A stretch of 64,000 nucleotides of DNA. It comes from Kudoa neothunni (Eukaryota > Animalia > Cnidaria). The notes beneath the pieces were generated by a model. It saw only the letters and a list, made by a program, of their open reading frames with translations, searched no databases and was not told the origin of the DNA. The DNA lies in the NCBI GenBank assembly GCA_964304625.1, contig OZ199838.1, forward strand, positions 5,746,243 through 5,810,242, written 5' to 3'. Below, piece by piece: positions 1 through 64,000 of this stretch (positions are counted from its first letter, which is position 1; each line of letters begins with the position of its first letter). The position numbers were made by a program, and so were the translations under genes.

Positions 1-320
1 ATAATAAAATTATATTATTTTTAGGTTAGAATAAATGAGTTTATAAATTAAATAATTAACTTTTAGATATTTAACAAGTCAAGCTCGCTCCATATGTGAA
101 AATTTTAATAGCCCCATTGTACATGAGGTTTAATTCAGCATAATGGTAAACTTCGGAGTTGAGATCTCTCTAATATTTATTTCCATTATATTTTTCGGTC
201 GACCTATTTAATTATTTTGGTTTGAATATAATTCCAGTGTAACCTCAGACTTTGGCCATAATCCGTTCTAGAAATGTGTCCGAACTCAAAATAATTTTTC
301 CCCATGCAACATAATGAAAA

Positions 321-3300
321 GGAAGTGGCTATTCTTACGACAACGAATATCTTTTTTCTTACTACAGATATTTTAAATATGAATTTAAAAACATTTTATT
401 ACATTTTTTTCCTACAAAAATTTAAGTTTTTATAAATTATTATTGCGATAAAACTAATACATATATTTTTGCCTTATTTCGCCATTACAAGTACTAAAAA
501 TGATTAAAATCAGATCTTCATTAACATTTACGACATTTTAAAGAATTTTTGAATCGAAAAATCACGAAAATTGTGCTAATATAACATCATTTACAATGGA
601 GACCATTAGCCCACGTATCAACGTTACGGTCTGGTACGGATTAATTGTTTGAAATAGTATCATTTTATAAGATATTTACAGAAAAATACAACTAATATTA
701 ATCAAATTTAGAATTTTTTAAGCCAAATAGACTGAACTCAAAAAATCATACGTCATCACTTCATAATTCAAGTTACTTAACATTAAAATATAAATCGAAA
801 TACATAATTAGCAATCAATATTTGGGAAATGTCATAATTAATTAACTTTTGTTATCAACTATCAATTGAAATTTTATTTTTGTTTTTTCTTCGGAAGTCC
901 AATAGTAGTTAATCTGCTACCCCTGGGCCTTCCGACAGACTTGACTTTGGATGGAATGGGTACATCTAAAAATGTTTTATAATTACTAAAAAATTAGTTA
1001 CTTTTATATGTATCATTAGTTTTTTCCTGATTCATACTTTTACTAGCAAAGCTTTCAGCTAAATACATTACCATCACTAAGTACTATGGTTAGTTTACCG
1101 TATTTTTCTTCCGTATATTCATCATCTAAGTTTAAATTATATTAATAAAATATTTTCATTTACGAAATACTTGTGTAAGACAATTCACTTTCAGGATTGG
1201 AGGATATGATTTCAATGAAAGCGTTATCTTCTCTCAAATTTATTTTCACTAATATACTTTACACATTTGCAACAAATAGTAAATAACTTAGTTCATTTAT
1301 AGTAGACATCATTTTCGTATCATGATTTTTAATCATACATTCAAGTCTTCTAAAAACTTCAATAGAAGTTTGAAAATAATCTCCGCAAAACTCTGCAGAT
1401 GTAGTCGCCAACTTTTTTGTAAGCACTGAAGACAGTCTTAATCTTTGAGAAAAGGTTTGGATAGTGTCTTTAGGTTTGATTTTTACAACTCCCTCATCAT
1501 GAAAATCTTTACAATTGTTAACATTTAGAACATTTAAGAAATTATTCGCATGCTCCCTAGCCCAACGAGAATGGCACAATGATTCATCAAACAAGTTGAT
1601 TAAATTGAGTGCACGTTTTTGTAGAATATGACGACAAGGAAGCTTGAATGCTTTATGCATTGAACAATTACGGGAATTGTAACTGGAATTTTCTTCTAAA
1701 GTGGCGTCCTTTATTTTTGATAATTCTTCCTGGATTATACTTGAAGAATAGGGCGTGAGATAATTATGATATTTTATGAAAGTTTCATTATCGTTGGAAG
1801 AGTCGTATGGTTTTATTAGTTCCATAGCAATGTTGCTTTGCCGCTCAATCCTTTGCGATTTCAAAAATCGGAAGAAATTGTCGAAAAAATCACTCAAAGT
1901 TGAAAACTTTTTCACTACAGTTTTTAGTTTTGCATTAATGGATTCAATTCTGTTATCCGTTGTATTATTATAGTAATGCTCAGCCATACTTAATCCAATT
2001 ATCCATTCCTGGTAAATGGATAGCCAATTCTTTTTGAAATAATCATTAAGTTCCTCAACTCCGAGGTCAAAAAGTTCACAACATAAGCTAAGCGGTCAAA
2101 ATTTTCCTTGTTCTTGACATAAGTCATTTTTTCTAATATTTGAAGAATAAGTGTTTTTGTTTCGGTTGTTATACCATACTTTCCGACTTTTATTTCCCGC
2201 CGTAACGCTTGTAATACATGGAATTTACATAGTATCAACTTTGTAGAAGGAAATACGAAACTTAAACATTTTCGTAACAAATGGTCTTTGTCAGTTATTA
2301 TTGACATCGTTTTGGATTGTAACCACGGTGCAGCATCTAACAATTCGTTCAGAAACCATGTTATGGCTTCTGCTGTCTCCTCATATAAAATACAGGCACT
2401 AATGATATGGGTTAAACCGAAAGAGTCTTGAGATGCAGTTAAATAAAGAGGAGCTCTACAAATACAATCGCCATTTGTTATAAAATAGGGTTTCGTACCT
2501 TGAATCCAACAGCTTTAAGTGGCATCTATGAATAATAGCTCAGGAAAACATTCAAGAACATGGAGCATTTCGTTATCCACGAAGAAAATTCCATTGACAG
2601 AATTTTCATTAGCAAGAATTTTAACTCAGAAATTATAATCATTTTTCAATATTGTAATAACGGAATCAATATTTTTCGGTTCGACGGTAGAAACAGTCTT
2701 TACATTATGGATAGATTTTCATGTAATTTTCTCTCCGGTTTCTTCGCTTAACTTACATTGAATTAACCTTTTATTTGCTCTTAATGATATTAACTCCGAT
2801 ATCATTGGATCATCCAGGTTAATTCTTCTTTGTGGAGGAGGGTTTTCGAACATTCTTTGATCGCAGGAATGGTTATGGACTAAATTTAGTGATTTCACCT
2901 CCAAAAAGTTACCGTCCACAGTGCTCCGGAGCGAGATAATAAATGGGCATTCCTTCTTAAATGATAATTTGTTTCTATCTCCACTGCTTTTGCGTTTGTA
3001 AGGAACACCAAAGAAACACACGTAATTAATGTCATAATAAACCAACTGAGAATTTATGGATCTGTTTAATCTTCGTTGTGCATTTGAAATTTTTCTCGAA
3101 TGTCTAATTTTTAAATTGCAAAAATGTTTTTCTTCGTATTCTTTCACTTTAATTTGTAACTTTTCGTACGAATCAAATTTCATTCCAATAAAGAAGTCAG
3201 CAGACTGTTCACAATCCATGATTTCCATAATACTGCGCAACATAACGTTTTTACTTTAAAATGATTGGGGATATTAACAGACTCGGAAACAAATTGTTAA

Positions 3301-3958
3301 TATATGTAATGAATTACTAGTAAATATTATATTTTTTAAGATAATTAATATTAGCAGGTTTTATCTTTTTGTTAAAATTATGCCGTATAATTATGTGGTG
3401 GAGGAAATAATCATTTTATCTAATTTTTAAGACAATAATATTATTAAAATTTATTTAATGTAATTATTATGAAATACAATTAACCTCAATATCTTTCCAG
3501 ATACTTAACCTGAAAAATATATATCATTTTGAACGAAATAATAGGTAGTTACTATGTCGCTATACTCACCAAGATAAATGAAGTATGTTATAAACAAATA
3601 GAACAAATTAGATTATTAATTTTAAAAATAAGCTTTTAAAATTGCATTTTGGATCTAAATGTAATTAAAATGTGATGTAGTTCGTGACGCAATAATCGAA
3701 TGAAGTTACATTAGCACAATTTTCATGATTTTTCGATTCAAAAATGCTTTAAAATGTTGTAAATGTTAATGAAGATCTGATATTAATCATTTTTAGTACT
3801 TATAATGGCGAAATATATGTATTAGTTTTATCGAAATAATAATTTATAAAAACCTAAGTTTTTGTAGGAAAAAAATGTAATAAAATGTTTTTAAATTCAT
3901 ATTTAAAATATATGTAGTAAGAAAAGAGATATTCGCTGTCGTAAGAATAGCCAGTGCC
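321..3958 (-). mobile_element. Mutator (MULE) DNA transposon, copy 1
   Basis: ~260-bp TIRs (321-585 / 3706-3958); perfect 9-bp TSD TAATGAAAA (312-320, 3959-3967); internal transposase. Confidence 0.93.
870..3243 (-). pseudogene. MULE transposase (FAR1-like N-terminus, DDE, SWIM finger), frameshifted, with a 43-nt intron
   Basis: ORFs 2719-3243 (CPFIISLR..HNH), 1999-2343 (ITDKD..CKFHV), 1259-1987 (TDNRIESIN, LPCRH); intron 2456-2498. Confidence 0.88.
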
Positions 3959-4399
3959 TAATGAAAATTAGTTTAATCCGCTACCGCACATCAAATTAAT
4001 GACAATTTTTATTATTATTTATGGAACAACATACATACCTCGTGTTTATAAAATATAACAAATAAATATTAAATATAATAATAATAATAAAATATAGAAT
4101 AGATATTTTTTGGTTGTAATACGATAGACTATAACGGTTTCCCCTTCGATGACATTCGCACAAATTGATTGAGCAACTCTTATTCCAGAATTACTTTTCT
4201 CCTCTGTTCTTCTCCAACAGGATTTGTTCTGAATACCCTTTCTATAGCGTTCGAACTCCGAAGTTGCATTGTACTTTTAACCCTCAGAAGACAGTGCTCA
4301 AAAAACTAACGCGGGTGACGAAGGGGTGCATTATACACTCCATAAGTCATGTTGATTTTTTCTTCTCCATTGTAATTAACCAAGATATTCATTAATGCC

Positions 4400-5314
4400 A
4401 TCCATACGAACTGTTCTATCCTCATTAACTGATGATGTTCTATTTCTTTGAGATATTTGGTATTTTGTGGCACCCCAAGTGCCCTCGATAATGTTGCTGT
4501 GAGTTCATGAAACACTATCCACATATTCTATACTGATTAACAGTGAGGTGAGTGTAAAAACTATGAAGTGTGGCGTAACTTTTGAAACAGTCAGTGATGA
4601 CAATGAATCCTGGTTTAACATAGGTTTTTCTTTTTTTATTGGAGTTTCAGCAGTTCTGTCAGGGACCTCCAAGAACCCATGCTCCAGTAATACCATGACC
4701 TTTGTTATGCTTTATTTTACTAAACTTTGCCTCTTCAGTTTCTACGGTTGTGTTTTCTCCTCTAATTATGATGTTCTCGAATCTTAAACTGTCAACCATC
4801 ATTTGTCTAAGGTAGTGCGAATAGTTTGTGATAGTTTGAGAAGAGTGACCAGTTATAATGGTCTAGTTAAGAATCTTACACCCACTAACCAATAATAAGC
4901 CATCTCCGCGAAATCATTAACTTTAAGTTTCATATTTTTGAAGATCTTAAAGTCAAAAATGGAGACTTCTTTCCTGCAAGACTTTGCACAGCAGCGCCAA
5001 TGTTTTCTGTGAGTCGAAAATCTGATTCCATCACACTTAATGCAACTGGTAGGATCATCTTGAACGCCACGTTCAATAAGATAATTAATGGAATTTTTTT
5101 CCTTCACTGAAAATTTTATCCAGTGTGTTTCTTGGTGCAATCATTGTTGTGTTGTTGTTTGTAAATAGAGACTTAATCCTTATATATCATGTTTGTGATT
5201 AGGTAATCCTCATAGTGCGGTATTAGTATTACCCACAGTAGACAAACGATTAGTTTCGCCGCTAAGCTCGATAATGTTATAGGATTAATTGGGGTCGAAT
5301 ATCAAATGTGATCC
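4400..5314 (-). mobile_element. Merlin/IS1595-like transposon remnant
   Basis: Zn ribbon CIKC..WRCCAKSC and EVPDRTAET; terminus CAAATGTG(A/G)TCC shared with the copy ending at 28927. Confidence 0.75.
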
Positions 5315-5321
5315 AAAGGTA

Positions 5322-7763
5322 CAGTCAACAACGGTGATTGCGTACATTTGGAGGAATGACAAAAAGGTGCGCAATATCCATCTAATCGCGCTCGCATGAA
5401 ATATAAAACTCAATTATTTTCTTTAAAACAAACTAATTAACATCTATTTTTTGGAAAATTTTCTATAAAAGTACATTTCTAGGTATATTTTACAATTTTA
5501 GATATCCTATCCACCACTGGGTAGGAATCATTCAATCCATTTGGGTTTTAAAATGTTCAGCGTATTTCTGAGATAGCATTCTTCAGTTTCTCCACGTTTA
5601 ATACATACGTGAGTTGATTATTTTCATTGTGATTTGCATCATATTGAGAATTTTTATTCCAAATAAATGGGTTGTTCTTATAAGAATACAAACCAGATTC
5701 TATAATTTCACATGTTTTCCATGATTTAACTGATTAATGATGATACAACCACCTTGTTAGATTTATTAAAACTTTAAAAGTTGAGAATTAAAGGCAAACT
5801 TGATCTTCTTTGTGTATCTAAAAAGGTGTTCCTTCCAAATTAATTGTCGACAAATTCTTCTTTTAAATCTAATTTTGGGAATTAAATTATAAACAGATTT
5901 GGATTTACCAAAGTTTGGTTGGGTAAGAAAAAGCAAAAGATATACGTAAGAACCATGACATAGAGGTGTGCGCGTGTTTCGAATGAAGTTGTTATTTTAC
6001 GTTTAATTTAATTTTGAAATTTATGATTTCATTTTATATCATCGGTTATATTTATATTCATTAAAAATTTTTTTTACAATAATGCAATTAGATATTAGTA
6101 CCGTTGAAAAACATAATAAAATATTTTTACAAAAAACGTGTTTAAAATGTTAATTTTTAATTGTGAAACAAAAAAACATGATAATTAAATCAAAAAATGC
6201 AATTTGTTCCAATATATTATTCGCTTTTTAATACTTATCATTCATAATTATAGGCCTGTTTTCCATATATAAACAATTTTTTAATTATATTACTAAAATT
6301 TTTACAATTAATCATAATTTTCAATAATAAATAATGATGTTTTAGTTTATAAATTTTTTTAGTGGTTTTCAATAGTTAAATTTAAAAGATATCTATCATC
6401 GAATTTTTTAAGCAGGGTTTCCCACATTATAATGGTATTAATCAATATATTATTTATAATGAAAAATATAATAACTATAATAAATTTAATCAACAAAGAT
6501 TAAACATTTTCTTAATTACTTATTTTCATCATAATGACCAACAAACATATTAACAGTTTTACGTCTCATTGTAGTTTTTTCCTTGATTGTTTACAATTTA
6601 ATGCATCGATTTAAATCTTATTTTCCTAATGAAATATTATATAGAAATTACATAAAAATAAAATTTTATGGATTACAGGAAATATTAAATAAAAATTCTG
6701 CTCCATACTGTCGTTAGATTGCGCACACATAAACACAACTTAGTAATGTTTCGAAATTAATGTAAAGTATGATTATTTGAAAAAAATGTTGTACGCGTGA
6801 CTTATTTTTGTATTACATCATTTTTATATTTTATGTAAGGTTTAACGAATTTGTTAATCTTTTCGCACCGTTATATACATATCTTGCAAATTTTAGAGGA
6901 TAGACACTTTAGTTTATTATTAATCAATAAAAATTGATTTTAATTGATTAAATCGAAAGAAAAGAAAAGAAAAATTCATTATATTGTTATTACTGATTGT
7001 TGTTAGTCAGATTCTTCCAAGATTCTATCGGATCACGTATATTTTATTTATCCTCAATTTGATCATTGGTATTAGGCTCTCAGAAATATATACAATCAAA
7101 GAAGTCAATTTATATTTAGCAAGTAAGCTCACAATTTTCTATAAAAAATATTTAAATGTCACCCACATTGTTAACATTATTCATTTGTCGTGGTTACATT
7201 AATAACATTAAATATGATACAAATATTTTTTAATTTAATCAACAATTAAAATTATGCTCTAATGAAGAAATTTATTCTGTATTTATATTATTAACTATTT
7301 TTATGCAATAAAATGAAATTAATTTAACTCTAAAACAATCTAATAGTGAAAGGGCACATTCATATGTAATCATTATAGTTTTTTGATCTACGTACAATGA
7401 CCAACAATTATAATTTAAAATCGATAAGTCTATTCAGATTCAAATAACAACATTTAATCCTGTAAGGAAGCCAAAGTATTAATAAATTTGTGCACGTGTA
7501 TAAAATTTATAATTATAAAAATATTTCTGTTTTTCTGTATTGACTATTAGTTCAATTTTTGTTATTTAATAAATTTGCCCCGAATAATTTTTATTGATAT
7601 AGAAATAGAAAAACGTTGACATCAACGTTTAATTTCGATCAACTCCTTTAACATTAAAATCACCAAATAATGATTATACACTTTGATTTGGATATATTGT
7701 TAAATTTAATTATGACTAAAATTAATGCGCAATATCCACCTACGCAATAACCGTTGTTGACTG
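5322..7763. mobile_element. 2.4-kb non-autonomous TIR element (Tigger/pogo-type ends), copy A
   Basis: TA-CAGTCAACAACGG...CCGTTGTTGACTG-TA; inverted second copy at 50331-54098. Confidence 0.88.
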
Positions 7764-7765
7764 TA

Positions 7766-8660
7766 AATCACAAGCAAGAGCTTCCAGAGATTTGAATGTT
7801 CGGCGCTCGATCGTAAGTGACATAATAAAAACTTACGATGTCGAGTAAAGAACATTTAAGGCCTCAAAGGGAGGTTCTGTCAATGTAACACTGGCTAAAA
7901 ATCTTAAGCAACGTCTTCGTGATCTCAGAAGACGATTGCACGATAACCCTAAAATCTATGCTCGAAAAGCTAGATTTGCCGATTCATAGAACCACAGTTT
8001 GGAGATGGCTCAAATCACTCAAAATATCTTTCAAAATGACCCGCCCTATTCCGAAAGGTAGGAACTGTACGGAGATAAAATCGGAGCGTAGCTGATATGC
8101 GAATTGGTATCAAGGGCGTCCTCTCGATATACGTTACAAACATTTAATTTTTGTCGACGAGAGTCCCTTTTCGCTCCACATGCTACGCTCCCATGGGCGT
8201 TCACGAGTGGGAACTACACCGAACCTAGTGGTGCAAAACATTAGGGGCAGAAATGTCGCTGTGATCCTCGCTATCAGTGCCATTAGCGTGGTTAATTGCG
8301 ACACTGTGCTTGGTAGTGTAAACCATGTTGTTTTCCAAGAATTCTTGACAAACGCAATCACATAATAGTAATGGACAACGTGAGGTTTCATCATACAAAC
8401 TAAGAGTTATATGATCGATATCCCTACGAAATCCACTATTTACCGAGGTATTCGCCATTTTAAACCCCTACGAAGAGATTTTTCCCTAAATTAAAAGTAA
8501 TGTTCGCCGAAGCGGACCATTGCAAGGGACTAATTATCTGTTGGAGAGAATGGAGAATGCCTCCCATTCTGTCACAGAAACACACCTAAAAAATTATTTC
8601 CGGCACGCCGAAACATTTTTAGGCCACTGTCATACGTTCTAGGATATTGGGAGTGAGTAA
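7766..8660 (+). pseudogene. IS630/Tc1-like DDE transposase remnant
   Basis: FVDESPF, IVMDNVRFH, LPRYSPF.NPYEE motifs across frameshifts. Confidence 0.82.
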
Positions 8661-9384
8661 TATTAGAACAATTAATATTAATTCCAGAAATTTTATTTGT
8701 TCATTGTTAGAATTTTTGCGCATAATGCTTAATTTGCTAACTTTTGTAATTTTTATAAGTAAAAATTTTTTTTCACTAAATCATGAGTTAGAATAACGAA
8801 TGAACGTTAAATTAATAGAAAAATTACTCAAAATACACAATTTATTGAATCCGAATTCGGGTGCAACATTGTCCGGAATCGAGTGCAAAACCCGATAACG
8901 TATTTTAACCAAAAAATGATAGCAGAAAATAGTTCGGATGATCGATGATCTTATTGGGATTTTAATGAGAAAAAAATATGCAGACAGTAACCTAGAATTT
9001 GAGAGTGGCTGGTCTGGTGAATTCTCTCATGATGACTCTGCCGAATATCCAGAAATTTCAAATGATTTAAAGTCATTTATAATGGGATATTAGAGGAGAT
9101 ATCAACTAATAAACCGGGTCTTCAGTGGATATATATCCAAAAATAAAGAAAAAGAACGAGATAACACAATAATGTTAGCAATAAGGTTAGTTTTATAGGG
9201 AATTCTGAAGATATTACGCCGATTATATCTTCATTCGGCTAAACCAGTGGTGGGCACGATAAAAAAAGTAAGTATATAAATTAATTTTAAAATTCTTCTA
9301 ATTAGTAAAGCTTAATAAGGAATTAAATAAATTTTTTAAATATAGAAATTTTGTGATTGGCATATTATTGTAACGATTGAAATA

Positions 9385-9414
9385 CAGTAGGTGCCCACGA
9401 GTCGTCGCCTACTG
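9385..9414. mobile_element. 30-bp TIR-only element
   Basis: TA-CAGTAGG..CCTACTG-TA; same terminus type as 12747 and 47516-48091. Confidence 0.55.
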
Positions 9415-10029
9415 TAATATGCTTTATACTTAATAAATTAAAATTTTGACTGAAGTTATGAAAATTTAATAACACTTGTAAAGTAAACATGAAATATTTA
9501 AACAATGACTCTGATAGAATTATTTCACATTCATTTTAAACATAACATTCAATATAACCTATTATATTATAAAAGAGGACTAAGTTATAGATATGAATAT
9601 AATAAAATTAGAAAAAATTACATTTATGATATTTCAAATTACACAAAAATTGTTGTGATCTAAATATCACCAATGCATGGAAGTAATTTTCTTAAAATTT
9701 ATTACGAAATATTTCAATTCCAAAGTATGATATCAATAACTCGAAATTACAAAAATCGTAATTATTGGTAATTATCAATGTAATATTCACACTTTTTAAG
9801 GTTCTGTTAATGGTTTTTCAGAATAAAAATTCCACCCAACGAAGTTATCATAAATTATTATTTGTTGCCCTGAATTATTTCTTTCAATTTTACTTAGTTA
9901 TTTCAATAAATAAAAGAAATATGTATCATAAGGTTTTAACTCTTAATTAATTGGTTTTGCTTATTATAACTTTCAAAGTATTTTAAGGCCGTTTATTCTC
10001 TATTGTTATCGTTGATTTTCTCACCGAAT

Positions 10030-10213
10030 TCCCTAGGTTTCATTTGGTGCTGCCGCATCAAGTTATATTCCTGTAATACAGGAACTGATTCGAGACGAGG
10101 CCAACAGACCACTTTATCCACTGAATGTGTGAAGAAATATTTCTGAGTCCAATCATCATTAAAACTACGGTTTTCATCAATAAGTGTACGTTTTCAGGGG
10201 GGGGATCATTCAT
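10030..10213 (-). pseudogene. hAT (GTF2IRD2/SPIN-like) transposase N-terminal fragment
   Basis: ENRSFNDDWTQKYFF..KVVC..VLQEYNLMRQH. Confidence 0.65.
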
Positions 10214-11019
10214 GTTTAATTGTACGAACATGTGATGATAACAAACGATGATTAATACGGGAAGCTTGAGCGCATTGTCACACGAGAAAATTAAGAAGAT
10301 AAATAAAAAACCATTTTTACGTTAAGTTGATAAATTTTGGTACATCTCTACTACAAAAATTTCCGGTTAAAAATCTAAGGATATCTAAAAAATTATGAAA
10401 ATTACATCAACTTTATGCCTTTTAAAATATGGCGATATATAATTTGTTGTTAATGCATCCTTCGTAATGAAAGATATGATAATCGTTCCTATTACGTTAA
10501 GCTTCTAATTTAGATATGAGTATCGCATGCTCATGTTTTCTAACATTTAGTTAATTTTAGATTCTTTTGTCGTAAATTGAATCTCAAGTACTAGTTTTTT
10601 CCAAAGTTGACAACCTATTATTTTGTTTTAAGCGCGCATTAGACCTTACTTGGATCACTGTTACATACAATAATCATACGCAGGGTGCAAGCGTAGATAA
10701 AATATCAAATAGGATAACTGAAGCGAGTAAAAGTAACGGTCATAAATCTAAAATATTTTGTTTCTAGTTATAAAGTATATAAGATATCTATCGACAGAGT
10801 TTCGAGTAAACTGAAGTTTACTAACCCATTAATCTTAGGTAATCTGTTAATGTACGGATTCAGACAACTTTGTTAAACATCGTTAATTGCATACTGAGGA
10901 AATGATGGATACATCGTGAAATGCGATTCATCTATAAAAACTAATTTAATGATGTCAATTATCATTAACTTTACAGAAATTAAAATAGATATACAAAGTA
11001 GTTTTATGACTTTGCGCGC

Positions 11020-12060
11020 TTAAAAAAAATAACGCATTCGAACGTTCAATCGTAACATAAGACAACCTACGTAATATATTATATCACTCGGTTTAATTTC
11101 TTTCAATTTGAAACATTGAATGCAACATCTAGCTGAATGATCACTGCAAAAATATCGGTTATACAATCCACAAATCACAACAGTTTTCCTGTCACTTTTT
11201 CTATGGCAGATTTGACACCTATAAGGTTTCATTATTCATTTGGATGATAGTGGAGATGAGTTTGATGAAGGTCTTTCAATAGTTTTTTTATTCTTATTTT
11301 TTAGCAATAATGGATTATATAAGTTTTTGGAAATTTCCTTAAGAAATTCACATCTAACGACGTTTGAGTTAAATATATCTTTACATGTGCAAATTGCATT
11401 TATAAAAGAAATATCTAATACATTAAAAAAACTATCATGGGCCAACGTTTGTTAAATCTTCTTGTCGAGACTGAAGCCAGCATCCGATCGATAATGTCGA
11501 CGCCTCCATTGGATCTATTATAATGGACAATAACCTCCAGTTTTCGCTTCTCTCCGTTGATGATATTATCGTTCATTGAACCGGATGATAGAAGATTGAC
11601 AGGTTTATTTTTTTTGTTCATATATGATACTATCATATTTTTGCCACAATACAGAAAGGTAGTGCTATAGAATTGCCTTTGTTTTGAGGGAAAGACACAA
11701 GGAGATAACTCTCTTATATTTTGGCGGATTGTACCCAATAGAGTAAGTTTTCTTCCAAGTAATTTATTAGAGAGATTTATCGAAGTGAAAAAATTGTCTG
11801 TTACTATATTTCGTCCAGAATAAGATAGGGGTTCAGTAAGGTGTAAAACAATATTTTCTGCACGTGATCTTGATATGGATGATTTTGTAAGACTCCAAAT
11901 TAATCCATCTTTTCCAACCAATGAAGTGTCATATACGCCAAGATTGTCGTCATCAGTTTCTTGAGAGACATCCTCAATCATAACATCCTCGTATTCACTA
12001 CCAGAAGAATCATCGTTATGTAATAAAAATTCAATTCAGAATCCATAGATATTTTCCTGA
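11020..12060 (-). pseudogene. piggyBac transposase remnant, internally deleted
   Basis: GRNIVTDNFFTS, LGTIRQN, YNRSNGGVD, RWP, C-terminal Cys-rich domain. Confidence 0.88.
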
Positions 12061-12449
12061 TATTAAATTATTATTGAATGCAAAAAAGATTTAATATTAT
12101 CTGGTGCAATCGATTGCCTTAATTGAACATGAACAATGTTCGGTTAGGTTACCTAAGATTTGTTCAAATATTAGTTTTGATTTTCCTTAGTATTCTGTCG
12201 ATAAATTTTTTTAATATCTCACATAACAAATTTAACGAAATTTACGTACAAAATTGTAAAATTAAAATGTTGGGTCGATTCGATCCCAAATGATCGTTAG
12301 AAGGTATCCTTCGAATTTTGGCTAAATAAAAAATCTAAATTATCCAATTTTCCTCATTTACATAGAAGAACGTATTTATGAAAAATAACTCAAATTAAAA
12401 AACAATAGAGTTAGGGGATAAAAAGTTATAGGTTATTCAATTTCATATT

Positions 12450-14616
12450 GGGGTCGATTCTTGATATCTTCGAGATAATGTGATCATCAAAGAGATTTTA
12501 AAATCGCCTTTTGGTAGATTTTGGGAATATCCCCTTACTTCGAATTCAGCTGAGTCGATACAATGCTCGGCATCATCAGCAATGGAATCAAATAAGGCAA
12601 CAGAACAGTCATGGCCGTCATCTTCTGTATTTAAACTGGTTCTCGCACCAAGGTTGAACAAATCATCACGGTCACTGATGATGGATAGATTCGCTGAGGT
12701 CTCATTGGTATCGCCATTAGTTTTGATAAAAGTAGAAAGGACAATACAGTAGGCGACCGTTAATTCGTAGGACCGATAATTCGTAACCTTCCTTAAAACT
12801 TTATCCACCCGGTTATAAATATCAGATAACATGTATTATGAGTTCTTAATTAAATATAAGTGTTATTTTTATATCTTATGTAATAAAAAGTTTTAAAATT
12901 TCGTAATAACCGATAATTCGTAATTATTTCTAAATGACCCAAAAAGAATTCACAAATTCATAATTCTTCAAGAGACATATGATATAATTACATATTATGA
13001 TAGTTTATCGCCCTTAGATTGAAAGACGGAAACTATTAAACACTTCAAAATAGGTTATATTTCAAATTTAAATGGCATTTTAGATAAAAGGCTCAAATTA
13101 AACAGGCATTTGTGAGTCAATTACTTCTAGCTATACGAAGATCAATGCGGAAAGGAAAAGACGATGCTGATCAACGCGTGTATGATTGGCTCATTTGGAT
13201 GAGGTCGAAAAGCATCGAATTATCGTCCATCGAAATAATTAACAACAGAAATGAGATTGATTCTTCTGAAAATGATTTCAAAAATGTTAGCTATGGATGG
13301 TTTCGTGACTTTAAAAATAGGTTCAACTTAAAAAAAATAGTTTCCATGTCGAAGCTATCATGGTACCCATAGGAATCATTACAGATTAGAACACTTAACT
13401 TCTTTAAATTCTTGAAAATTATAAAGAGGATCAAATATAATATGTCGACAGGACCGCTCTGTTTTATCAATTAACGCCTCTTAAGTGATTCCTAAACATG
13501 TTTACTTTAATTCCAATAAATTGTTTTTCCGTACATTAAATGGAACCCAAAAGTTCTTAATAATGTTATTTCCATTATAACAATTATTTTTTCGCGCCAA
13601 AAGAGTGCTTTATTATTTTTTAGTTTTGATTTAAATTATGAGTATTCTTAAATCGATGAATCAATAAAAGCCAGTTTTTAATTTTATTTTCATCGCGCGC
13701 GCAGGAGATTTTGCGAATTAGACGTCACTAGCGTGAAATTTGTAATTATCCCTGGCCCTGAGGGGATTATGAATTGGTAGTCACCGACTCTAATTTGATT
13801 TAAATCGGTTGGAACGATGATAAGAGAAGATATGGAAGGTTCTATATCATCAGGGAGAGAAGGAGAAGTTTCTTTTTGAATGTGATTGCTTTCTACCGTT
13901 AAACTGTAGTTAGTTCGGATGTAGTCAAAGGATGAGCCACAATTCTGCTCGTAGCGATCGCTGAAATGTCATCAGCGTTTACAAACACTATAAATTCATC
14001 TGGCAATGTTCCTTTCTAATTACGAGGATTACCAACTTTTCGATCTTTAAAAAAACTGAAGTTTTATCGTTTAAAACAAGTCCTCTTGTTTGCAGGAAGG
14101 CACAGAATGAACTTTACAAGACCTTTAAACGCAGGCGTTGCAAATTTGAATTCAGAACATGTTCAGCATTAACATCTGACTGCGCATTTATTGGCGCCAT
14201 TGAAAAATTATTATTGTTGGATTTCCCATAATTGGGTGCAGTGTTATCAGTTCTGGCGGTCTCTGCATCTTTATAAGTTGAATCAGCACAAGTGAATTCA
14301 TCCTAATGATTATTCAATGTACAGGCACGATCCAACCTTATGTTAATAATGTCGTCCGCCGAGCCGTAAATTAATCGAAATCCCTCAAACAAGGAAGAAT
14401 ACAATTAGAAGAGATGGCGGTAATATTTACCCAATTTCTTGTATAAGCAGCTTAGGTGCTCTCTATGGGCGCTTTTAAGGAGATAGAGCGAATAAAGACA
14501 ACACGCGTCGCCTGGAATTTCATATCTCCTAATATACTGGTCCAATCTACCCGATTTTTGCGTCAACAGATTCTCCAGCATAAAAGAAACATTTTGGTTA
14601 TAAAGAAAAATTTGCT
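12450..14616 (-). mobile_element. tRNA-associated element copy 2 (degenerate 5' part of the putative RLE retrotransposon, split by nested TEs at ~12747-13760)
   Basis: From ATG 14581: LDQYIRRYEI..YKKLGKYYRHLF*LYSSLFEGF, SNLQRLRL, VNADDISAIATSRIVAHP; below 12747: DRDDLFNLGARTSLNTEDDGHDCSV; all collinear with copy 1 ORF. Confidence 0.8.
12747..13490 (+). mobile_element. Tigger/pogo remnant
   Basis: TA-CAGTAGGCGACCG terminus; CENP-B-type HTH (VYDWLIWMR..SYGWFRDFKNRF). Confidence 0.75.
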
Positions 14617-14648
14617 TACGTTCGCAGAGTCGAACCCTGGTCGGCTGA
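14617..14648 (-). pseudogene. 3' half of tRNA-Gly(TCC) (from position 39)
   Basis: TCAGCCGACCAGGGTTCGACTC--TGCGAACGTA versus the intact gene TCAGCCGACCAGGGTTCGACTCCCTGCGGACGCA; followed by a T5 run. Confidence 0.85.
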
Positions 14649-14678
14649 AAAACGAAAATAAGATTAAGTTAGTAATTA

Positions 14679-16115
14679 CAGTCGTGATTGGATATTGCGG
14701 GCGCGATGTACTATAAAATACGATTTTTTTTGCGTTTACGTCGTGTACCAATTAGTAAAAATCAATTTTTTAAATGTAAATATATTATTTAATGTAATGT
14801 AATTTATCAAAGTTTGTCGAAAAAGCTTGTAATTTTAGTTCGTCGGAATCTTTCTCTTGATATTTTTAAAATCCGGTCCTTCATGGGATGTAAAACAAAC
14901 AATCCGACGGATCTACTTTAATAAAAGCTTCCCTCAGAACGTTCACTGTATTTTTCATTTGTTTAATTGGAATTTTGATGTCTTCAATGATTGACTCGCT
15001 ATCGTCAGATTCGTCGCTTATGAGCAATAAGCTCTCACACCTTCTTGGTCTATAAAGTGACAATAACTTTATTGTCGTAATTTTATTTAATACCTCCAAA
15101 TATTTTTGATTTTTAAAGCAATTAATAATAATTTGTGACGGAATACTATCCCAACATTTAGTTAGTGTTATCATTAAGTCAAGCAATGCATATTTTTTTA
15201 TGGCAGGATCTTTGCATAAAACCATTCGCTTGGTCATTGAACTTTTGTACCTGCTTTTAAGATAGCGAATGATGCCTAAATCAAGGGGTTGTAAAATACT
15301 AGTTGTATTTTTGGGTAAGAACAAAAATTTGATATTTTCAAAGAAATCAATGTTTTTTTGGTAGCCTGGACATTGGTGCAACAGAATTAAAACTTTTCTA
15401 TCCTGATTTATCATCCTTCGGTTAAACTTTCTCATTATTTCTATAAATACACTAGGCGTCATCCATGCACTTTTGTGTGCATAATATTCAAATGGGAGGT
15501 GTTTGGCTCTTAAAACATCTGGGATTTTGAAATTTCTCTATAACAACTAATGGGAACTTAACTCCATTTAAAGCTGAGGACGGTAAAACAGTCACCCTTT
15601 TTTTGGATAATTTTTCTCCTTAATTCCGGCTTCCTCCTTTAAAACGTAACTACTATTTTGTAACTGCTCATAATAAAGAGCAGTTTCGTCGATGTTTATA
15701 ACGTCTTTTGGATTATATACTCTAATCGAATAAATGTTTTCAATAATCCATGAGTCGACAGATGCAACATCTGCACTCGCAGCCCCTCCATTGAACTTTT
15801 TGAAAACTATCCCATATCTTGACTTGAACCTTCAAAGCCGCCCCTTGCTGTCCTTAAAATTGGAAACTTTGTTCTCATTTGCAATATAAGAAGCCTTTTT
15901 GATAATCGCATCTCCCAACAGAACGTTACCATTCGACGGTTGTTTAACAAACCAATCGTACACTTCATCGTCTATATTTTTTAATCTGTCTGCCGAATGT
16001 CTCTCCCTTTTACTTTCAGTATCTGTATTTTTTAATTTATCTTCGTGCGAAAGAATTTTATCAAGTGTTGAATGACCTTAATTGTGATTTTACATTAATA
16101 TTCAATAGAAGACTA
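14679..16115 (-). mobile_element. Tigger-like transposon, 5'-truncated
   Basis: NIDETALY, FLPKNTTSILQPLDLGII; TA-CAGT terminus at 14679. Confidence 0.87.
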
Positions 16116-17197
16116 GGCTAAATTACAATGGCCGTGCATCCAATGGGGAAAAATGAAACACCTCGCAAAATGTCGGAAAAATAAATTTTTACTATTTAAA
16201 AACCATTATATATTTAAATAAAGTCGATAATTCTTTTCTACTATATTTTCTTCGAAACATGAAATCAACAACATAGTTAAGAAGTGTTTCTGGGGTTTTA
16301 TTTGTGGCATTTCTATATTTTCTTTTAAAGCCCCCATGTAGCTTCTATTTTGTTTGTGTGAACCTCGCTAGATGAAACAAATTCGGTTGTATGGTTAACA
16401 ACTTCATGGAAGTAGCCTATAGAATTTGCATTTCTATATCCACCCCGGCAGTCAGACCATATCATGGAGCCAACTTCGACATTTCTCGAAATGATCATCT
16501 CCAGAGTTTGTTGGTTTCTTACTGTCGTTATCTCCATAAAAACGTTGCCAATTTCGTCGATTCTTCCCACAATCCACTGCTCATGATTAGTCAAAATTCT
16601 ACCTACATTGTATTTGCGTTTGCAAATTAAGCTTTCATCAACTTGGACAATCATTCTTGTCGCTCCAATTTTGGTAGAATTGCAGATAAAATAATTACAA
16701 TATATATCGCGGATGAAGTTCTTCCAACCAAATACTGTTTTCGATGTCACCTTTTTTTCTTTGATTAAAAAATCTTGATTGTAAATATCATTCGAATAAT
16801 AATACAGCAACTTCAATATTTGACTGAAACTTAGACAACTTCTTTCAAAACACTAACCTCTTCTAATAAAAAAATATTTTCGACATTTGTTACAATGAAA
16901 GATATAACCATCTGTAACACTTGCTATTTTTGTTAACGACATAGAGTCGCCACAACAGTTCACGTTCTTCGCAATTAAGCCAAAATGCATCATAAATTTG
17001 ACGCACTACTCCGTATTTAAGTCCAACAAATCAATAAAAAATATATTAATGTCTTCTAAGTTGATGGTACTAATTTCTGGCAGAGGAACTTTCTGGCAGA
17101 GGAACAACGACATTCATTTGGCGGCGTGCCAATATTAATCCGATTATAGCAACGAAGACCATTTGCGCGCGCACTGACACTAAACCCCACTTTAGCC
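16116..17197 (-). mobile_element. Merlin/IS1595-like transposon
   Basis: VQVDES..KRKYNVGR, WSD, HTNKIEATW; GGCTAAA termini; no matching TSD. Confidence 0.87.
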
Positions 17198-19820
17198 CGG
17201 CTTTTTTATCCTCATGATTCATTAGGACAATGTCAGGTCGGCGGTTTGAGGCAATGTTGGGGATTTGTTGATTAGTCCTGAGCTCCCAATTTTTGAAAGG
17301 TTGTATCTTCTTTATGATGAGCTCGAGGACCTTGTCATGTCGGTGGGTTTGTTGGTTATTCGATATTCTGCACCCGTTGAGAACGTGGCGGAGGGTTTTG
17401 ACATCACAGTTACAGTGTCTACACCGTTGATCAGGGGCTCTCTGTGTTTTGTTGAGGACGGCCTTCGTCGGCAAATAGTTGATGCGTCCTAGGATACCAA
17501 ATCTGTACGTTGATAAATCAATGTTACCTGTTCGGATCCAGGAGTTTGCTGTTTTCTGGTCGCCAACGGAGATGAAGGATCTTGCTTGATTGAACATTCC
17601 TGCCCAGTCATTAAGGTGAAGCAGTTGATAATTCCGTCGTAGCCGTTTGATACGGGTAATATATGGGCTTCGATAGGGGTTACCACGGTTTTCACCAAAG
17701 ATATCCTCAGGTTTGACGGGGGTGTCGAGGTCGATATTGGTGGGGTCGTCGTCATCTTCGTCTTTGAGGGCGAGTTGAATCTTCAAGGCCTTCCGATTCG
17801 TTCTCATCGAAGACAGAAGTAATTTGATGTCTCGAGTGGGAACCTTGCTCTCTTTCGAGATTAAGGTAGTCCACTGGACTCAAGGGGTTGGCCTTGGTCC
17901 GTTTGGCGACGACGGTTTTGAGGGATTCTCTGGAGACAAACTTGACGCGGTGATCGGTTTCGTGACTTCTCGAAAGCATCATTTCGCATTTTTGCGATAC
18001 AAACCGCGAAGTCGACGAGTTTTTGCTTGCTCGGAGGTTCGTTCTTGTTGAGATGGTGTAATAGGAACTGCCGGTTGCGAGAATTCGTTTTCTTGCTGGT
18101 GGAGCTCGAATGATTGGGATGCTTGTGCTTCTTTCGGTGGTTGGTTGGCTCTCTTAATTTGAGGCTCAAAAAACATGCCGAGACCTTTTGACAGGTTTTG
18201 ACATCTGTCAATAAAGGTGTTGTAGAGGACAAGGGGTTCCAATCGGTTGTTGTGGTTGAGGAATATTTTGAGGTCTTTTGAGACCTCAGATATCTTCACT
18301 TGCTGAGCCGATTTCTGCTCTCTTTGCTTCTCGGAGTAGGATTTTGATATTGGAGAAGCATCGGTCGCGTCAACAGTGGCTGCAACGTTGGAAGTGGTGG
18401 GAATTGGGGATTGAACTTCTGAAGGGGTGGATGGATGGCTGTTGAGTTCCATCGTTATCATCAGAAGGAGATTGAGAAGGTTGGGTGGACGGAGAGTTGG
18501 AGAAAACGCAGTTTTCTCTGACATCTCGGAGGAAGGAATCAATTTCTTGCGTAACTGGTTCATTTGAAGATGGAGAAGGGGATTTGGTGAGTTTGGATGG
18601 GTGGGAAACCGTATTTGTATATGGGATGTCTGGATTTCTTCTTTTTTGGAGACGAAATTCAGATTCGAACTCGAATGTGGGAAATTCATCATCAGCTTTG
18701 TCATTATCAGCAGGAGCATCGGGTGCAGCTAATGGTGAAGTGAAGGTTGAGTGGAACGAAGCAGTGGATGAGATGGAACAAGTTTCATCATCATCGTTTC
18801 TGTTTAGATCGATTTTTCCGTTTAAAACGAAAAAATCGCGGGTTTTGGTTGTCGTTGAGGGTTCACTGGGTTGGTTTTCAGCAAACACATCTTCAACAGC
18901 CACAGTAAGTTGCTTGGGTGGAATGTCATCGTCATTGACATTAGTGTTGGTGGATTGGGAGGAGGAAGTTGAACAGACGGTGTGGAAGTGTCTGTATCGT
19001 CAATGTCTTCAGCAGAAGTGTTGTTATTGGAAGGAATGGAGGTTGTAGATGAAATGGAAGTTGTAGGAAGAGAATTGGTTTGTGGAAGTGCAATAATTTT
19101 GGTCGGTGTTAGCACAAGTAGGTTATCCGAGCTCATAACGTTCGAAAAGAGGCCATTTGCAGCATGTTCATCGACAATTAGCACTTCCAGTTCAGTCAAT
19201 TTCCGTTCGTACGTCGCTTGTAGACGTTGGAATAGTACTTTTTTGGCTATGGGCATTCTCGTCACCATTTTGAGTAGTTCTGAGAGTGGTAGCCGCTTGA
19301 TATTGGCTGTAAAGGGAGAAACCAGCGAAATTGCAGTATGGTGACCGCACATGGCGGCCATTGTTGTTGCTTCTTCTGTTGGTTCTCCAGCATCAGTACC
19401 AGTAGTATACGAAAGATCATCAGAATTAGCTAAAACAACTTCGTTCGAAGCTGTGTCAACTAATCCAGAGTCTCCATTATTAGTGGTAGCATTGTTAAAC
19501 ACTGTGTCAACAATGTCGACAAATGTTTCATCCAATGCTACGAATTCTTCCACCAGGGAAGAATATAATTTTAGTAAGGCACGGTAACATTCACCGACCT
19601 TCTTTTCTATAGGCTTCAATCGCCTTCGTTTCTCAGTGCTTTCAAGATACGACAAATAACAATGTCGGAAGACATCACTAATTTCGTATCTCAGCACGTA
19701 GCGCTCCAAATTCAAAAAACTAGGCATCGTTAGAATCGCCACAACTTTCTAAACTAAATAACAGAAAAAGCAGAAGCAACAAACTTCGGCAAGTTTGAGA
19801 AGCGTATGCAAAAAAGAAAA
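17198..19820 (-). mobile_element. RLE non-LTR retrotransposon (NeSL/Utopia-like) copy 1; RT core missing, 3' end cut by Merlin
   Basis: Frameshifted ORF from ~19727; RLRGLYRKN pre-RT motif; YRFGILGRINYLP; CCHC knuckle CRHC..TLRHVLNGC; RHD; RPDIV endonuclease motif. Confidence 0.88.
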
Positions 19821-19830
19821 AACGACAGGC

Positions 19831-19902
19831 TGCGTCCGCAGGGAGTCGAACCCTGGTCGGCTGATTGGAAGTCAGCCATAATAACCGTTATACGACGAAC
19901 GC
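19831..19902 (-). tRNA. tRNA-Gly(TCC)
   Basis: 72-nt cloverleaf GCGTTCG...CTTCCAA...GGTTCGACTCC...CGGACGCA; T6 terminator ~8 nt downstream; TATA-like tract ~30-40 nt upstream. Confidence 0.96.
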
Positions 19903-19957
19903 AAAGCTCACGGGTAAGTCGTTTAAGAATAATCTATATATAATTTTTGTTGGTATA

Positions 19958-22470
19958 CAGTATTTCATGATCAAATTGCAATTCGATCGCATGATATTGC
20001 AACTTCAATTTTAAATATCTATTTTCTTATATTTCTGTTGATAAAATTAAAAATGATATTAGAGAAATTATTATTACTTCACATAAAGTGATTTATCGGA
20101 TAATTTGAAAAGTTAAACAAGTTTTTGTTGACGGGCCAAACAAAGAAATAGCTAAGGCTGTTAAGGCACATGAAAGTACTATTAACGGAATAAATAAAAA
20201 GTATTATTCATCTGGGAGTTGTGTTCGAATTAAGGTGGTAATCGACGATCAAAATTAATAGACGACTTTATAGATCATATAAAAAAATTAATCATCGATG
20301 ATCGTTCGATATCACTTAAAGCTATTCGTGAAAAATTTAATATTGTTGTATCTAAACAATGTGTAAATAAAGCAATAAGCGATTTTAATTACCGTATATA
20401 CTCGTGTATAAGTCGCACTTTTTTTTCAAAAACTACTTCGAAAACCGTATGCGACTCGTACACGAGACATCGACGTAAAAATTAGGCTGGTAGTTAGTAA
20501 TATATATAAATCATCCGTAATAAGTTTATGTTCTACTTTTTATTATTATATATAAAAAAATATTGTTTTAATTAAAATGACGGAATTATTTTGTTGATAT
20601 TTAATATGTATTTCGCTTATGTTGGAATAATGAGTTCCATTAAAAAAAGACATCGCAATGACGCCAAATTCGAATTAAAAGTTGCAAAATATGCTATCGA
20701 ATGTGACAACAATCGACTTTCGACTAATAAAAATGGAGTTAACAAACTGCAAGTACGCGATTGGAGAAAATCTTTCCTGCAGTTGGAAGAAATGCCAGTT
20801 TCAAAAAGAAATCAATAGGGGAAAGAAGCCAAAATTTATTCGCGAAGAGGAAGAGTTAAACAGGTGGATAAACGAAATAAGACAAAGCGGATACGTAGTG
20901 ACGCGCGGAGCGACTCATTTAAAATCCAAAGATATTATAAGGACTCAAACTTTAAAGCATCGGCTGGATGGTGCACGCGTTTTAGGAACAGGCATGGTTT
21001 ATCTCTTAGACAAAGGACCAAAATTTGCCAAAAACTCCCGTCCGATTTGGAAGGCAAGATTATCAACTTTCATAAATATGTTATAGATATAAGGAAAAAG
21101 ATAAATTATGATCTTAGTCGAATTGGAAACATGGACGAAACACCTATGTATTTTGATGCTCCTGGTAACCGGACAGTTGATGATAATGGAACCAAAACCG
21201 TGACGATTAGAACAACTGGCCACGAAAAAACACACCTTACTTTCGTTTTAACCCGTATGGCGGATGGAACTAAATTGTCTCCAATGATAATTTTTAAACG
21301 GAAAACATTTCCAAAAGAAAAGTTCCCTCTTGGAGTCGCTATTCATGTTCACGAGAAAGTATGGTCTCGTCGCCTAGGCGGTAATTTGGATAAAAAATTA
21401 AGTCTATTAGTTTGGGATAAGTTCTGAGCTCATCTCGTTTATGATGTCAAACAATGTGTCAAAAACTACTATAAAACAGATACTGCTGTTATTCCTTCGG
21501 GCTTAACCTCAATATTACAATCTTTAGATACTTCTTTAAATTTTCCATTCAAATGTAAAGTACGCGATCAATGGATCAAATGGATATCAAACGGATTGAC
21601 GGAAAAGACAGCATCCGGAAATTTTAAGAGACCTGCATCAGCATTGGTAGCTAAATGGGTGAAAGATTCTTGACTCTCCATAGACACGAGTATAATTAAG
21701 AAATCGTTCAAAAAATATGGCATTTCTAATGCGATGGATGAAACTGAAGACGATGGAGCACATAGTAAGACGGAAGTAGAGATGGACGAGATTTACGACG
21801 ATACTTTGACATCAGAACAAAGTGCACGCCTTTTTGATGAGGATGAGTTTTCGTCAGCTAAGGATGATGATGACGACAATGAATATCAATAATTTGTTAA
21901 TTTTTTTATATAATCATTAATTTTTTATATAATGAATATTTTCTTTTTTGTATTAAAATAATCAGATTTTATTTAAAATATACTTTGTCAAGCGCTAAAT
22001 GTTTAAGCATTAATAAATTTTTGGTTTATGACTGCGACTTATATTCGAGTATATACGGTACTTCTGAAATGTATTTCTGTGATATCTCAAGTTGGGAATA
22101 GCGCTGAAAATATACGAACAAGATATGAGTAAAAGTTATCATTTAAAACAATTCTATAATTTATATAGATACGTAATGGAATTATTGAGGCTTAAAGAAG
22201 AACACGAAGAAATATTCTTGGATGAGACTGGACTTTCCTTGTCAATGAGGCGCAAGTTAGGCAGATCAGCCCCCCGAACACGAGCTAATCTAAGAATGTG
22301 ACTCCTATTGCCGCGATGAGTCAAAAAAAATTATGGACATTTAGTATTGAGCACGGAAGTGTGAACACTTTAATTTTTAAAAATTTTATTTTAGATCGTT
22401 TAAAAGGTTTACGTCGAAATAATATCGCAAAAGCCTCATAATAATGCATAATGTTCCCCTCCATGAATCA
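19958..22470 (+). mobile_element. IS630/Tc1-like element interrupted by a pogo element
   Basis: TA-CAGT start; HTH region 20080-20390; IFLDETG..MRRKLGRS resumes after 22060. Confidence 0.72.
20392..22058 (+). mobile_element. pogo (POGK/Tc2-like) transposon
   Basis: TIR CCGTATATACTCG/CGAGTATATACGG with TA TSD; GNMDETPMYFD, RTTGHEK, PSGLTSILQSLD. Confidence 0.92.
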
Positions 22471-22479
22471 ACAATTCGT

Positions 22480-23214
22480 AAGACTTTAGTAAGTCCATAA
22501 CAGCTAAATTAAAACGGTGGGAGGCGCAGCCAACTAATGGCAAATTACATCGACTTGCCAACGCTTTATTGACTGGAGCGTTGCCACCACAAATCGCCAC
22601 GATATTATCAAGAGATTTCTCATATATTTCAAAAATATATTCAATTAATTCATAATGATTGTCGGAAGTGAATCCCCCTCTTTCAGCATTAGCGAAAATG
22701 ATAAAAGGACGGTCTCATAGTTTAGTGAATTATTTTACGTTGTACGCAGCAAAAACAGCTACAAGATTGGTCGAATTTTTGGTCCAACCGTCAAGAATGA
22801 TATAAAACGTTGAAGGTAAAAGGTCAGAAATTTTTTTTCCATCGCCATTGTTAAGTCCATATACTTTTTGAATGTGTCTACCTAAACCGGGGAAAGGCTA
22901 GTATACATCCTCGTAAGATCATCTTCAACAAAGCTAAATGGTTTTAGTCCACAACAGATCCAATTTAGCCAATCATAGATAGTTTTCCCCTTATTTGTTT
23001 TTTTAAAAGTACTAAAAAAATTTTCCAGGGTTAAAGGCGCTCTTATCATTTGTTTATATTCTAAGTGTTGTGACTTTATGTGGCGAAAAAGATTCGTCCA
23101 ACCAGTATTTATTTTTTTTGTTAACTCTTCGCCGCATTTACACTTCCATCTTGATTTTTCTGAATCTGTTTCATTAAAAAACATTTTCACAATTTCTTTT
23201 GTATCGTGGCTCAT
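22480..23214 (-). pseudogene. hAT transposase fragment with BED-like finger
   Basis: WKCKC..TGWTNLFRHIKSQH; IILDGWT. Confidence 0.8.
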
Positions 23215-23932
23215 TTTGCAACAACAACGCGAGGAGTAGGGATCAAAACATTGTTAGTAAATTTAGTTTCTTGATCCTACTTTAACCTTATATATTGTTT
23301 TTAATGTCCAATATCTTATCTTATTTTGCGTTATGCCCTCACAATATAGATTTATTGTGGTTTTATTACTTTAAAATTATTTTATACTAGCGTTTTTAAG
23401 CACACATAGATCAACTTATGATAAATGAAACCTCATCGTCTATCATTAACATTAGGGAGTAACATAATGATATCAAATAGGGGTTAATCGTAGTATTTTT
23501 ATAAAGAAGAATTAATCCGTCAACTATTAAAATTTTTTGTAGGTTTAACTTCTAACACCGTCATTCTTCTATTCGCCACTGAAGTTGATTGGCAAACAGT
23601 ATTAGAACGTTTGAGTTATACAGCATTTGCATTTGCAATAAAACACAATATAAGAACAATAATAAATAAATAAATAAGTGCCCACGCTCTGAACAAAAAT
23701 TATTTGTAAATCTCTGATACTGGGGGGTCTCATTCAAAATATTAAAAGTTGTCAGCAAACAATACTTGCCGAGCCATTTCTGTGCATACGCAGTGATAAA
23801 GCATGATTTTTACCTTTAATGATTGTATCTACATTAATCCATGTTGATCCTAATTGGGCCATATGACTTATTTCCCGAGTTTTTACTATATAAAGTTAAG
23901 CTTTAAAACATTTGAAGTAAAGAGAATTTTGA

Positions 23933-25276
23933 TAAACTGCAGTATTTGTGTACGACCTTCAGGCGACCTCGACATGTAATCGGAGCTAAAGTCGTTTCCT
24001 ACAATTCGTCATGTTAATTCATTTTCTTTTCAACATTTCTTTCTTTTTTTGTCACGAAGTGTGACGTTATTGAACTGAATTCAGATCAAAAAAAGGAACT
24101 TTAAAATTAAAAACCGAGCATAATTGGAGTCACGTGTAATTAACATTTTATTTAGAAAAAGTTTTGAGTTCTTTTATTTTATCTGTCTTAACCAAGTTAT
24201 CTATATAAATTACTCCAATAATTGATTTATAACGAATAACAGAGATTTATCAAATAACTCATTGGTTGTCACGTCTTAATCTTAGTACGCGTTAAAGTTA
24301 AAAAAATTACAGCTAACCTGTATAATATTTATGGCTTTTTTCTTTAACCGTACATTTATATGAACAAATTATGTAAGTAGTAACAATTAACGACCAAGAA
24401 ATCTTAGTAGATCATATATTCACATACCATATTTTAATATTTTAGTAGATCAAAAATGACGTAAAGTTACATTTTATAACGAAAATATAACTATAAAATG
24501 TTTATTTTTAGATTCTATATCAAAATAAATTTGTTAAGATAAGTAGTTTAAAAAATGCTCTAAACATACATAATTTTTATATTTGACTTATCTGTGATTA
24601 CTATAAAATCGTAAATTTTTATTTGACAATTACTCTATTTTAAAATGTATTTTACCTAAAAAATACTCGTTAAATATTTTTTACGAGTTAAGGCATGTAA
24701 TTAAGTGAGAAGATAACTAAATAAAACAAATTAAAAATTTTAATGTTTGAATTTTGGAAAAAATATTATCATAATTTTGTTATCAAGAATAAACTACAAA
24801 ACAAATTTTTAAACTAAAAAATTTACTGGAAAATGCGATCAATAAATTTAAAAATATTCTTCTAATTGTGAATAGAATAAATCAGAAAGTTCTGTTTTTA
24901 AAATACAAAGTCACAAGATTGGACCTTGACACACTTGTTACTAACAGATACAAATGAAACAAAATCGACGAAAAATTATTGAATAAGAATAAATTTAAAC
25001 TTATGGAAAAATATAATTGTTTGGATGTATTTCTCGACAACATGAAGACTTTACGTGCATCCGAATGTGCTCGACTTAAGATTTATTTCCGATTTCCAAG
25101 TTAATTTTTATTGGTTTAAAATTTAGTAAGTCTCAATTAATTTTTTTGCGATAAGAACAAAAGTGGAAAAATGTTGAACAGGAAATGAATTAACATGACG
25201 AATTGTAGGAAACGATTTTATTTCCGATTGCATTCCCGACGTCACCCCCAAGTGCATACACAGATACTGCAGTTTA
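23933..25276. mobile_element. Non-autonomous element with ~100-bp imperfect TIRs
   Basis: 23933-24040 is the reverse complement of 25170-25276 (e.g. TCGTTTCCTACAATTCGTCATGTTAATTCATTT). Confidence 0.7.
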
Positions 25277-26439
25277 GCCGAGAAAATGTATAAATATTTT
25301 AAATTTTAAGTAGATATTTCTGATATTATCTTATAAATAAAGTGTTTTTTAAAGAAAATAGAAAAATTCGGTAATGTATTCCAGGGATAAATAAAAGTAA
25401 GGTGACAATTTAATAATGTATGTGAAATAAACAACGTGTTTATAACATTGTAAATCTATTACCAGTATTTTCAATGTTTCTTAGGCCTCCAAAATTACTC
25501 TTTTGCATCTCTAGTCACACGAGAAGAATATTAAGTGTTTAACCAAAAAATAGAGTATAATTTTTTTATTATAGTATTATTTTAATTAAAAATATTTATT
25601 AATCAAGTTAATATCTCATAGGATAAAAGTTATAAATATCGGGACAATATAGCAGGATGTGTCACCGAAAAACACCATTTTGTGCATCGATTTCTTCTTG
25701 ATTATTCAAAGAAAAATAAAAGAATATCGACAAAGCACTTTAAATCGTCGTTTAAGTTCCAGCAATCACTAAAACTCACTTAATTTTTCATATATAATTT
25801 ATTATATTATTTTAATGTCTTCAAAGATTTATTAAAATTTTTTCCTTTTGAAATTTTACCACTGACTCATTTGAACAGGCTTTACATGTCCTCTTAAAAT
25901 TTAACCCATTTCTATTGCGTTTCATTATTGACTAAGGTCTAAAAAAATATAAAAACAATCGAGAAATATTTTGTTTAGTTTATATATTTTTTAACTAATT
26001 TATTCATATTATAGTAAAAGTTACAATGAAATTATCATAATAATTTGTCCCTCAGATTTTTATGGTAATTGCAATATAGCCCATCTTACGACAAAAGTAG
26101 GTGTAACAATTGCAAAAAAAAAATTTGAACAAGTAATTTCATGACAATAAATTTTTTATCAAGCCAATTTTTATAAAATAAAAAAGTATCATAAAAATAT
26201 AATCTAGTGATACATTATTTAACATACACTTATTAATTCAACCGATATTTTAATAAAGTTTGATTTTAAAATGTTATGTCCGCCTTTTCTAAATATTTTT
26301 TGATTAAAAATAATGTAATATAGCTAGTTTAAATTAAAAAATAGAACAATATAGGTTAAAAACATTCATTTAACTATAACTAAGACCATTTGAATGACAA
26401 AATAGGATTTTAGGAAAGCTACATAAAAGACACGTAATT

Positions 26440-27424
26440 GTAATTAATTGCTATCAATTAATTTTTGATGACCCCTGCGCGCAGAGAAGGAGAGCGTTGA
26501 TTTTAGATGTATTTATCTACGGACGAGACGACTCATTTTTATGAACAACTGACACAACGTACGTCCATTATCAAAAATTAGCACAATGTAATGGTGTAAA
26601 ACAAGTCAAAAGCGTTCTACTATGTTTATCACTGTTACAATGACCGGAGAAAAATTTCAATTACACGTAATAAGAAAATTTTAAGAAAAATCGTTATTTT
26701 AGGGGGATTAAAGAGTTTTCAGCTTAATGTCATTCGCAAGTGAATGTGTGATTAACTCCATCTATATTTTATCAAGTCCTCAAAGATATGAACCAGAGAT
26801 TCATTAAAGAAAACAGAAAGGTTTTAATTTTATTAGAACATTGCTCATATCTCCCTTAATCGATCGATCATTTCGAAAACATCCATATCCTATTTCTATC
26901 AAAAACGCTGTTTGTTTGGTGCGACAAATTGATCTGGGAATAATTCATCGCTTAACACCCAGTTAGAGAAAAATGTTTGCATAAGTGTGCTATTTGGAGA
27001 AAAGGACTCAAAAATATTTAAATATGTCGTGTTTGATTACTTGAATACGTTAAAATTGGTTCGGGAGTGATTACAGTTTAAAAATTAGTACTTGAATTAA
27101 TAAGCCGCCTATTTTCAAACAAAAATAATTGATTTTTTCTTAATTTCTCAAGAAAAATTAAGAAGATAAACCTTTAAAGTAATGTTATGAAGAAGTAACA
27201 TCATAAAGTAATTAATAGAAAAATTTTAATATTCATATGTGTAGGATAATAATGTGTAATGATATTATTTTTTGGAAGAAAATGAAATTATATATTTAGA
27301 TTAAGATGATCGAGGTAAATTTACTTTTTGGAGCAAAGATCCGGATTTCATACACAAAGATGAAATCGTTACAACGTTTCGAGTACAAAATCTTATAAAT
27401 CCGCGAAAAAACGTACGTCACTGT
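26440..27424 (+). pseudogene. Highly degenerate Tigger transposase
   Basis: LDETTHFYEQL, KDMNQRFIKENRKVLILLEHC, IDLGII. Confidence 0.6.
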
Positions 27425-27859
27425 GAATCCCAATGAATTATTTTCTGAACATCAGTTTGAGGATGTCTTACGCGAAATTATCAATAAATAAAAAATTATA
27501 AAGTATATGAGTAATTTTGTAAGAAATGTTAATTTAGATGTTATTATTCGGGTGCAATTGACTAGACGTTGCGTAATTTTTCCCTCGTCCCAAAATTCAA
27601 AATATTACGCAATATTGAGACACCACTGTATTGCCAAAATATCTATAAGTTTAAGCTGTTATAATACTGATAAATCGCAAAAAGCATAATGAATCGATTT
27701 TCTATTACAATCGCTAATTATATAACCGTTAATACCATAAATTTTAAACACACTTATAATTTAATCGGCTGAACTTTGATATAAACCTTATGTTAATCCA
27801 GAACTAACATGGGATTAGCGAAATCGAGAAAAAAACTATGAAAAACAACACAAATACAA

Positions 27860-28927
27860 ATCTAATGGATAATCAACTAAATTTTTTTTAATGAGGATAT
27901 AAGGCCACGCCAAAAATCGTGATTGTTTTTTCTTCTCCATTGAAATTCGCTAAGAAATTCATTGATACCATCCATATTGACAGAACTATCTTCATTAATC
28001 GAAGATGTCCTGTTCCTCGATGATATTTTATATTTGATAGCATCCCAGGTTCCTTCAATGGTGTTTGTATGAGCTCCTGTGGTACTATCCACTCATTCTA
28101 TATTGTGATTTACAGCGAGATGAGTGTAGAAAATATGTAGCATTCCATAACTTTTGAAGCGATCAGTTATAATAATCAAGCTAGGGTGAACGTACGTTTT
28201 AATTTTTTAGCTAAGAGTCTCGGCGGTTCTGTCAGGAACCTCCACCAAAAACATCTTTCGTTCTGATGTCCTTTCTACACCTTCAAGAACCCATGCTCCA
28301 TTAACGCCATGCCCCCTGTAATGCTTCACCTTGCCAAAACTTGGGACTCATCAATCTCTTGAGTTATATTTTCTCCTTCAATAACTATATCCTCAAAGTA
28401 AAGATTATCTGCTACCAGCTGGCGAAGATAGTGGACAATAATTGGTAATTGTTTGAGAAGGGTGTCCTGTTATTGTGCCCAGGTTAACGCTTTTTACATC
28501 GACCAACCAGTAATATGATAACTCCGAAAAATCATGAAGTTTGATTTTCATATTACTGAAAAATGTCGACTCAAAATGGATGTTTCTTTTCTGCACATTT
28601 TAGAGCAGCATCGTCAATTTTTTCAATGTATAGATGGTTGGTCCCACTACATTTTATACAGTTATTTGGTGCTTTGAAGATGGAAATATTGATAATATAA
28701 CGGATAGAGTTATCCTCATTGCAAAAAATGTTCTCAAAAGATCTTGGGGAAAATCATTCGCGCAGATCTAACGATAATCGGTTGCTAGCCCTAAAATGGG
28801 ATACCTTGTCGACTTAATCTATCCAATGCGGTAATATTATATAGGGCGATACATCCACAAACATCAATTAATAATCAGTAAAAAGGGAAAATTTAATAGG
28901 GGGAGGAGTCTAAATCAAATGTGGTCC
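27860..28927 (-). mobile_element. Merlin/IS1595-like transposon
   Basis: EVPDRTAETL, TGAHTNTIEGTW, EFQWRR; terminus shared with 5314. Confidence 0.85.
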
Positions 28928-29121
28928 ATTTAATATATACAAGATTATCAAATTGTGAATTATGAAAGAAATCATTGTACAAACAAAAAACTTCGCAACA
29001 AATTCATTATTTAAAATAATACAATCAAACTATTCGGATAATAGAAAAAAATGTATATTAACAACTTAGACAAAAAATCTATTTAAACAGTTTAATTGGG
29101 GTTAAATTATATAGAGATGGA

Positions 29122-29699
29122 TTAGTAGTGTTTGGATTTGTTTTCTTTGGACATCATACATCTAGGCGATATTTAAAATCATAGCAATCACAACAATAAT
29201 TACTTCCGAATATCATACAAAACAGTGTACATTGTGTAGGAAGGTTTCCATTTGGCAAGTGCTGGTAGACGATCGTGCAGAACGACATTGTTTTTAACTT
29301 GGGTCATTTTGATTGGTGTTTGAAACGTCACCTCAGGTGGTTGTTTAGGATAGTTTTCATTGCAAACAATTGTCAGTGTGTATATGTTGTTCTCATAGGG
29401 TGTCTAAATAATTTCAACGTAATGAATATACAGTTGGAAAGTGGATTACATTTTCGGGACCAATTATGGTTCCAATCCAGCGAATCATATCGATATCATC
29501 TTCATGTTCCAATCCCCAACTAATGGTTCCATCACCTTCTCCTTGTAGTGCAGCATCATATTCTTCAAGTAATCGGAACGCTCTAGGAACTAATAATGTA
29601 AGGATTGGTCGAGAACAAAAAATAATGGTTTCAAATTCAAATTAAAACCAGCGGAAAATGTTGGGAGTGAGCAAGAGTACCTTCTACTTTGTTATCCAT
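29122..29699 (-). CDS. UBE2V: Ubiquitin-conjugating enzyme E2 variant (Mms2/Uev1), 4 exons
   Basis: Spliced MDNKVEVPRAFRLLEE..GDGTISWGL..WIGTIIGP..PYENNIYTL..SKENK; not in the ORF track because of introns. Confidence 0.93.
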
Positions 29700-30341
29700 G
29701 GATGTATCGCGCACTTGTATTAATCCTTTCTTCAACTTTGCTCGATTGGATTTCTCTGTGGAAATTAATAATGCTTTTAAATTAATTAAGATTTTTATTT
29801 GTTTTTTTTCTAAACTATCTTCTCTATTTATTAATATAATAGGATTCGATTTGTGTCCTCGGCTTCAAAAGATAATATAATGGGACTTTAAGTTCAATAT
29901 TAGTCGCTAAATTTTGTTGGATCTAATTATCTGGGGTTTGAAATTATTGATTGATTTATTGATTTATATGAATACAACAACTATAAAAAAATTAAGCGTA
30001 AACCAAATAAGCTTTAGATGATTGTTTCCAGATTATAGAGTGAATAAACCTATGAAAAAATTAATTCGACAAAGCTCATTCCTAGCTGCAACTAACTTTA
30101 TGGACCAAAAAATATTAATATTAAATAGCATTCCTAGTTAATATTGTATTTGGCTGATAAATTTTCTCAGCGTTTTTAAACATTGAAATTGAAACAATGG
30201 GTAACCTACATTAGCTCTATTTTTGTTAAACTACTCAAGATTGTAAGTCGAATTTGATATTGTGAAAAAAAAATGACAAAAGATCGAATGGATTTAATTA
30301 TTAACTATAGTTGATCGAATAAATCAACAATTTGTATAGAA

Positions 30342-31456
<1,115 letters not shown>

Positions 31457-33638
31457 TCAGAATAAAATTCACGTTTGGGATGTTGCTTTTATTTTTACGT
31501 TGTATAAAGTTTTATTATGAGATTATTTAATAGTTTAATTGGAAATTTCAAATTATTCATCATCATAAATTATTAATTCCGTAGCTATAAAACCTAATCA
31601 AAAGTTCCCTAGTGACTTCTATTAAAGTTATAGTTGTAAATTATAACTTATAATTTATAAGTGACTAAGATAATTAAACAATGGTTAGAATTGTTATTTG
31701 AGAAGACTATATTTTTATAATAGTGACATTAAAAATATAAAAATGCAGGTTGATTAAATATTGTATTTTCGTGTATTCGCTCATTCTTGGGCAGATAAGG
31801 GTACTAAATCAGATCTGTGGTTGCAAACTGAATGAGACTTCTTGATTTAATAATTGATTAATTAAGGCGGAAGAAAAGACCAAATGTCATGATTCGCCGG
31901 TTTCATTTCAAGTTCAATTTACCTGACGGCAAACTAAATTTGAAGATAAGCTAATAACTTCCATTACAAATAAAACAATTTGATTTTGTGAGGAGAATGT
32001 ACGATTATTTTTTGAGAAATAACTAATCGTCCCTTTATGTTGTATGCTTGAACATTTTACAACAGACTGATGATGTTATTAGATAAACATGTGGCTGTTG
32101 GCAGATTGCAGAGATGTTTTGAGTAGTACAGTGAAACTCTGGAAGTCACGAGCTCAATATTTTGCTTGATCAAGCTAATGCTCGGATGAAAATTGTTTAT
32201 AAGAAAATATGACTTGGTGGCTTTTAAACTTTTAAGGTGTAAAATTGGCAATATCTTTTCCCCAAAATTAGAAATAATGCAATTACAGAGCGTATTAAAT
32301 AAAAAGCTGAAAGATTTTGCTTTTTTAATAATGTAATACAATACCAAATCTTGTGTAGAATAAACGTGGTATCATTATGTTATGAAAATTCTTTTTAGTT
32401 TATTATATTAAGCCAGAGTTCCTTACCAGCAGGAGGATTTTTGGTGGGGCATGGAAATTTTAGAGAGTTTAATAAACGGCTCTGGTTGGACGTGTAAAAA
32501 TCCTGAACGTCGGTGTAACATAGATAACGGTGAGATAATTGGGCAATGTGACGCCCCTTAAAATGATTACCTCGATTATTTATATCGTTTATTGTTAAGT
32601 GACTATGAAGATCATAACACAAAATCAAAAGCAATGACTAATTATATAAAAATAAGTAATAACATTTAACCTTGTCTTTACCCCCGATAGAATCTAAATG
32701 ACTTTAATTCCAATCTTGCCACATTTTATAATCGTGACCTCCTCTGTTTTTGACTTAACCAAATATAATACTGATAAGTTTTCAATTTTAATTTCTTATT
32801 TTCGGTTTATAAGCACTACCTATGCAAAAAAGTCGTGCTTAATGCGAGCAAGATTATAAAGAGTTTCGCTTTAGGCTGTTTTTAATGAAATAAAGAACTA
32901 ATGATGTTAATTTTTAGAACCCATCGATACATTAAATTGGATGTGATAGAAGAGATTTTCATGTTGATGAGGAAAAAGGCAAAAATTAATCCACTTTCAA
33001 ACTTTAATGTGTTAGGAAGCTAGATTCAAAGTTATAAGAAGTTTAAATGAAAAAAATCATTACTTTTGAAAAAAGTGGGACTTGATGGATAAATGTTTGG
33101 GAAACTTTGTACTAACCCGTTTAATGTTTCAATCATAGATACTTAAAGTATTTCAAAAAATAATTGGATTTAGTGATAAAACTAAGATTTGGGATGAAGA
33201 ATTAGTAATCAATCACGGACAATATAAATTAACAAAAGTGAAAATGTTTGTTGATTGATAAATACGCACATAAAATTCATCTAAATATACTTGCGATAAA
33301 TACCAATTTATAATCAAATGATTTGGTAGCATTCAACAATACGAACAAGTTTCTTACTTTACTCTGAAGATGTGTTGAATTATTAAAAGATAATACATTA
33401 ACATAATTTTTATTTAAAGTTGTTTATTGTAAGAACTAGAAACATCTAATTTATGGCTTTTGTCACAATGGTGATTTTGTAATAAACAGGTCACTTATCT
33501 ATTTAAAAAAATATTCAAATTTAAGTTTTATCTATTTTTTGCGCCTCTAACAACTTTCTATACATAGATATTGAAGTGACTGAAAATTAAAAAAAAATGT
33601 TTGGTCTTTAAATCACAATGACTCCGCGTTAAAAAAAA

Positions 33639-36600
33639 GGTAGTGGCTATTATCACGGGAATCAATTTCTCTGCAATTGTTATCTCTATTAAATAACTAA
33701 TTTAACATTACTATTATTTATATTTTTCTCTACTAAATTATAGAATTAGGTAACAATTGAGAATATCTTTTTTTACATATTTATATTGTTTATTTCATTG
33801 ATCGCTTTCCATAATTAAATGAAAGATTTATTAATCTTAATTTAATACATGATCAAAATTGTATTATATCATTTTCTGTCAATAATAAGGTTAAAGTTAA
33901 AGAATTTTGTGTGATTTTGTAGGTCGGACATTACTCTTGAAGCGCGCGCTTCCACATGATACATTCAACCTCGTGTTATTTAATTTATTTCCAATATTTA
34001 CAATGTTTAAATTATGTGATTTATTGTATTCTATTCATAAATTATGAACTTCAAGATAAGATATGCTCATTATATTTCACAGAAATGATGTGAATTTTCC
34101 GCTTTAGATTTCAATATAGACAAGAAATTTGAGAAAACTAATCATAATTAGGTCATTTTTCAGAAATTAGATGAATATAACACGATGAACAATGGTTATC
34201 CTAGTCAAAATAAATAATGAGAGATATAAGAAAATTTAGTTTTCTTTTTGTATCCAATAGTGGTTAAAGCGTATCCCTTTGGTCTCCCAACAGACTTCAA
34301 TTGAGAAGGAATTTTTAAGGCTAAAATAATTTAAAAAAAGAAAGGAAATGAAAGCACGATCAAGCTCGATCATATTTAAAATAGGTGCTAATTGATTTTC
34401 AGACAAAACCGTTTGGATCTCGGGGGCATTTTCATTTGAAATATTATTAACAATAATATTCTCGATAATCTCCTCACCTTGCAGAATAATATTATTACCA
34501 ACACCCTCAACATTTATTTGAGAATTAAAATTATTCTCTATAACATCTATTTTTTGTAAGTTAGATACGAGTAAAATATTCAAGTTAAGCGTCATATACC
34601 TCTTCCTTCAGAGATATCTTCATCTTCAGCTATAGCCTCAGAGTATTCAATGATGCGATTTCCTAAAAATAAATCAAGAAAAATTAAGTTTTCTTTAAAA
34701 TACCTAATTGATTTATTTGTTTTATTAATTTGATGTCGTGGTTCTTGATTATTTTTTTCTATTGTGTTGAATAGTGATAGGCAACTATCATAAAACTCCC
34801 CCACAATATTCAGCGGACAAAGCTGCTAGCTTATTTGTGTAAATCACAGAATTTTTTAAACGTTTTCCATAAGAATTAAAAGTCCCTTTTGGTTTTATTG
34901 TAATATTCTCTTTTGGTGTTATATTTATAGTTTCCATGTACAAGAATCGGCTCATGTAATCTTTTGACCACCTAGGGTGGCATAAATTTGAATCGAACAT
35001 TGGAAGCAGGTTAAACGCTCTCTTTTTAAAAATATGACTACATGGAAAGGAGATACGATCTGTAAATATAACAATTGCATTTTATGGATGTAGTTAAACT
35101 ATCTGTATTCGTGTTTTCGTCAAAATTTTGAATTTGTTTGTGGATTATATTGAAGGCAAATGGATTTAAATGATTAAAATACGCGTTTAAAACTTCATTT
35201 GAGGTATCAAAATTAACTGGGTTCAGTAATATTTTGGTTATATTGTATTTCCTTTCTATTCTCATTGATTTGAGAGCGTCAAAGAAATAACGGAAAAAAT
35301 CATTAAGATTTGAAAATTTCTTTATTGTTTGTTTTAATTGACCATTAATGGCTTCTAATCTATTATTGGTCAAGTTTTCATAGAAATGATGTGTTTCACT
35401 TAATCCTATGACCCATTCATCAGCGATTGGTTCCCAATTGGATTTAAAATAGTTAATAAACTTATCGTTGCTTTGTTGAAAAAGATTATTGCATAGTTTA
35501 TCGAATTCATGTTTATTTTTCGAATAGATAATTTTATTAAGAGTTTCAAGCAATTGGTCCCTTTTCTCTCGTGTGATACTGTATTTCGACATAGTTATTT
35601 CACGTCTGAAACTTTGAGAAACATGAAATATACAGATCATTAGATTGGAGTTAGGAAATAATTCTTTCAAACATTTCCTTAGAGTGTGGTGCTTGTCAGT
35701 AATGATCGTTCGGACATTTTGAGTCATGTTCGGCATCATTTTTATTAGTTGAGAAATATGCCATTTAATTGACTCCGCCGTTTCATCGTACAAGATGCAG
35801 CCGCTAGTTATGTGGGTTTCACCAACCGAGTCTTCTGCAACAGACAGATACAATGGCGCACTAATGAACTAATAAAACAACGAAATAGAGAAAACCTCCT
35901 AAGATTACCGTGAGTCTAGCAGTTTATAGGTTGCATCAAGCATGAGTAACTCTGGAAAGAAATTAATTGTGTTGAGCATCTGTTTATCCATAAAAAAGAT
36001 TCCACAAACATTTTTATTATCATCTGATAAAACGCTCACCATGCAATTGTATTGATTCTTTAAAATTTCTAAAATTAAAGTAACGTTATCAGTTCCAACT
36101 TTAGAGGATTTTTTAATGTTGTGGATAGCTTTCAAAGGTATATTCTTGCCTGTCTCGTCATTTATCTTGGCTTGTATGAGCTTTTTGTTTGCTCTGACAA
36201 ATAGCCATCACATCGGTTTAATTTACTCTGACTAGGTAAGTTTTCTTAGATCCATGGATCATTTGGATGGTTATGGGCAGTGTTAGAAGATCTAATCTCC
36301 AGGAAATTTCCATCTACACTTACTCTTAATGTAACTTTAAATGGGCAATATCTCTTAAGGGAATTATTTTTGCGTTCGCCTTTACCTCTATTTCGGTAAT
36401 GGGCTCCAAAGTAGCATACGTAAATTATTTCGTAATACATTAGCGTGTTTTTAATATTTCGATTAACCCGGTTTTGCACTGAGTCAATTCTTCTTGAATC
36501 TCGAATCTTTAAATTCACAAAATGACTTATCTCATACTTTTGAATATAAGATTTTAAACTTCGAAAAGTTTCAAATTTCATTCCAACATGAAAATTGTCT

Positions 36601-36916
36601 GAATTCGAATCACTCATTGTAGTTTAACCAAACTCGTGAAACACGTGGAGTTATGTTTACACTGCATGGCTCAAAGCAATAATTTAGAAATGATTAATAT
36701 TTATGATTAATTCAACGTTAATATTGTTTTAGTCTATTAAATTTGCTAACATTTATGTTTCTGACCGTCTATTTTACATAAATTTACAACCATCTCAAAT
36801 TTCTTTATTTTTCATAATTTAGTAGAGAAAAATATAAATAATAGTAATGTTAAATTAGTTATTTAATAGAGATAACAATTGCAGAGAAATTGATTCCCGT
36901 AGTAATAGCCACTGCC
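33639..36916 (-). mobile_element. Mutator (MULE) transposon, copy 2
   Basis: ~100-bp near-perfect TIRs; TTAAAAAAA-type TSD; transposase homologous to copy 1. Confidence 0.92.
34236..36617 (-). pseudogene. MULE transposase, frameshifted, with a 48-nt intron
   Basis: CPFKVTLR..HNH, LDATYK, ITDKH..CIFHV, TNNRLEAIN, SWIM CNC; intron 35861-35908. Confidence 0.88.
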
Positions 36917-37213
36917 TTAAAAAAACTTTAACTAAGTTGGTAACAAAATATGTTAGGCACTTAGATCAATTTTACGCATTTTTAAAAATTGTTCAATTTA
37001 GATAATTTTATGTACATTACAAATATAATATTTATTAATTAATTTATTGATAAAAAATCTAAATAATATAACATAATCGGGTTAAAGAAAATATTAATAT
37101 ATTAATTACGTTACTGATAGCTTTTATGCACCTTTCTTGTCAGATTTTGTTTGGAAAATTATATAATTAAATTTAATGGAAAACAAAATTAATTCAGAAC
37201 GATTAAGATAATA

Positions 37214-37601
37214 CATTGCAACCTCAGACTTCAACTACAATTCTTTCTAAAAGTGTGTTCGAACTCCGAATAATTTCTTCCCTTACAAAATAATGAAATT
37301 TGTTTAATCCGTTACCGTGCATCAAATAAATATTTTTATTCTTATTTATGATAAAACATGAATCCCTTGTGTTTATTAAATATGACAAATAAATATTAAA
37401 TATAATAACAAAAATGAAATATAGGATAAATATTTGTTAGTTGTCATGCGATAGATTATATAGGTTTATCTTTCAATAACGGTCCCTCAATTTTAATGAG
37501 CGACTCTACTATTAGAATTTATTTTCTTCTCTGCTTTTTGCTCAAACTGGATTTGTTCTGAATATCCTTTCTATTTTTGTTCGAACTCAGAGGGCGCACT
37601 G
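37214..37601. mobile_element. MITE, uninterrupted copy of the family at 235-4271
   Basis: Collinear similarity; imperfect TIRs. Confidence 0.72.
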
Positions 37602-38128
37602 TGTATAATAAAATTCTCCCGCAGTATCCTCAAACCGTTGCCAAATCTGCTAATATAAAAAAGGCAACAAATTAAATCAGTATTTACATTAAAAATTTGA
37701 ATCAATTAATCTATTTACATATAATGGGGAGTAATAATACTAGTTAATATATTATCGACAAAACGTACTCGTATGCGCGAACAACAATAACAAAGAAATA
37801 TGCTACTTCGCATTATAACGAATGTGAATCGTTATCTCAATAATATTCAAAAAAAATATAATAAAGTTAAGTTTAAAAGTATTTTTGATACGCCATAATA
37901 ATAATCCGCTTCCCTGTAACATATAAATGAACTGAAATTTACGATAGAAAATTTAATTTCTAATATCATAGAATATTTATAAAAAAAATTTTTTAAAACT
38001 GAAAATTTATTCTTACAAAGATGTAATGAAAATTTGATTTTTACTCAGGCGACCAATGAAATACACTCTCAGATTAAAAACAAGAACAGAACAAAATAAT
38101 AAACATGCTACATGATAATGGTTACGTA

Positions 38129-39260
38129 TTATTGCAGGTTTTTTGAATCATCCTCAGATTCAGTAGCTGATACATCACTTTGAGTAGCAGACTCCTGGTC
38201 ATAAGACTCACTAAATTAACATAAAAACAACCACATTCAAGATAATACCTATCAGAACGAGAGATATTTCGATTTGGATTGAAATGTTCCATTTCAAGAT
38301 CAATATCAGCCAAAATATCTATAAAAATTGAAGTGAAACAACTTCATCAATAGAATACCTTGATAAGATGTCGGTTTTTTAGGTCGATCAGAATTTTCAT
38401 GGATGAATTGTAGTTGACATTGATTGATCTCGTCTGAATTTGCACATTTTGAGTAAGCTTCCAATGCAACTCTTCATTTATAATCAATCAATTTAAAAAT
38501 AAAAAAGGAGCATACGCATTCAAATCTAGAAAGTGTTCACCCCATTTAAATTTCGATAAAATTTTTAACGCGTGCTCTCTGAAACCTATTCTCCAAAATG
38601 ACATACAATTAACAGATGTTTCAATGACAAGACGCTGATACCTACGATCACAAGAGCGGCAGCCAATGCTTCCACACATGACAACTTATATGGCCGACCA
38701 TAGTTGACATTATTGGCGGCTACCAAATAAGGCAACAATCTTGGGTGTTTTCCACGTAATTTAGTTAGAGGGACCTTTTCCAGTTGGGCCCACGAACAAT
38801 CAACAACTGCCAAACAACTCTTGAGCATTTCTTCTCTAGTTGGTGTGTTGTAGTTAATAAGAACGGAACAAAGAAATGCTACTTGTCCGCAGGAGATAGG
38901 TAACCATCCGTGTCGGCATTTGCGCCAGGTGTCAATACAACGCCATAACGAGGGGCTTTATTTCCTTTTGTTATTTTTAACGTTCTAATTAAATCAAAAT
39001 TGGCCAGTCTTCTACCAGTGCATCTCTTGGGGTCACACTGACCTAAATCCTTAATCCGAAAATGGAACCACTGTCCTAATAAAAGTTCTAACCCACATGC
39101 TCAATTTAACTTCATTGTTAGTAGACGTTTTTCGGTTGCTGTCATCCAACAGTTCATCCAAATGAACTTCTACACTCCTGTCAAATAGCTGATCATCCCC
39201 CTCATCTTGATTGACATTAAACGCTCTTTTGAAGCGATCATTCCTCGACCTCTTAACCAT
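38129..39260 (-). CDS. TSR3: 18S rRNA aminocarboxypropyltransferase, multi-exon
   Basis: MW|[51 protein letters not shown], acidic tail. Confidence 0.95.
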
Positions 39261-39397
39261 CAAAAATCGTACAAAATCGTTGCTACTCGATTGAAAAAAT
39301 AAAAACTCCAGACAATCAAAAAAAAATTCATCATAAAATATAAAATGTCTACAAAACGTCTATTATGGGCTAGCAATATTAGACTAAGTAAGCGCGA

Positions 39398-40056
39398 TCA
39401 GGTGCAGACTGTTCTTTTAGTTATAAAACCGTTGATATTGGTGATATAGGTTTGACAATTTTGGGCTCTTCTACGTTGGCCACCACCGCCACCTCTACTA
39501 CCAGAAGAGAAATGACCACCTCCGCCTACATTTATCAATCAATAACAAAAAATTAAACAACTTGTATAGTTACCGAACAAATCCTCAAAATCAAAGAAAA
39601 CATTTCCTCCAAAAAACGATCCAAATGCATCATCATTAAAGTGACGTTGTGGATGTGAGGGAGGATCGGGAGTAACTTTAAAGCCATCGTGTTTGCCTCT
39701 GTGTTGTCTCAGATGCTCGTTGTATCGCTCCCGTTGTTCTGGGTCGGAAAGAATATCCTTAGCTAAAAACATTTTAGTTGGTACATTAGAATTCAAAGTT
39801 TAATCGCTTCTTATAAAAGCGATGGAAACCCATAGCCTCATATACCTTCTTGAAGAAAGTACCATTTTTCTTTTGCATTCGGATCAGAACTCTTATCCGG
39901 ATGCATAGTTTTGGATAGTTTTCTAAAGTTGCTATTGATAGCAGCTTTGTCCGCATTATGAGGAACCCCCAAAGCTTCATAGTAGGTTTGAGAACATTGC
40001 ATGTGTTTTAAACCAGCAAGAAATAGAATAAAAAGTTGAAGGAAAGCAGGACCCAT
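39398..40056 (-). CDS. DNAJB9: ER-luminal J protein (ERdj4-like), 3 exons
   Basis: Signal peptide, J domain with HPD, G/F region, C-terminal CQTYITNINGFITKRTVCT; the start may be 40083. Confidence 0.85.
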
Positions 40057-41258
40057 TGAAGAACGGTAACAAACAACGATCATAGTCGAGAATTTAATGA
40101 CGTGTCACTGCATCGGCCCAATTTCTTATAACACACACATCCTCAATTTTTACGATACGGGTGAGATTATTTTAACAAGATATTAAGATTTGGATCTTGT
40201 TGTTACTTGTTGATAATAAAATTTGTATCACAGGTATTAGGTGCTACTAACTTTTAAGTATTAATTTAAGTTTTATTCTGATTAAATGTATTCAGCTAGA
40301 AAATATTTTTATTATCGTTACGTACTGGCAAGAAAAACTTATATTTGTAAGTGCATAGACCAATAATGAGTGATCGGAACACATTATCTGATTAACCGAT
40401 TTTTACCAACAATTATGAATCCAATAAAGAGGATGTCCGATAGTGACTGCATTCATAAAATCGGTGGCCTCATGAAATTTTTCATCCTTTTAAAATCTTT
40501 AAAAAATCGATGTAACCACCGTAACAAAATACATATTTATTAATTTATTGTAGAGTTTATTTTGCTAATCCGTTTATCATGAGTTACCCCTTTGGGTATT
40601 GCGTACTATTTTCAATCCCTAGGATACCATAATGTCGCCATGATGTAAAATTGTTTATAAAACTTTATAGAATTCAATTAATACTATAAAATGACAAAAA
40701 ATTATTATTTTCTAATATTCGAAATAAACTAATGTACATATTTAGGACTCATTAGTGTGGTCGGATACTGGTCGAAGTCGTTGCTGAATCGTTTGTTATT
40801 CTACAGAATAAACTCTTTTTGTGGTATAAAAATTGTTTATATTATGAAATAAAGATTTGCTTGTTAATTTCCAATGGTAATTAATAAATAATTTAATGAA
40901 ATTTTTCTGGCGCATGCGCGTTACATGGAACAACGAACAACATATTCTTTGGAAAGATAAATACTATTTTTCTTTGTCATACGTATTTATAAATTGAATA
41001 AAATAATCAGAAGGGATATAGGGATCAGCTTAATTTTCCATATATAATCAATTGAAATTGATTCTAGAAAATATAGGTCGCATCACCTTCCTAATCAAGT
41101 ACGGGTTTCTATTATTTTCCCGATTTTAAATTTAAGAATCTTTTTATCATTGAATGCAGAATTTTGATTCCATGTTTAATAAAGATTTTCTAAATTCAGT
41201 GTAACTTTAGATCTGCTAAGTTTATTAGTAAATTAAAATAATTCCAGAGTGACCTTGT

Positions 41259-41900
41259 TTAACCCCTTTCCCAAAGACGGATCGGGATCCAATCCGAACC
41301 CACGACATATTATTGCCTTTTTATTCTATATTTTTTCAGAAATTGATACAGATTTTGTTTGATACTCTCTTAGAAGATAATATTCGGTTATATTTGAAAT
41401 TCGACGCAATTTTTATTTATTACTTGAAATCTTTATTGTTGTGCATAATAAACTTCAGTATTCAAATTAACTATCCATTTATATCAGAGGTTCTCAACGG
41501 TTTTATTAAATTTACCCCCTCGGTCCGATGAAAAATCCAAATTTATCCCCTTAACTTGGAAGCCAAACTAACATCTACTTTGAGGTTTTATATTGGTTTA
41601 GCTGAGACAGAAGTTATTTTCACCGCAAATTATAGTCATAAAAGGTATGTACGACAGCGTAATGACAATTTTTAATCTCAGAAACTTCAAATTTATGACA
41701 TCACTTGGTCAATGTGTTGAAAAATTTCCTCATTAGAACAAGATTATCTAATGTGGAGCACAACATTCTATTTCTTCTGATGTTTTCGATAATTCAAGAA
41801 GAGAAAATTCTCTTTCCAGAGAAATGTTAATCAGAGCTAGAGAAAGTAAAGATGTGCTGTGTTTTCTGATAGAATTAAAATTTATTTTCCGGTAAACAAT
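41259..41900 (+). mobile_element. Degenerate piggyBac-like remnant
   Basis: TTAA-CCCC terminus; YFEVYIG and DNF motifs. Confidence 0.45.
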
Positions 41901-43689
41901 GGCCAAAAAAGGCGAATGTTAATAATTTAATCAAAAAACTTTGTTTTTGAGCCTATTAAATTCTTTAATTTCAAACAATTGCATTACATTCTTTCGTTCG
42001 ATTTTTGAATAACATCTAACAACTATACCTAGGTGAGGTTGTATTTTTATGCGCGACCATTCATTCATTGAAATTAAGAAAAATTATTCAAGTTGATAAT
42101 GTTTAGTTAGATTTTAAATAAAATTAGACTTTTTTGAAAATTGACAACAAACTCTTAATGATAATTTAAAATTTGGATATCACCAACAACAGAATCTTTT
42201 TTTAAATTCAATCACAAAAATCTCTTTGTAATAATTCCAAAATGGTTCATAGTCATGAAAAAATTCTGTCTTGTCGCTAATAATGGTAAAAAAATCCAAA
42301 ATGTTGATCTTAACAGGAGCATAACATCTAAAAATGTGTTCATTTTTATAAATTTTTGACATGTGTTTTTATGCTCAATTTTTATATTACGCGAGCTTTA
42401 AGAATTATTAAAATTTCTAATTGTATCTTATGTTTAGTGAATTTCTATTGCAGACATTTTAATTTGAAATAAAGCATAGTCCAAGTATAAAATTATCTAC
42501 TCGAAGATTTCTCTTAATGAAATCAGTAACAATTAAATTCCATTTTTTGTGAATTTTCAATAACTCCTTATCTTTGAAGCATTGTTTTGCGATTATTCAG
42601 TTTTTTGGAGAACAAGAGTAAAAATCGTACAATTTTTGCTGATTCGTCCGAAATCAGACACGGTTGGCAACATTGATGTGTGTGTGTATGTGTCAGCAAG
42701 TACTCATATGCGTCGAAATTTTTTCCTTATAGAGAGACATTTATAAAATTTTTTAAAAATCACAATGTTTCAAAAAATCTTTAAATCGTTTCCACACTAC
42801 AAAATGTTCCTAAAAGTGTTTAGAAAATGGTGATTTTGTCGATTCAAAGTTTGTTATCGGATTACTTTAGCTCAACAATAGGAATAACATCTGCTTGTGA
42901 CCTGTTGATGGTCAGTTGAAGTTGACATTCCCCCCTAAATGCTCTATCAAATGTTGATTAACTGCTGCTCTAGGACTTTTTATGTAAATTCGATGTGTAA
43001 ATTTAAGTGTTCGTGCAAATACATTCTCTATGTCGAGAGTTTTATCGTATTTGACTTAATAAGCGTACTTTTAAGCCTTTAATACTGATTTTGGATGTAA
43101 CAAAAAGTCTATATTTGAATCATTAATAGCGAAATGATAGATCATGCTATAATCAGATAGATTGCCGAATTATAATACAGGCATTGTGTCCTTAGACCTC
43201 GTTGAAAACGTCCGCTATGTTGAACATTCAGTGATTAAATTCAATGCTGAGAGTTGTAATTTTGCATCGTCTAATTATTTGAATTATTTATGTTGAAGTT
43301 GACGAGATTTGTGACTGTTGCTGGGAAAGAGCGCATTAAAATTTATGTCGGGCCAAAGGATATAAATTTGAGCAGTAAAAATTAATTTACTCATGTTTTC
43401 TTCTATCTCTATATATTTTTTCTTTTTCTATCTCCCTTGAACAATCCAAGGACCAAAAAATAACGTTTCGAATATCACTTTAAGGGAATTTAAATAATTC
43501 GGGGATGCAGATTAAATCCGGCACTGACGTTCAATTATTTAGTTTTGGTGCCGGGGTTTTTGCATCCCTGCACAGAATTGATCATGATTTCAATTTCGCT
43601 AATTGCAATCGTTGAAAGTATGATGCTCAAAAATTTTTAGTTATTCCGCTTCTAGGGGTTAATCCAAAAATTCGATATATTTTTTGAAT

Positions 43690-43750
43690 GTTATTAAGAA
43701 ACGTCTCTATACGAAATCTTCCCAAAGCAACGCTGGGCAGTCCGCGTTAG
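43690..43750 (+). mobile_element. Possible Helitron 3'-end remnant
   Basis: Degenerate NV.Y.EI-like codons followed by a CCCA..GCAACGCTGGG hairpin. Confidence 0.3.
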
Positions 43751-44839
43751 GTATTATTATTAGGCTACATCTCTAAAAAATAAACGAGACACAAAAGAAA
43801 GAGATTGATAACATCTTTATAAATTGTTGTTAAATAATTATTCCTAAAGGCATTTTAAGCATTACTGACAACTTGTTGAGTTTAATAACCCTAAATAATA
43901 TAATTCTGTAGACATCATTAAATAAGTCACAAACCGCATTATGCAAAAATTTCTCCTACCTAATATTAATATCACTTAATTTACTCCCAGTTTAAAACCC
44001 ATGAGTTATATAATACATCAGTTGAATTAATCATATAAACAATATTAAAATGAAATAACTTCTCTAGGGTTAATAAATTAATACAATGATTCTCCAAATG
44101 GGTTCTGTGGTACCCGAAGGTTCCACGAAGCGAGGACAGGGGTTCCACAAAGCTACAATGAAAAACAATATTTAATCATAACCTAAGAAATTGGTACATA
44201 TCGTATCTTATGACGTCAGTGAATGTTTCACTGATAGCTGGCCCTCGCCCATGAGCTACGCATCATCGTACGTGCAGGAAGAATGTGCTGTTTTTCTGTT
44301 AATACAAGTATTTCTTTTATTCTACAAATTATTTGAACCATTCTTAAATCTTTAAATGGATCAATTCTCAGAAAAGATAAGTAGAACATCGTCTAAAGAA
44401 GACGCAGAAATAGATTAACTTGAAAATGAACGATCTGCGAGCTCTCATTAAAGATGTTGTGTCCAAATTCAGAAAGCGGTTAGAAAAAGAAAACACGGTA
44501 TATGTTCTAATTTACTGTGTGTTTTAAATTATTTTCTTTATTAAAATATTTATTTGCTGTTACGATTTCGTTGTGTTTAACAAATAAAATTTTCCTTTTA
44601 TTCGATAAAGTTTTCATACGTAACATAAATAAATGTTAAAATATAGTCAGACTTAATAACATTTTAAACATTCATAAATTTTATTTTATGAGTTTGATTA
44701 TATTTGAGTCACCAAAATCATATTAAATCCATAATTATACTATATCGCGACAAATATTTGATTGTATGGAAATAATGAATTCCGAAATATAAGAGAAAAC
44801 TCATTTTGTTGAATCAAGTGAGTATGTTAAGAATTAAAG

Positions 44840-46620
44840 TTAAATTGATGGACATGGGTCGGGACATTCACGGAGATAGGATTGACTGATTTGGTCAGAC
44901 AATTTCATCACGGTTGTATGAATTGTTAGCTATATTTCAAAATAAACAAGATAATGCTAAACAAATAAATACCTTGTTAAGAATCGGTTTTGTTGAGAGA
45001 ATATTGAGAAGTGATTCGACCAAATTCTCTTCTAAAGCTCCTTTTCTATCCTAAAATCAATTTACACATAAACCTTGCTAGATATATAATTTGGTGTACG
45101 TGTTTTAATAATTTGATACATTTATCACACTAAAAAGTTACAAATATCACCAACACAAAGCGAAAAAACCGTACAACAGTGTATCTATTATCAAATGGAG
45201 GATCTGGATAAATTTTGTCATAATTGGAAATATGTAAAAACCAATGATCCGAGTTTTCATCCATTCTATATTATAGCCATTAATTAAATTTATCATTTGA
45301 ATTACGTTTCGATGGCATCAACTGTGCGCTTGCCTCTAGTTATCAAGGCTGCCTACAATGAGGTGAATAATATCAGCGTAAACCAACCAATTTACTTTAT
45401 GTTTATTACTCCCAATAGTGATGTAGGAAGGAGCAATAAATTTTTCATTTGTAAATCTTTCAAGAGCATCCTCGTAACTATAAAATTCATTCATAAATAT
45501 CAAACTGAATCGAATACTTTGTTTGACTTAAAATCAAATCTCTTGCAACAAAACTCACAAGTTTTTCCTTACCCATGTTTTTGATTAGATCTATGTGTAT
45601 TAGGAGTTTTTAGTTTACATACTGCGAAATGAATTAGAATCGGTACCAAATATTGAGGGGACTAACGTGAATCTCTGGTTAATCGAAAAGGTGAAACCAT
45701 TCTAACGCATAGATATTATGTTGTAAATTTAAGAATTTTAATGCTTACGGTTGACATAGCTGTGAGGAACCCAATAAATCCCACAAAACCGCTTGATTTA
45801 GCTATGGGTTTCTGATCTCTCTAAAAACTATTTTATAATCAGCTCAACAAAAATTCATACCTCCCAAGTAATTTCTATCGCCATTTTTCTCAGTAAAGTG
45901 GTCATCAACCAACTATGATCGGTCTTATTCCACCCAAGAAATAACCCAAAATCAAGATTTCTTCCATGATATATCTCCCCTAAGCATACTTCAATAGACG
46001 AACCAATAGTAAATCAACCAGTAATGCTATTCTTCATAACAATAGAAGTGCAGAATGTGGATATTTCATAAAATAAATTAACAACAACTATGGATTCTAA
46101 TGGAACGTCCGCTCCTTTCGAAACACCTTTCATCTCAGCTACATATTCTTCGGGGATCGATGGAATTAAAAATTTCTGTATAATAATTGTATTCATTTGC
46201 TGAATCTACCCAATTTACCATATATGAGCGTAGAAGTCGGAATAGAATTCCAAACTTGTTTTCGATAGTTTTCAACAAATTTTGTAACTTCATAGAATTT
46301 TAATTTATTTAAAGATAGAAAGAATTTACGTCTTTCTTATGCACTCTCGATATGTTCACCCATCGCAATTCTGGTTGTGTGTTTAAACTTATCACATAAT
46401 TCTCAAGCAAGTTTCTAATTAAAAATCATTTTTTAACTTTTTGTAGATATGATTTGTGGTATTTCAAAATGTTACTTCGATGTGAGATTATTATTCGTTT
46501 CACAAATTCTGGTGACCTAGAACAAGTCAATTCAATTAGAATCAGGTAACTATTCACTTTGAAGAAATTTTCACAATTAGAAAGTGAGACAAATGCTATG
46601 AAAAGCCAGATAAATATCAT
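44840..46620 (-). CDS. ASAH1: Acid ceramidase (Ntn hydrolase), many short introns
   Basis: Signal peptide; NLFYEISTFCTSIV (catalytic Cys), HGRNLDFGLFLGW, LSTKPILNKLTIHTTVM, LRECPDPCP; some internal exon boundaries unresolved. Confidence 0.9.
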
Positions 46621-47515
46621 TTTCTACCAATTATTGAACCACTGCAATTTCCTAATCTTAATAGGATTTTTTGGTAAATCAGTAAATTCTACAAAACAAC
46701 AAAATCCATTCTATTTAATTTTTCCATTATTTTAAAAAATGTTAATTATGATATTTTCGAAAATGTACCATTTTACGTTTATCTAACGATAATTATGGCA
46801 TGATTATAAAATGGCCGTAGTATTAGTGTGTAAGACGATTGTCGCAATACAATCCGATCAATAAGATATTTCCTAAAAATTCTATAGAGATTATAAATAT
46901 TAATGAAAATATATTAACTCGTTTTAGACAAAACATTAATAAAAGATATTAATGATGAATAATATGATTTAATTAAACGTTCATCTATAATGATTACATG
47001 CATCAGGTTATTTTTATAATTAAGCCTTAGATTCACTGATACAATAAAGCCACTTACGCTTAAATACAGTAAGATAAAGATTTTAAATTATGCACAGAAA
47101 TATTTGAACCGTGTGTAATAAAGGATAGATGAATACTCATAACCAAAAACTATCCATTCCCAAATTTGCACATGCCAACAACAAAAAATCGTAACAAATT
47201 TTAAATATATATACAACTGCTTAAGAAAGCTAACTCCTGGAGTTTTTTATAATGACTTTTTGAAATTTTTAACCATCGAGCATCTGTGGAAAACATTTAC
47301 GCGAATACCTGGAGATGGCCGCTGTGTCAATACGTCCATATGCAAAAATGGATTAAAATAAAAAAAATCATTGTATTTGAAGTTAAGAACATAATTATCT
47401 TCATTAGTTTTTACATTATAAAATATAATAAATTTGTAAAAATAAATCAATGATGCATTTTTCTGAGGATTATTTGCGAACGTGCGCAAAACAGGAATAA
47501 CTATGCTTGTAAATA

Positions 47516-48091
47516 CAGTAGGCAACCGATGATACGCGCTTTCATCGACACGACGTATTCAAAGTTTCTATTGGGTGAAACATTTTATGATATTTTTGTG
47601 ATTGTAAAAAGATAAGTCTTAAAAATATATCTTAATTAAATTAGGAGATTTCCAATCTGTTATGCCACTTGACTAACTGATAATACGAGCTTTTTCGGCC
47701 AAACCACTTAGATTAAATCGTTTTTATTGGAAACGAGGGAAAAATTTTAATTCCGACGGTTGAATTTTTGAGGTATCTCAAAAAATGATCATTTCCATGA
47801 AAATGGAAATAGAAATAGAATAAATTTTATTTCAAGACAATGTTAGTTGCCAATTAAATAATGTTATAGATGTACATAAATAAAAATTTTACCCCAATGT
47901 AAATGAATATAAATATTTTATCAATAGATATGATTAAAACAAAAATAATTTTAATAATGTTTTTTTGTTATTCTAATTAAAAAAAAGTATAATACCTATG
48001 CTGAAAAATAAAGAAAACACAATAACAAATTAAAAGCGCACGCACTTTTTTGGGTGGTCCTCGGGGACTACATATTATCGATTGCCTACTG
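47516..48091. mobile_element. MITE, Tigger-type
   Basis: TA-CAGTAGGCAACCGAT / ATCGATTGCCTACTG-TA. Confidence 0.8.
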
Positions 48092-48216
48092 TACTTTGAA
48101 GAGCGTGAAAAGGCAGGGATAAACGTTTTTGTTATTTTTTCATTTTTCACATTTTCTCATAACTACTATTTTATTATGAAATCTCTTCCCCTGTTGACAG
48201 AAATATGTTAAACGTA

Positions 48217-50048
48217 CAGTAGTGCAGGGATATTGCGCATTAAAAATCCCCCAAATTAGATCCAACGACATGGTTAGTACGCAATTAAGAAATCAGAGAT
48301 AATATCGATCGTTAGATGAGAAGATTAAAATAATAAATTATTACGGCGAAATGAAAGGATTCAATGGCTCAATAACTAAAACCGTTGAGAAATTTAATCT
48401 CAAATCGATATTTTCTTTGAATAGCATATTATTAAAAAGGAGCGGTATTACGAACAATTTAAACTCTGGAGACCCAGATCACAGCAGAAAAACCTTAAGA
48501 AAAGGGAATTTTTCCACGTTAGATTCCAAAGTTAAGGAGTGGATTGAGTTAATAAGAACTAATAATATCGAGTTATCAAGGGATGATATAATTAATAATG
48601 CTAACGACTATTCATTTGAAGTTAAAAAAACAACTTCTAAAGTTGGTAGAGGTTGGTTTCAAGGCTTTGCTTCAAGAGTTGGGCTGAAGAAGAACAAATT
48701 CACAGGAGAGTCTAAGAGTGTCGATCCTGAAATAGTTTCCTCTTGGAAAGATCAACTGTTAAAATTGATTGACAATTATGACCCAAAAGATATTTTTAAT
48801 TAGAATGAGACTGAGCTATTTTATCAGCAAAGAAAAAATAAAATATACTTTAAATTTGTATCACAATATGAAATTTGGTGCATGGTTACGTATTTAAAAA
48901 GGAGGGAAACTTGCACGGTTCTAAAAATCGAAGAAGAGAGTAACTATTCTTGCCATTTTCTCGATGTTTTGAGAAAAATGACCGTTATTAATAATTGGAA
49001 ATTTTGAAAAACCTCGTTGCTTTCGGAAGATTAAGGATCCCCCACTTCCCTATTACGTAGATAAGAAAGCTTGGATGACCAGCTTGATTTTTTCAAAATA
49101 ACTAACGGAGTGGAATCGTGAACTTTCTCGATGCAAGAGAAGTATCTTATTATTTGTTGATAATTGTCCAGCCCACCCAACACTAAATTTTTCAAACGTC
49201 CAACTCTGTTTTTTCCCATCCAAAACAACCAATGTATTGCAGCAATTGGATCAGGGAATTATTAACAGTTTTAAATGTATTTACAAAAATCATCTGACAA
49301 ATTATTTTATAAATAAAGCCATTTCTAATTCCACGGATGTTTCCGATAACAATTTAAGTGATGATCCTCCAGAGTTACTTGAAGCTATGTATATGATTAA
49401 AGAAGCATGGCAATTAGTGACTGACGAAACAATAAAAAGCTGTTTTAAAAAATATCTCTTTTTTAATAACTGTGATTCAGCAGACATCATCCCTTCGTTT
49501 GAAAGGAATTTACCAGGAAATCAACTTAGAGACTGCGTTGATTAAGAATGTGTTAACTTGATAAATAATGGAGTCGACACAATGGATGAATCGTCTTCTA
49601 ATGAAAATTATGAACAAACTAGCACTATTTGTTCCATAAATAAAGTTACGAACATTTAAATAAATTGAGGAAATTTTTTTCGTTCATGACCAAGCTATGT
49701 TAGAAAATATAACCAAATTAGACTTTTTTATTTGCAACATAAGACGCGGTTCGCAAAATACGATAAAATAACCGATTATTTCAAAAAATCTGCATAATTT
49801 CGAATTATTATAGTTTATTCACCTTATATTTATTTTTTCGTGTATTTACTATTGATTTTTCCCAAATATATTCGAGTTACCATTAATATGGGTGGGCAAA
49901 TACGGTTGTTAAATACAAAATACAGCGGCGCGCGACTAAGATTTTTCTCTCATTTTGCGCGCGCGGACATGGATACTACGTAATACAGGGGGTACTACGC
50001 ACCTAAATGTTTCGTCCCAAAAAAGTGTGTAGTATCCCTGCACTACTG
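48217..50048 (+). mobile_element. Tigger transposon, full-length and degenerate
   Basis: TIR CAGTAGTGCAGGGATA / TATCCCTGCACTACTG with TA TSD; CENP-B HTH, DNCPAH, LQQLDQGII. Confidence 0.92.
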
Positions 50049-52667
50049 TATATAGTATAAGGATTTTTAGATTTTGATTTTTTGAGTTATGATAATATGA
50101 TCCAATTTAAACGACTATATTTAATTTTCTACTTTTTGTTGATATGTAATTTAACAAAATTATTATAATATGCGCAATTCACATGCCAGATTAAATTAGT
50201 TAACAGAATCAAGTTGTTATAGAAACAAAAAAATGAATGTTTAAAAAATTTGTTTCTTCAAAGTTCATTTATAATGTTTATTTTACTGTAGAAAAGTTTT
50301 TTATATATTTCAACTATCTAAACGTTATTACAGTCAACAACGGTTATTGCGTAATTGGATATTGCGTACTTTTCATTGCGTGTCATTATTTTATCGTTTT
50401 ATAAGGTGCAGTTCTATCTTATAAGTCTTTTAAGCTATTAAGAAAACATTTTGAATTATTTTTTAAGAATTTTTTTTATGAATGCTAGAAAATGGATATT
50501 GCGCACTAATTTTAGTCACCATGAAATTTAACAAGATCTCGAAATCAAAGAGTACTATCGTTATTTGGTGATGTCAATTTTTTTCTATTTTAATATTAAT
50601 AAAAACTATTCTGAGTTAGTTTATTAAATAACAAAAATTGAACTACTAGCTAATACAGAAAAACAGAAATGTTTTTATAATTTAAATATTATCCATATGT
50701 GTAAATTTAATAGTACTTTAGTTTCCTTACAGGATTACATGTTGCTATTTTAATCTGAGTAGGTTGGTTCATTTTAAACTATAATGATAACACATGAATG
50801 TACACTTTTACTATTAGATTGTTTTGGGGTTAGATTAACTCCATTTTATTGCGTAAAAAAGATAATAATCTAAATAAAGAATAAATTTCTTCATTAGAGC
50901 ATAATATTAATTGCTGATTAAATTAAAAAATATTTTTATTATGTTTAATGTTGTTGATGTAACTACGACAAGTAGATAATGTTATCAATATGGATGACAT
51001 TTAAATATTTTTTATAGAAAACTGTGAGCTTACTTACTAAATATAAATTGACTTTTTTTATTGCATATATTTCTGAGAGCCTAATACCAATGATCAAATT
51101 GATGATAAATAAAATATACGTGTTCCAATAAAATCTTGGAAGAATCTGACCAACAACAATCAGTGGTGACACTATAAATAAATTTCGTTTTCTTTCGATT
51201 TAATGAATTAATTAAAATAAATTTTTATTTATTAATAATAAACTAAAGTGTCTATTTTCTAAAATTTACAAGATACGTATGTAAAGGTGCAAATGGATTA
51301 ACAAACTCGTTAAACCTTACATAAAATATTAAAATGATGTAATACAAAAATAATTCACGTGTATAACATTTTTTTTTAAATAATCATACTTTACATTAAT
51401 TTCGAAACATTACTAAAATGTGTTTTATGTCTGTGCAATCTAACGGCTGTATGGAGCAGAATTTTTATTTTGTATTTTCTGTTCAACCGTTTTTTATTTT
51501 ATTTATTATAGATGTTATATTTTTCATTATAAATAACGTATAGATTGATACCATTATAATATGAGAAACAACGGGTTAAAATATCCGATGGAATATTCCT
51601 TCCTATATTAATTACATATCATTTAAATTTGGCTATAGAAAATCCCGAAAAAAATTTATAAACTAGAACATCATTATCGATTGTCGAAAACGATGTTTAA
51701 TTTTAAAAATTTAAAAATTTTAGTAGTTTAATTAAGAATTTTTTTAAATACTGTAAACAAGCCTATAATTATAAATGATAAGTATTAAACAGCGAATAAT
51801 ATATTGGAACAGATTGCATTTTTTGGATTTAATTATCATGCTTTTTTTCTTCACAATTAAAAATTAACATTTTATAACCGTTTTTATAAAAATATTTCAT
51901 AACGTTTTTCAACTGTAATAATATCTAATTGCATCATTGTTAAAAAAATTTTAATGAATATAAATACACCCGATTATATAAGATGAAATCATAAATTTAA
52001 AAATTAAATTAAACGTAAAATAACAACTTTATTCGAAACACGCGCACGCCCTATATGTTATGGTTCTTACGTATATCTTATGCTTTTTCTTATCCAACCA
52101 AACCTTGGTAAATCCAAATCTGTTTATAATTTAATTCGCAAAATTAGATTTAAAAGAAAAATTTGTCGAAAAATAATTCAGAAGGAACACCTTTCTAGAT
52201 ACACAAAGGCGATCAAGTTTGCCTTTAATTCTCAACTTTTAAAGTTTTAATAATTCTAACAAGATGGTTATATCATTATTAATCAGTTAGATCATGGAAA
52301 CATATGCAATTATAGAATCTGGTTCTTATTCTTATACGAACAATCCATTTATTTGAAATGAAAATTCTCAATATGATGCAAATCACAATGAAAATGACCA
52401 ACTCACGTATGTATTAAACGTGGAGAAACTGAAGAATGATATCTCAGAAATACGCTGAATATTTTAACTTAAGACACAAATGGATTGAATGATTCCTACC
52501 CAGTGGTGGATAGGACATCTAAAATTGTAAAATATACCTAGAAATGTATTTTATAAAAAATTTTCCAAAAAATAGATGTTGATTAGTTTATTTTAACAAA
52601 AATAATTGAGTTTAAAATTTCACGCGCGCGCGATTACATGGATATTGCGCACAGAATATATATTGTG

Positions 52668-54042
52668 GGCTATAGTCTGGTATCTGTGTCTGCCTCGACA
52701 AGCTTCGTCTCCAATAGGGTAAAACAGCGAGATGAGTAATTTTCATCCAAAATCCCTCCTTCACAAACGATGACGTTCGAAAACATTGTTGCATATTTTG
52801 TCGCACCACAATATTTGAGTGGAAGTCAATTATAAGAAATATGATGGTATGCAAATTAAGTGACCATTTTTCAAAAATTGGAGATAAAGGAAAAATCATG
52901 CAGATAGATGGATGAGAACGGCTAAACTACACAACACGGGATCGCTTCGGTAAAAATCGGAATATTTAAATTATACGATAAATTATTGTTTATTTCTCTA
53001 AAAAATGAACTTACTTCGCGTTTTTTTATATTTTCTTGCGAAAATATAATCGTATAGCGGTTCAAGATCTTTGTTTGTAATGCTACGGTACTTTTTCTTG
53101 AAAGCACCCCAAGCAGCTACAATTCGGTTAGTATGGGCACCAGTACCTGAAACAAACGAATATTTGTGCGTCGCAGTTTCGTGAAGAAATCCAGGTTCAT
53201 TTACACGTCGATATCGTGCCCAGCTATCGGTCCACACAATTGAAATTTCCATCACTCTATTTAAAATAATATTTTCAAGAATATCGCGGTTCCTTTTGTT
53301 GGTCAACTCAAAAAACAATCGCTACTCTCATCGATACCATCAACTATCCAATATTGTTGATTTTTCAACAGACGCCCAACGTTGTATTTGCGTTTAGTAA
53401 CGGCAGTTTCATCAATTTGCACTATAATATTTTCATCGGTGATTTTTAGGGGGATAATACTCCGCATTAATTCCCTCCAATCATGAATCGTATTATGCGA
53501 TGAAATTTCAGTATGAGTTCGGATTTCCTCATACGTCACGTTTTTGAATTGGATGTGCGATACAGAAAAAAGAAAAAGTTTCCATAGTGGAAGATTAGAA
53601 TGCTGAAAAATTGAGCCAACTCTTAGATTTTTTTCTACAATCTGGGCAGCGGGAAACAACGAATCATTCAGAGACTTCTCAAAAACTTCTCGCATCATGC
53701 ATCCACATTCACATTTCTTCTGTGAAGAAATAATACCGAGATATTGAATAATTCTTATGTTATACATCGTATCATATTAAAAAAACCATAATCAGTGGCC
53801 TTTATGGTGTCAATATTTTCTAAATCAAAGGTTTTTAGCGAGAAACTCATTTCTCGACGGTTTCCGACTTTCACGGAAGAGGTCCCGTATTGTGTAGTTT
53901 AGACGAAAAAAATATTCTGGAAAAGAGTCGCACATATTATTTCAACATGTCATGAAATCTTCTTTGTTTTAAATTAAATCCCGAAGTTTACCGATCTTAT
54001 GTTTCCGTTGCCGAGGACAGACACAGATATCAGACTATAGCC
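52668..54042 (+). mobile_element. Merlin element (outer)
   Basis: TIR GGCTATAGTCTG(G/A)TATCTGTGTCTG; 8-bp TSD ATATTGTG/GTATTGTG; KIGDKGKIMQID fragment. Confidence 0.85.
52920..53904 (-). mobile_element. Merlin element (inner)
   Basis: TIR GGCTAAACTACACAA; VQIDET..KRKYNVGR, WTDSW, GAHTNRI. Confidence 0.88.
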
Positions 54043-54897
54043 GTATTGTGTACCATTTTGCCATTCCCCACAAAAGTCACAATAATCGTTGTTGACTGTA
54101 TTTATACGGTGGCCACGGTGAGCATGTTCACGTTCTCGTGCAACTTTCTTTTTTTTATTTTATGGGAAAATATTATACGTATTCTCCATTATTTAAATAT
54201 TTTTAAACGCACCATTACACTATAAGATACACTATGGGAAAAAGGGAATAAAATATTTTATAACAGTTATTGATATAATAAGCACTGATTAGTCACAGTG
54301 GTCACCTCCAGGTATTAAAGGGTTAATCATTTATCTATTCGATGAATCATGTCTTTTGCAACTCTCATAATTCAGTATTAATCAGTTTCGAGGATTTTAT
54401 TGAAACAGATTTAATAATGACATAATCTACCAGGATCAATGAAAATACTTCAAGTAATAACAAAAGTATTCAAACAACAAATATATCGATTTTGAATCAT
54501 TGGAAAAATATGACAGTTGTTGGTGAGAAAGTCGTCGTCACAGTGCCATATTTTAGAAGACAGCAAATAAAAATATTTAAGACAATCATAACATTATCAA
54601 ATAAAAAATGTGTCGACATTTAATCATTTAACCCCAGAGAATGGATGGAAACGAAATATACCAACTCATACAATCGGATAATTTCGGAAATATCCGACTT
54701 ATAAGTTTACAGTAAGAAACATATTCTAAACTGCTTCCATTTATTTAGCGATTCCAAAATTGTCGGTAAATATTCCAATAATTTATAATTTTTTATTCAT
54801 CTCGAATAAACTCGTGTAAATATCCATCAATTCTACAAGAAATCCTCATACGCACGCGCAGTGTATCCTCGTGTAAGGTGTATCGGAGCATTTCCTG

Positions 54898-55989
54898 ATG
54901 GTTGCGTTCAAAGAAGTATCAACCAAAAAGATCAACTTTGTTCAACAAGTCTCTGTAAATTGCAGCAACGAATACGCTCCGTGATTGAGTTGTTTTGTAG
55001 GACTTGATTGAGCAGTACCACAAGTTTATTATATTCCAAGCTGACAATGTTGGAGCATCCCAGATACAAAGCATTAGAAAACAACTTAGAGGAAAAGCTG
55101 AGGTTATTATGGGTAAGAACAGTTTGTTCAAGAAAGCCTTTATCCCTCAATATGAAAAATATCCAAATCTCCAAAAGTAATGGCTCTCTATCGGCTGTTT
55201 GTGCTTGGAAGCTAAAGTCCGATTTAGAATTGTACCTCAAATTGTTGGTAATGTTGGATTTCTGTTCACCAACGAACCCACCCTTGGAGAATGCCGATCA
55301 ATATTGGAAACACTTTCCGAATATAAACCTCCAAAAGTTGGAGCCATCGCTCAATGCGATGTTGTTGTTCCTAAAGGTGTGACGTCAATCTCTCCTGAAA
55401 AGACTAGTTTCTTCCAGTCTCTTAACATCAGTACCATGATTAACAAAGGTTGTATTGAAATTATGGTATACCTTTTGTGTTATGTTTTGCTGTGTGTGTG
55501 TAATGATGATTGCTCGGTTAGAACGATGTCCATTTGATCAAAGCTGGCAACAAGGTTGGTGAATCAGAGGTTACATTGCTCACTATGTTGGGCATCAAGC
55601 CATTTGCCTACAAACTCAGCAGCAAGGTTGTCTACGATAATGGTGATGTGTACTCGCCTGCTGTACTCGATATTACTACTGATGATTGGGCCAATGTCAC
55701 CAAAGAAGCTATTGGGTCTGTTACAGCCCTCGCTTTGGGTGTTGGACACTTCACCAAATGTTCTGCTCCTCATTCCATCTTGTACGCCTTCAAATCTATT
55801 GTTGGTGCATATTTGGAGTTGGGAATTGAGACTGAACGAACTAAAGCTATTCAAAGTGCTATTGAGTCTGCAGCTTCAGTTGCTGCCGCTGCCCCCGCTG
55901 CATCTGCTGCGTCTGGAAGTGCTGCTAAGGTTGAAGAAACCAAAGAAGAAGAATCAGACGATGACCTCGGTTTCTCACTCTTTGATTAG
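54898..55989 (+). CDS. RPLP0: 60S acidic ribosomal protein P0 (uL10), 312 aa
   Basis: Exons 54898-54954, 55001-55176, 55228-55465, 55522-55989; introns 46/51/56 nt; C-terminus EEESDDDLGFSLFD. Confidence 0.97.
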
Positions 55990-56787
55990 ATAGCTCACCA
56001 AAACCTAAGAGTAGTATTTGTCTGAAGAATGTTTTAGGATTTGATTATTTGCGCATTATGATTCGAGTTTCCGTAATCTTGTTTTCAAAATTAGCGCTTT
56101 CTCGTCAGTTACAGCTTGTATATTTGCTGCCTTGTTTTGCGTTGGGCTTAGTTGGCGGTCCCCTACTTATGTGATCACCCCTGAATTAATGAAGAATGGC
56201 TGTTCAAATTTAACTTTAGTAACTACTTGCGCTTTTGGGAAACGTCAATTTTAATCCTTAAGCTCCCACTATGTTTCCTGGACTATAAAATCTTCCTCGA
56301 AAATAAGAACTAATGGTATATTTGAGCTAATTTTTAATATAAGAACTATTCCGTAGATAATACCTAATGACCCCTTTCCAGTAAAATATGTAAGTTGGAC
56401 TTGTCTAATATTCGGACAAAGAATGGTATTTGTAGGCTACGTATACATTCTACTTCTTTTTTATATAGTGCTAATGCGAACTTCCTAGCTTCGTCCTGGA
56501 TTAGAAATATTTTCCATTGAAACTCCACCAAAAATGTATTAAATGATTGAAGATAAATTATGAATTTTTTCGATTATAATACTTTTAACGATTGTTATTA
56601 ACAAAGTTAAAATTAAGATAATTTTAGGGGAATCATAGAAATAACTATATAGTAGGCGACCGATTTTGCACTATTCCTTACGGACCATGAAAAAATGTGC
56701 AAAATCGGTTAGTCACGTGGTCGCCAATATATATTTTTCGTCATTTACAGTCAATTATTCAAACCAAAATTATTGTTCAATTGAATA

Positions 56788-58464
56788 CAGTAAGGTACCA
56801 ATTTCACGTAATACCTTCGGGACCGAGAAAAAAGTGCGTCAAATAGGTTACGTCCAGGGTATCCAATTAGACAATCGGATAAAACCCAAGGTCTCAAAGA
56901 AGGCACAAAAGTATTATTAAAATAACAAAAAATTTTATTTTAAACGCGTTTTCTAATTATTGTTATCAATTGAATCGCCTTCATCATCTTCACAACCCTC
57001 AGTTAGGAGGGTTGATCTATTTTTCAAGCTCTCAAGGTATCGTTGGCTCACAACACCGCTGTTCACATCATGTATTAGTTTATTTGTTTGTTTCGGCGGC
57101 AAACACAATTTATTATTTCTTCTGATAAATTGCTTTGCGATAAGTTTGCATTTTACAGTTTCAGCCTTTAATGAATTGGTTTATTTAGTTTTTACTATGT
57201 TCATTAATGAAAAATTCGTTCAACATTTTCGGTGGCTGGAATTTCTGTACTTAGCATTTTGATCAAGCCAATCTTTAAAATCTACTTTTATCCAATCTTG
57301 ATTGGAGCACATATTATCCCACGCTCTTTTTTTGATCTCCATTTGAAATTTCACACATACTTTAAAACAATATAATAAGAACAATTGATTAAATAATAAT
57401 TATTCAAGAATCGGAAAACAGCGCAACGTCGACGACCGTGATATCTTTTGAAGATTTTGAATAATTTTAATTCTCTCCATTAATAAAACAATAAATATGA
57501 TTATTCTAACTAATTCTAAAACTTATTATTTATAACTGATCTCAAAGAATTAAATAATCTAAAAGTTTTGTAAATAAACAAAAAACCCAAGGTTTGGACT
57601 CCCTGGCCACGTCCAAGTTCACGAACTTGCGTGCTCAATTATTCAGAAAAAATAGACATTCAATAATGATTAAGTTGTGTTTAAAAAGATCGGTTAACTA
57701 TATATTAATTTTTAAAAGATAGTCAACACTCGAGAAACGTGTTAATGGCACAAAAATATTTTCAACGATCTATGAAATACTCCCCTTGTTGCTATCGGTA
57801 GAATAAAGCAGTTTCGTCTACAATGAAAATAAAATTTTCAGAATAACTTTTAAAAATTGTTCTGATTTGATTGATCCACTCTGAAGTAGCTTCAGGCGTA
57901 GCATCAACAGATTAATTAAGAAAATTTTATGTTTAAATGTTGCACCTTTTTTTAAAACGACGAAACCCTCCACGAATTGTACATGAAGGTAAACCTTTTT
58001 CTTTGGCTAATTAATTTCTCTTGATGATTATCGTGACGAAGCTTACTACAATCTTTTTGCTTCGTGTCCACCCAGTCCATTCGTATACATCTTCACCAAC
58101 ATAATTAAATTTCCCTATATGCAAGTAATTTCTATTTTTAGATTCTAAAAACATTATAGGTTTTGATTATGTTATTTTTCATCTCTAGGATGCCTTTAGG
58201 AGTCGAGATGATAGATGTTTTAAAACATGATATAGTGAAAATTTTCGGCATTCAACATTGATTTGGCTAGATAACAACCAAGAAGTACCCGAAAGAAGTG
58301 CGAGACTCAATCACGTGACTTTTAGTTACATTATTTAGTAACTTTTTAAAATAATTTTTATAAAAATTTTGGTAGAAATATTATAAGAAACATATTATAA
58401 AAGCAATGACCAATCAATATTCTAATTAAATAAGTTTTTAAAAAGTGCGTGAAACTTGTTACTG
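56788..58464 (-). mobile_element. Degenerate Tigger-like element
   Basis: TA-CAGTAA..TTTCACG / CGTGAAA..TTACTG-TA ends; VDETALFY remnant near 57810. Confidence 0.65.
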
Positions 58465-58484
58465 TACATTTGTATATATAAATA

Positions 58485-58647
58485 CAGTCGAACCCCGTTT
58501 ATCCGAAAATGTTGGATCTGGAATTTTCCTTTCGGATATTCAAATTTCGGTTAAACGAATTTTTTTTATTTAGAATCTACGTTAATTCCAATAAATTTTA
58601 AAAAATCGTTCGGATAGCGCGATTTCCGGATGAACGTGGTTCGACTA
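58485..58647. mobile_element. Short MITE
   Basis: CAGTCGAACCCCGTTTATCCG / CGGATGAACGTGGTTCGACT. Confidence 0.7.
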
Positions 58648-58654
58648 TACTAAT

Positions 58655-60087
58655 CCCCCGGTCCGAAATGGGGTCACAAATGACCCCATTTCAGCTATTC
58701 TGTTTTTAACTCCAAGAATTCTGATCTCACCAATTAATGCATTTAGGAATATCTAGATGAAACTATGGGTTTTGAGTTGAACAAATTTTTATTCGTTTAA
58801 GCATTAAAAAATAGCTACACCACATGTTTTATGAGGAAAGATTATTTTTTGCTTTATTTTAAAACAAAAAAAGTATAATTGTATCAATTTTTTTTAAGTT
58901 AAGGAATTAGATTTTAATGGTTTTATTATTATAACTCAAAAAATGCAATTTCGTTTCTAGCTAAGCTGTAATATAATTAACGACAATTAGTCCGTACACA
59001 ATCAGATTAACATTCCTTCTGTATTAATGAAACGTAATTTTCTTAATGTTTTTTATGTTAACTTATGTTTTAAAAAAATATTTATTTATTACTAAACAAT
59101 ATGATCTCGAATAATACATACAACGGTATCGAATAGCTTATACAAAATAATCTTAACTCAAATTCCGGTGATCAATCTGATTTTAAAATATCGTAACTGA
59201 TGTTTTCATTTCCCAAGGACCAAGGATAAGAAGCTCACATTCTTTTGTTCAAATTGCGGTAAGTTATCTCATGTAACAAGTGACTCGAATAATTTTCTCA
59301 TATAAATTTATTATTATTAATGTAAGATCTGTTGGAGAGATATTTTTCAGTACACTATAAAAATGAAGGGTTAATTTAATTGGGCCGTTTTAATACGCCC
59401 GATTCCTACCAATTGGTGAGTCATGCAGTTAACTTAGTATAATCGGCTATATTTGATTATATACTTTAATTGAAAATTCAGAACAAATTAAACGATGAAG
59501 TATAATCAAAAATATATTCAACCGCATACTGTTTGTAACATTAATAACCCCTTCCAACGTCTTAGAAAAATATCTATATTTTTCATATTACCTCAAATAT
59601 TTGTATAATTCGACATGATAATGAAAAATGAATTTTCAATGCTGTCTCAATGCAGTGTTTTGAAAAGCAATGAGATGATCCAAATATAATTAATCCATTC
59701 GGCGGTTTCCGAAAGATAACGAATATGCTGGTCGCGTCGACCGTCCGGGCGGAGTCATGTTCCTATTTCATTTCGGGTTATTTTAATTTTTAATTGATTA
59801 ATTCGGAGAGTATTTTTGTTTTTGTGATACATGTTAACCGTTCATAGACTTTGGCGTTAAAAATCTAATTAAATTGGTGATAGCTGACCTACTTAGACGT
59901 GCTCACGATTCGCATCAAAAACTATAAATTAGAATCCAATTTACTTATGTATAGCGTGAAATTATGTCAGAAAATGTGCTTAGTTAATTTGATAAAAAAT
60001 TTGAAGCTTTTAACGTTGTTTTTATCTGGGGTCAAAAGAGAACCCGTCGGCTCACGCGTTATGGTCACGCACTCAACACAAGGAGGG
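58655..60087. mobile_element. piggyBac-type non-autonomous element
   Basis: CCC.. start and ..GAGGG-TTAA end; subterminal GGGGTCA..ACCC palindromes at both ends. Confidence 0.5.
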
Positions 60088-60752
60088 TTAAGAACATTCA
60101 CGATTTTAATTAAGTAACTTTACAAAATTTGTGCAAAATCGGTTGCTGACCGTACAGCTAAATGAAAACTTGCAACAATTAATTTTTATTGCTAACATTA
60201 TTATCTCTTTATCCATCATTAACTGTAGTACACTTCGTTACAAACAACTATGCAGCCTTTTATATCAACCTAAATAATTTAAAGTAGAATTAGGTCGGGC
60301 ACGTGGCGCCAAGGTAGACAGGGTAAGCAGTGCCTAGCCTGAGAGTACAAAACAACAACAAAAATTTTCTTATAAAAATAGTTTTTATTTAATTTAATAT
60401 TGTTATATTAATTTATCTTCTTATTTTGTATAAAATAGTAAAAAGTGTGATAATTTTTTGAAAGAATCGGCACAAACTAGCACGTGTCGCATGCACCAGT
60501 CAACACGCGGCATTTTATTGGCCTCTGGAAGCAGAATCTTCGCTTCCTCTCGGCTCAAAATTCAAAGCACAATTGTTATATACTTTTTCCGACAACTTTT
60601 ATTCGTTTTTTTCAGTTACGAATTAATAAATTTTTTATATTTTATTTATAGAAACACTAGGCATTACACTTTACGGAATAAATCATTTTGTAATAATTAT
60701 ACTCTAATGGTTAATCCCTGTTTTATTTACTTTAAAGATAACCGTAGGAATC

Positions 60753-61031
60753 ATGAATAATAGTGAATATTTGAATGTATTCACAAAACTTTCTTATGAA
60801 GAAAAAGTGAAAATTATTACTGATGATAGACCTACCCCAGAATTTCCACAATTACAACAGAAGAAGGATAAAATTACCAGAACACTCCAAACTATCTGGT
60901 ACAATAACAAAGAATGGTTATGTGGTTGTATTACAACAAATCAACCTTTTTGTTTTCCATTCATGCATTTCTCTGCATCCTGCGAAAGGGTTTGGGTGAA
61001 TAAAGGGTATTGTGACTTAAAAATTTTTTGA
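60753..61031 (+). pseudogene. hAT (TTF-type zinc finger) transposase fragment
   Basis: WYNNKEWLCGC..FCFP..WVNKGY. Confidence 0.7.
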
Positions 61032-61639
61032 CAGTTTCAAAACTCACGGTAATTTAATATTGGGGTAACATCATTGAGTGTTTACCCCAAGCAAATATTC
61101 ACGCCACATGCCTGAAATAGGTATATGTTTTGAATTTTTTAGAATGAAAGTTCAATTTAGCGGGCGGCTTTAATAAAATCTAAGGACAGAACCCTAATAT
61201 TTTAAGACTTCGATATATCTGAACATAAAATACACTGACAATTCATCATCATTTACGCAAATGTTACACGTATTAATATTTCTTGAATAAAATAAGAATC
61301 ATTTTTGTGTAGATTTCTCTGGGATTGAAATAATATGGCTAAGGTTTCCCAAATTGTGGGTCAAAAGTGCCACTCAGTTTTATAAATTTAATAACTACAT
61401 TTGTTTAAATGATTTTTCAATATAATATAGAATATTTTGTAATTCGAGATTCTATAAAATTAAATTCAATCCGCTGTCAGAAAATTTGGAAATGGATGCA
61501 TATAAGTTTATCTGATGGCAATATGGATCATGAAACAAGCCGCCTTACATCTCTCCGAAACAAAGAGGTTAAAGTAAAAAATTTCTTCTTATAACAAAAT
61601 CAAGATTTTACATTTTACAATTGTGTACTAAAAATATAT

Positions 61640-62900
61640 TTTCATATTACTACGACTCTGAGGATGACAATAATACTAATGAAATAATTTATACGTTAAC
61701 ATCTAGAGACGGATAAAATTGGTTTTACTAATCTAAAAAGAAACAAATAAATAACTAATTCATAAAATTATTTTAAAATCTATTGTGATTTAAAGAAAAA
61801 AGTTTTAGCATAGTCACGTACGCTATTAATGGCTTTGTTGATACTTTCCACGATTAATTGTTCTATTTTTATTGTTGAATACGCTAATCACTACGTAAGA
61901 AATCATCGACTAAAGCCAAATATCTTAAGGAAAGATGTTATGACGTAATATAATGGTTCTTGCTGGTTTATTGGTGTAAAGGAAGATAAAAGTATGGATG
62001 TTGGTGAATTCTGGTAAAAAATAGAGATTATGCACAATTAACACGAAATCTTGCTTTCGCTTGCTGAAAAAAATTAACCTCTTGCATGAGACTCCGCAAA
62101 GAAAGGTTAAAAACTCAACGCGATAAGCTGGCTTCTATAAAAGACCTTTTGAAACATTTTATTGATAATTGTGGTACAAATTGCTTCAAAAGTATGCACG
62201 TTATATAAGACAAACAAATATTTGTTTTTCGTTGCAGATATGACCTTTAAATGTACATCCTCAAATAAGTCTGATAACTATAGAATCCAAACATGGGAAT
62301 TGGACGATTTAAAAAACTCCTACCTATTTGACGCGAAAGTTTCTGTTGGAAACGATATTAAAAAATAGTTCCATCATTAGGTAATTCTTTTAAAAAGTGT
62401 AGGCCGACAAATTTTCAAAGCTGGTAGGGATGTTACAACAGATAATTTTTTCACAAATTATCGCTTGCAAGATTTCTACTAAGTCAAAAAATGACGAGTA
62501 ATTTCTATGTTAGAATAGAAAATTTCTGATTTTTGAATTTTAGAATTTAAACAAAAAAGTAAGTGGTAATGAATTTTTGTTTCAAGGTCACTCTCGTCAA
62601 ATGTAACTCAAAAAGAACTAGTTAATTGTTTGGTTTATCAAACCCTCATTATGAAACGAGTATTGATGAAGAGAATAGGAAACTCAAAATTCTTACATAC
62701 TTTAACTCCACAAAGGTTTGTGTGGACAGTTGACCACGTTAAAGGCATTTTTCCTTAACAAAAAATACAAGATGGTCTTATTTTAGAATATCTCGGTTAT
62801 TGCATCACAAAGAATGTATTTGGTGTACTGTGCGAAACACCTTGCATTTCTAAACAAGTATAAGAAAAGAGATAAGTAAGAATCCATGAAACTACTCACA
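61640..62900 (+). pseudogene. piggyBac transposase, highly degenerate
   Basis: GRDVTTDNFFT, YFNSTKVCVD. Confidence 0.72.
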
Positions 62901-63522
62901 GGCGGATTTTTATTTGAATATTCCACGTAGCAACGAGCAATTTACTGAAAGACCAAAGATTTTACACGAAGGTTTAAATAAATAGCATGAATTTTTATAA
63001 CCACTCAGAATGTAAGAAAATCTCTACTCAATAAAAAATATAGCAAGACGATCTGACAAATTCAAAAAGAAATAAATAATTTGGATTAAAAATTTTACTT
63101 TGTCCCGAATTAAATGGAGTTAATTAAATATTATAAATATATTAATATCTTTATTATTTCGCAATAACATTAATTCTTTGAGAGGCGCACAGAATATAAA
63201 TATAATTTTTATCATTCAAATATTGAAACACTACAAATTATTTCCTTTAGAACTTTATTTTTATGTTATTTTAGTTGATATTTTGAAATATTTTAAAAAT
63301 TAATACATTTTAGGTTCATTCATTTTTGTAAATGAAATGAAATTAACATTTTATCACATAAGTTTGAAGAAGTTATAAGTATAACAAAATTCATTTTAAA
63401 TTTAAATAAACAGTGGAGAAGATTATGTCAAAGCTTTAAATGTTCCATTCTATATTTTGCAGTAAATAAAAAAGAATGTATATAATTTTATTGAGAGAAC
63501 AGCATTCACACATAGTTATCCA

Positions 63523-63963
63523 CTATTTTTCGGTATTACACACTATGTGTTTAATGAATGCAATCAAAAAGAGAATGACGATATAGGCATGTCCAAAGAA
63601 GAGGACATCTTTCCAAATATTGAAACAATCTTGCAGAGAATCAAGAAAAAAGAAAGGTAATATGGAGTATTCGATGAGTCTTATGTTGATAAACCAAGCT
63701 AAAATGGTAGTGAAGAGTATTGGAAGTGATTTTTTGTAGGCGGCTGATTTTAATAAATCAGTCAATTTATAGCATCTATGGTATCGAGGCAACCAGTTGA
63801 CAAACGCATATTTGAAATATTTTTGAGCAAACGCCACAGAAATAGTAATAAAGAAGCTGATATAATAGCCTGAGTGTATTCCGTGCCAAAAAGCGCTAAA
63901 CATTAATGAAATGGGTACTCTATTATTAAACAAATAATTAGGATAGGAATAAAAATTACACAA
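63523..63963 (-). CDS. MBOAT7: MBOAT lysophospholipid acyltransferase, last exon (gene continues beyond the window)
   Basis: SAFWHGIHSGYYISF catalytic His motif, most like LPIAT1. Confidence 0.78.
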   Translation of the reverse strand: MCNFYSYPNYLFNNRVPISLMFSAFWHGIHSGYYISFFITISVAFAQKYFKYAFVNWLPRYHRCYKLTDLLKSAAYKKSLPILFTTILAWFINIRLIEYSILPFFFLDSLQDCFNIWKDVLFFGHAYIVILFLIAFIKHIVCNTEK

Positions 63964-64000
63964 TTACTTGAAAGGTGTTACGACTAAACCTCCTATATAA

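Follow-up and report, generated by a model that had tools for sequence, protein, structure and literature searches.

How can two retrotransposons stand one behind the other at a tRNA gene, with half of that tRNA between them, while the gene itself is complete? The question is raised by 64,000 nucleotides of the Kudoa neothunni genome (the window), on whose minus strand tRNA-Gly(UCC), a T-run, a first element (element 1), two nested DNA transposons, a tRNA-Gly 3' half, a second T-run and a second element (element 2) follow one another (Table 1). ARAGORN, Rfam and a reading of the sequence agree with the original prediction in the order and coordinates of these features. The locus is very probably the wreck of a two-unit, head-to-tail stack of non-LTR retrotransposons with a restriction-like endonuclease (RLE; R2/NeSL-type) at the single tRNA-Gly(UCC) gene of the genome, formed with the proposed duplication of the target described below. 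This explanation, held with high confidence as a whole, includes a lineage-restricted clade whose lineages occupy one tRNA gene each, and makes element 2 the older 5' stump and element 1, nearer the gene, the younger unit.

Table 1. Features of the tRNA-Gly(UCC) locus, in minus-strand order (positions in the window)
Feature	Position	Strand	Basis
Intact tRNA-Gly(UCC), head of the stack	19831..19902	-	Rfam RF00005, 59.5 bits; ARAGORN; one DNA match in own genome
Trailer with T6 + T6 runs (Pol III terminator-like)	19809..19830	-	Sequence read
Conserved start motif GATTCTAACGATG (consensus GAATCTAACGATG), its ATG opening the ORF	19725..19737	-	Motif search
Element 1, open N-terminal 301 aa, clade-specific helical domain	18825..19727	-	Alignment; AlphaFold2; no Pfam match
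Element 1, low-complexity middle, broken by frameshifts	17958..18824	-	Matches residues 774-926 of full-length relative
Element 1, internal-deletion scar, whole reverse transcriptase gone (~540 aa)	17870..17958	-	tblastn of 1788-aa relative
Element 1, linker, CCHC zinc knuckle and first RLE part (RPD motif)	17199..17870	-	41% identity, residues 1469-1685 of relative
IS1595/Merlin-like DNA transposon remnant, cutting the RLE	16116..17198	-	Pfam DDE_Tnp_IS1595, 8e-10
Pogo-like (DDE_1) DNA transposon	14677..16115	-	Pfam DDE_1, 3.5e-26
Probable last bases of element 1 3' UTR (~28 nt)	14649..14676	-	Lies between pogo end and tRNA half; inferred
tRNA-Gly 3' half from nt 39, acceptor end decayed, stack spacer	14617..14648	-	Sequence match
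Element 2: trailer, decayed start motif, N-terminal region with stops	13806..14616	-	Homology; unique DNA in genome
Dispersed repeat (~1.07 kb) interrupting element 2	12733..13805	.	35 or more copies
Tentative continuation of element 2, up to a piggyBac-like repeat	12461..12732	-	Unique DNA; weak colinear match to element 1, E 0.003

The tRNA-Gly(UCC) gene and the remnants behind it

The tRNA-Gly(TCC), which ARAGORN places at 19828-19903(-), is the sole tRNA of the window, and a DNA search of the 40-Mb genome of the same organism finds only 1 copy of its sequence. A T6 run begins 9 nt past the end of the gene, and the boundary between target-derived trailer and the 5' end of element 1 falls inside the trailer interval. 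The ATG of element 1 (19727) lies exactly 104 nt past the tRNA end, as predicted. The start motif to which it belongs recurs behind eight head tRNA genes, at a distance of 45-95 nt and with at most two mismatches, against a background of 5 per 128 kb.

By tblastn, residues 927-1468 of a 1788-aa relative are missing from element 1, between 17958 and 17870; the reverse transcriptase (RT) domain is therefore absent from this element through internal deletion, and in element 2 it is not reached. Downstream of the scar, the C-x2-C...H-x4-C pattern and the RPD motif are in register with 47 genomic copies, and the zf-RVT match is weak. Element 1 carries both the CCHC knuckle and the restriction-like endonuclease, with the (D/E)xK part of the latter cut off at ~17198. 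On sequence grounds the window copies are degraded members of the RLE-type (R2 group sensu lato) non-LTR retrotransposons, because RT is present in a sister copy behind tRNA-Val(CAC) and in full-length members of the clade. The limits of the nested transposons were set from their genomic copies (dispersed at 86-93% identity for the IS1595/Merlin-like repeat; >20 at 84-93% identity for the pogo-like one), and not from terminal inverted repeats, of which none in them was convincing. The bases assigned to the 3' UTR are outside both repeats, at the same position as 3' UTR ends in other lineages; beyond this 28-nt remnant nothing is left of the 3' junction of element 1 in the window, where the copies are too decayed.

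The tRNA half begins with 22 bases identical to tRNA nt 39-60, followed by a 2-nt deletion and two substitutions. By our own arithmetic a 22-mer would match by chance in 128 kb with a probability of ~1e-8, and shuffled windows gave zero matches. No third tRNA-Gly half was found further downstream within the window with up to 9 substitutions allowed. Element 2 can be recognised with certainty only between 14590 and ~14111. The ATG predicted 36 nt downstream of the half exists (14581), but it is a codon ~15 nt further on, now ACG, that lines up with the starts of the other three copies. The two ORFs had been described as homologous but strongly diverged, with the significance of their alignment as the point at issue; it is significant, the N-termini giving E 1.5e-6 with 29% identity over 147 aa and three stops, and tblastx 1.3e-9.

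The two units might alternatively descend from one combination of half tRNA and element by an old tandem duplication or unequal crossing-over, and not from two insertions. Identical neighbouring units do occur in other stacks of this genome (e.g., L015-L017), and two spacers of a stack at tRNA-Gln contain the same variant half. Elements 1 and 2, however, are as distant from each other as from the Val copies (32-33%), the interval from tRNA end to start motif is 93 nt for element 1 vs 43 nt for element 2, and clearly different subfamilies stand side by side in other stacks. Such an origin of the window's units is thus improbable. With two insertions as the preferred reading here, unequal crossing-over could still be a partial source of stack growth.

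Distribution over tRNA genes and protein architecture

Searches of the genome yielded 47 RLE matches, grouped into 17 loci. In 16 of the 17, an intact same-strand tRNA gene stands at the head, no more than 7 kb upstream; the chance of such a tRNA is ~0.003 per locus by our own arithmetic. Once the Val(AAC) copy is counted, 17 tRNA genes are occupied. All four N-terminal matches in the genome (Gly, the Gly half, Val-CAC, Val-AAC) are situated 45-95 nt behind a tRNA of the same orientation, where random flanks would have spoken against target specificity. These results support the view that the window holds the remains of a tandem stack of RLE-type non-LTR elements with a tRNA gene as their target. 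The proposed specificity for tRNA-Gly did not hold: the only other copies of the window's lineage are behind tRNA-Val(CAC) and tRNA-Val(AAC), and the clade extends over at least 17 tRNA genes. The RLE region of element 1 is sister to that of the Val(CAC) copy (L035; 57% identity, support 99/99), whose RT is present and frameshifted. In the 6.5 kb upstream of one weak RLE-like locus (C2:1.82 Mb, E about 0.003) there is no tRNA.

A tRNA 3' part follows the ORF stop by 100-300 nt at 25 of 29 RLE loci; the diverged Val 3' half after the L035 copy was missed by blastn-short and found by a T-loop pattern. The complete tRNA gene with its T-run is always 5' of the first element, and only tRNA 3' parts, starting at nt 35-40, serve as spacers between elements; no complete tRNA was found inside the stacks. 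One stack with a 5.6-kb period is headed by a predicted intact tRNA-Gln. At the Asn stack the spacer halves are more decayed with distance from the head. ENA contigs of two further samples show the same layout. Three raw metatranscriptome runs labelled as the same species contained 0 reads on a 3.6-kb segment of element end, spacer and next start, a zero coverage that speaks neither for nor against the layout. Among ribozymes and other RNA families, Rfam found only tRNAs in the spacers and 5' UTRs.

A complete tRNA 45-95 nt before the first ORF at every head might also mean that the tRNA is part of the element, which would use the internal Pol III promoter of the tRNA, or that the elements, like Dictyostelium TRE3, favour insertion downstream of Pol III genes. 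Several observations make either possibility extremely improbable. The heads are 17 different tRNA genes, the Gly gene being single-copy; unique DNA lies upstream at both heads that were read (Gly, Gln-UUG); 5' halves never recur inside the stacks; and T-runs right after the tRNA would stop Pol III. A mere landing preference is at odds with 3' junctions that are sequence-exact inside the tRNA, and a TRE-like reading with an endonuclease that is RLE, not APE.

The clade elements have a single ORF of up to ~1900 aa, in which a clade-specific helical N-terminal domain is followed by a long low-complexity region, RT, CCHC knuckle and RLE. Full-length relatives match RVT_1 (1.3e-33) and zf-RVT; their best solved relatives are R2 proteins (E 1e-71, match covering RT and RLE), with whose structures the complete RLE domain aligns. 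The N-terminal 280-300 aa have no match to a Pfam family. AlphaFold2 models them as a bundle of helices, with a disordered insert (pLDDT >90 in two blocks), for which no fold match was found in the PDB (best E 1.9) and no look-alike in the ESM Atlas. A profile search of 1.84 billion representatives gave only two real relatives; a third match, the bacterial protein P0122 with cadherin repeats, was hit through a repeated DGSV-like motif and is a false positive. Zinc fingers at the N-terminus, RNase H and Ulp1 protease were not found in the clade. In an RT+RLE tree (FastTree; rough and without named references for NeSL-1, Utopia or LIN) the clade is monophyletic, and among its nearest outgroups are Phytophthora proteins with RNase H and one protein with Ulp1. 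Assignment to the R2 clade proper was rejected on the basis of the tRNA targets, an N-terminus without zinc finger or Myb, and a position outside the group of Myb-bearing R2-like proteins in the rough tree.

Junctions and proposed restoration of the target

The elements had been placed directly behind the tRNA. A tRNA does precede them, but their 3' junction is inside the tRNA, at the boundary of anticodon loop and stem: the element 3' end adjoins the 3' side of the anticodon loop, with nt 35-40 as first shared nucleotide (39 in the window). Junctions within nt 35-40 in 12 targets indicate precise, site-specific insertion. The intact gene in front would then have a duplicated or rebuilt 3' part.

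Elements of the R2 class are known to insert by target-primed reverse transcription. As we infer it, insertion here most likely combined a nick on the 3' side of the anticodon loop with a gene-restoring duplication of 40-60 bp. The endonuclease would nick the bottom strand at nt 37-39 and prime reverse transcription there, and the top strand would be opened ~5-25 nt beyond the tRNA end, so that the tRNA 3' part and a short trailer, about 40-60 bp, are duplicated and the gene is restored upstream. The restored gene would be open to new insertion, and stacks would grow at the head, with older units further down. Element 1 would later have lost its RT by internal deletion; the end of the RLE and most of the 3' UTR would have disappeared around the two DNA-transposon insertions. 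The duplication length is estimated solely from the points at which subfamilies diverge, from <=7 nt of shared trailer (Phe) to ~55 nt (Gln); there is no empty site for comparison, because the targets are single-copy.

Restoration could instead be brought along by the element. Its RNA would begin with a tRNA 3' part and terminator, taken for example from the spacer upstream of a master copy; a near-blunt cut at nt 37/38 would then suffice, and the upstream gene would consist of the target's 5' half and the element's 3' half, without staggered nicks. The units of the stacks are exactly 3' half, trailer and element, as expected from such repair, and TTCTTTTGCAT, directly after the T-run, is common to the Gly, Val(CAC) and Val(AAC) loci; hence the terminator region, at least in part, moves together with the element. 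On the other hand, the first insertion at a new tRNA would leave a chimeric and probably dead single-copy gene, while the tree contains repeated target switches within tight clades (Lys-UUU, Thr, Ser, Lys-CUU, Gly vs Val). The first 17-22 nt of the trailer are common to different subfamilies at one locus and differ between species, and so track locus and species, not subfamily. A known route by which an RNA could start at tRNA nt 38 was not found, and Rfam reports no ribozyme in the spacers. Element-borne repair is thus rather unlikely, and a staggered cut with duplication is preferred. The clade enters at the anticodon loop and leaves a complete tRNA in front, and therefore single-copy tRNA genes can be colonised.

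Relation to other site-specific elements

The clade had been thought possibly undescribed, which is true only in part. Published tRNA-specific RLE elements are NeSL-1_TV (tRNA-Pro, Trichomonas) and, in Schmidtea, LIN15_SM (tRNA-Arg) and LIN25_SM (tRNA-Glu) (Kojima & Jurka 2015, PMC4640811). Like the window clade, these have 3' ends at a fixed position inside tRNA genes, and the A/T-rich 3' end of LIN15_SM (ttgtataataat...) resembles the TTGTATAATTA ends found here; the comparison with the LIN elements covers target and junction layout as published. In a supplementary figure, LIN15_SM joins tRNA-Arg near nt 27 at its 3' end and, in one case, near nt 65 at its 5' end, which amounts to a long duplication of ~40 bp (PMC4640811). 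As the figure reads, the duplicated segment is inside the tRNA, the upstream copy is without acceptor end and the gene is broken. In the window clade the geometry is shifted ~11 nt further downstream (nt 37-39 vs ~nt 27), the upstream gene is complete with terminator, and a single small genome has 17 occupied tRNA genes. Moreover, the targets of LIN15_SM, LIN25_SM and NeSL-1_TV are described as multicopy, whereas here at least Gly(UCC) is single-copy.

The Utopia stacks of Phytophthora have an intact U2 upstream and U2 from nt 39 downstream, for which the authors favoured deletion of 5' fragments and merely mentioned duplication as possible (PMC4640811). Different families in series, a fixed internal target nucleotide downstream and an intact target upstream are shared with the window clade; Utopia differs in its target, U2 snRNA instead of tRNA, and in N-terminal zinc fingers and, in oomycetes, RNase H. 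Both tRNA-specific RLE elements and stacks with the intact target upstream are thus already known, and the present variant is new. The Dada DNA transposon families are each specific for one small-RNA gene, several of them around the anticodon loop (PMC8869645, PMC3706591). Unlike the window clade they are DNA transposons, have the opposite orientation and disrupt multicopy targets.

R2 (solved structures include 8gh6 and 9nl3) is like the clade in that a single ORF holds RT, a CCHC knuckle and, at the C-terminus, the RLE, but it targets 28S rDNA and carries N-terminal Myb/C2H2 domains where the clade has a helical domain without known relatives. R9 of bdelloid rotifers is reportedly 28S-specific, with a 126-bp target-site duplication. 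It would thus resemble the clade as proposed in being R2-type with an unusually long duplication, its target being rDNA; this duplication is not known to rescue target function. For Dictyostelium TRE5/TRE3 and yeast Ty3, tRNA genes are safe places to insert, and the genes are not destroyed. They integrate at a distance up- or downstream via the Pol III machinery, with an APE endonuclease or an integrase. Their insertion is not sequence-exact inside the gene, whereas the window clade has its junction inside the tRNA and an RLE endonuclease.

Site-specific retrotransposons are thought to survive through multicopy targets, where loss of a copy is cheap (PMC8869645, PMC4640811). By contrast, the genome's only tRNA-Gly(UCC) is among the targets here, and the gene is whole. 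If a staggered cut restores the gene, it offers selfish elements a simple route into essential single-copy genes, and it would explain the Utopia stacks with their intact target upstream. A broader proposal is tentative, and we lean slightly against it: a whole R2-like clade would use target-restoring cut-and-duplicate geometry in 17 single-copy essential tRNA genes, with a target set by the helical N-terminal domain and repeatedly changed. If true, its members would be natural, retargetable, gene-sparing machines for safe-harbour insertion. R2-type proteins are under development for targeted transgene insertion. If each member spares its target, related enzymes for 17 short conserved sequences would provide comparative material on retargeting. 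For annotation, the tRNA halves in the Kudoa neothunni genome mark retrotransposon junctions and are not tRNA pseudogenes of other origin.

Two decayed elements behind tRNA-Gly

The genome holding the window is eukaryotic (40.3 Mb in four contigs, ~30% GC), and the window is situated on contig 1. The layout originally described for it proved accurate: tRNA-Gly, T-run, two homologous N-termini, nested transposons and a tRNA half were all found. No second copy of tRNA-Gly(TCC) turned up in a genome-wide DNA search.

Features of the tRNA-Gly locus, in window positions
Feature	Position	Strand	Basis or remark
tRNA-Gly(TCC)	19831-19902	minus	ARAGORN and Rfam; sole tRNA found on the minus strand
T6 run	starts nine bases after tRNA-Gly	minus	sequence read
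GAATCTAACGATG motif	19725-19737	minus	also at L041-L052 heads and L019, L020 spacers (genomic loci)
Element 1 ORF	opens at 19727	minus	301 aa open; sequence read
CCHC/RLE signature, element 1	~17460-17200	minus	C-x2-C...H-x4-C knuckle, then RRPDIV; zf-RVT match weak
IS1595/Merlin-like repeat	~17198 to 16116	minus	interrupts element 1 at ~17198; many dispersed copies
pogo-like DDE_1 repeat	16115 to ~14677	minus	next after IS1595/Merlin-like repeat; many dispersed copies
tRNA-Gly 3' half	14648-14617	minus	22 identical bases from tRNA nt 39, acceptor end then decayed
Element 2, secure part	14590 to ~14111	minus	
Dispersed repeat, ~1.07 kb, non-coding	12733-13805		at least 35 genomic copies, 77-88% identity; inside element 2 region
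Repeat associated with piggyBac-like remnant	11901-12460		downstream limit of the finding
piggyBac-like ORF remnant	11415-11981	minus	with the associated repeat, downstream limit of the finding

Element 1 changes reading frame several times downstream of its 301 open residues. Its knuckle and RRPDIV together read as the CCHC/RLE (restriction-like endonuclease) signature of R2-type elements. Compared with a 1788-aa relative, which is open and was taken from contiguous genomic DNA of another stack of head-to-tail elements, matches are limited to residues 774-926 and 1469-1685. The reverse transcriptase (RT) is entirely missing, with 540 residues gone between 17958 and 17870, and the RLE also lacks its last ~100 residues. 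Dozens of copies of the pogo-like and IS1595/Merlin-like repeats are scattered through the genome at 84-93% identity, so both were active fairly recently; the pogo copy in the window lacks a 135-nt piece present in other copies.

Between the pogo-like repeat and the tRNA-Gly half lie 28 bases without assignment. The half is followed by a T-run and a second N-terminal region, which is full of stops and homologous to that of element 1 (E 1.5e-6). The ATG named earlier for element 2 exists, but the position that aligns with the starts of the other three copies is ACG. The unique stretch 12732-12461 is colinear with element 1 but matches it only weakly (E 0.003).

Association with tRNA genes and position of the junctions

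Genome searches with the N-terminal and CCHC/RLE regions show that the flanks of other copies are tRNA-linked rather than random. The N-terminal 301 aa gave four matches, at Gly, the Gly half, Val(CAC) and Val(AAC), and the start of every one (4/4) follows a same-orientation tRNA or tRNA half by 45-95 nt. The Val(CAC) sister copy keeps RT and RLE, frameshifted, and the Val(AAC) copy ends inside the RT. A linker-CCHC-RLE query gave 47 matches, corresponding to 17 loci, and an intact same-strand tRNA is situated no more than 7 kb upstream of 16 of these (16/17). With no fewer than 38 tRNA genes in 40 Mb, we calculate a probability of ~0.003 that one locus is headed by a tRNA. The occupied genes, with the Val(AAC) copy included, are Gly-UCC, Val-CAC, Val-AAC, Gln-UUG, Gln-CUG, Thr-UGU, Thr-AGU, Cys, Phe, Lys-UUU, Lys-CUU, Asn, Ile, Ser-AGA, two Met genes and Trp.

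The sole RLE locus without a tRNA head is a weak RLE-like match (E ~0.003) at G000 C2:1819976-1820436(+) (L056 upstream); the 6.5 kb upstream of it contain no tRNA. The tRNA-Val(AAC) gene that fronts the truncated sister copy (L036:1764-1836(+), G000 C3:9739763-9739835) has an unusual T-loop, ATCGATA instead of TTCGAAC, and a self-consistent acceptor stem; judged from this loop, the gene may be decaying.

The 3' part of a tRNA lies 100-300 nt past the ORF stop at 25 of the 29 RLE loci. Many copies are arranged in stacks with a period of ~5.6-6 kb, and the spacers between units are exactly tRNA 3' parts plus a T-run. The prediction of one intact head tRNA was checked at the Gln stack, where an intact tRNA-Gln(UUG) was found, preceded by unique, AT-rich DNA. 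No complete tRNA was found inside the stacks.

The 3' junction was mapped by aligning spacers to the tRNA at the head of their stack (anticodon numbered 34-36). The first nucleotide common to both falls at nt 35-40: nt 38 in Cys, Phe, Asn and Ser, nt 39 in Gly (window) and one Lys-UUU subfamily, and nt 40 in Trp and the other Lys-UUU subfamily. Because the 3' ends of the elements are A/T-rich, often TTGTATAATTA, chance alone should give 1-3 bases of apparent overlap, and in all lineages the junction therefore lies on the 3' side of the anticodon loop, for any tRNA sequence.

At the 5' boundary, different subfamilies at one tRNA agree solely in the first stretch past the tRNA end (Lys-UUU ~17 nt, Asn ~20 nt, Phe up to 7 nt, Gln ~55 nt) and then differ completely. 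Asn spacers of a second species have another 22-nt trailer (the short T-run-bearing stretch after the tRNA end) in common, yet the element bodies are orthologous. These comparisons indicate that the short trailer goes with the locus and the remainder with the element. In the Gly/Val lineage, TTCTTTTGCAT is probably element-derived, because it directly follows the T-run at all three loci (3/3). A nucleotide motif with consensus GAATCTAACGATG includes or immediately precedes the start codon, 45-95 nt past the tRNA, at eight tRNA genes; two spacer subfamilies have it in a poorer match (background, 5 matches per 128 kb at up to 2 mismatches). Over linker-CCHC-RLE, the single region compared, proteins of elements at the eight genes are just 35-45% identical. 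The motif may mark a transcription start, bind a protein or signal top-strand cleavage.

A proposed route to sparing the target gene

The anatomy of the stacks is supported by the tests made here, and the mechanism is proposed. Given a 3' junction within the tRNA, a whole gene upstream and 3' parts separating the units, the simplest reading would be staggered opening with a duplication that restores the tRNA gene. A bottom-strand nick at nt 37-39 would prime target-primed reverse transcription, and the top strand would be opened just past the tRNA; the resulting 40-60-bp duplication would restore gene and terminator. The restored gene would be open to another hit, and stacks would grow at the head. 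Such growth fits the Asn stack, where the tRNA halves in spacers L034, L023 and L019 (G000 C2:7.73-7.77 Mb) have 0, ~2 and ~6 mismatches going away from the intact tRNA-Asn, an age gradient. It also fits the window, where the unit adjoining tRNA-Gly, element 1, is the better preserved of the two.

The main rival is that the tRNA 3' part is carried on the 5' end of the element RNA itself. By this route, the first element to enter a new tRNA would give a chimeric single-copy gene, yet the trees hold repeated target switches inside tight clades, and the trailer goes with the locus rather than the subfamily. On account of the chimeric-gene problem and the locus-bound trailer, carriage on the element RNA is rated lower than duplication of the target. 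The RNA runs searched gave no reads that bear on either route. In the Gln stack, the non-adjacent spacers L010 and L014 (G000 C2:7.58 and 7.60 Mb) have the same variant acceptor end and trailer and then run into different 5' UTR types, which suggests recombination or gene conversion within this stack.

The finding is real: tRNA-specific RLE retrotransposons are already known, and the target-sparing geometry is the new part. NeSL-related examples are NeSL-1_TV (Pro), LIN15_SM (Arg) and LIN25_SM (Glu) (Kojima and Jurka, PMC4640811). For LIN15_SM, the OCR text of a supplementary figure places the 3' junctions close to tRNA nt 27 and a single 5' junction close to nt 65, which we interpret as a duplication of ~40 bp inside the tRNA (PMC4640811). 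Its 3' ends in that figure resemble the TTGTATAATTA-like 3' ends in L008, L011, L019, L025 and L027, a likeness that hints at a relationship with the tRNA-specific LIN elements of planarians. Phytophthora Utopia stacks have intact U2 genes on the upstream side and, downstream, U2 sequence that starts at nt 39, a layout that the authors ascribe to deletion, with duplication mentioned just as a possibility (PMC4640811). In the literature, such elements are viewed as surviving via multicopy gene targets. Our literature search found no paper on tRNA-restoring insertion or on the present clade of tRNA-linked RLE elements.

Relatives and the N-terminal domain

Full-length members of the clade have RVT_1 and zf-RVT, and their best solved relatives are R2 proteins (E 1e-71). 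Among 5.8 billion database proteins, just three sequences have >31% identity, all from ENA assemblies. Two of them are on contigs of a metagenome-labelled assembly (~38-40% GC), which have the same layout and carry Asn and Lys-CUU halves that are orthologous. The tRNA-linked copies form a monophyletic group, with 98/98 support from the RLE region and 100 from a rough tree of RT+RLE. Element 1 and the Val-CAC copy are sisters, and the Gln lineages and Asn lineages each pair across sources; the window holds two dead members of the Gly/Val lineage. In a tree built without named references, the clade is provisionally placed nearer RNase-H-bearing Phytophthora and Ulp1-bearing proteins than Myb-bearing R2-like proteins.

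The helical N-terminal domain has no counterpart in Pfam, Atlas or PDB and diverges far more quickly than the RLE, which makes it the obvious candidate for recognising the target. A profile of this domain, run against 1.84 billion representatives, retrieved two true relatives and no more, one of them on a 5.9-kb contig of a third sample with tRNA-Gln halves at both flanks.
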